60,054 nt of DNA. Source: Gemmatimonadales bacterium. Lineage in GTDB: Bacteria > Gemmatimonadota > Gemmatimonadetes > Gemmatimonadales > GWC2-71-9. The position numbers and the translations under genes are program-made. The stretch lies in NCBI GenBank assembly GCA_046262715.1, contig JBHEMG010000129.1, positions 1-60,054 on the forward strand, written 5' to 3'. Shown piece after piece: positions 1 to 60,054 of the stretch (positions are counted from its first letter, which is position 1; each line of letters starts with the position of its first letter). The notes under the pieces are model-generated. The model saw only the letters and a list, made by a program, of their open reading frames with translations, made no database searches and was not told the origin of the DNA.

Positions 1-7
1 CGGCATC

Positions 8-2233
8 GTGCATCAGGTGAACCTCGAATACCTGGCCCGTGTCGTGTTCACGACCGACGGTCCGCCGCAGGCCTACCCCGATACACTCGTCGGCACCGAC
101 TCTCACACCACGATGATCAACGGGCTCGGTGTGCTCGGCTGGGGCGTGGGCGGCATCGAGGCCGAAGCCGCCATGCTGGGACAGTCGGTCTCAATGCTCA
201 TTCCGCAGGTGGTCGGATTCCGGTTGAGCGGCCGATTGACCGAGGGCGCGACGGCGACTGACCTCGTGCTCACCGTTACGCAGATGCTGCGCGCCAAAGG
301 CGTCGTGGGGAAGTTCGTCGAGTTCTTCGGTCCCGGCGTCTCAACCTTGCCCCTCGCCGACCGCGCCACGATCGGCAACATGGCGCCGGAGTACGGGGCG
401 ACGATTGGCATCTTCCCGGTCGATCAGGAAACGCTGCGGTATCTCGAGTTCACGGGCAGGCCGGCCGAGCAGGTGCAGCTCGTCGAGGCCTATACAAAGG
501 AACAGGGCCTGTTTCACACGCCCGATGCTCCCGAGCCCGTCTACAGCGACACGCTCGAGCTGAACCTCGCGACCGTGGAGCCGAGTATGGCTGGGCCGCG
601 GCGGCCACAGGATCGGGTGGGATTGCGTGAGGTACCCCGCAAGTTTGCCGAGGCACTGCCCACGCTCATCAAGCCGTCGACCCCACCGGCCGTCGTCGCG
701 GCGGTCTCCGCCGGTCAAAAGACCGTCGAACGGTGGGAGGGAGAGGGCGGACAGGCCGGCCTGGTGGCACCACGACCGTCGCACGCGAAGCTGCGCATCG
801 ACAACATCGAGCACGTGCTCGGACACGGCTCCGTGGTGATTGCCGCGATCACGAGCTGCACCAACACATCGAATCCGTCCGTCATGGTGGCGGCCGGTCT
901 CATGGCGAAGAAAGCCGTCGAGCGGGGCCTGCGCACCAAGCCGTGGGTCAAGACCAGCCTCGCGCCCGGCTCTAAAGTCGTCACCGATTATCTCGAGCAG
1001 GCGGGGTTGATGCAGCCGCTCGGAGCGCTGCGTTTCCACCTGGTAGGGTACGGCTGCACGACATGCATCGGCAATTCCGGACCACTGCCCGAAGTGGTAT
1101 CCAACGCGGTGGCCGAGTACGAGCTGGTGGTGTGCTCGGTCTTGTCCGGCAACCGCAACTTCGAGGGGCGAATCCAGCAGGAAGTGCGCGCGAATTACCT
1201 CGCGTCGCCACCGCTCGTCGTCGCCTACGCGCTCGCGGGTCGCATCGACATCGATTTCCACAACGAGCCGCTCGGCGTAGGCAAAGACGGGCCCGTGTTC
1301 CTCCGCGACATCTGGCCGTCCAGCACCGAAGTCGCCGACGTCATCGCGCGCTCGATTCAGTCATCGATGTTCCGCAAGAGCTACGCGCAGGTTTTTCAGG
1401 GGGACGAGCGCTGGCGCGGCTTACCGGTCCCCGAGGGCGACCGTTTTTCGTGGGAGCCCAGCTCCACCTACATCCGGCGGGCGCCCTATTTCGACGGCAT
1501 GACGGCCCAGCCTGCGCCGGTGCGCGACATTCGCGGCGCGCGTGTGCTGTGCCTGCTGACGGACAGCATCACCACCGATCACATCTCACCGGCCGGCTCG
1601 ATCCGCAAGACGAGCCCCGCGGGCCAGTATCTGGTGGCACACGGCGTCGCGCCGCTCGATTTCAATTCATACGGCGCGCGGCGCGGCAATCATGAGCTGA
1701 TGGTGCGCGGCACGTTCGCCAACGTCCGCCTCAAGAATTTGCTCGCGCCCGGCACCGAAGGACCGTTTACGGTCCACCTGCCGAGCGGCGAAGCGATGAC
1801 GATTTTCGACGCATCGCTCAAGTACGCCGCCGAAGGAATTCCGCTGGTCGTGCTGGCCGGCAAGGAATACGGTTCCGGCTCCTCGCGCGACTGGGCCGCC
1901 AAGGGCCCGCGGCTGCTCGGCGTCCGGGCGGTGATCGCGGAAAGCTTCGAGCGCATTCATCGCTCCAACCTGGTGGGCATGGGGATCCTGCCGCTGCAAT
2001 TCACGCCGGGGGAGAACCCCGTTTCGCTGGGACTCACGGGGAGAGAGCGCTTCGACATCGTCGGCCTGGCCGACATGGCCAAGGAATTGACGGTCACGGC
2101 CACCGCGGATGACGGCAAAGTCACGGGCTTCAAGGCGTTGGTCCGGATCGACACACCGCAGGAGCTGCAGTACTACAAGCACGGCGGGATTCTGGAGTAC
2201 GTGCTGCGCCAGCTCGCGTCCAATCACGTTTAG
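8..2233 (+). CDS. acnA: Aconitate hydratase A (5'-truncated by window edge)
   Basis: [46 protein letters not shown] motifs. Confidence 0.97.
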
Positions 2234-2375
2234 AAGGCGGCGGCGCCGACCTCTTTGCCGTCGCGAAAAGCGATCAATGTAGGGATTCCCCGTAATCCGA
2301 AGCGTGGGGTCGCGGTGTTCCGATCGGTACCGAGCTTCACCACGAGGAGCCTCGGCGAGGGGTAGCGCACCGCCT
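2230..2375 (-). pseudogene. Thioredoxin C-terminal remnant
   Basis: Reads RLLVVKLGTDRNTATPRFGLRGIPTLIAFRDGKEV, the thioredoxin cis-Pro region; no WCxxC and no plausible start. Confidence 0.65.
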
Positions 2376-2404
2376 GTAACGCCGGGTTAACTTCCGACGC
2401 CCGG

Positions 2405-3055
2405 ATGACTGTTCGAACCATCGAAGTGCGCGAGCGGGTCCTTGCCCGCAATGATGAGATTGCCGCTCGCGTCCGGGCGCGATTGACGGCCGCGGGCGTG
2501 CCCACCTTCAACCTCGTGTCCTCTCCGGGCTCCGGGAAAACACTGTTGCTCGAGCGAACGCTGGCCGATCTCGGAGCCGAGCTGCGCATAGCGGTGGTCA
2601 CCGGCGACGTACAGACGCAAAACGACGCGGACCGCCTGGCCCGGCATACCGACTTTTTGGTCCAGGCGGTCGTCACCAACGGCGCGTGCCACCTCGACGC
2701 TCGGCAGGTGGAGGCGGCACTCGACGCCATCGACCTCGCCGCGACCGACATCCTGTTCATCGAGAACGTCGGCAACCTGGTGTGCCCCGCGGCCTGGGAT
2801 TTGGGCGAGGATGCGAAGATCGTCCTCTTCTCGGTAACCGAGGGCGAAGACAAACCATCCAAGTATCCCGGCATGTTTCGTATGGCGCGTTGGATCGTGT
2901 TCACCAAGATGGATCTGCTGCCTCATGTCCCATTCAGCCTGGAGCGCGCCACGACGCTAGCGCGCGCGGTGAACCCCACCCTCGAGTTCCTGGAGACGTC
3001 CGCACTGCAGGACGGCGGATTATCGCAATGGTACAGCTTCCTCCGTCGGCAGTAA
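2405..3055 (+). CDS. hypB: Hydrogenase nickel incorporation GTPase
   Basis: SSPGSGKT, GACHLDA, ENVGNLVCPA, EGEDKP. Confidence 0.96.
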   Translation: MTVRTIEVRERVLARNDEIAARVRARLTAAGVPTFNLVSSPGSGKTLLLERTLADLGAELRIAVVTGDVQTQNDADRLARHTDFLVQAVVTNGACHLDARQVEAALDAIDLAATDILFIENVGNLVCPAAWDLGEDAKIVLFSVTEGEDKPSKYPGMFRMARWIVFTKMDLLPHVPFSLERATTLARAVNPTLEFLETSALQDGGLSQWYSFLRRQ

Positions 3056-5271
3056 GAGTCTCGGTGCGGGGCGTCGTCCAGGGCGTCGGCTTCCGGCCCT
3101 TCGTGCACCGGTTGGCGACGCGGCTCGAGTTGGCCGGTTGGGTCCGCAACGCGTCGGGCGACGTGCAGATCCAGGTCGAAGGAGCACCCGAGAGCATCGA
3201 TGCATTCGTCCGCGAGCTGCGCTCGGAGTCGCCGCCGCTGGCGCTGATCGACGACGTGCGCACGGAACGCTGCAGTCCGTCCGACTTTGAGACGTTCACG
3301 ATTCTCGAGAGTCATGTCGATGCGCGCCGCCAGCCGGTCGCTCCCGACGCGGCGCTGTGTGTCTCGTGCGAAGCGGAGCTGTTCGACCCCGCCAGCGGCC
3401 GCCATCGCTATCCATTCATCACGTGCACCGATTGCGGACCGCGATTCACCGTCATCGCGGCCATGCCGTATGACCGTGAACGGACCAGCATGCGGGCATT
3501 CACCCAATGCGCCGCATGCCGCCATGAGTACGAGACGCCGGGTGACCGCCGCTACCGCTCGGAGACCAATAGCTGCTCCGCGTGCGGACCGAAGCTCTGG
3601 CTCGAGCCTGGCGGCGACCAGCCTCCGCTCGACCACGCGGCGGAGCTCCTGCTGGCCGGACAGATCGTGGCGATTCGGGGGCTGGGCGGATTTCACCTCG
3701 CCGTCGATGCGACGAACGAGCCGGCAGTCGCCCGGCTGCGCGCCCGCAAGCAGCGCGACGCGAAACCGTTCGCGGTCATGGTGCGCACGCTCGCGGAGGC
3801 GCGCGCCATCGCGAGCGTGCGTGACGACGAGGAGGTGCTGCTCACGTCACGGGAGCGTCCGATCGTGCTGCTGCGCCAACGCGCCGGCGCGGTAACGCAA
3901 TCCGTCGCGCCCGGCCTGGACCGGATCGGTATCATGCTCGCGTACACGCCGGTACATCACCTGCTCTGCGACCTGGTGCGGCGCCCCCTCGTCATGACGA
4001 GCGGCAATCGCAGCGAGGAGCCTATCGCGATTGACAACGACGAGGCCCGAGCGCGCCTCGGCTCGATCGCGGATGGCTTTCTGCTCCACGATCGCGACAT
4101 CGTGGCGCGCTACGATGATTCCGTGGTGCGGGTCGCGGGGACGACGCACCTGTTCTTGCGGCGCGCGCGCGGCTACGCGCCTCTCCCGCTGCAGCTGCCG
4201 GTGGCCACCCCGAACGGCATCCTGGCCGTGGGCCCGCATCTCAAGAACACGTTTACCCTTGCCCACGGAACGGACGCATATGTGAGCCAGCACATCGGGG
4301 ATCTCGAAAACCTCGAGACGTTGGAGCACTGGCGCAGGACGCTCGATGCCTATCGCCGCCTGTTTCACATCGAGCCGCAGACCGGCGTGCGGGACCTCCA
4401 CCCCGGCTACCTGTCCACCCGTTTGGTCCAGGAGCTCGGATTCGAGCAGGTCGTCGCCGTGCAGCATCATCACGCCCACATCGCCGCGGTCCTTGCGGAG
4501 CACGGAGTTACCGCGCCCGTGATCGGCATCGCGTTCGACGGCACGGGCTATGGCGACGATGGCAATGTGTGGGGCGCAGAATTCTTCGTGGCTGACTTGA
4601 CGACATATCGGCGAGTCGGCCAGCTACAGTACGCGCGGCTGCCGGGCGGCGACCTGGCCGCGCGCGAGCCGTGGCGTGCGGCGCTGGGGATCGCCGGGGT
4701 CGAGCCGGGTCCGGGCTCCGTCCAGCCCGAGGAAGTCCGCATCGCGCAGCATCAGATCGCGCGCGCGCTGAACGCGCCTTTGGTCTCCTCGATGGGGCGA
4801 CTCTTTGACGCCGCCGCCGCGGTGCTCGGCGTCCGTCTGGTGAACCAGTACGAAGGGCAGGCCGCGATGCAGCTCGAAGCGCTGGCGGGGGAGCTCCCGG
4901 CACGCCCGCTGCCTTTCCCCGCCGCGCGCACGTCCGCTATCTGGGTACTGGACGCCAGGACGTTGCTCCTGGCGCTCGCCGATGAGCGCGCTCGGGGTGT
5001 CGGGATTCCCGAGCTCGCGGCCGCGTTCCACGAAAGTATCGCCGCGGCGACCGCTGATCTGGCAGGCCGACTCTCGGCCGAAACGGGGCTCGGGATGGTG
5101 GCGTTGGGGGGTGGCTGTTTCCAGAACGCCCGCCTGCTCTGCTCAGTCACGACGCGGCTCGAGGCGCGCGGGCTGCGCGTGCTCGTCCCCCGCCGGCTGA
5201 GCCCGAATGACGGGGCCGTGAGTTACGGCCAGGCCGCGGTCGCGGCGATCCGCCTGCAAGGAGCGGCCTGA
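3028..5271 (+). CDS. hypF: Carbamoyltransferase HypF
   Basis: Acylphosphatase GVVQGVGFRPFV, zinc-finger Cys motifs, QHHHAH, DGTGYG; ATG 3028 chosen over the longer ORF start. Confidence 0.96.
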   Translation: MVQLPPSAVRVSVRGVVQGVGFRPFVHRLATRLELAGWVRNASGDVQIQVEGAPESIDAFVRELRSESPPLALIDDVRTERCSPSDFETFTILESHVDARRQPVAPDAALCVSCEAELFDPASGRHRYPFITCTDCGPRFTVIAAMPYDRERTSMRAFTQCAACRHEYETPGDRRYRSETNSCSACGPKLWLEPGGDQPPLDHAAELLLAGQIVAIRGLGGFHLAVDATNEPAVARLRARKQRDAKPFAVMVRTLAEARAIASVRDDEEVLLTSRERPIVLLRQRAGAVTQSVAPGLDRIGIMLAYTPVHHLLCDLVRRPLVMTSGNRSEEPIAIDNDEARARLGSIADGFLLHDRDIVARYDDSVVRVAGTTHLFLRRARGYAPLPLQLPVATPNGILAVGPHLKNTFTLAHGTDAYVSQHIGDLENLETLEHWRRTLDAYRRLFHIEPQTGVRDLHPGYLSTRLVQELGFEQVVAVQHHHAHIAAVLAEHGVTAPVIGIAFDGTGYGDDGNVWGAEFFVADLTTYRRVGQLQYARLPGGDLAAREPWRAALGIAGVEPGPGSVQPEEVRIAQHQIARALNAPLVSSMGRLFDAAAAVLGVRLVNQYEGQAAMQLEALAGELPARPLPFPAARTSAIWVLDARTLLLALADERARGVGIPELAAAFHESIAAATADLAGRLSAETGLGMVALGGGCFQNARLLCSVTTRLEARGLRVLVPRRLSPNDGAVSYGQAAVAAIRLQGAA

Positions 5272-5534
5272 TGTGCCTCGCCATTCCGGGCCGCGTCGTC
5301 GAGCTGCGGGAGGTGCAGGGGCTGCCGATGGGGCTCGTGGACTTCGGGGGCGTACGCCGCGAGGTCTGTCTGTCCTACGTCGCCGACCAGATCCAGGTCG
5401 GCGACTACGCCCTGGTGCACGTGGGATTTGCGATAACCAAAGTGGATGAGGAAGAGGCGCGGCGCCCCTGGGAGGTGCTCCGCGCGATGAGCCAGCTGGA
5501 TGATCTCGACCAAATGAAGGAGCCCGCACCATGA
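5271..5534 (+). CDS. hypC: Hydrogenase assembly chaperone
   Basis: [15 protein letters not shown]. Confidence 0.97.
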
Positions 5535-6634
5535 AATACCTCAGCGAGTATCGAGACCCAACGGTGGCGCGCGGGCTCGTCGCCGAGATCAAGCGGACTG
5601 CGACCCGGCGCTGGGTGCTGATGGAGGTGTGCGGCGGCCAGACCCATACGATCGTAAAACAGGGCCTGGACGAGCTGCTCGGCACTGTCGTAGAGATGGT
5701 GCACGGACCGGGGTGCCCCGTGTGCGTGACACCGCTCGAGCAGATCGACAAAGCGCTGGCACTCGCTGCCCGGCGGGACGTGATCTTCACGTCGTTCGGC
5801 GACATGCTGCGTGTGCCCGGCAGCGACTGCGATCTGCTGCAGGTCCGCGCGCGCGGCGGCGCGGTGCGGATCGTCTATTCGCCGCTCGATGCGGTCGACC
5901 TCGCGCGCAAACACCCCGACAAGGAAGTCGTGTTTTTCGCCGTCGGCTTCGAAACGACCGCCCCTGCGAATGCTATGGCCGTGTGGCGCGCCAAGGAGCT
6001 CGGCGTCAAAAACTTCAGCGTGCTCGTGTCACACGTGACGGTGCCGCCTGCCATGGTGGCGTTGCTCGACGCGCCGGATAACCGCGTGCAGGGGTTTCTG
6101 GCGGCCGGGCACGTTTGCACGGTCATGGGATGGACCGAGTACGAGCCGATCGCGGCGAAGTATCGCGTACCGATCATCGTTACTGGCTTCGAGCCGCTCG
6201 ACATCCTCGAAGGCATGCTGCTCGCCGTGCGCCAGCTGGAGGAGGGCCGGTACGAAGTCGAAAATCAGTACGTCCGGTCGGTGCGGCGCGACGGCAACCA
6301 GTCGGCGCAGGATCTCGTTGCGCGCGTGTTCGAGCTGGTGGACCGGAACTGGCGCGGCATCGGCCCGATTCCTCGCAGCGGCCTCGGGGTGCGGGAAGAG
6401 TTCGCCGAGCACGACGCCGAGCGCCGCTTCGCGCTCGGGGGCATCCGGACCGAGGAGCCGGCGATGTGCCGGGCCGGCGATGTGCTGCGCGGCGTGTTGA
6501 AGCCGTTTGATTGCCCGGCATTCGGAACCGTGTGCACGCCGGAGCGACCACTCGGTGCACCGATGGTCTCGTCGGAAGGCGCGTGCGCCGCGTACTACAA
6601 TTACGGCCGCTTCCGCAGTGGGAGCGCGGTATGA
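5531..6634 (+). CDS. hypD: Hydrogenase formation protein
   Basis: [36 protein letters not shown]. Confidence 0.97.
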
Positions 6635-7671
6635 CGATCGTCTGCCCGGTGCCCGCGGCGGCGACGGAGCGTATTCAGCTCGGGCACGGCTCCGGGGGGA
6701 AGATGAGCGCCGCCCTGCTGCGCGATCGCTTTCTGCCGCATTTCTCCAACGCCATCCTCAACCCGCTCGGCGACGCCGCGATCGTGGACGTCGGCGGCCA
6801 AACCGTCGCGATCTCCACCGACACGTTCGTCGTCCAACCGCTCGAGTTCCCGGGCGGCAATATCGGCTCACTCGCGGTGCACGGCACGGTGAACGATCTC
6901 GCGATGATGGGCGCGCGGCCCGAGTGGCTAGCCGCCGGTTTCGTGCTCGAGGAAGGGCTGCCGTTTGACGTCTTGGACCGCATCGTGTCCGCGATGGCGA
7001 CAGCGGCGCGCGCCGCCGGCGTGCTGGTCGTCACCGGCGATACGAAGGTCGTGGAGCGTGGCAAGGCGGATGGGATCTTCATCAATACGACGGGAGTGGG
7101 CCGGCGCCCCCAGGGCTTTGCGCCGGCGGCGAGCCGCGCGCGGCCCGGTGATGCGGTGATCGTCAGCGGCCCGCTGGGGCAGCACGGAATCGCGATCATG
7201 GCGGCGCGGGAAGGCCTCGCGTTCGAAGCGGATGTCGTCAGTGACAGCGCGGCCCTCGCCCCCTTAGTCGAGCTGCTGCGCGAGCGCCTCGGCGACGCCG
7301 TCCACACGCTCCGCGATCCCACCCGAGGCGGGCTCGCCAGCGCGCTCAACGAAATCGCGGCCGCATCGCGGATCGGCATCCTGCTGGACGAGCCGTCACT
7401 GCCGATCCCTCCGACCGTCGCCGCCGCGTGCGAGATGCTGGGTTTCGATCCGCTCTATGTGGCCAATGAAGGCGTGCTCGTCACGTTCGTGCCGGAATCC
7501 CTCGCCGACACCGCCGTTGCCGTGTTACGCGGACATCCCCTGGGCCGCGCCGCGGCGCGCATCGGCCGGGCGGTAGCCGCGCACCCCGGCCTGGTCGCGT
7601 TGGAGACAGCCATTGGCGGGACGCGGGTGGTGGATATGCTTCCCGGCGACCAACTCCCGCGGATCTGCTGA
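6631..7671 (+). CDS. hypE: Carbamoyl dehydratase
   Basis: HGSGG, GDTKVV, RDPTRGG, C-terminal LPRIC; ATGA overlap with hypD. Confidence 0.97.
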
Positions 7672-7673
7672 CC

Positions 7674-8063
7674 ATGCTTCGCTCCGTACTCCTGGTCGAT
7701 GACGACGACGACATGCGCACGGCCCTCAGACACTTTCTCGCCGATGAGGGATTCCACGTGCACACGGCGCGGAACGGTTTGGAGGCACTTACCCGGCTAA
7801 AAGAAATCGACCCGCCCGGTCTCATCCTGCTGGATCTGATGATGCCGATCATGGATGGCAGGCAGTTTCTCGCCGAGCGAGGTCAGGACGACCGCCTGTT
7901 GCGCATCCCGGTCGTGGTCGTGTCGGCGTGGACGCGTGAGTGGAAGAACGAGACGGCTGGGGTGGAAGACGTCATGACGAAGCCCGTGAACCCTGAGGCC
8001 CTGCTACAGCTGGTCGAGCGGTATTGCGATCGGGACGGTCCCGGCGATCCTCAACGCCGCTAA
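7674..8063 (+). CDS. Single-domain response regulator
   Basis: LLVDDD, LLDLMMPIMDG, TKP. Confidence 0.9.
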   Translation: MLRSVLLVDDDDDMRTALRHFLADEGFHVHTARNGLEALTRLKEIDPPGLILLDLMMPIMDGRQFLAERGQDDRLLRIPVVVVSAWTREWKNETAGVEDVMTKPVNPEALLQLVERYCDRDGPGDPQRR

Positions 8064-9733
8064 CGCGCCGGTGGGTGAACAGGCAGCCGCACGCGAAACA
8101 CCGATCCCCGTCCCAGCTCGCTTTCGACCTCGATCGTTCCGCCTTGTGCTTCGATAATCTGGCGGCTGACGTACAATCCGAGACCCAGTCCCCCGTAGTG
8201 GCGCGCCGACACACCCCGTTCGAACCGCTCGAAGATGAAGGGAATGCGCTCGCGCGGGATGCCGGCACCCGAATCCCGCACCGTCAGGACGACCATGCCG
8301 TCTGCCGATGCGAGGCTGATTTCGATCGGCTTGGTCTCGCAGAATTTGATCGCGTTCGACAGCAGATTCGTGACGACTTGCTCGAACCGCAGCTGATCCC
8401 ACATCCCCACGAGTGACGGCGGCGTCTCGACGCGCAGCGCGCACCCGACGCGTGTCGCCGACTCGGTGAACCGCGCAGCGACGTCGCGCACGCATTGCGC
8501 CAAGTCGATCTCTATGGGGTGTATCTCGAGCTGCCCGACGCGAATACGCGTCACATCGAGCAGTCGATCGACCAGCGCACTCAAGCGATCGAACTGCTGG
8601 ATCATTTGCACGACTTTCTTCTGAAAGGGCTCGAGCGCCGGTTCCGTGGTCATCCGCTGGAGACCGTAGAGCGCCAGCAGAATGGCGGAGATGGGCGTGC
8701 GCAGCTCATGGGCCGCGACGGACAGAAACTCTTCCCGTGTGGCGATGGCATCCTGCGCGAGTTGATACAGCCGCGCGTTCTCGATCGCCGTGCTGCAGCG
8801 GCGCGCGAGCTCCATCAACCGTTCGACATCGCTCTGCTCGAAGTGCCGGCCCGACTCCGCCATCGCGAGCGTGATCGCCCCATATGTTTCGCCGCGAATC
8901 GCTATCGGCAGGCAGAGCCACGAGACGAGCCCGAGCTGCTCCAACATCAGGCGGTTTTCGTCATTCGCCGCAAGCTCTCGCAACACCCCGGGTGTCACGT
9001 TGGAAACGACATCAGGGAGACCGGTGCGGATCACGTGCGGGTAGCCATGTGGCCAATTCGCGTCTGGGGGGTAGCGCTTGAGCAACGTCCAAACCAGCTC
9101 CTCCTTACCATGCGCATGTGCGACCGAAACGGTCTCGTCGATCCCCTGCTTCACGTGCAGTGCTGCCCAATCGGCAACCCGCGGAACCATCAGACGTGCA
9201 AAGGTCTCCTGCGTCCGCTGCACATCGAGCGAGGCCATGAGCTCGGCGGTGGCATCGACGAGGAACCGGGTCCACTCCTGCTCCCGCGCCAGGATGGCAC
9301 GGGCGGCCTGCTCCCGGACCAGCTCTTCGTGCTCGCGCTGCGCCCGATGGCGGTACAGCGCGATTTGAATCGTCACCTGGAGCTCGCGGTCCGCGAACGG
9401 CTTGAGCAGATAGCCGGAGGGCTCGGTGACCTGCGCACGCTGCAGCGTCGCCTCGTCGGAGTAGGCGGTGAGGTACACGACAGGAAGGTTGAAGCGCGTG
9501 CGGATCTGCTCCGCGGCCTGCGTGCCGTCCATCGCGCCGCGCAGCTGAATATCCATCAACACAAGATCCGGCATCTCGCGCTCGGCGATCTGGACCGCGT
9601 CCTCACCGGTCGCCACGGTGCCCACGACCTGGTATCCCAGATGCTCGAGGCTGGAGCGCAGGTCCAGGGCGACGATGCTTTCGTCCTCGACCACGAGAAT
9701 CCTCGCCGCGGGTCCGGCTTGGACCGTCGTCAT
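8060..9733 (-). CDS. Hybrid REC-GAF-histidine kinase
   Basis: N-terminal REC (ILVVEDE, LMDIQL), GAF-like middle, AAHELRTP H-box, NLLSNAIKF, GLGLGL. Confidence 0.9.
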   Translation of the reverse strand: MTTVQAGPAARILVVEDESIVALDLRSSLEHLGYQVVGTVATGEDAVQIAEREMPDLVLMDIQLRGAMDGTQAAEQIRTRFNLPVVYLTAYSDEATLQRAQVTEPSGYLLKPFADRELQVTIQIALYRHRAQREHEELVREQAARAILAREQEWTRFLVDATAELMASLDVQRTQETFARLMVPRVADWAALHVKQGIDETVSVAHAHGKEELVWTLLKRYPPDANWPHGYPHVIRTGLPDVVSNVTPGVLRELAANDENRLMLEQLGLVSWLCLPIAIRGETYGAITLAMAESGRHFEQSDVERLMELARRCSTAIENARLYQLAQDAIATREEFLSVAAHELRTPISAILLALYGLQRMTTEPALEPFQKKVVQMIQQFDRLSALVDRLLDVTRIRVGQLEIHPIEIDLAQCVRDVAARFTESATRVGCALRVETPPSLVGMWDQLRFEQVVTNLLSNAIKFCETKPIEISLASADGMVVLTVRDSGAGIPRERIPFIFERFERGVSARHYGGLGLGLYVSRQIIEAQGGTIEVESELGRGSVFRVRLPVHPPAR

Positions 9734-10857
9734 GCGCCCCGCGGAAAGTTGATCACCGCCTCGGCACCGGAGCCGTCCCGCCCGGCGCGCCACTCCAGCC
9801 GGCCGCCAAGCTGCTCCGTCAGGGTGCGGACCAGTTGCAGACCGAGCGTCGTCTTACCGGCGGGCGGCGCGACGCTGCCCAAGCCGAGGCCGGTGTCCCG
9901 CACGCGCAGCTCGAACCGAATCCCTTTTGCCTCGAACTCGACCTCGACGGCGCCCGCGCGGTTGTTGGGGAACGCGTGTTTCAAGCTATTGCCGACCAGC
10001 TCGTTGATGATCAAGCCCAGCGGCATGGCCAGGTCTACGCCAAGCACGAGCTCAGGAATGCGGGTCTGGAAAGTGATGCGACCGGCATCGACGCTGTGCG
10101 CGCGGAACAGCTGCTCGAGCAACGTCTGGATGTAGTGGCCGAAATCCACGCGCGACAGATCCGCCGATCGGTACAGCATTTCGTGGACGAGCGCCATCGA
10201 GCGGATCCGATCCTGGCTGTCCTGCAGAATGTGGCGCGCCGCGGGATCGGTCACCGTGCCAAGCTGCAGTCGCAGCAGGCTCGAGGTGATCTGCAGATTG
10301 TTCTTCACCCGATGGTGGATTTCTTTGAGCAGCGTTTCCTTCTCGCGCAGTGCGGCACGCACGACTTCTTCGGCACGCTTGGTTTCGCTGATGTCGAACG
10401 CGACGCCCTGCAGCAATACGGGAAACCCACGCTCGTCGTTGATCAGCCGTGCCTCTCCGTGCACCCATACGACGCGGCCGTCGCGGGCAAGAAACCGGCA
10501 CTCCGCCCGGAAGGGACCGCCGGTGGCGCAGCCGCGCGCGAACTCCTGGTCGAGCTTGCGCCGGTCGTCGGGATGCAGCCGCTCGTACCACAGCACCGGG
10601 CTCGCGAGCCACTCCTCCTGGGTATAGCCGAGTAAGGCCTCGATTTGCGGGCCGATGTAGAGATCGTAGCCTCCGCCATCCAGGGACGCGGTAAAGACGA
10701 CCGCGGGGATTTGTTCTACGAGATTGCGGTAGCGAAGATCGGGATCGGCGGGACGGGACGCGGGGACGCCGGGGCGCCGGGCGGCCGTTTCGAACGCGGC
10801 CGCCAGAGTCGCCAATGCCGCGGACGCCACATCGCGCGATGGCGACTCGTCGATCAT
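9730..10857 (-). CDS. PAS sensor histidine kinase (HisKA_2/HWE-like)
   Basis: PAS (ERLHPDDR), EIHHRVKNNLQ, NELVGNSLKHAF, TLGLQLV. Confidence 0.9.
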   Translation of the reverse strand: MIDESPSRDVASAALATLAAAFETAARRPGVPASRPADPDLRYRNLVEQIPAVVFTASLDGGGYDLYIGPQIEALLGYTQEEWLASPVLWYERLHPDDRRKLDQEFARGCATGGPFRAECRFLARDGRVVWVHGEARLINDERGFPVLLQGVAFDISETKRAEEVVRAALREKETLLKEIHHRVKNNLQITSSLLRLQLGTVTDPAARHILQDSQDRIRSMALVHEMLYRSADLSRVDFGHYIQTLLEQLFRAHSVDAGRITFQTRIPELVLGVDLAMPLGLIINELVGNSLKHAFPNNRAGAVEVEFEAKGIRFELRVRDTGLGLGSVAPPAGKTTLGLQLVRTLTEQLGGRLEWRAGRDGSGAEAVINFPRGA

Positions 10858-11087
10858 GCCACCTCCACCGTACGAACGCGGAGCGCGTCGCCCGCCAGCT
10901 CGACGATCTCGAGCACGGCGCCTTCCACCGCCGTGCCCTCGGCGCACATGTCAAAGCAGAAGCGCACGGCATCCGGAAGCACCGCGGTCTCGCGCCCGAT
11001 CTCGAAGACCACCCGTCGAACCTTGGCCGCCGCCGCGTGTCGCGCGGCGATCTCGACGATTTCCGCCGTGATGCCCAGCTCATGCAC
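10854..11087 (-). CDS. hypA: HypA-like nickel metallochaperone lacking the zinc finger (77 aa)
   Basis: GTG start giving MHELGI; PDAVRFCF, EGTAVEGAVLEI; no CxxC pairs. Confidence 0.8.
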   Translation of the reverse strand: MHELGITAEIVEIAARHAAAAKVRRVVFEIGRETAVLPDAVRFCFDMCAEGTAVEGAVLEIVELAGDALRVRTVEVA

Positions 11088-11577
11088 GGCGAGCGCGCTC
11101 CTGCACCAGCTCCTCGACCAGCTCCACCGCTCGCTCCACCGCCGCCGCCACGGGCGCGCTGAGACCGATGTATACATCGCTCTCGGGCGGGAACTCCCCG
11201 GGTTCACAGCCGACGATGCGGATCCGTCCGGCGCGTTGGCCGCCAAACGCCACAGCCATTTCCAGCACTTGCGCTGGACCGAATCCGTGCGCGGCGAGAC
11301 CTGACATTGGTTCGGCATTCACCAGCTCGTTCCGGGAGGGCTCGATCACGGTCAGCGTACCCACCGGTTTGCCTCGCGGCATCGCGTCCACCAATATCAC
11401 GTCTTCGAAGCCATCGGCCAGTGCGTATGCCAGATCGAGCGAACGAATGCCGAAATCGGCGATATGCACGTCGGGACGAGGGGGCCGTTGCGCGAGCCGG
11501 CGCACCACCTCCACCCCGAACCCGTCATCGCCCAGAAAGATGTTGCCGATGCCGCCCACCAGAGTGCCGCGGCTCAT
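11080..11577 (-). CDS. Hydrogenase maturation protease
   Basis: GIGNIFLGDDGFGVEVV, DFGIR, LVDA. Confidence 0.93.
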   Translation of the reverse strand: MSRGTLVGGIGNIFLGDDGFGVEVVRRLAQRPPRPDVHIADFGIRSLDLAYALADGFEDVILVDAMPRGKPVGTLTVIEPSRNELVNAEPMSGLAAHGFGPAQVLEMAVAFGGQRAGRIRIVGCEPGEFPPESDVYIGLSAPVAAAVERAVELVEELVQERARRA

Positions 11578-12548
11578 ATCGGCTCGACTTCGTTCGGTCG
11601 CATGAAGAAGCGGTGCCCAAACGCGCCGAGATCCTGACCCGGGTCATCGTTCAAGGTTACCGCGATGTAGGTCCGGCCTTCGTAGTCGCGCTCGATCCCT
11701 CGGACCGTCGCCTCCTTCCCGGCCAGCGCGAGATCGATGATATCCGCGCGGCAGGACGGGTGGAGCCGTACCGCGGCGCCAATTCCCAATGACTCCGTGC
11801 GCTCCAGCAGACGCCGGCCGAGGCCGCCGGCGGCCGCGATTTCCTGTTTTTCGCTGTCCGTGAGCGTCAGGAGTCGCAGCGTGAGCAGCTCGTCGATCTC
11901 GGTGCCGTCGAAGAAATCTCCGGGACTCTCCGGGGCAACCTGAGGATGGTCGTACAGGATGATGGGAGCGGCGAGCACCACGGCGCTCTGGTTGGTCCCG
12001 GGCTGGCCGAGCAACACCGGCCACGTCCCACGACTCTTGCAGCCGTCGGCGAGCTCCCGCACTTCTGGAGGCGGGTCGATCAGCGAGGCGAATTCCCCTC
12101 CCTTGGCCGTGAGAATCAAGTGTGGCGACGCGATTGCGTATGCGAGCGCTTCATCGCGGGTGCGCGAGGCCGCCGCGGGGAAATCGGTTTCGTTCGTGAC
12201 CGTGACGCTCACCTTGCGCACGAGAGGGTCGATGATCGTGGTGGACGCGGCAATGCGTCCCCGAATTGGCGCGAACTCGAAAGACGCCGCATCCGCAACG
12301 TCACGGATCGCGTCGCCCTGGAGAAACCGCAACCGGATGTTGCCGATCGTCGCGTCTGCGCCAAGCAGCAGACACTCGAGCCGCAGCGCCGAATCGTCAC
12401 CGGCGCCATGCGCCTCACAAAAGGAGAGCGGGTACAGGGTTCCGAAGGGATAGCGGTGCTGATTCTTCAAGGCCGACTGCCGATAGGGATACAACAGATG
12501 GCCCTCGTACAACACCGCATCGGCGATTTTGGGCAGGTCTCCGCTCAT
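11574..12548 (-). CDS. Conserved group 1h hydrogenase accessory protein
   Basis: ADAVLYEGHLLYPYR, PIILYDHPQVAPESPGDFFDGTEIDELLTLR, typical of hhy clusters; ATG 12548 overlaps the upstream stop. Confidence 0.8.
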   Translation of the reverse strand: MSGDLPKIADAVLYEGHLLYPYRQSALKNQHRYPFGTLYPLSFCEAHGAGDDSALRLECLLLGADATIGNIRLRFLQGDAIRDVADAASFEFAPIRGRIAASTTIIDPLVRKVSVTVTNETDFPAAASRTRDEALAYAIASPHLILTAKGGEFASLIDPPPEVRELADGCKSRGTWPVLLGQPGTNQSAVVLAAPIILYDHPQVAPESPGDFFDGTEIDELLTLRLLTLTDSEKQEIAAAGGLGRRLLERTESLGIGAAVRLHPSCRADIIDLALAGKEATVRGIERDYEGRTYIAVTLNDDPGQDLGAFGHRFFMRPNEVEPI

Positions 12549-13087
12549 GCGGCGTCCGCCTCGAGCGTCTGGAAGAACTCCGCGATCCCCGCCGCCACTT
12601 CGGGGCCGCCGCCGATTCCCTTCCAGCGGCTCCGCACCATCCCGGCCAGCCGGTAACAGTGGTCGATCGACACGCGGTAATGGACCGGCGCATCGCGCAG
12701 ACGATTTACCAGCCATGCCTCGACGTCGGGCTCGAGATCGCGGAGTGCCGGATGGCCAGCAGTAACGGCGTCCCAGGCGGCCCGATCGACGATTGCGGTG
12801 GTCGGCCCCGCGGGACCGGGGTAGGCGGCGTAGATGTCGCCGCTCGATTGTGGAATCAGGAATGCCAATCCTACCGGGACGCCGAGCGCCGACCATGAGG
12901 CGTCGTCGAGCGTGATTTCGTCGAGGCGCCGCACAGAGGTGCGGATGCGGCGGTAGCGTGCGGCGTCGATCATATCGAACAAGGTGGCGCAGGCGTGGCA
13001 CGCGCAAACAATGGTGTGCCGCTCCCGGTCGAAGAGATGCGGGTGTTCGTCATCGAGCGGCAGCGCACAGAGCTCACAGCGTTCCAT
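12545..13087 (-). CDS. DUF5947-like hydrogenase accessory protein
   Basis: ERCELC, CACHAC, PVGLAF, YPGPAG, IDHCYRLAGMVR.RWKG..GG. Confidence 0.82.
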   Translation of the reverse strand: MERCELCALPLDDEHPHLFDRERHTIVCACHACATLFDMIDAARYRRIRTSVRRLDEITLDDASWSALGVPVGLAFLIPQSSGDIYAAYPGPAGPTTAIVDRAAWDAVTAGHPALRDLEPDVEAWLVNRLRDAPVHYRVSIDHCYRLAGMVRSRWKGIGGGPEVAAGIAEFFQTLEADAA

Positions 13088-13092
13088 CGGCG

Positions 13093-14871
13093 TTACGGCG
13101 ACCCGGGAGGTTGCACTCCGAACATCGGGGCGTACCGCACGAGCAGCTCTTTGCCGTCGCCCAGATACATGTGGACGCCGCAGGGCAGGCAGGGATCAAA
13201 GCTGCGCACCGTGCGCATGATGTCGATCCCTTTGAATGTGTCGCGTCCATTCTCTTCGAACAATGGCGTGTTCTGAATCGCGTCTTCGTATGGGCCCGGC
13301 GTGCCGTACGAATCCCGTGGACTCGCGTTCCAGCACGTCGGCGGATACGGGTGGTAGTTCGCAATGCGTCCCTTTCGAATCACGAGGTGATGCGACAGCA
13401 TGCCGCGCACGGCCTCGTGGAAGCCGCAGCCGATCCCCTCTTCCGGGACCTTGAAGTCGTTCCATACCGCCGTCCGGCCGGCGTGCAGGTCGGCGAACGC
13501 ACGATCCAGGAAGTACAACGCCGCGGCGGCCGCGTACGCCTGGAAATAGCTGCGCGCCCGGTTGCGCTCCAGGGTGTTGTTCCACCGCGGAATCTTCCAC
13601 TCGAACTCGGTGTCCGGGTGGTTCGCCGACTTCGGCAGGCGAATCTTGACGCTCTGTCCGGTCGCCTCGACGTACCCGAAGTTCACGCGCTTCGCGAGCG
13701 CGGTGGTCCAGAATCGCGCAAGAGGACCTCCACCGCTGTCGAGCGCGAGATGGCTCTGACTACGCGGATCGTACCAGCGCGGGGACATGACCCACGTGTA
13801 CTTGCTCTGCAGGTCGCGCTTCTGAGGCCGGGGCGTGGTCGTCTGATTCCAGGGATGGCGCTGATCGATGGGATTCCCGAGCGGGTCCGCTTTGACGAAC
13901 GTTTCGCCCTCCTGCCAATCCTCATAAAACGAGCTGCCGAGCAGAATGCGCAGGCCCACGTTGATCTCGACGAGGTCGGTGGTGATCAGCGCGCCATCCA
14001 CGACGATCCCGGGGGTCACGTACATCTCGCGGCCCCAGTTCGTCATCGTCTCGTAGCGAAAATCGCACGCTTCGGGATTCTGGAAAGAGCCCCAGCAACC
14101 CAGCATAATCCGGCGATTGCCCACGAGCTCGTAGCCGGGCAACGCCTCGTACATGAAGTCAAACAGATCGTCATGGAGTGGGACGACGCGCTTGACGAAG
14201 TCGATGTACCGCATCAGCCTGACCTGATATTCCGTGAACAGCTGCGGGCTCGGGACCGTCCCCACGCCGCCCGGATAGATCGTGGACGGATGCACGTGAC
14301 GTCCGCCCATCAAGCAGTACATCTCGCGCGCGATGCGGCTTTGCGCCAGCGCTTCGAGATAAAACGCTCCGGTGAACGGATTCAGCGCCCGCATGATGTC
14401 GGCGATCGTGCGAAAGCCGTGCACCGCGGCGCCGGGCGCCAACGTTTGCTCGGCTTTCGCCAGCACCGTGGGATTCGTTTCCTTGACCATCTGCTCGCAG
14501 AAGTCCACGCCGACCAGATTGTCCTGGAAAATATTGTGATCGAACATGTACTCGGCGGCCTCGGCGAGATTGATGATCCATTCGCCGAGCAGCGGCGTCT
14601 GCACGCCGAAGGCCATGTTCTGACCGTATACGGCACACGTCGCGTGATTGTCACCACAGATGCCGCAGATGCGGCTAGTGATGAAATGCGCGTCGCGGGG
14701 ATCTTTGCCCCGCATGAACACGCTGTAGCCGCGGAAGATCGAGGAGGTCGCGCGGCATTCGGCGACGTGGCGGTTGGCGAAATCGATGGTGGTGTGGATG
14801 CCGAGACTCCCGACGATGCGCGTAATGGGATCCCACGACATCGCGACGACGTCGCGCGGCGCGCCGGTCAT
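13093..14871 (-). CDS. hhyL: Group 1h [NiFe]-hydrogenase large subunit
   Basis: WDPITRIVG, L1 TSRICGICGDNH, L2 SFDPCLPCGVH plus C-terminal extension; ATG 14871. Confidence 0.95.
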   Translation of the reverse strand: MTGAPRDVVAMSWDPITRIVGSLGIHTTIDFANRHVAECRATSSIFRGYSVFMRGKDPRDAHFITSRICGICGDNHATCAVYGQNMAFGVQTPLLGEWIINLAEAAEYMFDHNIFQDNLVGVDFCEQMVKETNPTVLAKAEQTLAPGAAVHGFRTIADIMRALNPFTGAFYLEALAQSRIAREMYCLMGGRHVHPSTIYPGGVGTVPSPQLFTEYQVRLMRYIDFVKRVVPLHDDLFDFMYEALPGYELVGNRRIMLGCWGSFQNPEACDFRYETMTNWGREMYVTPGIVVDGALITTDLVEINVGLRILLGSSFYEDWQEGETFVKADPLGNPIDQRHPWNQTTTPRPQKRDLQSKYTWVMSPRWYDPRSQSHLALDSGGGPLARFWTTALAKRVNFGYVEATGQSVKIRLPKSANHPDTEFEWKIPRWNNTLERNRARSYFQAYAAAAALYFLDRAFADLHAGRTAVWNDFKVPEEGIGCGFHEAVRGMLSHHLVIRKGRIANYHPYPPTCWNASPRDSYGTPGPYEDAIQNTPLFEENGRDTFKGIDIMRTVRSFDPCLPCGVHMYLGDGKELLVRYAPMFGVQPPGSP

Positions 14872-15863
14872 TTCTTCCCCTCCGGTCCCTGGCGCCAGGG
14901 TGGCTCGGCGTCGAGCGACACGCGCGTGAAGCGGCGCAGCGCCCGCACCATCGTCCCGTACGTCGCCACGGCGGCGGTGGACATGTACGCGCCCGGCGGC
15001 TCGTCCATGAAGCTCATGAACTTGTCCGGGAAGCCGGGCATTGTGCAGCCGATGCAGATGCCGCCGACATTGGGGCAGCCCCCGATCCCATTCATCCAGC
15101 CGCGCTTCGGCACGTTGCACACGACGACTGGTCCCCAGCAGCCCACTTTCACCTGGCACTTGGATGAGTTGTAGTCGCCGGCAAAGTCGGCCTGCTCGTA
15201 ATAGCCGCCGCGATCACAGCCCTCATGCACGGTGAAGCCGAACAGCCAGGTGGGACGCAGCATTTCATCCAGCGGAATCATCGGCGCGCTGCCCGCCGCT
15301 TGACGCAACAGATAGGTGAGAACATCCATGAAATTGTCCGGCTGCACGGGACACCCGGGAATGTTCACGATGGGGATGCCGCCGGCGGAGCGGAATTCAT
15401 GACCCAGGTAGTCGGACAGGCCCATGCAGCCGGTGGGGTTTCCTTTCATGGCGTGGATGCCGCCGTAGGTCGCGCATGTGCCGGCCGCCATCACCGCCCA
15501 CGCCCGCGGCGCCAGCGCGTCGAGCCAGCGCACGGTGGGAATGGGCTGTCCCTGTTCGTCGGTGCCGAACCCGGCCCAGTATCCCTCGGTCTTGTTCGTC
15601 TCGTCGGGAATCGATCCTTCCACCACGAGAATGAACGGGCGCGGGCTTTTTCCTTCGGCCGCCGCCCGAAAATGCCGCAGGAAGTCCTCGGCGTTTGCAG
15701 GACCGAGGACGGGATTGTAGAGCGTGACGTGGGGGAGTCCGGGGATGATGCCCGAGAGCACGTCTTCGATGGAAGGATGCGAGGCTGCCGTCATAGCGAT
15801 CGTGTCGCCATCGCATCCCAACCCCGCCGTGATCCAGAGGACATCGAGGGCCTCAATCGCCAC
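14868..15863 (-). CDS. hhyS: Group 1h [NiFe]-hydrogenase small subunit
   Basis: GLGCDGD, GTCATYGGI, PGCPVQPDN, HEGCDR, GCWGPVVVCN, CIGCTMPGFPD; GTG 15863 after GGAGAG; no Tat signal. Confidence 0.93.
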   Translation of the reverse strand: MAIEALDVLWITAGLGCDGDTIAMTAASHPSIEDVLSGIIPGLPHVTLYNPVLGPANAEDFLRHFRAAAEGKSPRPFILVVEGSIPDETNKTEGYWAGFGTDEQGQPIPTVRWLDALAPRAWAVMAAGTCATYGGIHAMKGNPTGCMGLSDYLGHEFRSAGGIPIVNIPGCPVQPDNFMDVLTYLLRQAAGSAPMIPLDEMLRPTWLFGFTVHEGCDRGGYYEQADFAGDYNSSKCQVKVGCWGPVVVCNVPKRGWMNGIGGCPNVGGICIGCTMPGFPDKFMSFMDEPPGAYMSTAAVATYGTMVRALRRFTRVSLDAEPPWRQGPEGKK

Positions 15864-16254
15864 GTTGTTCTCTCCGTCGCTCGAATTTTCTTGGTGGGTC
15901 ACAGTAGCGCCCGAGCAGGTCGCGCAACGCCGAAAGATCGATCGGCTTCGCAACGTGCTCGGGAAAGTCCTTCAGATCGTCCGGCTTCCACCGCCCGGTG
16001 GTCATGGCGATGACGGGAATGTCGGCGATGCCGGCATCTTTCCGCTGCTCGGTGCGGAATTCCCACCCGGTCATGACGCGCATGCGCAAGTCGAGCAGGA
16101 TCACCGAAGGCCGCAGCCCCCAGTGCAGCCGTTCCAGCGCCTCGCGGCCGTCTCCACACGTCGCGACGTCGTAGCCGTCCGCCGAGAGGAGCGCCGCCAG
16201 CTCATCCCGGATCGTGGCATCGTCCTCGACAATCATGACCTGCTTAGACCTCAT
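15853..16254 (-). CDS. Single-domain response regulator
   Basis: MIVEDD, ILLDLRM, AKP. Confidence 0.88.
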   Translation of the reverse strand: MRSKQVMIVEDDATIRDELAALLSADGYDVATCGDGREALERLHWGLRPSVILLDLRMRVMTGWEFRTEQRKDAGIADIPVIAMTTGRWKPDDLKDFPEHVAKPIDLSALRDLLGRYCDPPRKFERRREQRGD

Positions 16255-16296
16255 CTCTCAAATACACGCGGGGAGCTCGGATTGCACAAGTCAGCG

Positions 16297-17178
16297 CTAG
16301 CCCCCGGCATCGCTCAGGCGCGCCGCCAGGGCCCGGGCGTTTGCAGGGGCATGGGCAAAAGCATCGTTGTCGAAGTATACGTATACGTCCAATCCTTTCT
16401 CCCTCCAGCCCTGTATCCGGTCGGCCCAGTGATCGAGCTCGGTGTTCGAATAACTGCTGGCGTACAACACCGTCGATCCGTGCAGCCGGACATAGACGAA
16501 GTTCGCCGTGACCCGCTCTTCGCTGGGAAACTTTCCCGCCGTATCGGCGATCACCAGGCTACACCCGAATCGTTGTAGCAGGTCGTAGAACTCCTCTGTA
16601 AAAAAAGATGGGTGACGGACCTCGAACGCGTGCCGATAGCGTACGCGCGCCGGAGCGGTGAGCAGCGCGCCGCGTTTGAGACGGCTGTCGTGTTTGCGCG
16701 CCAGCTTCGCGGCGGCGGTGGCGCCCCGTGGCAGCAGCTCGAGGAATTCGGTGATGCGTTCGGGATTGAAGCGGACGATGGCGGGGAGCTGCCAGAGGAA
16801 CGGACCCGTCTTACGTCCCAGCGCGAGTATGCCGCTCGCGTAGAAGTTGGCGAGCGGCACAGCCGACCGGGCAAGCTTGAGGTTGTGAGTGATGAAGCGG
16901 CTGCCTTTGACGGCGAAGATGAAACCGGGCGGCGTTTCCTCCACCCAGCGTCGGTACACCGCGGGAGACTTGAGGCTGTAGAAGGTGCCGTTCAGCTCGA
17001 TCGAGTTGAATTGCCGGCTGGCGTATTCGAGCCAGCGCCGCGCCGCGAGGTCCTGGGGATAAAACGGACCGCGCCAGCGCGGATAATTGTAGCCGCTGAT
17101 CCCGACGTAGACGCTCCCCAAGGGTGAACCAGCCGTTTCGTTCGCCTCAGTGCGCGGAACGGTTTGCATCCGCGTCAT
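16297..17178 (-). CDS. DUF72 family protein
   Basis: VGISGY, WRGPFYP, IELNGTFY, YVRLHG, YVYFDND. Confidence 0.92.
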   Translation of the reverse strand: MTRMQTVPRTEANETAGSPLGSVYVGISGYNYPRWRGPFYPQDLAARRWLEYASRQFNSIELNGTFYSLKSPAVYRRWVEETPPGFIFAVKGSRFITHNLKLARSAVPLANFYASGILALGRKTGPFLWQLPAIVRFNPERITEFLELLPRGATAAAKLARKHDSRLKRGALLTAPARVRYRHAFEVRHPSFFTEEFYDLLQRFGCSLVIADTAGKFPSEERVTANFVYVRLHGSTVLYASSYSNTELDHWADRIQGWREKGLDVYVYFDNDAFAHAPANARALAARLSDAGG

Positions 17179-18484
17179 CGGCTTTCCGAAAGAGCAGCAT
17201 ATAGGCAGGGATGCCGGCCGCGACGATCGCGACGCCCGCTGCGGCCTGGAGCGGATTGTGTCCGCCGAGCAAAACCAGCAGCAGCAGTACCAGCAACAAG
17301 AAGACGACCGGTGTGACCGGATATCCCCAGGTTCGATACGACCCGTCGGGCGATCGGCGCCGAATGCGAAACACTCCGGCCACCGTCAGCCCGACGAACA
17401 ACACGGTGACGAACACGAAATAGGCAATGATCTGATTGAATGTGCCTGATGCAACGAGGACCGCGGCGAGGACCGTCTGGATCGCGATCGCGCGCGCGGG
17501 GGTGCCGAAGCGCGGGTGGAGTGCGGCGACCGGTTTGAAGAAGACGCCATGCTGCGCCATCGCGTAGTAGACGCGCGGCAGCGCCATGAGCAGCCCCAGC
17601 AGGCTGCCTAGCACGGCCACGATCACGATCCAGGCAAATACCTTGCCACCCGCTGGACCGAACAGCAGCTCTCCAGCCTGCGCGGCGAACGTCTCGCCCG
17701 ACGTCACGCGCTCGAGCGGCACCAGATACAGAAAGACAGCGCTCGTGAGGATGTAGATCGCGGTCACGATCCCAACGCCGAGGGCGAGTGCCCTCGGCAC
17801 GGTGCGCGCAGGGTCGCGCGCTTCACCCGCCAGCTTCGGGATCTCCCACCAACCGCCGAAAGCGAAGAACGCGCCGACAAAGGCGCCCGCCAGAGCCCCG
17901 GGCAACGGCTGCGAGCCAGGATGCTGCGCGAGCAGCGGCACGAAGTTCGCCCAGCTGCCGGCCTGCAGCGCGAGCGCGAGCACAATGATCAACGCCAAAG
18001 CGCCGACTTTCAGCGCCGTCAGACCCTGCATCAAGCCGGACCCGAGCTTCACCCCGATAATGTTGACGACGCCGAGCACGGCAATCGAGGAGATGGCAAT
18101 TACCTTGAGCCAGACTCCACCGATTCCTGTGGCATACCCGACATAGCTCGCCAATCCGGCGGCCAGGGCGGCTGTGATGCCCGGATCCATGACCAGCAGA
18201 CACTTCCACCCATACAAGAAAGCGACGCCGGGCCCGTACGCCTCCCGCAGATACACGTAGCCGCCGCCCGCTTCCGGGTATCGCGCCGCCAGCTCGCCAT
18301 AGCAGAGCGCGCCGCTCAACGCCATGGCGCCCATAAGGAGCCAGATGATCAGCAGCCAGAGGGGGGATCCCAGCGAGCGCGCCATGCCGGCGGGCGTGAG
18401 AAAAATACCGATGGCGATGACTTCACCCACCACGAGAGCGGTGACGGCGAGGACACCAAGCTGGCGACGCAGCGTCACAGACAC
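17147..18484 (-). CDS. APC-family amino acid permease
   Basis: About 12 hydrophobic segments, YGELAARYPEAGGGYVYL, HPRFGTP. Confidence 0.9.
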   Translation of the reverse strand: MSVTLRRQLGVLAVTALVVGEVIAIGIFLTPAGMARSLGSPLWLLIIWLLMGAMALSGALCYGELAARYPEAGGGYVYLREAYGPGVAFLYGWKCLLVMDPGITAALAAGLASYVGYATGIGGVWLKVIAISSIAVLGVVNIIGVKLGSGLMQGLTALKVGALALIIVLALALQAGSWANFVPLLAQHPGSQPLPGALAGAFVGAFFAFGGWWEIPKLAGEARDPARTVPRALALGVGIVTAIYILTSAVFLYLVPLERVTSGETFAAQAGELLFGPAGGKVFAWIVIVAVLGSLLGLLMALPRVYYAMAQHGVFFKPVAALHPRFGTPARAIAIQTVLAAVLVASGTFNQIIAYFVFVTVLFVGLTVAGVFRIRRRSPDGSYRTWGYPVTPVVFLLLVLLLLVLLGGHNPLQAAAGVAIVAAGIPAYMLLFRKADDADANRSAH

Positions 18485-18569
18485 GGGAGCCTAAGCTCCG
18501 CCCCCTCCCGCTGACAGGCAAGGTGCCCGCTCCCGCTCGTTCACCGTGATCGGATGTTGGGCCGCGAGA

Positions 18570-18950
18570 TTATTCCCTATCCGGCATGCCGAGGACCTGG
18601 TTGACCACCGCAATGAGCTCTGCGGGAACGAACGGTTTCGGGATCGTGCCGTTCGCTCCCAGCAATTCCACATCGTGCAAGAGATTGATGAGCCCGCTCG
18701 AGTCTGCTCCTGACATCGCAATGACCTTCAGGGTTGGAAACGCCTTCCGCAGCTCCCGCAGGGACTCGATGCCGTCCCGACCGGGCATGAAGATGTCCGT
18801 GATGACGAGATCTTGCAGGCGCTCGGCGATGTACGCCAGCCCGCTGGAACCATCGTCGGCGTCCACGACGACATGCCCGCGTGACTCGAGGACGCGTCGC
18901 GCCATCTCGCGGACGTCGTCATCGTCGTCGATCACCAGGATGCGGGCCAT
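18570..18950 (-). CDS. Single-domain response regulator
   Basis: MARILVIDDD, ITDIFMPGRDG, PKPF. Confidence 0.9.
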   Translation of the reverse strand: MARILVIDDDDDVREMARRVLESRGHVVVDADDGSSGLAYIAERLQDLVITDIFMPGRDGIESLRELRKAFPTLKVIAMSGADSSGLINLLHDVELLGANGTIPKPFVPAELIAVVNQVLGMPDRE

Positions 18951-19145
18951 CAACCTGCTGCTCCCGGCGTCGACGAAACTCACGCGGGCGACGGAGGGGA
19001 GGCGTAGGTAAAGCGATCGACCACGGGGTCGAGTGCGCCCGCCGCACACAACGACCTCCGCCCGGAGCGTACGATGTGCTTTGCGATGTCGCCAGAGCGC
19101 GACGCGCTAGACGTCGCCACACGCATGGCCGACCTGCGAGCCGTA

Positions 19146-19739
19146 CTAGGGGAAGAGGCGATCGTCGGCCCGGGGATTGCGGGCCGGACTACCACAACTG
19201 CAATCGAGACAACCGTGGGTTGCACAGGTGGTGCAACACAGCGCGAGTTGACGGCGCAGCGCCGCATGCGCGCGATGGAGCCGCACGCCCGCGTTGTTGG
19301 CCGTGATCCCTGCCTCGTGCGCGAACGCGGCCACACCGATACCATCGAGATCCAAGCGCTGGATGACCGCGGCATACTCCGGCTTGAGGGTCTTCACGAG
19401 TGACACGACGCAGCCGCAGACTTCGTCGTGAAGCTCCTCATCGATCCCTGGCGCCGAGTTCTCGGACGTCGATGCGATGTAGTCCAACGCCCGCTGCTCC
19501 GCGCCGCTGCGGCGATAATGATCGATCACCGCATTTCGCAGCAGCCGGTAGAACCACGGGATGACGGCGTCTTCATCTCGCACGGTGTCGAGACTATCGA
19601 GGCTGCGCACGAAGGCGTCCTGCAGAATATCCTCCGCCGCTTCCCGCGAACCGACACGGCGCTCGAGAAATGCAAGAAAACGTCGGTGATTCTCCACCAG
19701 CACGTTCAGCACATTCGGAGCCGTGGGACCCGCTGTCAT
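19146..19739 (-). CDS. ECF sigma factor, CorE-like with Cys-rich tail
   Basis: AEDILQDAF region 2, CGC linker, VRLHRA region 4, CCTTCATHGCLDCSC tail. Confidence 0.85.
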   Translation of the reverse strand: MTAGPTAPNVLNVLVENHRRFLAFLERRVGSREAAEDILQDAFVRSLDSLDTVRDEDAVIPWFYRLLRNAVIDHYRRSGAEQRALDYIASTSENSAPGIDEELHDEVCGCVVSLVKTLKPEYAAVIQRLDLDGIGVAAFAHEAGITANNAGVRLHRAHAALRRQLALCCTTCATHGCLDCSCGSPARNPRADDRLFP

Positions 19740-20035
19740 GGATCCCAATGTATCGGGACCCCGTCCGGCCGTTGGGGCACGGGCGGGGCCCGATCTCCCT
19801 GCCTGCATCTGCTTACTCCGCGCAACCACAGCCGCACGGGGAAGTGCAATCGCATCCCGCCTGGCCTGCGCAGCACGTTTCGGTGGGGAATTCGTTGGGC
19901 GTCAGCATTGTTCAGCTCCTGATGAGTGAGGAGTGGATCACGTTTCATACCTGCTGACGGATGATGCCGTGAATCATTACACCTGTACTGACCCGACTTG
20001 CGATGTTCAGGCGATTTGGCGGGGTCCTGCGGAAG

Positions 20036-20318
<283 letters not shown>

Positions 20319-20322
<4 letters not shown>

Positions 20323-20978
20323 GGCTGGCTCTTCAGCAGTTTCAGCAAGTCGTGGCGGCCTTCCTTGGCGGCAAGACCGATTGCGCTCACGCCCTCGTCA
20401 TTCTGCAGCTTGGGATCGGCGCCGCGCGCGAGCAGATAGCTCATCATCTCGACGTTGCCCTGTCGCACCGCCTCATGGAGCGCCGTCCAGCCCTTGTCCT
20501 GCGTCGCGTTCACGGGCGCGCCCGCATCCACAAGAAGCCGTACCGCCTCGACCGAGCGCCCCGCCGCCGCCGCATGCAGCGCCTGCACGCGCATCGGATT
20601 GCGCGCCACCTGCGCCACGTCCGCGCGGCGCGACAGCAACAACGCGACCGTCGCGGGATGGCCGAAGAACGCCGCGAGGCCCAGCGGATAGAATCCGTCG
20701 CTCGAATAGGCGTTGATCAGCGCCGGATCTTGATCCAGCCATTGGGCGACCCGCTCGGTGCGACCCACCGCCGCCGCGTCGAAGATGTCCAGGTCGGGCC
20801 GGGCGGCGAGCAACACCCGCAAGGCGTCCCGCTTGTGATGGTACTGCGCGATAAGCACCGGCGAGTGCCCGCGCTCGTTGCGCACGTTGGCCAGGCCGGG
20901 ATTGTTCTTGAGCAGCGCTTGGAGCTTTGCAGTGTCTCCAGCCCGTACGACGTCGAAGATCTCCTGCGCCGGCTCCAT
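20319..20978 (-). CDS. Ankyrin repeat protein
   Basis: GFYPLGLAAFFG, ALHAAAAG, GWTALHEA repeats. Confidence 0.92.
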
Positions 20979-20989
20979 GCGCGCCTCCC

Positions 20990-22546
20990 TCAGAAGGAAA
21001 AGCCTTTGCGTAGCGTAATCGCCCACCGTTTTCCCTTCACTCCCTGCCCAAACCGGTATCCAAACGCGAGCTCACCCGCTTCGCCGCGCACCGCGCGGGT
21101 GGGGCCGAAGCGCAGCGACATACCGGCGTCGCCTCCCTGCCGTGCGGCCTCGTCACCATACCATGCCCCGCCGTAGTCGATAAACGGAGCGACACCGAGC
21201 GCCATGAGGCCGAGGATATCGTTGGCGAGGACCACGCGGTCTTCCAGCACCAGCCACGTGGTCCGCGTTCCCGTAAAGTCGTGCACGCCGAACAGGCGCG
21301 GGCCGCGCTGCTCCAACCAGGGATCGAACTCCGCTCCCGGCTTGGGATTGGTCAACAGGCCCAGTTCTCCGTGCGCGATGAACGTGTGTCGCGGCACATT
21401 CTGGCTCACCACGGTGAGCTGCGCCCTAGTGCGGGTCGAGTCGAGCCCCGTCGCCTGAAGCCGCAGCACGGCGAAGCCGCGCTTCCAGACCGCGGACGTC
21501 TGCCCGCTGATCTCGTAGCCCAGGCCGGCTTGAAACACGGCGCCGAGCCGCAGCGTGGGCGACAAGTCCACATCCTCGCTGCGCGCGAACGAGTTGAAAT
21601 GCTCGAGCACGCGGAACCGGACTTGGCCGAATTCCATACCGGCCCGCACCGTGGTGAAGACGGAGTATCCGAGCGCCGCAGTATCGTTCGGCGCGAAGTC
21701 CTCACGGCGCCACTCCCATCCGGCCCAGACACGAGTGTACTCGTGGCTGGTGGCGTATGGCGCGATCCCGCCCACCATTCCCACCCGAAAGAGATGATGC
21801 CGGGTACTGTCCAGCAGCGCGTCGTCGCGGAAGCGCAGCACGCGTTGACGCGCGAATTCGCCGTACGTCTCGATCGAATGCTTTGCCGCGGTCTCGTGAA
21901 ACGGCAGGCCAAAACGCCATTCGCCATGGTGGCCGTCGGAAAGATCGCTGTAGCGCGCATTGAGGAGCGCGCGGCGGCTGAAGAAATGCGGATTGAGAAA
22001 TTCCATGTCGAGACGGCTGCGGTCGGGATTCCGCCCGTACACCATGGCGATTTCCGTCGCGGTACCGAGAAAATTCCGCTCGATGAGTCCCACATCCCAC
22101 GTTTGATCGCCGCCGACGCTGGTAAAACTCGCCTGGGGCTGCGTGCTCCACCCGTCGGAGGTCACGGCACGCAGGGCAAGCTTGTCCCCCCACCGGACGG
22201 TGTCGACGCGCACCGCGCGAAATACGCCCAGTGTACGCAGTAACCGCTCGCTCTCCGCCACGCGCAGCGGGTCGAACGGGTCGCCGCGATTGAGCAGCAG
22301 CCGTCGCCGGATGACCCATTGGCGCGTCCGGATGTGCAAGCCGTTCGCCACATGCGCGACCCAGTCGGGCGCCGCGTCTTCCTTCTCGAAGACGTTGCCG
22401 TTCACGATGACGATCGTGTCGATGGTCGGTCGACGCGGCCGGGCGCTCGGACCGTCGGTCTGCGCGGTGAGGCGATGCGGCGGTTGCGCTGCCAGCAGCA
22501 CAACCACCCCAACCGCCCAGCCGCTCACCCGCCCCACCGGTCTCAC
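20990..22546 (-). CDS. BamA/TamA-like POTRA outer-membrane protein
   Basis: Signal peptide, ESERLLR POTRA segment, ERNFLG, beta-barrel ending in GFSF. Confidence 0.75.
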   Translation of the reverse strand: MRPVGRVSGWAVGVVVLLAAQPPHRLTAQTDGPSARPRRPTIDTIVIVNGNVFEKEDAAPDWVAHVANGLHIRTRQWVIRRRLLLNRGDPFDPLRVAESERLLRTLGVFRAVRVDTVRWGDKLALRAVTSDGWSTQPQASFTSVGGDQTWDVGLIERNFLGTATEIAMVYGRNPDRSRLDMEFLNPHFFSRRALLNARYSDLSDGHHGEWRFGLPFHETAAKHSIETYGEFARQRVLRFRDDALLDSTRHHLFRVGMVGGIAPYATSHEYTRVWAGWEWRREDFAPNDTAALGYSVFTTVRAGMEFGQVRFRVLEHFNSFARSEDVDLSPTLRLGAVFQAGLGYEISGQTSAVWKRGFAVLRLQATGLDSTRTRAQLTVVSQNVPRHTFIAHGELGLLTNPKPGAEFDPWLEQRGPRLFGVHDFTGTRTTWLVLEDRVVLANDILGLMALGVAPFIDYGGAWYGDEAARQGGDAGMSLRFGPTRAVRGEAGELAFGYRFGQGVKGKRWAITLRKGFSF

Positions 22547-23118
22547 GGCCTCACCCCGTGAATTCGCTGTTGCAGCCGGTACGTCGCGTGTGTGCGCGGA
22601 TCGTCCCACGCCGTGAAGTACAACGTGGCCTCGATGCGGCCGGCGATCTGCCGCGATCCACGCGTCTGCATCGCGTAGGTGCCGCGCACCGAGTCGGGCC
22701 GCAGCGGCCGGCACAAACAGGTGACCGTGCCCCAGGCCGGGATGGAGTCGCCCAGGGAGTAGCGGTGGTCGGCGCTGAGGCGGCGCGCATCGCCCAGGTC
22801 GAGCGCGATGGTCAGCGCGTATTCATCGCCATCCGCATCGCTGGGGTTGAAATCGAACCGCGCCAGCAGCGCGTCGTGGCGTTCGGCGACGTTCGTCGTG
22901 TCCACGCGCAAGTATACCGCCGTGTAGCGCGGGTCGGTCCGCACGACGATCCGGCCACGTTGATCCCATTCGCCTGCCTCTTGAACGCCCTGCGTGTCGC
23001 CGGGATGCGGAAGAATCTCGCAGCCTTCCAGCGCGATGCCTCCCGCCAGCATCAACACACACTTAAGCACCGCTCGAGCTCGCGCAGCAGCATCGAGGAC
23101 TTCGCGTCTGGTTGTCAT
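22543..23118 (-). CDS. Hypothetical protein, probable lipoprotein
   Basis: LEGC lipobox-like motif; GTGA overlap with the downstream gene; start uncertain. Confidence 0.6.
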   Translation of the reverse strand: MTTRREVLDAAARARAVLKCVLMLAGGIALEGCEILPHPGDTQGVQEAGEWDQRGRIVVRTDPRYTAVYLRVDTTNVAERHDALLARFDFNPSDADGDEYALTIALDLGDARRLSADHRYSLGDSIPAWGTVTCLCRPLRPDSVRGTYAMQTRGSRQIAGRIEATLYFTAWDDPRTHATYRLQQRIHGVRP

Positions 23119-23119
23119 G

Positions 23120-23151
23120 GGCGGTTAGGCGGTTAGACGGTTAGGCGGTTA
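23120..23151. repeat. Tandem octamer (GGCGGTTA)x4
   Basis: ggcggtta ggcggtta gacggtta ggcggtta. Confidence 0.9.
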
Positions 23152-23178
23152 GAAGCCAAGGTGCTCCCGCATGGGGGA

Positions 23179-23424
23179 TCATAGCGCCTCCACAAAGTGC
23201 ACCAATTCCACGGCGGAAAACTCGCCGAACCGGTCTTGCATGTCCTTTTCCTGCCATTCGAGGAAGATCCACCCGGTCACTTTATGCAGGTGTCCACTTA
23301 CGAAATGAATACGGCCACGAACCGCGCCGAGCGCAGTGTCGGGCTGGCCTTCGAGGTAGACGTCCCAGCGCATTTCCCCGCGCTTCAGCTCCCCCATGTG
23401 CTTGCCGTATTCGGTGCCCGCCAT
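23179..23424 (-). CDS. Hypothetical protein
   Basis: 81-aa ORF with protein-like composition filling the gap. Confidence 0.65.
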   Translation of the reverse strand: MAGTEYGKHMGELKRGEMRWDVYLEGQPDTALGAVRGRIHFVSGHLHKVTGWIFLEWQEKDMQDRFGEFSAVELVHFVEAL

Positions 23425-23482
23425 GCGCCCTACACTACCGGCTTTCGTCACAGCCGCTAGGCCGGGTTACATTCTCTTCCCT

Positions 23483-24169
23483 ATGACGTGTCACGCCTGC
23501 GGCACACAATTGTCGTCCACGGCGCGCTTCTGTCACAAATGCGGCGCGGCCATCACATCGACGGGCCACCCCGCCGGCTGGCGCGCTGGTCTGCCGTGGG
23601 CACTCGCGGGCGCCGCGTTCGGCGCCCTCATCACGATCGTCGCGATGCGCGGAACCCGCGCTTCCTCGGCAGCACCCGTGACCGGTGAACCAGCGGCGGC
23701 GAGCCCGATGCTGCGCGCTCCCGACATCAGCCAGCTGTCGCCCGAAGAACGCGCCAACCGTTTGTTCAACCGCGTCATGATTCTGGCGGAAGCAGGCAAG
23801 GCCGACAGCGTCAACTTCTTCTTGCCGATGGCGCTGGGCGCCTATAGCCAGCTCCCGGCGCTGGATGCCGACGCCCACTACCACATCGGACTGCTCCAGC
23901 TCGCGGGCGGCGACGTGCCTCAGGCACTAGCGCAGGCGGACGCGATTTCCAAGGCCGTGCCAACCCATCTCTTCATCTATATCCTGCGCGCCCATGCCTA
24001 CCAGCAGCAAGGCAACACCGCCCAGGAGCGCCGGGCATATGCCGATTTCCTGCGCAACGAGCCGGCGGAGATGGCGAAGAACCGGCCCGAATACGCCGAT
24101 CATTCCGATGCGCTGACCAACTTCAAGACCGAAGCGTCGCGCGTTACAGGGGCGCGCTCCGGCACATGA
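23483..24169 (+). CDS. Zinc-ribbon, TM and helical-repeat protein
   Basis: CHACG...FCHKCG, one TM segment, TPR-like C-terminus. Confidence 0.75.
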   Translation: MTCHACGTQLSSTARFCHKCGAAITSTGHPAGWRAGLPWALAGAAFGALITIVAMRGTRASSAAPVTGEPAAASPMLRAPDISQLSPEERANRLFNRVMILAEAGKADSVNFFLPMALGAYSQLPALDADAHYHIGLLQLAGGDVPQALAQADAISKAVPTHLFIYILRAHAYQQQGNTAQERRAYADFLRNEPAEMAKNRPEYADHSDALTNFKTEASRVTGARSGT

Positions 24170-25047
24170 CGGCCCCCCCAGCATCCAGAGTCCCCGCCCC
24201 CGGTCTGATTCACGTGGCGCACAGTCCCGATGCCGATGACGCGTTCATGTTCTGGGCGATGGCGGAAGGAAAAATCGACACTGGTGGCCGGCGTTACGTG
24301 CACGAGCTCGGCGATATCGAGAGCCTCAATCGGCGCGCCCTCGCGGGCGAGCTCGAAGTCACCGCCGTATCGCTGCACGCGTACGCGTATCTCGCTGACC
24401 GGTACGCGCTGCTCGCGCATGGCGCCAGCATTGGCGACCGCTACGGTCCGCGCATCGTGAGCCGGGAGGTGGCGCCCGCTGATCCACGCGCAGCGCTCGC
24501 CGGCCGTCTCGTCGCTGTTCCCGGAGAGCTGACCACGGCGTTTCTGACATTGCGATTGTACCAGCCCGGCGCTCGCCACGTCGTCGTACCGTTCGACCAG
24601 ATCGAGGATTTCGTACTGGAGGAGAAGGCCGATGCGGGCCTGTTGATTCACGAAGGCCAGCTCACCTTCGCAGATCGCGGTTTGCACCTCTGGACGGACA
24701 TGGGGGAATGGTGGTACCAGGAGACGCGCCTGCCACTACCCCTGGGTGGCAACGTCGTGCGACGCGACCTGGGGAACCACCTGATGCGCGCGATCGCCCG
24801 CGACCTGAAAGCGAGCATCGAATATGGCTTGGCCCACCGCGCGGAGGCGTTGCAACATGCCCAAGGCTTCAGCCGTGGGCTGGACGTTGCGCGTACGGAC
24901 CGGTTCGTGGGGATGTACGTGAATGCCTACACGGTCGACTATGGGGAGCGCGGCAGGCGCGCCGTAGCTGAATTGCTCGCGCGCGCGCACGCCGCACGCC
25001 TCATCCCCGCGCCGGTAGACCTAGCGTTCGTCGCAGCGGATTCCTAG
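24166..25047 (+). CDS. mqnD: 1,4-dihydroxy-6-naphthoate synthase (futalosine pathway)
   Basis: AHSPDADDAFMF, LLIHEGQLTF, LPLPLGGN, MYVN. Confidence 0.88.
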   Translation: MTAPPASRVPAPGLIHVAHSPDADDAFMFWAMAEGKIDTGGRRYVHELGDIESLNRRALAGELEVTAVSLHAYAYLADRYALLAHGASIGDRYGPRIVSREVAPADPRAALAGRLVAVPGELTTAFLTLRLYQPGARHVVVPFDQIEDFVLEEKADAGLLIHEGQLTFADRGLHLWTDMGEWWYQETRLPLPLGGNVVRRDLGNHLMRAIARDLKASIEYGLAHRAEALQHAQGFSRGLDVARTDRFVGMYVNAYTVDYGERGRRAVAELLARAHAARLIPAPVDLAFVAADS

Positions 25048-25077
25048 TTTGGCCTTGGCTTTACAAGGAGTATCGGG

Positions 25078-26151
25078 TTGACTGCTCACCCCGGCATCGT
25101 CACGGTCCTGGTGGTCGATGACGAAGAGCCGATCCGGAACGCGCTGCGGAAATATTTGAAGCAGCAGCAGTTCGAGGTATATGCCGCGGCCTCCGCGGAT
25201 GAGGCCCTGCAGCAGCTGCGCCTGCACAAAATCGCGCTGATGCTCTCCGACATCCGCATGCCTGGTACCAGCGGCGTCGATCTTGTCCCGCAGGCACTCG
25301 AGATCGAGCCCGATCTCGCCATCCTGATGCTCACCGCCGTCAACGATGCTACCAGCGCCGCTCTTTGCATGCAGCGCGGCGCGATGGACTATCTCACCAA
25401 GCCGATCGAGCTCGCTGACCTGGGCCGCGCCGTGCAACGCGCGCTCAAGCGGCGGGAGATGCTGCTCGAAAACCGGCACTTGAATCAGTGGCTCAAAGAA
25501 GAGGTGACGACCCGAACCGCCGAGCTGCAGCGGGAGCGGCACCGGTTGGAGCGCGTCTCGACGGCGACGCTCGAGGTGCTCGTTAACGCGCTCGAGGCGA
25601 AGGATCCGTATCTGCGCGGCCATTCAGCGCGTGTCGCTGACCTCTCGGCGAACATTGCGGCCGAGATCGGACTCGGGGAAGAAGAGGTCGACCGCATCCG
25701 CATGGCAGGACGGCTCCACGACCTCGGGAAGATAGGCACGCGCGAGGCGGTCGTTAATAAGGAAGGGCCGCTCACCGCCGACGAATTCGAGCATGTGAAG
25801 CAGCACGTGATCATCGGCGCCCAGATCCTCGCGCCGCTCGTGCACCTCGGCGACGTCGTTTCGATGGTGAAGAGCCATCACGAGCGCTATGACGGCACCG
25901 GCTATCCTGACGGGTTGCGCGGTGAAGAGGTCCCGCTCGGCGGAAGAGTGATCGCGGCGGCGGAAGTGTACGATGCGCTGACGACGTCGCGCCCGTACCA
26001 GGAGAAAATGACACCCGAGCTTGCGGTCGAGCGCATGGCGGATCTGTCCGGCACGGTGCTGGATCCCAAAGTGTTCGAAGCCTTGGTCCGACTGGTCGGC
26101 CGCCGCCAGACTCTCGTTTTTCTCGACGAAGACGCCGGTCCTTCCCTCTAA
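25078..26151 (+). CDS. REC + HD-GYP phosphodiesterase
   Basis: REC domain, GHSARVA, LHDLGKIG, HHERYDGTGYPDGL. Confidence 0.93.
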   Translation: MTAHPGIVTVLVVDDEEPIRNALRKYLKQQQFEVYAAASADEALQQLRLHKIALMLSDIRMPGTSGVDLVPQALEIEPDLAILMLTAVNDATSAALCMQRGAMDYLTKPIELADLGRAVQRALKRREMLLENRHLNQWLKEEVTTRTAELQRERHRLERVSTATLEVLVNALEAKDPYLRGHSARVADLSANIAAEIGLGEEEVDRIRMAGRLHDLGKIGTREAVVNKEGPLTADEFEHVKQHVIIGAQILAPLVHLGDVVSMVKSHHERYDGTGYPDGLRGEEVPLGGRVIAAAEVYDALTTSRPYQEKMTPELAVERMADLSGTVLDPKVFEALVRLVGRRQTLVFLDEDAGPSL

Positions 26152-26158
26152 AAGACCG

Positions 26159-26187
26159 AACCCCGGGGCCAAAAGCTCCCCGGGGTT
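26159..26187. terminator. Hairpin between convergent genes
   Basis: aaccccgggg...ccccggggtt inverted repeat; a second hairpin lies at about 26191-26228. Confidence 0.5.
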
Positions 26188-26298
26188 GGCGGTCGGGCGA
26201 AGTGGCCGTCACACTTCGGCCGCGACCTTTCGCGTTACGACCAGCAGTACTTCCAAGTTTCATACGATTAGATGCATCGGCCCGCTGAACGGTTGCAT

Positions 26299-26727
26299 CT
26301 ACCAATGCTTCACGCGGCCGACCCGCGACATCGTGATCGTTTCGGTTTGCGACCCTCGCTGCAGCACGACCGTGGTGTTCGCCGCGCCCCACCCGATCCC
26401 CGTAGGTCCGAAGATCACGACCGGATTGGAAACCTCGAGCTGCACGCCATAGCTCGCGGGGCCGGGCGTGCGCCACCACGGCACCCACCCCTGCGATAGG
26501 AAGCGATCGATGCGAAGCGTGTCGGTGCTGATCGTGAGGCGAGCCCGCGTTGCTTGCATGACCGCCCCATGGCGCGCCACCGCGAGCGCGGTGGTGACGT
26601 CGCGGACGGCGCGTTCCGTGGAGATCCAATCGACCAGCCGAGCCGCGCGCGGTATCCAGAACGTGGCCAGCACCGCGGCGATGCAGACGACGACGAGCAG
26701 CTCGAGGAGGCTAAAACCCTTGGTCAC
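26299..26727 (-). CDS. FimT/GspH-like pilin or pseudopilin
   Basis: Prepilin N-methylation motif KGFSLLELLVVV. Confidence 0.85.
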   Translation of the reverse strand: MTKGFSLLELLVVVCIAAVLATFWIPRAARLVDWISTERAVRDVTTALAVARHGAVMQATRARLTISTDTLRIDRFLSQGWVPWWRTPGPASYGVQLEVSNPVVIFGPTGIGWGAANTTVVLQRGSQTETITMSRVGRVKHW

Positions 26728-26891
26728 GCGCTCTTTATACCGGGCGGGATGCACTGTCGCGGCACCCGAAAAACGCGGCGAAAAGCCAGAAAAGGCGCCA
26801 TTTGCGGGCTAACGCGTCCCGACCGCAAGCGCTATGTTGGTGTCCGTGATAGTCTTGCCGTCCGGCATGTCTGGTGCGAATGCAGGCTACG

Positions 26892-28154
26892 ATGACTCAT
26901 AAGGCACTAACGCAGTCCGCCGGTTTGCCCCATGCTGTGTTCCTCCAGCGGGTAGCCGATGAGCCAGCCACCTCCCCCGAGGTGCGCCTGGGTCAGGGGG
27001 CATTCCTGGCGCTTCGATTCGTCGATTTGTTGTCCCCGGAGCGGGAACCACCGACTCCCGACGTGTTCCGCTACCAGTGGGCCGCGACGGAGCGCTACTG
27101 CGCCGAGCTCGCTGGAGAAGGCACCGAGGCATCGCATTTGAGCTGCATCGTCCGTGCGGCCGGTGATGCACACAGCGCAGACGACATCAGCCAGCTCGCC
27201 CCGGCGCTCTTCGCCTACGCGCTCTTTCTCGAGCAGGAGTCGCATCTCGAGGAGGCCGAGGACGTCCTGCACACGATGATCAGTGTCGGGCAAGAAAGGC
27301 TCAAGGTCACCGACCGGATTTCGGCGTGGCTACGCCTGGGCCGGGTCCGGCGCATGCAGACGGATTTCGATCGCGCCCTCGGCGCGTACGAGGAAGCAGG
27401 TCGACTCGGGGCGGCGAACGGGGATCGGCAAACGGTGTTGTTGAGCCGCGTCGGTTATTGCAACGTCGTGCACTATCGCGGCAACCTGGCTGAAGGCGAA
27501 GCGGCGTGGCGCGCGTTGTTGAGCGACGCCGCCAAAGAAGGATTCAGGACAATTCAGGCGCAGGCCGAGCACGGGTTAGGCAACATCATGGAGCGCCGCG
27601 GCCGGCCTGAAGAAGGTGTTCCTCATCTGTGGCGCGCCTACGAGCTCTACGAAGAAGAGTCAAATCGCATGCGCGCGCTCGTCGATGTCGGTCTCGCGCT
27701 GCTCGCGATTGGCCAAGTGGCGGCGGCGGAACAGGCGCTCAACGAGGTCGTCCGGCGTGAAACGGTCGCTGACAACCTGGCCAACGCGAAGATCGAATTG
27801 ATGAATTGCGCCTCGTTCCGCCGCGACCGCGTGACGTTCGAGCGGTGGCGCGAGCGTGCCCTCGATCACGGTGCCGCAACGGCGGCTAACATCCGCACCG
27901 ACTTCCACCTTAAGGCGGGTGTGGGTTTCGCGCGCTTCGAGAACAACGGGCGCGCCGAGCAGGAGCTGCGGCGCGCGCTCGAGATCGCCACGACGCACGA
28001 CCTGCATGAATTCGTTTTTCGGATTGAGCGACTGATCCAAGGGCTCCGGGACTGCGTGACTCCCGATGAGTTGGAAGGCACGGTGCCGGAGCCCACAGAC
28101 GCAACCGAAGCGCTGAGAGAGATATCTGCCTCTCTTGCAGCGCTAGGCGGATAG
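26892..28154 (+). CDS. Cytoplasmic TPR protein
   Basis: Helical repeats (AWLRLGRVRR, AEHGLGNI, ALVDVGLAL, FHLKAGVG); no signal peptide; start 26874 or 26892. Confidence 0.8.
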   Translation: MTHKALTQSAGLPHAVFLQRVADEPATSPEVRLGQGAFLALRFVDLLSPEREPPTPDVFRYQWAATERYCAELAGEGTEASHLSCIVRAAGDAHSADDISQLAPALFAYALFLEQESHLEEAEDVLHTMISVGQERLKVTDRISAWLRLGRVRRMQTDFDRALGAYEEAGRLGAANGDRQTVLLSRVGYCNVVHYRGNLAEGEAAWRALLSDAAKEGFRTIQAQAEHGLGNIMERRGRPEEGVPHLWRAYELYEEESNRMRALVDVGLALLAIGQVAAAEQALNEVVRRETVADNLANAKIELMNCASFRRDRVTFERWRERALDHGAATAANIRTDFHLKAGVGFARFENNGRAEQELRRALEIATTHDLHEFVFRIERLIQGLRDCVTPDELEGTVPEPTDATEALREISASLAALGG

Positions 28155-28156
28155 CT

Positions 28157-28291
28157 TCAGCGACAGGTAACCGGGTTGCTCTGATCGCACGTCGTCTCGC
28201 TGCTCGGACCTGACGCGTCGGCACATGCCGAGGCGGCGAGCGCGAATGATACGAGCAGCAACGACAGGACCGAGCGAATGCGACGCGACAT
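28157..28291 (-). CDS. 44-aa secreted or lipoprotein-like peptide MSRRIRSVLSLLLVSFALAASACADASGPSSETTCDQSNPVTCR
   Basis: Translated by hand; GGAGG 4 nt before ATG; basic n-region, hydrophobic h-region, ASAC lipobox-like motif, Cys-x7-Cys tail. Confidence 0.85.
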   Translation of the reverse strand: MSRRIRSVLSLLLVSFALAASACADASGPSSETTCDQSNPVTCR

Positions 28292-28363
28292 AGGGCCTCC
28301 ACGATCGAGTTGACTGGTGAGTGGCAACTACTAGCCAACTTGCGTGATGCTCTCGTCTTGGTT

Positions 28364-28402
28364 TAGGGCATTTTTGCGGCATTGTAGGGCGATTTTGCGG
28401 CA
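28364..28402. promoter_or_regulatory. Direct repeat with 21-bp period, putative AraC-family operator
   Basis: TAGGGCATTTTTGCGGCA (28364-28381) and TAGGGCGATTTTGCGGCA (28385-28402). Confidence 0.7.
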
Positions 28403-28434
28403 CCCCGGTACTCTTTGGGAGGATTTGTAGGGGA

Positions 28435-29232
28435 ATGCTGGTACTGGCAGCGGTATCGGACGGGCAATACCAGAAACTGCGGGCCGCAGTTCAGCTCCGC
28501 TTCGTCCTCGCGCGCGCCGATACGTGGGACGAAGCGCTCGAAACGATTCGCGGCCGGCCGGTCGAAATCGCCGTCGTCGATCCAGCACTGGGCGGCGCGG
28601 CCAGCGGGCAGGAGATCGAGCGTCTGCACGTGCTATTCCCTTCCCTTCGGCTGATCCTCTACACCGCGATGACGGCCCAGCTGCCCGCCGTCCTGTTGAC
28701 ACTGGGACCGTGCGGTATCCGCCAGGTCGTTCTGCGCGGCATCGACGATCACCCCGAGCGCCTCGGGGAGCTGGTGAGCTCGGAAGCGATGCAGGCGGCT
28801 TCCCATCGGATGCTCGATCAGCTCATGGCGGCGCTCGCGCCGCTGCCGCCCGAGCTGCGCTGGGTGCTCGAAGACGCACTGCGCACGCCCGGCGCCGTAC
28901 AGACGATTCAGCAGGTTGCGGCGCGCGCGCGCGTCGATCGCGGCACGTGTGCTCGCTGGTTCGCGCGGGCGGGACTGCCAAGCCCGCGGCACATCCTCGC
29001 GGCGGCGCGCGTGCTGTACGCCCATCGCCTGCTGCAGGACACCGAATTTACCATCGAGGACGTCGACAAGCGGCTCGGGTACGCGCAGGCCAAGACGCTG
29101 CAACAGCACGCCCGCGCCTACCTCGGCCTCACGGCGGGCGAGATGCGACTGTCGCTCACCAGCGACGAGGCTACGGTGCGCATCGTCAAGGGCTTCCTTA
29201 CTCCGCGACAGGGGACAGGAGTCGCCAGATGA
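28435..29232 (+). CDS. AraC-family regulator with REC-like N-terminus
   Basis: IAVVDP/LILYT REC-like strands; double HTH (IQQVAARA, TIEDV..RLGY); GGAGG upstream. Confidence 0.85.
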   Translation: MLVLAAVSDGQYQKLRAAVQLRFVLARADTWDEALETIRGRPVEIAVVDPALGGAASGQEIERLHVLFPSLRLILYTAMTAQLPAVLLTLGPCGIRQVVLRGIDDHPERLGELVSSEAMQAASHRMLDQLMAALAPLPPELRWVLEDALRTPGAVQTIQQVAARARVDRGTCARWFARAGLPSPRHILAAARVLYAHRLLQDTEFTIEDVDKRLGYAQAKTLQQHARAYLGLTAGEMRLSLTSDEATVRIVKGFLTPRQGTGVAR

Positions 29233-29645
29233 TGACGGCACCGCCGCGTCCACCTGCCACGGTGCTGATCGTCGATGACGAGGCGGGACTGCGCCGCGTG
29301 CTGGAGCGCTTTCTCGAGCGCCATGGCTACCGCGTGCTGAGCGTGGGATCCGCCGAGGCGGCCTACGAGACATTGGGAAGCGAGGAGCCCGCCGCGCTGC
29401 TGCTCGACATTCATTTGCCGCAGATGTCCGGACTCGCGCTCTATCTCGCGATTATCCACCGCTGGCCCGCGCTGGACGGACGCATCGCGATCATGACCGG
29501 GGACGCGGAAGCCGAGGAAGTGCGGACCTGGCTCGAGCATCATCACTGCACGGTGCTGCGCAAACCCTTCAACCTGCAGCAGGTCGCGGATTGGGTCGCG
29601 TCGGTGCTGCATCGTGACCGCTCGTCCGGCGCGATGGACGCATGA
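29229..29645 (+). CDS. Single-domain response regulator
   Basis: LIVDDE, LLDIHLPQMSG, RKPF. Confidence 0.9.
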   Translation: MMTAPPRPPATVLIVDDEAGLRRVLERFLERHGYRVLSVGSAEAAYETLGSEEPAALLLDIHLPQMSGLALYLAIIHRWPALDGRIAIMTGDAEAEEVRTWLEHHHCTVLRKPFNLQQVADWVASVLHRDRSSGAMDA

Positions 29646-30277
29646 CCACCGTCGCGCACGCTGATCCGCTCCACGTCCTGCGGGAATACCGCAACCTCGC
29701 GCCCTGGAACCTGCGGGACCTGTCAGTCGTGGTGGGTGCCGTGCTGGACGCCTCGGCGGTCACGCCGATCAATGCGGCCGCGCGCGCGGCACCCAGCGAG
29801 CGCACGATTCGGTTTTACGTGACCCGCGGGCTGGTCAGCCCGCCGGAAGGCCGCGGCACCGCGGCCACCTACTCCTACCGTCATTTCCTCCAGCTGCTCG
29901 CCATCAAGCTGAAGCAAATGGAAGGCGCCACGCTCGCTTCGATCACCAAAGACATGCACGATCAGACTGGCGACGTGCTGGAGCGGCGCTGCGCGCAGGT
30001 GTTGGGTCCCTCGCTGCCGACGCCCGATCGGCTGCCGCTGAAAGGCGCCGAAGGAATGCCCCGAGGCCGTTCGGGACGCGCGCTCGCCGCGTGGCTTACG
30101 CGTGATGCGGAAAAGGAAACGACCGGTCCGACCACGTGGCGGCGCATCCCCGTGACGCGCGGCGTCGAGCTGCACGTCGATGCCGACCACCCGCTGGCGC
30201 GGCTCGGCTCCGACGGCGGCGCGTTGGCGGAGACGATTCGACTGGCGATCACGAAACTCCTGCCGCACGGCACGTAA
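29642..30277 (+). CDS. MerR-like HTH protein
   Basis: SERTIRFYVTRGLVSPP.GRG..A.Y. Confidence 0.8.
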   Translation: MTTVAHADPLHVLREYRNLAPWNLRDLSVVVGAVLDASAVTPINAAARAAPSERTIRFYVTRGLVSPPEGRGTAATYSYRHFLQLLAIKLKQMEGATLASITKDMHDQTGDVLERRCAQVLGPSLPTPDRLPLKGAEGMPRGRSGRALAAWLTRDAEKETTGPTTWRRIPVTRGVELHVDADHPLARLGSDGGALAETIRLAITKLLPHGT

Positions 30278-30307
30278 TACCAGTACCGTCTTTTACCGGG
30301 AGTTCGC

Positions 30308-30880
30308 ATGATGTGGGTGCTGCTGATAATCGTGGTGGTCGCAGTCGCGTGGGTGATCGGCGCGTACAACGGCCTGATCTCGCTGAAAAATCAAACCGTC
30401 AATGCGTTCAAGCAGATCGACGTGCAGCTCAAACGGCGTCACGATCTGATTCCCAACCTCGTCAATGCCGTGAAGGGCGCGATGGACTTCGAGCGCTCCA
30501 CGCTCGAAGCCGTCATACAAGCCCGCAATCAGGCCGTAAAGGTCAACGCGTCGGGCCCGGAAGCGATCAAGCAGATCAGCCAGGCGGAAAACGCGCTGTC
30601 GGGTGCGCTATCGCGGCTCCTGGTGACGGTCGAGCGCTATCCGGATCTGAAAGCGACCGGTAACATCGCCCAGCTCCAGGAAGAGCTCACATCCACCGAG
30701 AACCGCATCGCGTTCGCGCGGCAGCTCTACAACGACACCGCGACGCAATACAACACGAAGCAGCAGCAATTTCCCACGACGCTCGTCGCCGGTCTGGCGC
30801 ACGCCTCGCCGACGGACCTGTGGGAAATCGAAGATCAAGCGGAGCGCGCGGTACCGCAGGTTGACCTCTCCCGACGGTAA
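30308..30880 (+). CDS. lemA: LemA family protein
   Basis: YNGL, IDVQLKRRHDLIPNLV, ERYPDLKA, TENRIAFARQLYND. Confidence 0.95.
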   Translation: MMWVLLIIVVVAVAWVIGAYNGLISLKNQTVNAFKQIDVQLKRRHDLIPNLVNAVKGAMDFERSTLEAVIQARNQAVKVNASGPEAIKQISQAENALSGALSRLLVTVERYPDLKATGNIAQLQEELTSTENRIAFARQLYNDTATQYNTKQQQFPTTLVAGLAHASPTDLWEIEDQAERAVPQVDLSRR

Positions 30881-31856
30881 TCTCTTTCAGCAACAGGAAG
30901 CCAATCGCCGGCGCACGGTCTGGCTGGTGATTGGCTTCGTATTGTTTTTTGCCTGGCTCGGATTCGGTGGGGACTACGTCTGGGCGATGCAGGGCCAGCA
31001 CGACGTCCCGTGGGTCGGAATTGTTCTCACGACGGTCGCAATCTTCACCGTCTGGCACGCGTACAAGACCGGGCCTGAAAAAGTCTTGTGGGCGAGCGGT
31101 GCAGAGGAACTGATCGACCCGCGCACCGACAGCGAGCGCCTGGTGGCCAACGTCGTCGACGAGATGGCGATCGCCGCCGGCGTGCCGCGGCCCCGCATCT
31201 GGATCATCCCGGACGACGACCCCAATGCCTTTGCCACCGGCCATGATCCGCTCGATGCGCACATCGCCGTGACGCGGGGCCTGCTGCGGATCTGCAACCG
31301 CGACGAGCTCCAGGCGGTCGTTGGGCACGAGCTGGGACACGTCAAGAACCTGGACGTGCGCCTGATGACGACGCTCGCCGCGCTCGTCGGCGCCGTGCTG
31401 CTGGTCCGCGATGGCATGGGCCGGGCGATGCGCGGAGGCCTTCCCATCCGCGGCGGCGGTCGCAAGGGCAAGAACGCCGGTCCGCTCCTCGCCGCCCTGC
31501 TGGTGCTCTGGATCGTCTCCTGGATCGTGGCGCCGCTCGTCACGCAGCTGCTGGCTTTTGCCGTGAGCCGGCGCCGGGAATACCTCGCCGATGCGATGAG
31601 CGCCCAGTTCACGCGGAATCCGCTGGCACTCGCAAGCGCGCTCGAAAAGATCGAATCGGCCGTTGCGCCCACGGCTTCGATCAAACGGGGAGCGGCGCAC
31701 CTGTGCATCGCCGATCCGCTGGGCCGACGCTTCACCAACCGTGAAGGATGGCTGGCGGACACACTCGCCACGCATCCGCCCATGGGCATGCGGATTTCCA
31801 GGCTGAAGGGGATGGGCTACGCGCAGCTCAAACAAGAGGGAGTCTTTCCGGCGTAA
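30861..31856 (+). CDS. htpX: M48 zinc metalloprotease, HtpX-like
   Basis: PNAFATG, HELGH, SRRREYLADA, THPP. Confidence 0.9.
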   Translation: MTSPDGNLFQQQEANRRRTVWLVIGFVLFFAWLGFGGDYVWAMQGQHDVPWVGIVLTTVAIFTVWHAYKTGPEKVLWASGAEELIDPRTDSERLVANVVDEMAIAAGVPRPRIWIIPDDDPNAFATGHDPLDAHIAVTRGLLRICNRDELQAVVGHELGHVKNLDVRLMTTLAALVGAVLLVRDGMGRAMRGGLPIRGGGRKGKNAGPLLAALLVLWIVSWIVAPLVTQLLAFAVSRRREYLADAMSAQFTRNPLALASALEKIESAVAPTASIKRGAAHLCIADPLGRRFTNREGWLADTLATHPPMGMRISRLKGMGYAQLKQEGVFPA

Positions 31857-31859
31857 AAC

Positions 31860-32286
31860 ACGAAGCCCCCAAGACGGCGCGATAGGCCGCTTGGGGGCTC
31901 CGACACATCGGCTACCCGGAGTCGAGGACTTGCGTCCTTCGTTCTTCTCTCCGCCGCCACCTGTGGACTGATTCGTCCTCGGTAGGGCAAGCAGAGGCTC
32001 CGGCTTCCATCCCCAAACAACCCCGTCGGGTCGTCTGGTTCGCCAATGTGAGGCTACGGGTCAGATCGGGTCGCGGACCGACCTTCCGCACTGCACGTCG
32101 AGGCACTATTTCGACGTGGCTAAGGCAACGCGACTGGCCCCAGCTGTCCGACCCGGTGAGCAGCTCCCGGATCAACGAGCGCCTGAGCCCTTGGTTGCAT
32201 CGGCGCCCTCCCCGGAATTTCCGTTCGGACTCGCTTTGAAGGCGTTGTCAGGACGCCAGGTCCCAACCCTTCCCTTCATTGCGCGT
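31860..32286 (-). ncRNA. Candidate large structured ncRNA (~425 nt), family unknown
   Basis: Own promoter and terminator, at least 8 helices with G-U pairs on the minus strand, a GCAA tetraloop, no credible ORF. Confidence 0.72.
31864..31899. terminator. Probable bidirectional intrinsic terminator
   Basis: agcccccaag...cttgggggct stem; followed by GTGTTTT on the minus strand. Confidence 0.8.
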
Positions 32287-32292
32287 GAGATC

Positions 32293-32320
32293 AATATAGG
32301 GGCGGCAAAAAAGCGCGCAA
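32293..32320 (-). promoter_or_regulatory. Sigma70-type promoter of the candidate ncRNA
   Basis: TTGCGC-N16-TATATT. Confidence 0.7.
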
Positions 32321-32461
32321 GTGCCGATGTTTCTTCGGGTTAGCTCACTTCGATGTGCATTCGTTGTGGAGAGTAAAGACTGCGTCTGCAACCTGTTCCG
32401 CGCGTCTTCCACACGATGTGGAGTTGTGAATCCACAGCACGCACGTTCCCACATTGGGGCT

Positions 32462-33082
32462 TTACCCCTCGCTTGCCACTTCGCAGTACGCAAAGGGGTC
32501 GTTGGAATCGGCAGGAACGAATAGAAATCCTGCGCCACTCGTTGCAAACCAGCCGGCGAGCAATTGCGTCGAGCGTCCCACGGCAGGCTCTGCGAACAAC
32601 GCTTGGGTCCAGCGGCGAATGTGTCGCAGCTCAGGAGCGCGGCGTGACAGCAGGCTCAGCGCCGCGCCGAGCCCGTGCGTGGCGCGGAGAAAATGCGCCA
32701 TGGCGTGTCCGCGTTGAGCGAAGATGTACGAGCGGACTCCCGGCTCGTCATACAGCAGGGTAGCTTCGTAGGGGTCGGCGGGCGGCGCATCCATGCGGGG
32801 GCCGAAGTACACGAAGACCCGCGCGTCCCCATCGCGACGTTCGACGACAACCGCAGCGGAATCGGGTCCGAGCCGAGCCGCGTGCACCAAATCTTCGGCG
32901 CTCAGGATCCCGACTTGCGCGGTCCACTCGAGCGCGGCGAGCGCCTGGTCGAGCGGCAGGCCGATCGCGTCGTCGTAGGCGATCAAGCGCGGTGCTTCGC
33001 CCGCACGCTGAAAGAAATGGGCGAGCGCGTCGGCGCGATCTTCAAAGGTCCGCAGAATGCGGGACGTTGCGGGAACGGCCAT
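32462..33082 (-). CDS. Hypothetical protein
   Basis: 206 aa from ATG 33082; internal duplicated motif. Confidence 0.7.
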   Translation of the reverse strand: MAVPATSRILRTFEDRADALAHFFQRAGEAPRLIAYDDAIGLPLDQALAALEWTAQVGILSAEDLVHAARLGPDSAAVVVERRDGDARVFVYFGPRMDAPPADPYEATLLYDEPGVRSYIFAQRGHAMAHFLRATHGLGAALSLLSRRAPELRHIRRWTQALFAEPAVGRSTQLLAGWFATSGAGFLFVPADSNDPFAYCEVASEG

Positions 33083-33133
33083 CCGCAGATAATAACGGAG
33101 CAGGAATTCAACTGTTAGAGGAGTCGGCGGCGC

Positions 33134-33751
33134 ATGTTTGCTGAAATGGTGATGGTAGTCACGGTGGTCGCGTACCCGTTCATGCAGCAGGATACAAGCA
33201 CCCATAAAGACACGCTGCCGCCAGCGCCCGTGCCAGCACCGGTCATCGCTCCTCTGCCCGCTCCCGCCGTCGTGCCGGCGCCTCCCGCGCCCCCCACGTC
33301 TCCGCAACCCCCGGCACCGACCATCGAGCAGATCCGGTACATGGACGGGCTGAAGACCGCTACCCGGGGAGTGGCGCAGGTACGCGATGGGTTGAGCAGG
33401 GTCGTGCGCACGCAACAAGCGGGCGATTCACTGACGCGCCGCCGGGCGGCGCGGCGGCTGGGAGGGCTGTGCGGGAGTGGACGGTCCTTCATACTCAGCG
33501 GTCGTCCGAAGATGCAACCGGGCGCCTACGCGGATTCGTTGCGCGTCCTGGCCAAGCAGGTAACGCTACGCCTCGATTCGTTGAGTAGCGCGTTGCCGGT
33601 GTGTGAGCAGACCGCTGGCCGCGACCCCGCCACGGTCGCCGCAACGCTGACGACGCGACTCAAATCGTACGATGACGCGCTGGTCGCGTTCCGCAACGCC
33701 CAGGCGGCGCTCAACAAACCCGACAGCACCAAGGCTGTGATCCAGCAATAA
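33134..33751 (+). CDS. Hypothetical exported Pro-rich protein
   Basis: Hydrophobic N-terminus, Pro linker, helical domain with 2 Cys. Confidence 0.65.
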   Translation: MFAEMVMVVTVVAYPFMQQDTSTHKDTLPPAPVPAPVIAPLPAPAVVPAPPAPPTSPQPPAPTIEQIRYMDGLKTATRGVAQVRDGLSRVVRTQQAGDSLTRRRAARRLGGLCGSGRSFILSGRPKMQPGAYADSLRVLAKQVTLRLDSLSSALPVCEQTAGRDPATVAATLTTRLKSYDDALVAFRNAQAALNKPDSTKAVIQQ

Positions 33752-33792
33752 CAGCTTGACGCTGTTGAACTTACAACCACTCGTCGTCTTTC

Positions 33793-35772
33793 TTATGGTG
33801 TTGCTTGTTGTTTCGGCTCCAGCCTCAGAATCCAAAGTCCGGTATTGATGTCCGCCACGAAGATGTTTCCATCCCGCACCACCGCCCCCCACGCAAACGG
33901 CGCCCGGCGATGCCCCAGCGAGTCCACCGTCAGGATCCAGCTCAGCTCTCGTCCCTGACGCAGCAGGTCGCCTTTCAGCTCACCGGAGATGTCGACCGCC
34001 CGGGCGCCACCCTGATAATTGCCCAGGTAGAGCGTGTCGCCGACGACCCACACGTTGTGCACCCCGCCGTCAGTGGGCTCGTACCAGGCCACTTCGCGCG
34101 GTTTGCTGATATCCGACACGTCGATCACATGCAGGCGGCCAAACGTGAGGTTGTTGCCGTCCGTGAGCCCCTTGTAGGGATGCGCGGCGTACACTTCGTC
34201 GCCCACGAACACATACCGGCCCTGACGCCACGCGGTGTGCGTCCCGCGCACGAAGCCCGGGCCGAAGAGCTGGCCCACCCGCGCGTATACCGCGTTCAGG
34301 TCGTACTTGTACTGTGATACAAACTGCGGATTGGTCGGACTGCCGCCCTTCATGCCGTTGCCCACGTCCAGAATCACGAGACCGTCATTCCAGTACGCGA
34401 GATAGGCGAGGCCATCGACCACCATGATGTCGTGTAAATAGCGGCCCGCTTCAGTCTGCTCCGTTTGCCAGCGCGCCACTTCCTTGGGGTGCTGCGGATC
34501 CTGAATGTCGAGCACCCGCATCGAGCCGGTCGCGTCATCAGTGATATAGGCATGGCCCTTGTAGACGTACGAGCTGTGCACGCCGCCCGACACCGTTTGC
34601 GTGTATTCGGAGACGGGCTTGGGGTGACAAGGGTTGCTCGCGTCGAACACGACGATGCCGTTCTTGCGATCCGACGCGCCTTCGCGCGAGAACACGCCGT
34701 ACTTGCCGTCCTCCGTCGTCATCACGTCATTGACGATGCGCGCGTTCGTCATCATGGAGTCGACGATCTTGGGACGTGTGACATCGGTGATGTCGATCGC
34801 GTACACGCGATCGGCGATGGTCGAGAGGTACGCGCATGTGCCGGACGGATGCACCCATATTTCGGCGCTGCTCATCGTAATCGGGACACGGCCCCGGACC
34901 TCGATTCCGCGGCCGACCTCGCGCGGCACCACGCGCACGACTGCGTCCGCTTCCTTCCCCCCTACCGACGCGGTCACCGTATAGCTGCCCGGCAGCTCGG
35001 CAACGAATGTCCCGCTCGGATCGATCTCCGAGAGACCGGGGCCGGCGCTGACCGCCCATTCGACTGCCACGTCACCCACTGCACGGCCGGCCGCGGTGCG
35101 CGACGTCGCAGTGAACTTCACCACATCGCCGGTGCGGACCGAGGCGCTCGCGGGCTCGACCGCGATGCGCGCGACATTGTTCGGGAGCACCTGCAGCGCG
35201 AGCGTTTCCGTTGCGGGACCGGACGTCGCGGTGATGGTGGCGCGTCCCGCGGCGAGCGCGCGCAGGCGGCCATCGCTCGTGACTGCTGCGATCCGCGGGT
35301 TACTGGACGTGAACGCCACGGGCTCGGCGCGTCGGTCGCCATGCCGCGAGAACGCAGCTGCGGACAGCGTGAGCCGCGACCCCGCCACCAGCCGGGTCGG
35401 GCGCGGATCGACGACGATCCGGGCCGCGGGTTCGGGCAATACGTGAACGAGCGCCACCCCAAATACCTGACTGCCTTCCACCCCGGGGATGAAGGACACC
35501 GCAGTGACGCGCGCATAACCCTGATACCCGCCCGTGAAGACACCCGTCGAATCCACGTCCCCCACATCCCCACCGACGAACCATTCGAGCTGGGCATTCG
35601 GCACGACTTGCCCCGATGCATCGAGCGCGCGCGCAGTGAATTTCAGTTTGCCGCCGATCGGCACTTCGCCGCCGGTGGGCTCGACTTCAACTTTCGTGAT
35701 TGGTTGCCGGGGTGCGGTGGTGCTGGTGGGTTGTTGCAGTACCACTAACGACAGTAAGGCGTGCAGCAACAT
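33793..35772 (-). CDS. Secreted Ig-like (Big_2) + LVIVD-repeat protein
   Basis: Signal peptide, three Ig-like repeats, GLVILDV and LHVIDVSD repeats; GGAGG upstream. Confidence 0.85.
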   Translation of the reverse strand: MLLHALLSLVVLQQPTSTTAPRQPITKVEVEPTGGEVPIGGKLKFTARALDASGQVVPNAQLEWFVGGDVGDVDSTGVFTGGYQGYARVTAVSFIPGVEGSQVFGVALVHVLPEPAARIVVDPRPTRLVAGSRLTLSAAAFSRHGDRRAEPVAFTSSNPRIAAVTSDGRLRALAAGRATITATSGPATETLALQVLPNNVARIAVEPASASVRTGDVVKFTATSRTAAGRAVGDVAVEWAVSAGPGLSEIDPSGTFVAELPGSYTVTASVGGKEADAVVRVVPREVGRGIEVRGRVPITMSSAEIWVHPSGTCAYLSTIADRVYAIDITDVTRPKIVDSMMTNARIVNDVMTTEDGKYGVFSREGASDRKNGIVVFDASNPCHPKPVSEYTQTVSGGVHSSYVYKGHAYITDDATGSMRVLDIQDPQHPKEVARWQTEQTEAGRYLHDIMVVDGLAYLAYWNDGLVILDVGNGMKGGSPTNPQFVSQYKYDLNAVYARVGQLFGPGFVRGTHTAWRQGRYVFVGDEVYAAHPYKGLTDGNNLTFGRLHVIDVSDISKPREVAWYEPTDGGVHNVWVVGDTLYLGNYQGGARAVDISGELKGDLLRQGRELSWILTVDSLGHRRAPFAWGAVVRDGNIFVADINTGLWILRLEPKQQATP

Positions 35773-35909
35773 GAGAAGGCCTCCGCGGCGGCTGTTGAGG
35801 GGAGACGGAGGTTACCGGCCCACGGCGGAGAACGGAAGGGTGTGTCGAACGCGGTGTGGTGTCATAAAGCTGTCAGCATACTGAAGTTAGGACGAAACGG
35901 CAGTCCTGA

Positions 35910-35938
35910 TTGACAGGTTCTAGCACGTTCCATACTTT
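35910..35938 (+). promoter_or_regulatory. Sigma70 promoter of the cold-shock gene
   Basis: TTGACA-N17-TACTTT. Confidence 0.8.
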
Positions 35939-36095
35939 TGCCAGCGGTTCAAGCATACGTGGCACCGTCACCGGCTGTCTGCGCTTCCGCGAGGACCATA
36001 TGTCTCGCGGTTTTTGTTTGAGCCCGTCCCCTGCCGCGGTGGCCTGGGTCGATCCAGTCCGGGGCTGTGCCCCCAAGTGCTGAGGTCTTAACAGT

Positions 36096-36296
36096 ATGGC
36101 TAAGGGTAAGGTGAAGTGGTTCAACGACGCGAAGGGCTTTGGCTTTATCGCGCAGGAGTCGGGTCCGGACGTGTTCGTCCACTTCACAGCCATCCAGGCT
36201 GAGGGCTTCCGCAGCCTCGCCGAGGGCGACAACGTCGAATTCGATGTCGCTCAGGGTCCCAAGGGTCTGCAGGCGCAGAACGTTCGTAAGGCCTAA
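36096..36296 (+). CDS. cspA: Cold-shock protein
   Basis: GKVKWFN..KGFGFI, DVFVHF. Confidence 0.97.
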
Positions 36297-36318
36297 CCGA
36301 GTTGCAGGGATGTGAGCC

Positions 36319-36349
36319 ACGGGCCTGGGGGAACTCTCCCCGGGCCCGT
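36319..36349 (+). terminator. Hairpin after the csp gene
   Basis: acgggcctggggga...tccccgggcccgt. Confidence 0.7.
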
Positions 36350-36372
36350 TCGCTTGGGCGTATATTGGCCGC

Positions 36373-36924
36373 ATGCGGCTCCCGTGGACCATCGTAGCGC
36401 TGTGCGTCGCGGTCGCTCCCGCCGTCGCTTCGCAAGCGCGCACCTCGCCTCCCGCTGCACCCGTGACCTTTGCGGCAACGTATCGAGGCTTCACGCCCGG
36501 GCGTTCCTACCGCGAGTTCGCCGAGCGCGCTCGTGCGCTGGCGCAGCGCGATACGTTGCGCTGCAATACCTCCCGCAAGACCGCGCAGCTCATGGAGTGC
36601 GGCGTGCTGATTCGCGATCCGGGCGACAGCGCGCGCTTCTATCTCAGCGCGTACGTGCTCGAGGGCAAGATCGCGATGGTATCCTTCACCGACTCAGGCG
36701 GGCCGCCCCTGGTGCAGTGGGCACGGCGCGATCTGACGAATCGGTTCGGTCCGGCGCAGCGGCGCGAACGGAGCATGCTGGAATGGACCAGCGGCCGGCG
36801 CGTGGCACGGCTGAATTGGCGCGGCGCGGGCAACGCGCGCTGGATCTCGATCACGCTCCGGGACGACGACGTGATGGATCACATCTCGAAGTATGTGCAG
36901 CGACCCGTCAAACGGTCGCGATAG
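36373..36924 (+). CDS. Hypothetical secreted protein
   Basis: Signal peptide followed by a globular region. Confidence 0.65.
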   Translation: MRLPWTIVALCVAVAPAVASQARTSPPAAPVTFAATYRGFTPGRSYREFAERARALAQRDTLRCNTSRKTAQLMECGVLIRDPGDSARFYLSAYVLEGKIAMVSFTDSGGPPLVQWARRDLTNRFGPAQRRERSMLEWTSGRRVARLNWRGAGNARWISITLRDDDVMDHISKYVQRPVKRSR

Positions 36925-37840
36925 CCGCGCTCAGCAGATTCTCCGCCAGTTCCGCAATGCCCTGAGCACCAGCCAGCTGATCCATCCATCGCGGCGGCAA
37001 CGCCGTTTCGCCGTAGCGCGCACCGAGCAGCCCACCCGCCACGGCCGCGTTCGTATCGGTGTCGCCGCCGGCCTGCGCCAGATACAGCAGCGTTTCCTCG
37101 AGGCTGCGGTCGTGCGTGGCGAACCAGAATGCGATCTCCACGCAATGCACCACGTACCCGCCTTCGCCCGGTCGCGCGATCGGCAGCTCGCTCTCGGATT
37201 CGCGCGGCACCCGGTGCATCGCTTCTCGCAGCGCGCGGGGCGCGCGGTCGCCGATACGATGCAGCACTTCCTCGACAAAGTAGATGTTGCCGTGCAGCAG
37301 CTCGCGCGCGGCCAGGTTCACCGCGGCCGCGCCCCAGGTGCAGCGCTCGTCGGCGTGCGTGATGGCGGCTTGCTGCGTCGAAACGCGAATCAAGCGATCG
37401 ATCTCGTCGTGGTAGCGCAGGGCCACGGGAATGCAGCGCATGACGCTGCCGTTTCCCGCCGAGCGTCCGGGGTTCTCTTGATTCGCCAGACGGCCCGCCT
37501 CGAAGGGCTCCTTGCCGCGATCGATCAAGGTGAGCGCGCGCCTGGTCGTGACGCCGATGCCGCGACCATCCACTTTCATCCATTTCACCCAGCGGCGAGC
37601 GACATCGACTGCGTCAAAACCCTGGCGGGCAAGCAACGATTCGCCGAGCAGCAGCGTCATCGCCGCGTCGTCGTCGTATGGAGAGTTCTTGGGTGGCGCG
37701 GCCAGATCGGAAATGCCGGCCGGGAACGCTTTGCGGATCGCCTCGGCCGTCCCCATGTGCTCGGTCGGAACGCCTAGTTGATTGCCTGCTACGAGGCCCA
37801 GCAACGCGCCGCGGGCGCGAGAGACGAGCTGTGGGTCCAT
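36908..37840 (-). CDS. ADP-ribosylglycohydrolase family protein
   Basis: GALLGL..G, YDDD, AGNGSVMRC, GGDTDTNAAVAG. Confidence 0.92.
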   Translation of the reverse strand: MDPQLVSRARGALLGLVAGNQLGVPTEHMGTAEAIRKAFPAGISDLAAPPKNSPYDDDAAMTLLLGESLLARQGFDAVDVARRWVKWMKVDGRGIGVTTRRALTLIDRGKEPFEAGRLANQENPGRSAGNGSVMRCIPVALRYHDEIDRLIRVSTQQAAITHADERCTWGAAAVNLAARELLHGNIYFVEEVLHRIGDRAPRALREAMHRVPRESESELPIARPGEGGYVVHCVEIAFWFATHDRSLEETLLYLAQAGGDTDTNAAVAGGLLGARYGETALPPRWMDQLAGAQGIAELAENLLSAAIATV

Positions 37841-37863
37841 TGGGCCACAAACTAACACTCACC

Positions 37864-38667
37864 ATGGCCATCGTTTTAGGACTTGCCGGTCTCTATCTCG
37901 TTGTGACACTGCTGCTGTGGACGTTTCAGGAGAGGATCACCTTCCCTGCTCCGCGGGCGCCGCTGCCCGATCCTGCCCGCACCATTGGATCGGGCGAGAA
38001 GATCGAGCTGAAAATGAAGGATGGGACGCGCCTCGTGGGTTGGTACTTGCCGCCCCTCGACCGCCCACGACCCCCCTCGCCCGCCCTGTTGTGGTTCTAC
38101 GGCAACGGCGAGAACATCGCCGCCATCTCGCCCATCATCCGCGACTTCCGGCCTACGCATGCCGCGCTGCTCGTAGTCGACTACCCCGGCTACGGCGGGA
38201 GCGGCGGACGAACGACGGAAGCGGGGATGTATGAAGCCGCCGATCTCGCTTATGACGCAGTCGCAGAGCGAGCCGACGTCGACCGACATCGGATCTTCGC
38301 CTACGGGCGCTCGCTTGGCACCGCGGCCGCGACGCACGTCGCCGCTGCTCACGACATCGCCGGAATGATCCTGGAATCACCGTTCACGAGTGCGCGCGGC
38401 ATGGCGGCTCGCCACTACCGTCTGGTGCCGCCGTTCCTCGTCCGGCTGCGCCTGGACAATATCGGAACGATCCGACGCATTCACTGCCCGATTCTCATCT
38501 TCCATGGCACGGCCGACAAATTGGTTCCGATCAAGATGGGACGGGACGTTGCCGACGCTGCGGGCGGGCCGGTGGAATTCGTCATGATCGAGGGCGCGGG
38601 ACACAACGACACGTACGACATGGGCGGAAACGCCTACCGCGAGAAGCTCGCCGCGTTCGTCAAATAA
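37864..38667 (+). CDS. Alpha/beta hydrolase
   Basis: YGNGEN, DYPGYG, GRSLG, HGTAD, GAGHND. Confidence 0.92.
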   Translation: MAIVLGLAGLYLVVTLLLWTFQERITFPAPRAPLPDPARTIGSGEKIELKMKDGTRLVGWYLPPLDRPRPPSPALLWFYGNGENIAAISPIIRDFRPTHAALLVVDYPGYGGSGGRTTEAGMYEAADLAYDAVAERADVDRHRIFAYGRSLGTAAATHVAAAHDIAGMILESPFTSARGMAARHYRLVPPFLVRLRLDNIGTIRRIHCPILIFHGTADKLVPIKMGRDVADAAGGPVEFVMIEGAGHNDTYDMGGNAYREKLAAFVK

Positions 38668-39502
38668 CCACGACCGGCTCCAGCCGGTCCTTCTCCTCCT
38701 CGAATATTCGCTGCGCTTCGTCCAACGCCCGAATGACGTCGGGTTCCTCGGGACGCGGGTACTTGCTGCTCGGGGCTACCCGGCCCGTAAGCTTGCGCAC
38801 GCCCACGAGCGCGCGCGTAACCTCGCAGCGTCCTAGATCCCGATCGGTATGTCCGGCAACCAGCAGCTCCTCATACAGGGGAAGCGCGGCGGGGTCACCG
38901 AGGACATACAGCGACTCCAGGATCTTCGGCGCCAGAAACCTCCGCAGCATTTGATCTCCCCGAATCCGCTGAAACAACGCGATCACGTTGGTTGCCTGGC
39001 CGGGATAGTAGCGCGCGGCCTCCACAGCCGCTCCGACGAAGGCGTGATGCGCCCCCGGCGTCTGCAGATACCGCTCGAATAGTGGCCACGCGTCCTTGGG
39101 ATGACGCTCGGCGAGGGCAAGAAATGCAAAGTAGCGCCTGCCCAGCGGGGCCCCCGTGTCGGCGATAACGGTGCGCAGGCCGGCGACGCCCCAGCGCGCG
39201 CCCACGAGTGCCGCAGCCGCGCCGTGCTGCCACCGTTCGAGCTCCGGGACGCGGAACGTGACGATGTGCGGATCGAGGAAGGCGCGGCAACGCTCGAGCA
39301 CCGCGAGCAGCCGGCGATCGACTTCCGCAAGCGCCGGCTCGAGACCCTCAGTCCCGGCGCGCCGTGCGCGCGCGAGCGCCTCCCACCCAAGCTGGCCGAG
39401 ATTCAACTCTTCCCATTTTGCGTCGATCGCGGTGGCGTCGCGCGCGGCGAGAAGACTTTCGAGGCCCGCGGCAAATCCGCACAGCTGTCGAATCGCATCC
39501 AT
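38660..39502 (-). CDS. Hypothetical helical protein
   Basis: 280-aa ORF with protein-like composition. Confidence 0.7.
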   Translation of the reverse strand: MDAIRQLCGFAAGLESLLAARDATAIDAKWEELNLGQLGWEALARARRAGTEGLEPALAEVDRRLLAVLERCRAFLDPHIVTFRVPELERWQHGAAAALVGARWGVAGLRTVIADTGAPLGRRYFAFLALAERHPKDAWPLFERYLQTPGAHHAFVGAAVEAARYYPGQATNVIALFQRIRGDQMLRRFLAPKILESLYVLGDPAALPLYEELLVAGHTDRDLGRCEVTRALVGVRKLTGRVAPSSKYPRPEEPDVIRALDEAQRIFEEEKDRLEPVVVI

Positions 39503-39567
39503 GGTGATAATGTGGAAAGAGCGTGGATATTGCGCTATCCCATTCGCAGGCTTAACCTTGCCCGCTC

Positions 39568-40686
39568 ATGCGCAGGCTGGCCGTCTTCGCCGCCATTCTG
39601 GGAGTCGCCGGGTGCTCACGTGGCAGCGACCGCAGTCCTATCGTCGTCGGCCTGGCCGGTCCCTTCTCCCAGCCCCGTGGCGTCTCGATGCAGCGGGCGG
39701 CCGAGCTGGCCGTCAGGGAGGTCAACGCGCGCGGCGGCATCCGGGGCCGGCCGCTCACCTTGCGCGTGATGGACGACAGCGGGCGTCCTGAAGTCGCGAT
39801 TCGCATTGCGCAAACGCTGGTCGACGATCCTTCCGTTGTCGCTGTCATCGGACACCTCACATCGAGCGCATCACTGGCCGCCGGCCGTGTGTACGGCGAA
39901 GCCCGGCATCCGCTCCTGATGATCTCGCCATCGGCCTCCAGCCCCGACCTCTCCGGCGTCAATCCGTACATGTTCCGCGTATGTCCGAGCGATTTGAGCC
40001 ATGGGGCACAGCTGGCCCGATACGCCCGCCAGAACCTTGGCGCGCGGCGGGTCGGGATCATCTATCTCGACGACGATTATGGACGGGGCTTGCGACTGAG
40101 CTTTGCCGCGGAGTTCCGGCGCTTGGGCGGGGACATAGTAGAAGAGGATCCAATGCTGACGGGGACGCAAACACTCGAGCCGTACGTTTCGCGGCTGCGC
40201 CAGGCGAACGGGGTGGATGCAATCATGCTGGCGACCGATCGCGTGGGGGCCGAGCTGGCGCTGCGCGAGATGCAGCATCTCGGCGCGCATTGGCCGGCAT
40301 TAGGCGGGGATGCGCTCAGCGGCATCGAGCGGACAGGGGACCTGGCCGAGGGGGTCAGGATGTCGGTGGCCTATCTCGAGGATCAGATTGGGGAGCGTAA
40401 CGCGCAGTTCATCGCGGCGTACGCGCGCGCATATCCCGGAGAGCGCCCCGACCATCGCGGTGCCGCCGCCTACGACATCGTGCAGCTCTTGGCGGGCGTA
40501 CTGCCCGAAAGCGGCGCCAGCCGCCGCGCGCTGCGCGATCGCATCGCACGCGTGGGCGGCGACCGTCCGGGGTTCGAGGGAGTCACCGGCACGATCGCAT
40601 TCGACGCACGCGGTGACGTGCCGGCAAAGTCCGTCGTCATCGGCACGGTACGTGGAGGCCGGCTCGTACCGGAGAGCCGGCAGTGA
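39568..40686 (+). CDS. LivJ/K-type substrate-binding lipoprotein
   Basis: VAGC lipobox, [27 protein letters not shown]. Confidence 0.9.
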
Positions 40687-42356
40687 TATCGTCGCTCGAT
40701 ACGATCCGCTGGCGGATCATCCTGGGATTTGCGGCGCTCCTCGCGGGGCTGGTCATCGCCGCGGTCGTCGGGGTCACGTCGCTCGCTACGCTGCGGCGGT
40801 CACTGGCGGTCGAGATCGAACACCTCCGAGAATCGAGTGAGGTCGGCAACGGGCTGATGACCGCCGTGTTCGATGAAATCCGCGCCGCCACCGAGGCGCG
40901 CGACCGCTTTCAACCCGCCGCCGACGCCGCCTTTCAGTTCCAAAAACGGCTCGACGGGCTGCCGGGCCTCACCGAAGTCGATCGCATCACCGTCAACCGC
41001 ATCAAGCAGCTGCAATCCACGATTCACGTCGACTACTCGCTGATGCATGCATACCTGGATCTCGGCCGCGCGCGCGACGCGCAAGCGGCGTCGGTCGCGG
41101 TCCGCGAACCGGTGACGGAGCTGAGCCGGCTCGTGCGCGAGCTCTCGGCACGACAGTCGGAGCGCGCCGGCGTGGTCGGACAGCGGCTGGCGGACCGGAG
41201 CCGGGAACGGGAGATCGTGCTGTGGCTCGTTTTGATCGTCACATTGATCGTCGGCGTGATCGTCGGGGCATTCACGCTGCGCTGGGTGGAAGGGCCGCTG
41301 GTGCGGCTCGTCACCGCTGCGGAGCGGTTCGGCAGCGGCGATTTGCGGGCGGTCACCACCGGACGCATGCCGCGAGAGTTTCAAGTGCTGGCCGACGCCA
41401 TGCGCGTCATGGGCGAACGGCTGCGCGGCATCGTCTCCGAGGTCGTCGGTTCCGCCGATAAGATCGCCGCCTCAGCCGGCGACCTCTCCGCCGTCAGCGA
41501 GCAGCTCGCCGCGTCATCCAGCGAGGTCTCCACCGCAATGCTCGAGATCTCGAGCGGTGCCGACAGTCAACGCAACGAGCTGAATGCGACACAGATAGCG
41601 CTGGAGCAGCAACGGAAGGCGACCGCGGAGATGGCGGACGCGGCGGCGCGCGTCGCGCGCCTCGGCGAGGAGATTCGGACGGTGGCCGACCGCCACCGCA
41701 ACGACGTGGCGGCCGCGGGCACCACGCTGCTCGACGTGCGGGAGGTCGTGCGAACGACCGCGACCGAAGTCACGCAGCTCGCCGAGCAGAGCGCCGCCAT
41801 CGACGATTTCGTGGACTTGATCAAGCGGATCTCGTCGCAGACGAACCTGCTGGCGTTGAATGCGGCGATCGAAGCGGCGCGCGCCGGCGAGCACGGCCGC
41901 GGCTTCGCCGTGGTCGCGGAAGAGGTGCGTCAGCTCGCCGACGAGTCATCACGCGCGGCCGAGGACGTCGCGCGCACGACACGCGTGATCCGGGAGCAGG
42001 TCGAGGAAGTCACCGCGACGATGGCCGTCGGCCAGGCGAAGGTGCGCGGCATCGAGTCGGTGGCCGAAGGCGCGGCGCGCGGCCTCACCGAGATCGTGGC
42101 CGCCGTGGAACAGGTCGAGCAGGCGGCCTCTCGAGTGACGCGCGCCGCGCAGGAGAATCGCGGCGTCACCGAGCAGCTCGGTGCGCAGGCGCAGCAGGTC
42201 GTCAACCGCGCGGTGGCCCACGCGTCGAGTGCCGAGCAGGTGACGGCCGCCACCGAGCAGCAGGGCGCGTCGACTCAGGAAATGGCAGCGGCCGCCGGAG
42301 ACCTGCTGCTGGCGGCCGAGAAACTGCGTGGACTGGTCCGCGGCTTCCGAACCTAG
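40683..42356 (+). CDS. Methyl-accepting chemotaxis protein
   Basis: Two TM segments, [31 protein letters not shown]. Confidence 0.96.
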
Positions 42357-42652
42357 CGGCGCGTCTTCTTCTTTTTCAGCGGGAGTTTCTTGATCCCGAG
42401 CGGCTTCCGCTTGCGCAGTCCTTCCTGCACTTCCCCCAACACGCGGTCGCCTTCATCCGGGCCGATCAATCCACGCCGCACGGCGTAGCGCACCAGCTCC
42501 TCGGCGTCCTCGTTCGTGAAATCCACCAGGCCGGCGGCACCGCGCATCGCCTGGATGAGCGCGTCCGCGACCGGGCTGCGCAGCACGCTGGCAATCCCCG
42601 GGAGGGCTTCGAGTAACGACGAAATCTGTGAACCACCGAGCTCGGCTGGCAT
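42353..42652 (-). CDS. Hypothetical protein
   Basis: 99 aa with a Lys-rich tail. Confidence 0.6.
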
Positions 42653-42777
42653 CGCAAGGCTTGGTTAAAGGTGGCGCCAACCTACATACGTCCCCCGGGG
42701 GCGTCAAGAATTGGCCTTGGGGGCAAGCACAGCCGGTCCTGGGGTAGTATAGATTTCGAGCCGGAAGGGGCTAGCCC

Positions 42778-43044
42778 GTGGGCAGACGAGGGATCAAGGA
42801 GTTCCGGGCGCCGGAAGCACTGGCGCTCATTGCAGCCGACCGGGCGCACGAGCCACTCGTGTGTCCCTCGTGCGGAACTCGCACGATCCAGCGTTCGCCG
42901 CGCCGCCGCCCCCTGCGGCCCGGTGACCTGCTCGCCCCGGAGCGGATCAGCCTGACGTGCGGCGCGTGCACCCGACATGCCTTTTACTTCACGCGAGCGA
43001 TGGAGCCGCCGCGCGACTCGACGATGGATCCACGAACCCTCTGA
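42778..43044 (+). CDS. Small zinc-ribbon-like protein
   Basis: CPSC...CGAC; purine-rich RBS upstream. Confidence 0.55.
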   Translation: MGRRGIKEFRAPEALALIAADRAHEPLVCPSCGTRTIQRSPRRRPLRPGDLLAPERISLTCGACTRHAFYFTRAMEPPRDSTMDPRTL

Positions 43045-43080
43045 GCGCCGGATGGAGCACCGGGCTTTTCGGGAGGACGC

Positions 43081-43296
43081 GTGGCTGGTGAAGCGATTCA
43101 GATGATGGGGACCGTTACCGAAGTGCTGCCCAATACGACGTTCCGCGTAAAACTCGAAAATGGACACGACGTTCTCGCGTATGTGAGCGGCAAGATGCGG
43201 AAGAACTACATTCGCATTTTGCAGGGCGACCGAGTCGCGGTCGATCTTTCTCCCTACGATTTGACGCGCGGTCGCATTACCTACCGCTACAAATAA
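43081..43296 (+). CDS. infA: Translation initiation factor IF-1
   Basis: [33 protein letters not shown]. Confidence 0.98.
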
Positions 43297-44025
43297 TCAG
43301 CTCGGGTGTCGCAGGAGTCTGTTCCAGCGGATCCGGAACGGGCGGGTCGCCACACTCATGTAGATGATCAAGGGCCGGCCGCGGATGTGCGCGCGCGGCA
43401 GGAATCCCCAGTAGCGGCTGTCGTAGGACTCGTCTCGATTATCTCCCATCACGAAATAATGCTCTGGCGGCACCACGATGGGCCCCCAGTCGTGCGTGGT
43501 GGGATGATATTGCGCCGCATTCCGACCGACGTATTGCGGCAGCTGCCATGCCTTGATGAGCTGCAGGCGGAATTCCTCATCGGGTATCGGGGTCAGCGCC
43601 GTGTGAAGCGCGTACGGCTCGTCCAGGCGCTCGCCGTTGCGGATCACGGTGTCGTGGACCATCTGCAGCGTGTCCCCGGCAGCGCCGATGACACGCTTGA
43701 CGATGTTCAAGTCGGGCGTGGAATCCTCCACGGAGCGGAACACGACGACGTCTTGCCGCTTGGGGGTGGCGAACGACGGCAGCCGGCAGCAATGGATGCC
43801 GACGAGCGGGATCTCGAGCTCGCCCCCGAACACCGCTTTGTTCACGAACAAGAAGTCACCGACCAGCAGCGTGTTCTCCATGCTCGCCGAAGGAATGCGA
43901 AACGCTTCGACGAGAAACGACCGCAGCACAATCCAGATCAGGAGCGCCGCGCCGATCGCCTTGACCCAGGCGAGCGCCTCGTCCTTGACGGTTTTCTTGA
44001 GCGGTCCGGGCGCGGCCCCACTCAT
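43297..44025 (-). CDS. lepB: Signal peptidase I
   Basis: IPSASMENTL, VKRVIG, GDNRDESYDSRYWG. Confidence 0.95.
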   Translation of the reverse strand: MSGAAPGPLKKTVKDEALAWVKAIGAALLIWIVLRSFLVEAFRIPSASMENTLLVGDFLFVNKAVFGGELEIPLVGIHCCRLPSFATPKRQDVVVFRSVEDSTPDLNIVKRVIGAAGDTLQMVHDTVIRNGERLDEPYALHTALTPIPDEEFRLQLIKAWQLPQYVGRNAAQYHPTTHDWGPIVVPPEHYFVMGDNRDESYDSRYWGFLPRAHIRGRPLIIYMSVATRPFRIRWNRLLRHPS

Positions 44026-45026
44026 GGGTTCTCGACCCAGTCGGCGAGAAAGATGTTCGTCTCTCCCTGCACCTTCCCGTTGCGGTTCGATGCCCACACC
44101 AGCTGGCGGCCGTCCGGGGAGAACATCGGGAACGCGTCAAACTCGGCGTTCGTCGTGATCTGCTCCAGGCCGGTGCCGTCCTGCCCGATCAGGTACAAAT
44201 CGAAATTGCGCGATCGCGGATTCTTGTAGTTGGAGGCGAAGACGATGCGTTGACCATCCGGATGGAAGTACGGCGCGAAGCTGGCGCCGCCCAAATTCGT
44301 CACCTGACGCTGATGGGTGCCGTCGGCATCCATCACCCAGATCTCCATCCGCACCGGGCGCACGAGATTTTGGGCGATGAGACCGCGATAATCGGCAGAG
44401 TCGGTTGCCGTCTGCGGATGCCAGGCCCGGTAGACGATCTGCTTGCCGTCCCGAGAAAAGAAAGGGCCCCCGTCATAGCCAAGCGTGTGCGTGAGCCGCC
44501 GCACGTGCGTTCCGTCCACCCGCATCGTGTAAATATCGAGATCGCCATTGCGCAACGATGTGAAGACGATGGTGCGTCCGTCGGGCGACAGCGTGCCTTC
44601 GGCGTCGTAGCGCGAATTCGTGGTGATTCGCCGTCCTCGCTGTCCCGTCGCGTCGGCGGCGTAGATGTCGTAATTGTACAGGGCCCACACGTAGCCCTTG
44701 GAATAATCCGGGCGCGGCGGGCAGGCACTGCCGGCGTGCTCGGTGGTCGCGTAAAAAATCCGGCGATCATCAGCGTAGAAATAGCCGCACGTGGTCCGAC
44801 CCTTGCCGCTCGACACCCGACGCAGATCGGTCCCATCGACCTTCATGACGTATTCCTGATCGCAGCCGGTATCCGCTTCCTGGCGTTGGAAGATGATCTG
44901 GCGGCCCGAGCGGGAGAAATACGCCTCGGCATTCTGCCCGCCAAAGGTGAGCTGCCGAATATTGTGGAGGTGCACCTCGCCGGAATCGGCGGGCAATGCC
45001 TGGAGCAGCAGGAGGATCAATACCAT
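44022..45026 (-). CDS. TolB-like PD40 beta-propeller protein
   Basis: Repeated SPDG and FS.DG motifs. Confidence 0.85.
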   Translation of the reverse strand: MVLILLLLQALPADSGEVHLHNIRQLTFGGQNAEAYFSRSGRQIIFQRQEADTGCDQEYVMKVDGTDLRRVSSGKGRTTCGYFYADDRRIFYATTEHAGSACPPRPDYSKGYVWALYNYDIYAADATGQRGRRITTNSRYDAEGTLSPDGRTIVFTSLRNGDLDIYTMRVDGTHVRRLTHTLGYDGGPFFSRDGKQIVYRAWHPQTATDSADYRGLIAQNLVRPVRMEIWVMDADGTHQRQVTNLGGASFAPYFHPDGQRIVFASNYKNPRSRNFDLYLIGQDGTGLEQITTNAEFDAFPMFSPDGRQLVWASNRNGKVQGETNIFLADWVENP

Positions 45027-45082
45027 GGGACTCGCAAGGTAGAGTCATTCAAACGCGCAGGCAATCGTTAGATTACGCTGCG

Positions 45083-45394
45083 ATGAATGACCCACGGAAA
45101 TCACGCGCGCCGTTGATGGACTCGCTCGGACAGCTGTGCGCCGACGGCAAACAGTTGGCTGAATACCTGTGGCAGGTGCCCAAGGACGCCGCGGCGCGCC
45201 AGCAGATTCTCACCCTACTGACGCAAATCGCCGACGAGAGCACCAAGCAGGGGCGCAAAGAGATGCCGAGATTGGTCGAAGAGCTGAAGATCGCCGCGCA
45301 GGCGACTCCTTCTCCCCAGCAGGTCGATGTACTCGTGGACGGCTTCGACCGGCTGACGAAACTCTGGCAGGCCGCAAAGTCCGGATTACTATGA
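45083..45394 (+). CDS. Hypothetical protein
   Basis: 103-aa helical ORF; ATGA overlap with tkt. Confidence 0.7.
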
Positions 45395-47394
45395 CCGAAA
45401 CCGTGGCGCGCGTAGATCTCGACCAACTCTGCATCAACTCCATCCGTGTACTGGCGATGGACGCCGTGCAACAGGCGGATTCGGGGCATCCCGGCACGGC
45501 CATGGCGCTGGCGCCGCTCGCCTACGTGCTCTGGCAACGCCATCTCACGTACAATCCAGCCAATCCGAACTGGATGGATCGCGATCGATTCGTCCTCTCC
45601 GCGGGCCACGCGTGCATGTTGCTGTACAGCGTCCTCTATCTCACCGGATACGACCTCACGCTCGAGGAGATCAAGCAATTCCGGCAGTGGGGCAGCCGCA
45701 CCCCAGGGCATTCCGAGCATGGCGTCACACCCGGCGTGGAAGCAACCACCGGCCCGCTCGGCCAGGGCACGGGCAACGCCGTGGGCATGGCGATTGCCGA
45801 GGCGCAGCTCGCGGCGGCATTCAATCGCCCCGGGCACGACATCATCGATCACCGCACCTACTTCATTGCGTCCGACGGCGACCTCATGGAGGGAATTTCG
45901 CACGAGGCCGCGTCGCTGGCGGGCCACCTCAAGCTGGGCAAGCTCATCGGCTTTTACGACGACAACCGCATCACCATCGACGGCTCCACCGATCTCGCGT
46001 TCTCCGACGATACGTCGAAGCGCTTCGAGTCCTACGGCTGGCACGTGCAGCGCGTCGCCGACGGGAACGACCTGCAAGCGCTCGATGCCGCCATCGCGCA
46101 GGCCGAACGCGTCGCCGATCGCCCTTCGCTGATTATCGTGCGTACACACATCGCCTGGGGCAGCCCGCACAAGCAAGACACCCCCGAGGCGCACGGCGCG
46201 CCGCTCGGGGCCGACGAAATCAAGGCGACAAAACAGAATCTCGGTTGGCCGTCCGTCGAGCCTTTTTATGTGCCGGAGGAAGCGCTGGAGCGGTGGCGCC
46301 AGGCGAAAACACGCGGCGCGCGGCTCGAAGCGGACTGGACGAAGCAATGGAATGCGTATCGGGCGGCCCATCCCGCCCTCGCGGCGGAGCTCGAGCGCCG
46401 CCTGGCAGGCAAGTTGCCGGAAGGCTGGGACGCCGCCATTCCCGTCTTCGGAGTCAAGGATGCCCAGGCCACCCGGGCGGCGTCCGGCAAGGTGCTCAAC
46501 GCCATCGCCACGAAGCTGCCCGAGCTGATCGGCGGCTCGGCGGACCTCACGGGATCGAACAACACAGAGATGAAAGGCGGTGGCGTCTTTTCGGCCACTG
46601 AACGAACCGGCCGCAACTTCCATTTTGGAATTCGCGAGCATGCGATGGGCGCCGCCTTGAACGGCATCGCGCTGCACGGTGGATTCATCCCGTTCGGGGG
46701 CACGTTCCTGATCTTTTCCGATTACATGCGGCCGTCTATTCGTCTCGCGGCGCTGACGCAGCTCCGGCCGATCTACGTTTTCACACACGACTCGATCGGG
46801 CTGGGCGAAGATGGGCCGACGCATCAACCCATCGAGCAGTTGTCCGCGCTACGCGTGATTCCCAACATGACCGTCATCCGGCCCGCGGATCCCACCGAGG
46901 TGGCGGAGGCGTGGCGCGCCGCCATCATCCATCGGGACGGGCCCGTTGCACTGGTATTGACGCGACAGAAAGTCGCCGTGATAGATCGCGCCGCGTACGC
47001 GCCCGCCGCCGGATTGCATCGCGGCGCCTACGTGCTGGCGGGCTCCGCCGATCCCGATGTCGTCCTGATCGGGACCGGCTCGGAAGTAGAGATCGTCCTC
47101 GGAGCCTACGAGAGGCTGAAGGCGGATGGGCGCCGTCCAGCCGCGGTGTCGATGCCCTGCATGGAGTACTTTGCGAAGCAGTCGCAGAGCTATCGCGACG
47201 CGGTGCTGCCGCCGGGCGTCCCACGCATCGCCGTCGAAGCCGCAGCCCCGCAATCGTGGTATCGCTGGGTGGGAGATCGCGGGGTCATCATCGGCATAGA
47301 GCGGTTCGGGGAGTCCGCGCCGTATCAGCGGATCTACAAAGAGTTTGGACTGACGGTAGACCGGGTAGTGGACGCCGCCCGGCAACTCGGCTAG
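45391..47394 (+). CDS. tkt: Transketolase
   Basis: [37 protein letters not shown]. Confidence 0.98.
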
Positions 47395-47406
47395 TTTCTG
47401 CGACAG

Positions 47407-47505
47407 ATGACGCGAGTCTCCATGATGATGCGCCGCGCCTGTTGCTGCTGCCCCATGTGTTGTACGGGGAGCGGACCGATCGGCGCGTCGACATGCGGGA
47501 CATGA
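47407..47505 (+). CDS. Cys/Met-rich leader peptide MTRVSMMMRRACCCCPMCCTGSGPIGASTCGT
   Basis: Translated by hand; 7 Cys and 5 Met in 32 codons; upstream of a terminator. Confidence 0.8.
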   Translation: MTRVSMMMRRACCCCPMCCTGSGPIGASTCGT

Positions 47506-47548
47506 AGTAGCTCGACGGGGCTCCCGCCCCACGAAACGACGCAGCAGA

Positions 47549-47590
47549 CGGCCGCGACTCCTCGCTTCGAGTCGCGGCCGATTTCTTTTT
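47549..47590 (+). terminator. Attenuator-type intrinsic terminator
   Basis: 12-bp stem cggccgcgactc/gagtcgcggccg followed by TTTCTTTTT, ending 19 nt before the next ATG. Confidence 0.88.
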
Positions 47591-47609
47591 CAGGGAGAGG
47601 GTTTCTGGC

Positions 47610-48548
47610 ATGATCGGTATTTATTACGAGCACCCACACTGGTTCGCGCCGCTCTTCGCAGAGCTCGATCGCCGCCGGACGCCGTATACCAGATTGCATG
47701 CGGAGCGCCACCGGTTCGACCCGGGCGATCCCCCTCCCTACCGCCTCGTCTTCAACCGCATGAGCCCATCGGCCTGGCTGCGCGGACATGGTCACGCGGT
47801 CTTCTACACGCACCATTTTCTTGACCACTTGGAGCGATTCGGCGTGCGGGTCATCAACGGCACGCGCGCCTTTCATTCCGAGACGTCCAAAGCGGTTCAG
47901 CTATCGGTGCTGCGCTCGCTCGGCTTGCCGTACCCGCCCACGCGCATCATCAACGATGCGGCAGATGCGCCGTCGGCCGCCGCCGAGCTGCGCTACCCGG
48001 TCGTGGTAAAACCGAACGTCGGCGGGAGCGGCGCGGGCGTGCGCCGTTTCGACGCGCCGGCCGACCTGGCCATTGCCGCGGCGACCGGCGGCCTCGAGCT
48101 CGGCCCCGATCATACCGCGCTGGTGCAGGAGTTCATTCCGTCGGAAGCCGGACGCATCACACGCGTCGAGGTCTTGGGCGGGAAGTTTCTGTACGCAATT
48201 CGCGTGTATTCCTCGGGCGAGACGTACAATCTCTGCCCGGCCGACGTGTGTCAGACTACGGATGGCACGGAGCTGGTGCGCGCGGCGTGCCCGGCAGACG
48301 CCCCGCGCAACGGGTTGCGCGTGGAGGGTTACGATCCGCAACCGGAAGTCGCGCGCCAGGTCGAGCAAATCGCCGCCGCCTGCGGGATCGACGTCGGCGG
48401 CATCGAATACGCGATCGATGACCGTGACGGACGGCTCTTCTATTACGACGTCAATGCGCTGTCGAATTTCGTCGCCGACGCGCCGCGGGTCGTGGGGTTC
48501 GATCCCGTGGCACGGCTGGCCGATTATTTGGAAAGCGAGGCCCGCTGA
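47610..48548 (+). CDS. ATP-grasp ligase (RimK/GshB-like)
   Basis: YPVVVKPNVGGSGAGV, LVQEFIP, YDVNALSNF. Confidence 0.85.
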   Translation: MIGIYYEHPHWFAPLFAELDRRRTPYTRLHAERHRFDPGDPPPYRLVFNRMSPSAWLRGHGHAVFYTHHFLDHLERFGVRVINGTRAFHSETSKAVQLSVLRSLGLPYPPTRIINDAADAPSAAAELRYPVVVKPNVGGSGAGVRRFDAPADLAIAAATGGLELGPDHTALVQEFIPSEAGRITRVEVLGGKFLYAIRVYSSGETYNLCPADVCQTTDGTELVRAACPADAPRNGLRVEGYDPQPEVARQVEQIAAACGIDVGGIEYAIDDRDGRLFYYDVNALSNFVADAPRVVGFDPVARLADYLESEAR

Positions 48549-49591
48549 TGCGCTTCGGGTATTGGTTGCCCGTCTTTGGCGGCTGGCTGCGCAACGTCGA
48601 GGACGAGCGCATGGAAGCGGAGTGGTCGTACGTGCGACGCCTCGCGCGCGCCAGTGAGCGCGCGGGGTTCGATCTGACGCTGATCGCCGAGCTGAATCTC
48701 AACGACATCAAGGGGTCTGATGCTCCGGCCCTCGATGCATGGTCAACCGCCGCGGCGCTCGCCGCGGTCACCGAGCGGCTCGAGATCATGGTCGCCGTGC
48801 GTCCGACATTTCACCCGCCGGCGCTGCTCGCCAAACAGGCCGCCAACATCGACCACATCTCGGGCGGCCGTTTGTCGCTCAATGTAGTGTCGTCGTGGTG
48901 GGCAGAAGAGGCAAAGCAGTATGGCGTCGAGTTCGATACCCACGACGCGCGCTACGCGCGCACCGCCGAGTGGCTGGCCGTGGTCGATGGCTTGTGGACG
49001 GAGCGGCGCTTCAGCTTTTCGGGACAGTACTACCGCGTGGAGGATGCAATTCTCGAACCGAAGCCGCTGCGCCGACCTCGGCCGACGATCTATGCGGGAG
49101 GGGAATCCCCGGCGGCGAAGTCTCTGATCGCACGAGGCTGCGACGGCTACCTGATGCACGGCGATCCGCCCGAGCGCATCGCGGCCAAGATCGCCGACAT
49201 GCGCGCGCTCCGGGAGGCGAGCGCGGTCGAGCCGCTCAGCTTCGGTGCCGCCGGGTACGTCGTCTGCCGCGCCACCGAAAGCGCGGCGCGCCGGGAAGTC
49301 GAGCGGATCACCGACGTGCAGCAGCATGCGGCCGGGTATGCCAATTACGAGCAGTGGCTGGCCAACACGCAGCTGGAGCAGCGGGTCAGTCTCGAGGACT
49401 ACTCCGTGTCGAATCGCGGGCTCAAGGCGGGACTGGTCGGGACGCCCGAGCAGATCGCTGAACGGATTCGCGGCTTTGAGCAGGCGGGACTCGATCTGTT
49501 ACTGTTACAATTCAGCCCGCAGCTCGAAGAAATGGAGCGCTTCGCCGAAGAGGTGATTCCGCTGGTCAACGAGCCAGCTGCCGCGCGATAA
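48548..49591 (+). CDS. LLM flavin-dependent monooxygenase (SsuD/SfnG-like)
   Basis: GFDLTLIAE, AAVTERLEI, IDHISGGRLSLNVV, LVGTPEQIA. Confidence 0.88.
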   Translation: MRFGYWLPVFGGWLRNVEDERMEAEWSYVRRLARASERAGFDLTLIAELNLNDIKGSDAPALDAWSTAAALAAVTERLEIMVAVRPTFHPPALLAKQAANIDHISGGRLSLNVVSSWWAEEAKQYGVEFDTHDARYARTAEWLAVVDGLWTERRFSFSGQYYRVEDAILEPKPLRRPRPTIYAGGESPAAKSLIARGCDGYLMHGDPPERIAAKIADMRALREASAVEPLSFGAAGYVVCRATESAARREVERITDVQQHAAGYANYEQWLANTQLEQRVSLEDYSVSNRGLKAGLVGTPEQIAERIRGFEQAGLDLLLLQFSPQLEEMERFAEEVIPLVNEPAAAR

Positions 49592-50627
49592 GTCCGCCGG
49601 CCTCCCGGCCCGAGCGGACGCACGCCGATACACCGGCGCCGTCGTACCCTGCCCCGGCGATCGCGATCGGCGGCAGGCGGCCGAGGAGCTGTCGCACGGC
49701 GGCGACATGGTGCGCGTGATCGCCGCGATATCTCGGCAAGCCCCGCGTCCAATAGAACACGCGCGACCATAGAGGCTCGCCGCGAACGTCGAGGATGGTG
49801 GCGAGCTGCGCGTGTGCCACGACCGCGGGATCGCCGTCCAACGGCGGAAGATAGGCACGCAGCAATACGTGCCCTGCGGGGGCGCGGCCAGGAAATTTTT
49901 GCGAAGCATACGTGCACGCCCGCAGATGCTCCGACTGCGCGACAAATCCCGCGCCATCCAACGGGCGAGAAAGCTGTTCCGCGCGATACGCAAGCGACAC
50001 GGTGATACTCGGCCCGTACACCACGTCGGCGAGAGTACGGCCGTGCGATACGCCGACACCTTCGAGCAGACGGCCGGCGGCATAGGCGGGCAGCGCGAGG
50101 ATCACGGCGTCGGCCTCGTAGGCGGATCCGCCAGTGATGGCGACGCGCCAGCGCTGCCTCTCCCGAACAAGTCCCGACACGCCTTGCGCGAGCCGTACGG
50201 CGCCCGTGAGCCGCTGCACCAGCGCCGCGACCGGCTGCTGCATCCCCTCGGCGAAGCTGCTGAATCCCGCCGCCATCGCGGACTTCGATGCGTCGATGCC
50301 GAGCAGCGCGGCCGCCTTGCCCTCTTCGAGCGGCTCGAGCGCGGTGCCGTTCCACAGCGCGCTGCCACGTGCTTGTTGGCTGACGACTTGGTCGCCGATC
50401 CCGAGCTCTCGGGCCAATGCGGGGAGCTCCGGCTCTCCCGCAAGAAAGCCGTCGGGGCCGCCCTCGACCAGAAATCCGCTCACCCGCTCGCTGATTACCA
50501 CACCGCCTGCGCGACGCTCACTCTCCAGCAGCGTGATTTCGTGGGCACCCCCGCCGCGGCGCTGCAGCTCCCACGCAGCGGCGAGTCCAGCCAGTCCGGC
50601 ACCCACGACGACGACCTTCACACCCAT
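49566..50627 (-). CDS. hemY: HemY/CgoX porphyrinogen oxidase (short form)
   Basis: VVGAGLAGL, EGGPDGF, LPRY, GAGVSACVRSG; heme operon context. Confidence 0.82.
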   Translation of the reverse strand: MGVKVVVVGAGLAGLAAAWELQRRGGGAHEITLLESERRAGGVVISERVSGFLVEGGPDGFLAGEPELPALARELGIGDQVVSQQARGSALWNGTALEPLEEGKAAALLGIDASKSAMAAGFSSFAEGMQQPVAALVQRLTGAVRLAQGVSGLVRERQRWRVAITGGSAYEADAVILALPAYAAGRLLEGVGVSHGRTLADVVYGPSITVSLAYRAEQLSRPLDGAGFVAQSEHLRACTYASQKFPGRAPAGHVLLRAYLPPLDGDPAVVAHAQLATILDVRGEPLWSRVFYWTRGLPRYRGDHAHHVAAVRQLLGRLPPIAIAGAGYDGAGVSACVRSGREAGGLIARQLAR

Positions 50628-51538
50628 CCCCGCTCGGCAGCCGCCGTTCGAACCACATCGGCGACCGCCGCCACGAGTCCCGGATGATCGTTCAGCGACG
50701 CGGTGCGCTCGAGCTGCACCCCGAGCCGCCTCGCGAGCGCCTGGTACTCGATGTCGATGTCGTACAGGATTTCGACGTGATCGCAAACAAAGCCGATCGG
50801 CACCAGCAGCACGGCGGTACAACCGCTCTTGGCGAGCTCCGTCATCACATCCCCCGCGTCGGGGCCGAGCCATGGATCGGCGGTGGCACCCGCGCTTTGA
50901 TAGGCAACGCGCCAGTGCGGCAGCTGCAAACGACGCGCGACGGCGGTGGCGCTCGCCATGAGCTGCTCCGGATACGGATCGCCCGCGGCGACGATGCGTT
51001 GCGGCAGGCTGTGCGCGGTGAAGATCACTTGCGCGTCCTTGGGTCGCGGGAATCGTTGCAGCGCCCGCGTAACCCCGTCAGCCACGGCGTCGAGAAAGCG
51101 CGGATGCTCGCACCAGCTCCGTACCAGCGCGGTTTCGATCTGACCGGCGGGCTGGATCGCTTCGAGCAGCTTCTTCTCGTACGCACCGACCGACATGCTC
51201 GAGTAGTGCGGGGCCATGACGACTCCGACGATGCGGTGATGCCCTGCCTGCCGAATAGCCGCGACCGTGTCATTGATATAGGGGTGCCAGTGTCGCATCC
51301 CGACATAGGTCTGAAACCCGGAGCCCAGCCCGCGTCCTACCGCCGCGGCCTGCGCGCGTGTGCGCTCGAGAATGGGAGAGCGCCCGCCGATGCGGGCATA
51401 GCGGGCGCGGATCTCTTCCACGAGCTGTGGTGTGGTCGGCCGGCCGCCGCGGATGTCCATGAGGTAGGGCTCGACGTCGCTTATGCTCCCGGGCCCGCCG
51501 TACGCCATGACAAGGACGGCGACCTGCTCACGCGCCAT
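50618..51538 (-). CDS. hemH: Ferrochelatase (coproporphyrin type inferred from context)
   Basis: MAYGGP, GMRHWHP, FTAHSLP, WLGPD, GFVCDHVEILYDID. Confidence 0.95.
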   Translation of the reverse strand: MAREQVAVLVMAYGGPGSISDVEPYLMDIRGGRPTTPQLVEEIRARYARIGGRSPILERTRAQAAAVGRGLGSGFQTYVGMRHWHPYINDTVAAIRQAGHHRIVGVVMAPHYSSMSVGAYEKKLLEAIQPAGQIETALVRSWCEHPRFLDAVADGVTRALQRFPRPKDAQVIFTAHSLPQRIVAAGDPYPEQLMASATAVARRLQLPHWRVAYQSAGATADPWLGPDAGDVMTELAKSGCTAVLLVPIGFVCDHVEILYDIDIEYQALARRLGVQLERTASLNDHPGLVAAVADVVRTAAAERGWV

Positions 51539-52550
51539 GCACCAGATCCACGACCGCGCGTACCGCCGCGACGTCGGTCTCGGGCAGGACGCCGTGGCCG
51601 AGGTTGAAAATGTGCCCAGGCCGCCCCGCCGCCTGGCGGAGGATGTCCTGGACTTGCCGATCGCGCTCGGCCGGCGGCGCGAGCAACGCGACGGGCTCGA
51701 GGTTCCCCTGGATGGCGCGATTGCCGATGCGCGCCCACGCGGCGTCGAGCGGCAGCCGCCAATCGATGCTGATGACGTCGCCGCCTGCCGACGCGAAGTC
51801 CTCGAGGAACGTGGCCGTCCCCGTGCCGAAGTGAATGAGCGGGACGCCGGAAGCAGCCGCGAGTGCGAGCGCCCGGCGGCTGTGTGGCTGCACGTATGTC
51901 CGATAGTCCTGCGGCGACAGGCATCCCACCCAGCTGTCGAACATCTGCAGCGCTTGTGCGCCCGCGCGCGCCTGAGCGACCAAGTAGGTCCCGATCAGCT
52001 CCGCAAATTTCCCGAGTAAGCGGTTCCATGCGTCGGGGTGCTGATACATGAAGGTTTTCGTCTTGGTGAACGTGCGACTCGCGCCACCCTCGATCGCGTA
52101 ACTGGCAAGGGTGAACGGCGCACCGGCGAATCCAATCAACGGGATGTCGGTGGGGAGTGCGCGGCGCGCGAGTCGGATGGCGTCCATGACGTAGCCCAGC
52201 TCCGCCTCGACATTGAATGCAGGCAACCGCTCGACGTCCGACGCGTCGCGAATAGGGCGCGCAACAATAGGGCCTTCGCCGGGCTTGAACTCCAAACCCA
52301 GCCGCAGCGGCTCGAACGGCAGCAGGATGTCGGCGAACAAGATCGCCGCGTCCACATGCAGCTTGATCGGCTGCAGCGTGACCTCGGCGGCGAGCTCCGG
52401 GTTGCGGCAGATTTCGAGGATGGAATGCCGCTGTCGCAGCTTGCGGTATTCGGGCATGTACCGTCCCGCCTGCCGCATGAACCAAACGGGTGTGACGTCG
52501 GTGCGCTCCCGACGGCACGCTTTAAGAAATCGCAGGCTGTGAGGTCTCGT
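51528..52550 (-). CDS. hemE: Uroporphyrinogen decarboxylase (start uncertain)
   Basis: FLKACRR..TPVWFMRQAGRY, FADIL, GAPFTLASY, HIFNLGHG. Confidence 0.95.
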   Translation of the reverse strand, partial: TRPHSLRFLKACRRERTDVTPVWFMRQAGRYMPEYRKLRQRHSILEICRNPELAAEVTLQPIKLHVDAAILFADILLPFEPLRLGLEFKPGEGPIVARPIRDASDVERLPAFNVEAELGYVMDAIRLARRALPTDIPLIGFAGAPFTLASYAIEGGASRTFTKTKTFMYQHPDAWNRLLGKFAELIGTYLVAQARAGAQALQMFDSWVGCLSPQDYRTYVQPHSRRALALAAASGVPLIHFGTGTATFLEDFASAGGDVISIDWRLPLDAAWARIGNRAIQGNLEPVALLAPPAERDRQVQDILRQAAGRPGHIFNLGHGVLPETDVAAVRAVVDLVHGA

Positions 52551-53595
52551 GGGCGATCAAGATCGTGTCGCCGTCCAGTTTCACCTGAAACGTCGCCACG
52601 GAATGCACCGGAGGACCGCCGAGGACGCGGCCGGTCTCGAGCGAGAACACACCTTCGTGCCACGGACAGGTGACGGCGCAGCGCGCGGGATCGATGGTGC
52701 CCTCCGACAAGCTGGCTCGGGCGTGTGTGCAGCGATTCGCGATGGCGTACACGGTGCCATTGACGTTGAACAGCGCGACCGCCTCGTTCGCGGCATACAC
52801 GCGCTTCGCCGCGCCCGGCGGCAAATCGGCCAGACTCGCGACCGGCGTAAAGCCGTCGTCGCGCATCGGACGCCGCCCCAACGACTGCGCCGCTCCCGCA
52901 CCGCCGAGCGTGTCGAGCATGTCCCAGAGCGACATTTGCACGCATGTGAAGGTGGGCGTATCGCGCAGCGTGTAGGAGGACGCCTCGCTTTCGCGCAGCT
53001 CCATCACGAGATCGAGGAATTCGCCGGGGTTGTCGCCCTCGAACGCAACGATGAATTCCTGATCGTCGAGTCCGTATGAATACGTCGTGTTCAACCGGAT
53101 CGTGGGATATTTGCGGCCGACGCGGACGTGCTCGTCCATCATGCGCTGGCGCTCAGGCTTGGGAAGCGCATACCAGGCGCGCGTTTTGATGAATGGATAC
53201 ACGAACAGATATTTGGCGGCGCTGGGCTGAATGACGAGACGCTGCTCCTGATGCTGGTCGGCGGGGAATTCGTAGATCGAGCGGCGCGTCATCGCCAAAA
53301 AGCTATACGGCACGGACAGATAGGCGCCGAGATCGGTGCGGTTCAGCGCCGTCTGCAGCTCCACGAGGGGATCGAGATCTTCCGCGACCTGCCAGAGCAG
53401 GAAGTCGGTGTCGCCCCGGATGCCGACCAGCCCATAGGGACGCAGCAGGAGCCGGCCGTTATAGCGCTCGAGCGTCTCCCCGAACTCGAGCTTGCCGGCG
53501 GCCTGGCGCTCGGCGGTCAGCCGCCGCCAGGCGGGATCCAGCTTGTAAAACGCGTAGCGGACGACTTGGCGCTTTTCCGATTTGACCTCAGGCAT
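52522..53595 (-). CDS. chdC: Coproheme decarboxylase (chlorite dismutase family) fused to a Rieske domain
   Basis: YPFIK, WY, proximal EH, GLDDQEF; C-terminal CTH...CPWH. Confidence 0.85.
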   Translation of the reverse strand: MPEVKSEKRQVVRYAFYKLDPAWRRLTAERQAAGKLEFGETLERYNGRLLLRPYGLVGIRGDTDFLLWQVAEDLDPLVELQTALNRTDLGAYLSVPYSFLAMTRRSIYEFPADQHQEQRLVIQPSAAKYLFVYPFIKTRAWYALPKPERQRMMDEHVRVGRKYPTIRLNTTYSYGLDDQEFIVAFEGDNPGEFLDLVMELRESEASSYTLRDTPTFTCVQMSLWDMLDTLGGAGAAQSLGRRPMRDDGFTPVASLADLPPGAAKRVYAANEAVALFNVNGTVYAIANRCTHARASLSEGTIDPARCAVTCPWHEGVFSLETGRVLGGPPVHSVATFQVKLDGDTILIAHETSQPAIS

Positions 53596-53604
53596 ACGGC
53601 GAAT

Positions 53605-53772
53605 CTAACTCCTTCTCCCTTCTCCCTTCTCCCTGTTCTTGTAGCCTTTCAGGATCAGGTATGTGAGCACGGAGAAGATCGTAATCGGCAGCAGAATCAT
53701 GAAGACCGAGCTCCAGAAATAGATGATATCCATCTCGTCGCCGTGCAGCAGAATTGCGAGGACCGGACTCAT
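53605..53772 (-). CDS. Small membrane protein (55 aa)
   Basis: MSPVLAILLHGDEMDIIYFWSSVFMILLP...; ATGA overlap with the upstream sORF. Confidence 0.65.
   Translation of the reverse strand: MSPVLAILLHGDEMDIIYFWSSVFMILLPITIFSVLTYLILKGYKNREKGEGRRS
53611..53634. repeat. Heptamer (CCTTCTC)x3
   Basis: ccttctc ccttctc ccttctc cct. Confidence 0.8.
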
Positions 53773-53936
53773 CGGCCGATGAAGCGGCGCAGATGCCGCA
53801 GATAATACGTGAGACCGGCACCGAGCACGCCGAAGCCGATGCCCAGGACCATCTGACCGCGCCACAAGGCCCAGAGCGCGAATCCGGCGCAGAAGACAAT
53901 GGCGGCGGTGATAAGGAAACGATGAAAGGGAATCAT
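53769..53936 (-). CDS. Small two-TM protein (55 aa), absent from the ORF track
   Basis: MIPFHRFLITAAIVFCAGFALWALWRGQMVLGIGFGVLGAGLTYYLRHLRRFIGR. Confidence 0.7.
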   Translation of the reverse strand: MIPFHRFLITAAIVFCAGFALWALWRGQMVLGIGFGVLGAGLTYYLRHLRRFIGR

Positions 53937-53943
53937 TGATCGC

Positions 53944-54795
53944 TCACGCGGCCACTTTGTCGAGCACCATCAACGTCAGCAGCGCGGGCAGATACAGGAT
54001 GGAGACGAAGAATAGCCGCCAGGCACGCGCGGGCGTGGCGCCCCCGAGCAAGCCGCCCCCGGCCGCCACATAGCCGGCGCCGAGTGCCAGGGCGCCGAAG
54101 AAGTACCACGCGCCCGTCACGCCGAGCAGCGTGGGCAACAGGCTGATCGGGAGCAGCGCCATAGCGTAGAGCAGCGCCATCCGCCCGGTGTCGCGTCCAC
54201 TTTCATCCGCGACGCTGAGCATCCGCAAGCCACCCGCGCGATAATCCTCCCGGTACAGCCAGGCGAGCGCCAGGAAATGGGGCAATTGCCAGAGGAACAG
54301 AATCCAGAACAACGCGCCGACGGCGGCGCCGATGCTGCCGCCCGCGGCGGTCCACCCACCCACGATCGGCAACGCGCCGGGCACGGCGCCCACGAGCGTA
54401 TTGAGCGAGGTCGTCCGTTTCAGCGGCGTGTACAGCAGCACATAGCTCGCGAAGGTGAGCGCCGCGAGCGCTGCGGTGAGCACATTGACGGTCACGCCCA
54501 GATAGAGGACGCCGGCGGCGGTAATGGCCGACGCGAACCAGATCGCGGCGCGTGCCGTGAGCCGGCCTGACGGCAGCGGACGGCGGCGCGTGCGCACCAT
54601 GCGCGCGTCGACGTCGCGCTCCCGGATTTCGTTCCAAGCGTTTGTGCCTGCCGCTACGAGCGCCGTTCCCAGCAGGGTATTGGCGAGCAGCAGCAGATCT
54701 ACCCGGCCGTGCGCGCCGAGGTAGAACCCCGCGGCGGCCGTCAGGAGCACCAGTTGTGTGATGCGCGGCTTGGTCAGCTCGAGCAGCGCTACCGT
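53944..54795 (-). CDS. cyoE: Heme o synthase (start uncertain)
   Basis: ELTKPRI, ERDVDARMVRT..RPLPSG, YTPLKR, WQLPHF. Confidence 0.95.
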   Translation of the reverse strand, partial: TVALLELTKPRITQLVLLTAAAGFYLGAHGRVDLLLLANTLLGTALVAAGTNAWNEIRERDVDARMVRTRRRPLPSGRLTARAAIWFASAITAAGVLYLGVTVNVLTAALAALTFASYVLLYTPLKRTTSLNTLVGAVPGALPIVGGWTAAGGSIGAAVGALFWILFLWQLPHFLALAWLYREDYRAGGLRMLSVADESGRDTGRMALLYAMALLPISLLPTLLGVTGAWYFFGALALGAGYVAAGGGLLGGATPARAWRLFFVSILYLPALLTLMVLDKVAA

Positions 54796-55076
54796 ACTCG
54801 CTCCATGATCACGGTCGAGACGAGAATGATCGCCAGCGGAATCGGCACCATAAAAATCAGCCGCAGGCGCCAGCGCTCGAATTTGAGATGCATGAAGAAC
54901 ATCGCCACGAGCATCGCTTTCCAGATCGCCAGCACGAGCAGTAGAATCAGCTTCAGGTTGCGCGCGACGGGCAACTCGAATGCCAGCAGCACTTCGGCAA
55001 CCGTCATCAGAAACAGATAAAGCCAGATCAGCATGTAGTTGGGGCGGACGTGCGTCGTCGGAGCTGGAGTCGTCAT
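54789..55076 (-). CDS. Cytochrome c oxidase subunit IV
   Basis: Three TM segments, KA.LV..FFMHLKFE. Confidence 0.88.
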   Translation of the reverse strand: MTTPAPTTHVRPNYMLIWLYLFLMTVAEVLLAFELPVARNLKLILLLVLAIWKAMLVAMFFMHLKFERWRLRLIFMVPIPLAIILVSTVIMERVR

Positions 55077-55089
55077 AGGGCGCCGGTCC

Positions 55090-55812
55090 TCAAATCAGGT
55101 AGACGATCGTGAACAGGATGATCCAGACCAGGTCTACGAAGTGCCAGTACAACCCAATGACCTCGATCCCCGCATAGTCCTGCGCCGTGTACTTCTCCGG
55201 CAGCACTTTGGTGAAATACAGATAGAGCATGCTGATGACGCCGCACGTGACGTGGAAACCGTGAAAGCCCGTCATGGTGAAGAACGTCGACCCGTACATT
55301 CCGGCAACGCCGGCCCCGAATTTGAGGGGATCGGCCAGCGCGTGCTCGGCGAGGAGCGAGCCCTCGCGGAATCCGGAGGGGGTGAAGCCCTCGCCCACGA
55401 GCTTGATGTATTCGATCAGCTGCACGCCCACGAACCCGGCGCCGCAGATGATCGTGATCAGCATCCAGAACTTCAGCCCGCCGTCCTGGAGCCGCTGTCC
55501 CGGCACTTTGCGCAGGAAATACTTCTTGCCGTCCGCGATCGCGGCGTACGCCTTCACCATCGAAACGGACGAGCAGATGAGCAGGAACGTGTTGAGGCCG
55601 GTGAGCGGCACGTTGAGGACCGCGCCGGGCTTCGCCCACTCGCTCGCCATGCCGAAGCGCAGCACGATGTAGGAGCCGATCAGGGCCGTGAAGAACATCA
55701 CGTCGCTCGCCAGGAAGATCCACATGCCCAGCTTCTTGCTGTAGACCCCCGCCCCCTGCTCGGCCGGGACGGGAGGCCGCATCATGTCGACGGAATGCGT
55801 CGCGTGCGTCAT
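55090..55812 (-). CDS. Cytochrome c oxidase subunit III
   Basis: GMWIFLASD, TGFHGFHV, LYWHFVDLVW. Confidence 0.95.
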   Translation of the reverse strand: MTHATHSVDMMRPPVPAEQGAGVYSKKLGMWIFLASDVMFFTALIGSYIVLRFGMASEWAKPGAVLNVPLTGLNTFLLICSSVSMVKAYAAIADGKKYFLRKVPGQRLQDGGLKFWMLITIICGAGFVGVQLIEYIKLVGEGFTPSGFREGSLLAEHALADPLKFGAGVAGMYGSTFFTMTGFHGFHVTCGVISMLYLYFTKVLPEKYTAQDYAGIEVIGLYWHFVDLVWIILFTIVYLI

Positions 55813-55825
55813 CGCACTCTCCCGG

Positions 55826-57607
55826 TTAGTGGGTGGCCGGCAGCGTGGCCGGCACAGGGTCACGATCGGTCGGCAACTTCACGTACTGCGGCAGGAAGTC
55901 AGTGTTCCCCGCCTCGGGCGAGCTAAACTCGTACGGTCCGCGGTACACGTTGGGCGTCTTCGGTGCCCAGTTGCCGTGGGGCGCGGGGTTGGGCAGCGAC
56001 CACTCGAGACCGTTGTCCTCCCAGGGATTCTGCGACGCTTTCTTGCCGAACTTCAGGCTCCACAGAAAGTTGAACGCGAACAACAGCTGCACCGCGAACA
56101 GTGCGAACGCGCTGTAGGAGATGAATTCGTTGAGGGGCTGCTGCGGCTTGAGGAAGTCGTAAATCGTCGGATCGTAGATGCGCCGCATCTGACCGCCCAT
56201 CCCGATGATGTGCATCGGGAAGAAGGTCATGTTGTAGAACACGAAGGTGAGCGCAAAATGGACCTTGCCGATGCGCTCGCTCATCATTCGGCCGAACATT
56301 TTCGGATACCAGTACGGTATCGCGGCGAACAGCGCGAACAAAGACCCGCCGAACAACACGTAATGCAGGTGGGCGACGATGAATTGTGTGTCGTGCAGGG
56401 GAATGTCTACCGGCGTCGCCGCCATGAAGATGCCCGAGAGGCCGCCGATCGTGAACATCGAAACAAAACCGATGGCGTTCAGCATCGGGACGTGGAAGCG
56501 CAGGTTGCCGCGCCACATCGTGCCCAACCAGTTGAATACCTTGATGGCCGACGGCACCGCGATGAGCAGGGTGGAGACCATGAACGTGGACCCCAGCGTC
56601 GGGTTCATGCCGCTCATGAACATGTGATGGCCCCACACGATCCATCCAAGAAACGCGATACCGATGATGGCGAACACCATCGAGTGGTAGCCGAAAATCG
56701 GTTTGCGGCTGCCGTTGGCAATGATATCGGAGACCATGCCCATCGCCGGCAGGATCAGGATGTAGACCTCGGGGTGCCCGAAGAACCAGAACAGATGCTG
56801 CCATAGCAGCGCCTGCCCCCCCGCCGCCGGATCGAAAAAGTGGGTGCCGAGCGTCTGATCGAATAACAGCATGATTGCCGCACCCTGCAGGACCGGCAGG
56901 GCGAGCACCGCGAGGATCGCCGTAATGAAGAGCGCCCACACCGACAAGGGCATGCGGAACCATGTCATGCCGGGCGCCCGGTGGTTGATGATCGTCGTGA
57001 TGTAGTTCACCGAGCCCATGACCGATGACAACCCCAGCACGACGATCGAAATACTCCACAGCCTCTGGCTGATCGTCGCGCCCGACAGATCGGGCCGGGC
57101 CGACAGCGGCGCGTACATCGTCCACCCCGCGCGCGGCGCGCCATCGGGCACGAAGAATCCCGCGAGCATGATGAGACCGGCGAACAGCGCCAGCCAGAAC
57201 GACCACATGTTGATGCGCGGGAACGCCATGTCGTGCGTCCCGATCTTGAGCGGGATGAGGAAGTTGGCGTATACCCCCACCAGCAGCGGCATGATGGCAA
57301 AGAACACCATGAACGTGCCGTGCATCGTGACGAGCTGGATGTAGTACTCGGGCAGGATCACGCCGCCCGAGACCATGCTTTCCGGCAGGATCCCGCCGCC
57401 GGGCATCGGCTTCCCCGGGAAGCCGAGCTGCCAGCGGATCTGCATGGCCAGAAGCCCGCCGATCAGCAGGAAGAACAGGCTGACGAACAGGAACTGGATG
57501 CCGATGATCTTGTGGTCGGTGGAAAAGATGTATTTCTGCCAGAAGCTCGTGGGCCCGTGGTGCGCGTCCCCGTGGGCTTCCGGCCTCGCGCGCGCGACGC
57601 TCGTCAT
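55826..57607 (-). CDS. ctaD: Cytochrome c oxidase subunit I (A1 type)
   Basis: TDHKIIG, GHPEVYI, WGHH, HLHYV. Confidence 0.97.
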   Translation of the reverse strand: MTSVARARPEAHGDAHHGPTSFWQKYIFSTDHKIIGIQFLFVSLFFLLIGGLLAMQIRWQLGFPGKPMPGGGILPESMVSGGVILPEYYIQLVTMHGTFMVFFAIMPLLVGVYANFLIPLKIGTHDMAFPRINMWSFWLALFAGLIMLAGFFVPDGAPRAGWTMYAPLSARPDLSGATISQRLWSISIVVLGLSSVMGSVNYITTIINHRAPGMTWFRMPLSVWALFITAILAVLALPVLQGAAIMLLFDQTLGTHFFDPAAGGQALLWQHLFWFFGHPEVYILILPAMGMVSDIIANGSRKPIFGYHSMVFAIIGIAFLGWIVWGHHMFMSGMNPTLGSTFMVSTLLIAVPSAIKVFNWLGTMWRGNLRFHVPMLNAIGFVSMFTIGGLSGIFMAATPVDIPLHDTQFIVAHLHYVLFGGSLFALFAAIPYWYPKMFGRMMSERIGKVHFALTFVFYNMTFFPMHIIGMGGQMRRIYDPTIYDFLKPQQPLNEFISYSAFALFAVQLLFAFNFLWSLKFGKKASQNPWEDNGLEWSLPNPAPHGNWAPKTPNVYRGPYEFSSPEAGNTDFLPQYVKLPTDRDPVPATLPATH

Positions 57608-58275
57608 TCGGTTCCTCCGGCAGCTTGTTGAGCGGTCCAGGCCTTGAACTCGTCAGGCGTGTGCACGAACACGCGCGCCCGCATCTTGTAATGCCCCATC
57701 CCGCACAGCTCGGCGCAGCCGATCTCGAACTCGCCCGCCTTCGTCGCCTGGAACCAGGCGGTGATGTGCATGCCGGGCACCGCGTCCTGCTTTAGCCGGA
57801 ACTCCGGAACGAAGAAGGAGTGAATGACGTCTTCCGAGCTGAGCTCGACGGCAATCGGCTCGTTCACCGTCACATGCAGCTGGTTCCGTACCGTGAAGTC
57901 GTCCTCCGTTCCCAGCTCCCCGTCGGCGCCCGGGTAGGTCACCTGCCACTCGAACTGCTTGGCGTGCACACCGACGTGATAGGCGTTGGGCGGGATGCTC
58001 TTTTTGTCCTTGATCAGGACCCAGTAGTGATTGCTGACGAGTCCGAGCGCGACCATCGTCACCGCGGGGATCGCCGTCCAGATCACCTCCGCGCGCGTCG
58101 AGCCGTGCGTGTAAAACGCCTTCCGGCCCGGACGCCCGCGGTATCGTATTACAAACGTGATCAATCCTACCTCGACGATCACAAACGCGATGCCGGTGAG
58201 AATGAGAATCACCAGGAACAGCGTGTCGATCGGACCCGCGAACGTCGATCCTGCGTCGGGAAGCCACCAACGCAT
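57604..58275 (-). CDS. ctaC: Cytochrome c oxidase subunit II
   Basis: DVIHSF, CuA motif CAELCGMGHYKM. Confidence 0.96.
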   Translation of the reverse strand: MRWWLPDAGSTFAGPIDTLFLVILILTGIAFVIVEVGLITFVIRYRGRPGRKAFYTHGSTRAEVIWTAIPAVTMVALGLVSNHYWVLIKDKKSIPPNAYHVGVHAKQFEWQVTYPGADGELGTEDDFTVRNQLHVTVNEPIAVELSSEDVIHSFFVPEFRLKQDAVPGMHITAWFQATKAGEFEIGCAELCGMGHYKMRARVFVHTPDEFKAWTAQQAAGGTE

Positions 58276-58290
58276 CGAGCTCTCCTCGCG

Positions 58291-59082
58291 CTAGTGCGCG
58301 GCGAAAGTGAAGTTGGCCGTCTTGCTCTCGGCGCCCGCGATCGTCACGGTCGCCGTCTGCGTGCCGAACTTCTCGTGCCATGCCTCGATCGTGTACGTGC
58401 CGGGGGGCAGTCCCTTGATCGTGAAGCTGCCATCTGGCCCCGAAACCGCGTAGAACGGATCGGGCCGCACTCCGAGGTAGGCGTGCATCCAGCCGTGTAC
58501 GTTGCACTCGAGGTTCACCATCACCTCGGGAGCCGAGAACGTGCGCGTCGTCTTCATGCCGGCGCCGGGCTGGCTGACGTTGAAGGGACGGTTCTTCTTG
58601 GCGATGGCCTTGATGTTATGCAGGACGGGATCGGAATTCTGAATCTCGAGGCCTTGGCCGACCATGACCCCGAACACGTGGGGATGGTAGCGGCACCCGT
58701 TCTGGTCGAGCAGGACAGGCGTCGCGGGAGCCGTGAACGTCTGCCCCGCCGGCACACCCGACTTTACGTACACGAATACGTTCGACAGCGAGTTGGCCGC
58801 GCCGGCCATCACGTTCTCTTCCGTTGGCGTCGTCGCGTACTTCGATTTGCATGCCGCTTCTTCGCTCATGTCGATGGTCGGATTGCGGGGCGCCGCGCCG
58901 GTGAACTTGATCTTCCCGGTGATCGTCCCGCCGGCGGCGGTCGATGACGCGGACACGTCTCCCGATGATGCACTGGGCGCAGCCGCAGCGGGCGCTGCAG
59001 CCTGCACGTTGCTCTTCTCACCTTTGCTGCACACGGTGAGCAGGAACATTCCGCTCACCACGCTCAACATTCTGACGTTCAT
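58291..59082 (-). CDS. Lipoprotein with carboxypeptidase-regulatory-like and cupredoxin-like segments
   Basis: LTVC lipobox, DQNGC.Y.PH, NSDPVLHN, CNVHGWM. Confidence 0.75.
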   Translation of the reverse strand: MNVRMLSVVSGMFLLTVCSKGEKSNVQAAAPAAAAPSASSGDVSASSTAAGGTITGKIKFTGAAPRNPTIDMSEEAACKSKYATTPTEENVMAGAANSLSNVFVYVKSGVPAGQTFTAPATPVLLDQNGCRYHPHVFGVMVGQGLEIQNSDPVLHNIKAIAKKNRPFNVSQPGAGMKTTRTFSAPEVMVNLECNVHGWMHAYLGVRPDPFYAVSGPDGSFTIKGLPPGTYTIEAWHEKFGTQTATVTIAGAESKTANFTFAAH

Positions 59083-60054
59083 TGCTGCCTCCGGTATGAA
59101 GTCTTCTGCTGCGCGCGCCACACGACCAGCATGCCCAATCCCAGAGTGAGCATCATGGCGAGCACCGGCGAGATGAATACTCGGGCCGGCACTGGTTCGT
59201 CGAGGGCGAGGAAATACCACGTACTGATGGCCATGCGTGTGCCGTGCTCTCCGTTGGACCCATCCCACGCGAAGAACGCCACGGGAATGGCACGGCCGGT
59301 CCGGAACGGAAGCTGGCTGGCTGTATCGGCCGAAGCAAGTGCGCGCGTGAACACCACACGCCATTGCCCGTGGTCGTACGCGGCCTGTGCGCCCACCCCA
59401 CTGCTCGACGCCAGCGGCTCGAACCGGTCGATGCCTTTCGCCACGCCGGCGACGGCGGCGGCACGCGCCGCGCTCGACCAGCGCCATTGATACACGGGTG
59501 CGCTGGAGCTACCCATCAGGAAATAGGGACGCTCCATGCCGGTGGGAATGGTAATCGGGAACTGCACGGCGAGCTGGTCGGGCCACAGGGCGGGCTGCTC
59601 GCGCGTCGAGTCGTCACCTTCGAGCGTGGTGAGGACGCGGGTAACGAATGGCAGCCACGCGCTGTCCGGGCTTGTCGAGCGGTCGTCCCAGACGACACGC
59701 ACCGCGATCGAGTCCGCGGTGTGTAGCGCTTGGACCCGCACACTCGACACGGCCGGCGCGAACCAGCGATCCTTGCGCACCACCTGCCCGACCAGCGGGA
59801 ACCAATAGGTATCGACCTGCGCCCACGCGGAATCGTCGGGCGTGTGTGGCAGCGCTGTGGTCGAGAGTGGTGCATGAATCACGTCGCGCACCGCGGGCGG
59901 ATCGTCGGGGGACAGGCTGCGGACATACTGCGCCAGGCGCCACAGCTCGTTCTCCGTCAGGAACTTCTGCTCCAGCAAGTCGCTGAACGACGGCATGGGC
60001 GTGCCGTCGAGTCCGGTACGGAGCCGGTGATAGATGTCCTCCACCGTACCACCG
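59079..60054 (-). CDS. Cytochrome c / EbdC-like (DOMON) heme-binding membrane protein, 5'-truncated
   Basis: GLDGTPMPSF cytochrome c segment, DQLAVQFP, PYFLMG, AFFAWDG, C-terminal TM. Confidence 0.75.
   Translation of the reverse strand, partial: GGTVEDIYHRLRTGLDGTPMPSFSDLLEQKFLTENELWRLAQYVRSLSPDDPPAVRDVIHAPLSTTALPHTPDDSAWAQVDTYWFPLVGQVVRKDRWFAPAVSSVRVQALHTADSIAVRVVWDDRSTSPDSAWLPFVTRVLTTLEGDDSTREQPALWPDQLAVQFPITIPTGMERPYFLMGSSSAPVYQWRWSSAARAAAVAGVAKGIDRFEPLASSSGVGAQAAYDHGQWRVVFTRALASADTASQLPFRTGRAIPVAFFAWDGSNGEHGTRMAISTWYFLALDEPVPARVFISPVLAMMLTLGLGMLVVWRAQQKTSYRRQQ

Follow-up and report, generated by a model that had tools for sequence, protein, structure and literature searches.

The classical attenuators are those of trp, his, leu, thr, ilv and pheA in Proteobacteria, among which the thr and ilv leaders sense more than one amino acid, and in Firmicutes the S-box (SAM-I) riboswitches and the Cys and Met T-boxes place sulfur amino-acid genes under terminator/antiterminator control. 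Cys-dependent attenuation was reportedly predicted in Actinobacteria by Lyubetsky et al. in 2014. Leader-peptide attenuators of trp and ilvB are described for Actinobacteria in the accessible text of earlier comparative work, which reports no terminators at mycobacterial Cys leaders (PMC1262725). The available portion of a study in mycobacteria outlines a “Cys ribulon,” in which leaderless polycysteine sORFs accompany several cysteine and sulfur operons that are coordinated by stalling, and the case analysed there is translational, a Shine-Dalgarno site being unmasked (Canestrari et al., 2020, bioRxiv 10.1101/834739). The uORFC-8-2 motif upstream of cysS in Rhodobacterales, as presented in the accessible sections of its source, is a predicted attenuator with a tandem Cys uORF and a terminator with U run (Brewer et al., 2021, PMC8632094). 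In the part available of a 2010 survey, almost no predicted attenuator of Acidobacteria had an assigned function (PMC2965389). A literature search covering mainly openly accessible main texts found no Cys/Met leader attenuators described in Gemmatimonadota or Acidobacteriota and, within the same scope, none upstream of sfnG/ssuD-like genes; large ncRNA surveys (e.g., PMC8632094) give lists of motifs in their supplements, and the element could be among them. Such an attenuator is apparently undescribed in these phyla, in agreement with the earlier note on this DNA, which knew of no description in the lineage.

The element considered here lies in a 60,054-nucleotide stretch of DNA (the window, whose positions are used throughout) from a soil Gemmatimonadales MAG with an assembly of 2.83 Mb that is 88% complete. 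We propose that it is a transcription attenuator of the classical ribosome-mediated kind, responding to how much charged tRNA-Cys, and probably tRNA-Met, is available, a reading to which we assign a probability of roughly 0.8. The reading as a putative attenuator is supported by the sequence elements, by their conservation, by complementarity with class-wise co-variation and by the association with sulfur genes; the transcription start, the translation of the sORF, the stalling and the response in vivo are parts of the model that we infer. The features are as follows.

45169-47394, + strand: tkt, transketolase (Transketolase_N E 9.4e-152, plus pyrimidine-binding and C-terminal domains)
47369-47397, + strand: weak candidate promoter in the 3' end of tkt (candidate -35 TGGACG at 47369-47374, 17 nt, candidate -10 TAGTTT at 47392-47397, then 9 nt to the sORF ATG)
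47407-47505, + strand: leader sORF, MTRVSMMMRRACCCCPMCCTGSGPIGASTCGT and stop, 32 codons with 7 Cys and 5 Met
47422-47430 and 47455-47457, + strand: Met codons of the sORF
47440-47451, 47458-47463 and 47494-47496, + strand: Cys codons of the sORF
47503-47505, + strand: stop codon of the sORF
47416-47501, + strand: predicted hairpin P1 (regions 1:2) from MFE folds, with 5' strand 47416-47454 (Met and Cys codons), apical loop 47455-47465 (M-C-C codons) and 3' strand 47466-47501
47465-47487, + strand: region 2, putative antiterminator 5' strand, CGGGGAGCGGACCGATCGGCGCG, containing the cross-phylum GAGCGG motif
47517-47530, + strand: small hairpin GGGGC-UCCC-GCCCC just past the sORF stop, present in most same-genus leaders
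47541-47560, + strand: region 3, flank plus terminator 5' arm, predicted partner of either region 2 or 47569-47580
47549-47590, + strand: intrinsic terminator, 12 pairs (10 G-C) and 8-nt loop, with 5' arm 47549-47560, loop 47561-47568, 3' arm 47569-47580 and T-tract 47581-47590, ATTTCTTTTT
47593-47601, + strand: purine-rich RBS, GGGAGAGGG, preceding the ATG at 47610
47610-48548, + strand: RimK-like ATP-grasp, the first putatively regulated gene, with weak RimK/LysX-type ligase matches only
48548-49591, + strand: luciferase-like flavin monooxygenase of the SfnG/SsuD group, the second putatively regulated gene (PF00296 E 4.4e-66, 223.8 bits)

In common with the classical attenuators, this arrangement has a short ORF with regulatory codons and helices 1:2, 2:3 and 3:4 that exclude one another, and its terminator lies upstream of the first structural gene; like the thr and ilv leaders, it is predicted to sense two amino acids rather than one. 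However, its codons are those of Cys and Met, its targets belong to sulfur scavenging and assimilation rather than to the pathway of the sensed amino acid alone, the sORF follows a -10-like box by about 9 nt and has no SD, and its hosts are Gemmatimonadota, Acidobacteriota and their neighbours. Whereas in S-box and T-box elements a structured RNA senses SAM or uncharged tRNA directly, the sensor proposed here is the translating ribosome. As in the mycobacterial Cys ribulon, so far as its available description goes, several operon types carry consecutive-Cys sORF leaders; unlike the mycobacterial leaders as described there, the present ones have a conserved terminator and antiterminator and are co-enriched in Met, and no sequence relationship connects the two. 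The element resembles uORFC-8-2 in that a uORF with Cys codons in tandem is followed by a U-run terminator, and both attenuators are known by prediction only. Compared by its description in the accessible text, that motif differs in having two Cys codons only, the Cys-tRNA synthetase as target and a distribution restricted to Alphaproteobacteria.

Reading of 47407-47505 on the + strand agrees with the 32-codon Cys/Met-rich sORF that had been claimed from the letters of the stretch, and the 12-bp stem with U-tract placed before the RBS of the ATP-grasp operon is likewise present. Cys accounts for 22% and Met for 16% of the sORF codons, as compared with 0.97 and 1.33% in the long frames of the same genome. 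A scan of that genome for a Cys-run short frame with a strong hairpin and a T-run returned 14 candidates from 86 Cys-run frames, the focal hairpin being the strongest among them, and the terminator arm motif forms a hairpin nowhere else in the genome. The two other candidates that were inspected, C75 and C33, both lie within coding sequence. No further convincing copy was found in this 88% complete assembly, which therefore holds one copy only by this count.

The boxes of the candidate promoter agree with the consensus at only about 7 of the 12 positions, the TAG stop of tkt (47392-47394) overlaps the candidate -10 box, and a strict consensus promoter scan of the focal region found none. The GTG listed as the start of tkt possibly lies upstream of the real one. 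Among 42 leaders, a TANNNT box occurs 4-14 nt upstream of the sORF start in 33 and a -35 with at least 4/6 consensus letters in 25, and an SD-like motif precedes the sORF in 4; no Shine-Dalgarno sequence lies upstream of the focal sORF. Because of the position of the -10-like box, the candidate promoter would be expected to yield a leaderless or near-leaderless transcript. The focal leader holds at least two consecutive Cys codons, as in the mycobacterial LL-sORFs, its possible leaderless status being read from the -10-like box only.

A search for Cys/Met-rich sORFs upstream of homologous operons, the first check that the earlier note had proposed, was positive. Of 76 ATP-grasp-family loci from Gemmatimonadota, Acidobacteriota and others, in several phyla, 60 have a short frame with a Cys/Met run ahead of the orthologous ATP-grasp/SfnG-like operon, vs. 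8 of 76 on the opposite strand; by eye, 4 of the 16 loci without such a call have a leader, 4 clearly have none and 6 carry extra genes upstream. Within the focal genus the Cys/Met-run sORF is present at all 11 loci with enough upstream sequence. Conservation at the peptide level is limited to the Met/Cys run, and the frame downstream of it shifts freely. In the five genomes covered by the Acidobacteriota model R2, which gave four full-length matches and one partial match, no second full-length copy was found. Locus L042 has the same sORF as L114 (genome G107), and the two are perhaps one genome; L042 was counted once in the 18-row A2, the 22-row A3, the 44-locus tests, the 46-locus class test and the 76-locus count.

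The terminator is the one terminator-like site in 46800-48000, where shuffles average 0.6 per region, and the energy of its hairpin is -25.3 kcal/mol, or -26.4 kcal/mol as computed in the genome scan. Terminators were called in 46 of the 48 leaders examined, two of the 46 being misdetections that were dropped. The duplex between the terminator 5' arm and the 40 nt past the last Cys codon has z below -2 at 30 of the 44 loci (median -2.6, each locus being compared with 300 shuffles), and in three terminator classes the cognate duplex is the most stable for each arm class (-22.4, -21.1, and -27.2, vs. -17.2 to -21.5 for non-cognate duplexes). In Acidobacteriota, the in-ORF segment GAGCGGCC duplicates the terminator 3' arm. 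Within the focal genus the GAGCGG motif is read in frames 0, 1, and 2, and its nucleotides stay put. It is the complementarity of GAGCGG to the terminator 5' arm, together with the class-wise co-variation, that identifies the segment as a putative antiterminator. The focal duplex of region 2 with 47541-47560 reaches -23.3 kcal/mol, as against -16.2 kcal/mol in shuffles (z -2.5, p 0.017), and is slightly weaker than the terminator (-25.3 kcal/mol); in the alignment, the focal region 3 is shorter by 3 nt than that of its relatives.

A different alternative fold had been suggested earlier, between CTGCTGC (47445-47451) in the Cys codons and GCAGCAG (47541-47547) next to the terminator arm. Both runs of letters are where they were said to be and the pairing exists here (-14.4 kcal/mol), but z falls below -2 in none of the 18 same-genus leaders, and as a conserved switch this pairing is ruled out. 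The conserved competitor of the terminator is instead predicted to be 47465-47487 paired with 47541-47560. In 18 same-genus sequences P1 is paired in 80% of cells, 33-49% with partners slid, a level equalled by 79 of 500 shuffles; the antiterminator is paired in 81% of cells, which 59 of 500 shuffles equal, and its covariation is not significant. The helices within the genus are conserved rather than co-varying, and since their pairing there is not beyond that of shuffles, the structural argument is placed on the cross-lineage comparisons. The stem letters of the small hairpin vary among same-genus leaders (GGGC/GCCC, AGGGC/GCCCU) at the same place, and its role may be in pausing or in spacing.

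When the RNA was folded up to the terminator loop, the antiterminator was predicted in 3 of 19 Gemmatimonadota-type leaders as naked RNA, a number that rose to 16 once a ribosome was placed at the first Cys; in the focal leader, the fraction of the arm held in the antiterminator was 0 and 0.75, respectively. This fold-state test discriminates weakly, as half or more of the 5' arm remains paired in 54% of controls with a shuffled post-Cys segment, compared with 40 of 44 observed, and the absence of the antiterminator with the ribosome at the stop (0/41) follows from the set-up itself, in which region 2 is masked. In the Acidobacteriota form P1 is absent, leaving only two alternative helices.

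Downstream, the best family scores of the ATP-grasp protein are to RimK/LysX-type ligases (62 and 54 bits). The monooxygenase scores 264 bits against TIGR04021 SfnG, for which the NCBI equivalog cut-off is 383; its best solved relative is 3rao, a putative luciferase-like monooxygenase (441 bits), followed by the alkanesulfonate monooxygenase 8vw6 (357 bits) and the SfnG 8t0u (193 bits). In relatives, the operons include an SsuE-like FMN reductase and, in one lineage, a CuyA-like enzyme. The label “organosulfur operon” given by the earlier note thus holds in part: it is favored by the SfnG/SsuD-group homology, but the score below the equivalog cut-off and the weak ATP-grasp matches leave it short of an assignment. 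The ATP-grasp protein and the SfnG-like monooxygenase presumably scavenge sulfur. The end of the operon faces a convergent gene.

The covariance model R1, which matches the focal leader at 47457-47590 with an E of 8.5e-29, has matches in 40 of 151 genomes of the family, and among the 29 R1 loci examined, 18 lie before the ATP-grasp operon. Six other R1 loci have a Cys-run sORF and a terminator, all six with the same predicted switch, and they precede genes for CysK/M-like plus CysG-N, CysH plus CysG-N, methanethiol-oxidase-like (twice), carbonic-anhydrase-like and rhodanese-like proteins. The tallies of 40/151 and 18/29 include G107 (L114), and G172 is within the 40/151, its locus L129 being among the 29 but outside the 18; no claim depends on G018 (L013), G009 (L020), G107 or G172 alone. 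The claim of a leader-peptide attenuator is thereby strengthened, as sORF, terminator and complementary antiterminator are conserved across phyla and kin of the leader stand before cysH and cysK/M. The accompanying claim of a dual Met/Cys sensor fared less evenly: some related leaders lack Met codons, so that Met sensing, while plausible, is less general than Cys sensing.

These observations allow a model to be constructed. Transcription would begin at the sORF ATG or immediately upstream of it, from the candidate promoter in the end of tkt, or would read through from tkt. Under an ample supply of Cys and Met, the ribosome would traverse the sORF, cover region 2 (47465-47487) and stop at 47503-47505. 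With region 2 covered, region 3 (47541-47560) would pair with 47569-47580 to form the terminator, and the transcript would end at the T-tract. A shortage of Cys or Met may instead stall the ribosome on the codons in the P1 5' strand and loop (47422-47463), which would block P1. Region 2 would then be exposed and could pair with region 3 as the antiterminator, allowing the polymerase to continue into the ATP-grasp/SfnG-like genes. With no translation at all, P1 in the four-region form of Gemmatimonadota would sequester region 2 and the terminator would form. In the three-region form of Acidobacteriota relatives, on the other hand, P1 is missing, and naked RNA is therefore predicted to read through.

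Of the explanations that compete with this attenuator, the one that fares best, while being improbable, is a switch made of RNA only, in which the GAGCGG segment and the UG-rich run serve as binding sites for a metabolite or protein and it does not matter whether the sORF is translated. Region 2 and the terminator are indeed conserved as nucleotides, two alternative helices would suffice for the Acidobacteriota form, and the over-use of TGT in the run (50.5% of Cys codons, against 24.6% genome-wide) could reflect an RNA motif. However, the in-frame start, the Cys run and the stop are kept across phyla despite very different surroundings; indels before or inside the Cys run are multiples of three in the alignment; and TGT and TGC, with 50 and 49 occurrences in 17 leaders, replace one another by synonymous T/C swaps at conserved Cys positions. 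In addition, no riboswitch, leader or sRNA model of Rfam came close to its gathering score when 46900-48100 was scanned with E values up to 10 allowed, no aptamer-like conserved domain was seen beyond P1 and the terminator, and the within-genus covariation is, as noted, not significant.

It is less probable still that the hairpin is simply the terminator of tkt and the sORF a chance frame or a stable Cys-rich, metallothionein-like micropeptide with no regulatory link. Cys-rich peptides can bind metal. Within the focal genus 12 nt and no terminator separate the tkt stop from the sORF start, so the hairpin must also end tkt transcripts. Against this explanation, sORF and terminator occur in other families and phyla without tkt upstream and with their own TTGACA-like and TANNNT boxes (outside the focal genus the one exception is G107, a genome of another genus), from which it follows that the element is not merely a tkt terminator, and the leader always shares its strand with the ATP-grasp operon, or with other sulfur genes, and immediately precedes them. 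As for a micropeptide, the peptide past the Cys run is unconserved, whereas the nucleotides are conserved in shifting frames, a segment within the ORF is complementary to the terminator arm, and the peptide has no family match in NCBIfam.

A translational read-out in place of terminator control is given a comparably slight probability. It is the sole Cys-run sORF mechanism to have been shown experimentally, as far as the available portion of that report goes (Canestrari et al., bioRxiv 10.1101/834739), and here the T-tract adjoins the purine-rich RBS, with which weak pairing is possible in the full-length fold. However, a G+C-rich stem and T-tract lie between sORF and RBS in all leaders with a detected terminator, and the conserved complementarity targets the terminator arm and not the RBS; because of this complementarity, and because the RBS lies beyond the T-tract, the element, which would resemble the mycobacterial leaders in how it senses but not in its read-out, is not read as a translational attenuator of the mycobacterial type.

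Some ribosomal peptides are matured by ATP-grasp enzymes, and hairpins are common after the precursor genes of such clusters. That the sORF is a RiPP precursor modified by the ATP-grasp enzyme and the monooxygenase, the hairpin setting the ratio of precursor to enzymes, is nevertheless the least credible proposal: to a faint match with TIGR04187, an ATP-grasp ribosomal peptide maturase (E 4e-4, 19.7 bits, cut-off 350), are opposed the better matches to RimK/LysX-type ligases, a peptide in which Cys and Met are conserved but no further leader or core is, and whose C-terminal half is frame-shifted between close relatives, similar leaders before cysH and cysK/M operons devoid of ATP-grasp genes, and a focal operon in which no transporter or protease genes were seen.

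The preferred reading thus remains the Cys/Met attenuator with terminator control. As its mechanism is textbook, its value would lie in new lineages, a new regulon and a lead on gene function, and not in a new principle. The element would be a terminator-based counterpart of the mycobacterial translational Cys attenuators, and its naturally occurring four-region and three-region designs lead to opposite predictions for a knockout of the start codon. The widespread ATP-grasp/monooxygenase pair would gain a functional label, namely predicted induction by lack of Cys or Met. It is further possible, if somewhat doubtful, that Cys/Met-codon leaders with a shared GAGCGG-type antiterminator form a phylum-spanning “sulfur ribulon” and are a principal means by which sulfur limitation is sensed. 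If true, this ribulon would extend over Gemmatimonadota and, for at least one operon, over Acidobacteriota and neighbouring soil phyla, its targets would comprise sulfate assimilation (cysH, cysK/M, cysG) as well as genes that scavenge organosulfur compounds, both volatile and oxidised, and the pair of RimK-like ATP-grasp and SfnG-like monooxygenase would represent a new cross-phylum sulfur-starvation pathway. Gemmatimonadota and Acidobacteriota are abundant and mostly uncultured in soil, and their regulation is almost uncharted; for both phyla, the element may provide a concrete and testable mechanism of sulfur sensing.

The element ahead of the ATP-grasp/monooxygenase operon is most readily understood as a cysteine-responsive, leader-peptide transcription attenuator, a reading to which, from sequence comparison, we would assign a probability of roughly 0.8. 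The short open reading frame (sORF), terminator stem and operon start described in the earlier note are all present; the transketolase gene (tkt) ends at 47394, 12 nt upstream of the sORF, and a convergent gene closes off the two-gene operon, the parts of which are as follows.

47407-47505, + strand: leader sORF, encoding MTRVSMMMRRACCCCPMCCTGSGPIGASTCGT and a stop codon
47549-47560 / 47569-47580: terminator stem of 12 bp (10 G-C pairs) with an 8-nt loop, then ATTTCTTTTT
47610 (ATG), + strand: RimK-like ATP-grasp gene, preceded by GGGAGAGGG
48548-49591: luciferase-like monooxygenase gene, second in the operon

Rfam returned zero matches for the leader region. Directly after the sORF stop lies a small GGGGC/GCCCC hairpin (47517-47530), which recurs with altered stem bases in most leaders of the genus and may act as a pause site or spacer.

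The strongest support for a sensing role comes from the link to sulfur genes independent of the focal operon. Searched with a covariance model built from the Gemmatimonadota leader, 40 of 151 genomes of the family gave a match, the own genome at a single site (47457-47590), and the ATP-grasp operon lay downstream of 18 of the 29 leader loci examined. At six further loci of the 29, a Cys-run sORF and terminator precede other genes: CysG-N together with a CysK/M-like cysteine synthase at one, CysG-N together with CysH (284 bits, over its cut-off) at another, methanethiol-oxidase-like proteins at two, and, at the remaining two, a rhodanese-like protein and a small protein that weakly matches carbonic anhydrases; the same stall-dependent antiterminator was predicted in all six. 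The last-named small protein and the methanethiol-oxidase-like proteins (L122 1637-2164, L132 1630-2148 and L137 1628-2839, all in relatives of the family) hint at scavenging of volatile sulfur (COS/CS2, methanethiol) when sulfur is limited. In the 5 genomes searched with the corresponding model for Acidobacteriota, the leader did not turn up a second time.

Cys/Met-rich sORFs upstream of homologous operons, which the earlier note had proposed as a check, are widespread. Each of the nearest public loci comes from a MAG labelled Gemmatimonadales or Gemmatimonadetes, and a clear ATP-grasp orthologue occurs in 16 of 41 genomes, 40 of them relatives and one the own genome. The 11 same-genus loci that extend far enough upstream, among them the focal locus, all carry tkt and then a Cys/Met sORF with the peptide pattern M..(T)M.M(R/C)C..C..MCC, followed in 10 same-genus relatives by the hairpin, an SsuE-like FMN reductase gene between terminator and ATP-grasp (e.g. 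L002 965-1501), the ATP-grasp gene and the monooxygenase gene. Two loci of other families have a Cys sORF and terminator directly before ATP-grasp, without tkt upstream, and another has a terminator with no clear sORF. A profile search with ATP-grasp of one-genome-per-species contigs gave 569 related stretches, the best 80 of which, from Gemmatimonadota, Acidobacteriota (Terriglobia, Ca. Angelobacter, Pyrinomonadaceae, Vicinamibacterales), Armatimonadota, Methylomirabilota and others, were compared. The fixed criterion was a Cys/Met run in a short frame no more than 900 nt upstream on the operon strand; 76 of these 80 loci had the 250 nt or more of upstream sequence needed for scoring, 4 being too short, and such a frame was found in 60/76 on the operon strand versus 8/76 on the opposite strand. 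By eye, the 16 loci failing the criterion included 4 with a leader, 4 clearly with none and 6 with further genes upstream.

What is conserved within these leaders is the signature of an RNA element inside a reading frame, with the regulatory codons as the only coding constraint. The Met/Cys run is the sole part of the sORF kept as peptide. By contrast, GAGCGG(A/C)C, just 3' of the run, is kept as nucleotides whatever the frame: leaders of the focal genus use each of the three (reading TGSG, RGAD or GRRT/GERT), and those of other phyla read ERP or ERT. Synonymous differences occur at conserved Cys positions, and 17 same-genus leaders use TGT 50 and TGC 49 times, the genome-wide TGT share being 24.6%. 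Indels before or inside the run are multiples of three and those directly after it are not, so that the C-terminal peptide and stop position vary. Most leaders of the ATP-grasp operon are strongly enriched in Met codons, which some related leaders lack; Met sensing is plausible, at about even odds. Acidobacteriota leaders (L063, L074, L077, L080, L083, L089, L108) have in common a conserved N-terminal peptide, ..NPA(S/F)A(S/R)NM.., some 40 nt upstream of the Cys run, as well as a CUGAGC...CUCAG pairing across the sORF stop codon; the simple three-region model accounts for neither.

As to the switch itself, the Acidobacteriota terminator reads GGCCGCUC-loop-GAGCGGCC-U run, and the in-ORF GAGCGGCC is thus a copy of its 3' arm, while in Gemmatimonadales GAGCGGACGAUC pairs with GAUCGGCCGC, the flank and base of the terminator 5' arm. 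In 44 leaders, the 40-nt stretch 3' of the final Cys codon was paired with the 5' arm extended by 8 nt and compared with 300 shuffles; the duplex beat shuffles at z < -2 in 30/44 (median z -2.6; focal -23.3 versus -16.2 kcal/mol, z -2.5). Each of three terminator classes (GGCCGCGA, GGCCGCUC, CCGGCCCCCUCUCC) formed its strongest duplex with post-Cys segments from within the class (-22.4, -21.1 and -27.2; segments from other classes, -17.2 to -21.5). With RNA folded as far as the terminator loop, an antiterminator was predicted in 3/19 Gemmatimonadota-type leaders when naked versus 16/19 once a ribosome occupied the first Cys codon, and in 25/25 versus 24/25 of the remainder; the arm stayed paired in 54% of shuffles versus 40/44 observed, and the complete lack of antiterminators when the ribosome sits at the stop codon is built into the set-up. 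In the focal leader, the share of the arm in the antiterminator rose from 0 to 0.75. Its naked RNA folds into a predicted hairpin, P1 (47416-47454 with 47466-47501; M-C-C codons in the loop), which would sequester the antiterminator 5' strand. Across the genus, 81% (antiterminator) and 80% (P1) of compared cells pair, versus 24-49% when partners are slid; but shuffles do equally well in 59/500 and 79/500, the helices being conserved and not co-varying. Control by leader peptide and terminator, as read in the earlier note, is supported, but not its specific alternative helix: CTGCTGC (47445-47451) and GCAGCAG (47541-47547) lie where it placed them and can pair, yet the helix is not conserved (z < -2 in 0/18 same-genus leaders) and was rejected as the conserved switch.

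How the leader is transcribed can be stated only as inference from motifs. A TANNNT box lies 4-14 nt upstream of the sORF start in 33/42 leaders, with a TTGACA-like box (at least 4/6 matching) at 16-19 nt spacing in 25 of 42; this proximity, and the rarity of an SD-like motif (4 of 42), suggests that the sORF is leaderless or has a very short leader. Across the focal genus, this box takes its TAG from the tkt stop codon. The candidate boxes at the focal locus (TGGACG, 17 nt, TAGTTT) are weak, and a strict promoter scan of the focal region found none; read-through from tkt with re-initiation is possible.

The ATP-grasp protein belongs to an uncharacterised RimK-like family, in whose alignment the cysteines of an NLCPADVC...C motif are invariant (C209, C214 and C227 of the window protein); these may form a metal or redox site, atypical of RimK-like ligases. 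Its monooxygenase partner is SfnG/SsuD-like in each lineage tested (248-264 bits, under the equivalog cut-off of 383), the focal protein being closest among solved structures to 3rao, a putative luciferase-like monooxygenase (441 bits), then to 8vw6, an alkanesulfonate monooxygenase (357 bits), and SfnG (193 bits). In one lineage there is also a CuyA-like PLP enzyme. The focal locus has no SsuE-like FMN reductase gene at 47590-47610, and tblastn found none across the own assembly (88% complete), so the flavin monooxygenase would need another reductase. Elsewhere in the window, the fusion of a chlorite-dismutase-family (HemQ-like) protein with a Rieske [2Fe-2S] domain at its C-terminus (52522-53595, - strand), near a protoporphyrinogen/coproporphyrinogen-oxidase-like flavoprotein (49566-50873, - strand), looks unusual for a heme-pathway enzyme.

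The mechanism is that of classical attenuation. Mycobacterial Cys-run leaders are known, but the case analysed there is translational, by SD unmasking, and an earlier comparative study saw no terminators in them (PMC1262725), whereas the focal leader has one; for Rhodobacterales cysS, a Cys-codon uORF with terminator was predicted earlier (PMC8632094). In the literature covered, which is incomplete, no such leader is described for Gemmatimonadota, Acidobacteriota or an sfnG/ssuD-type operon. Relative to known attenuators, the element would bring Met codons enriched alongside Cys codons, an occurrence in new phyla, the control of a scavenging operon, and two architectures found in nature, a four-region form with P1 in Gemmatimonadota and a three-region form without it in Acidobacteriota.
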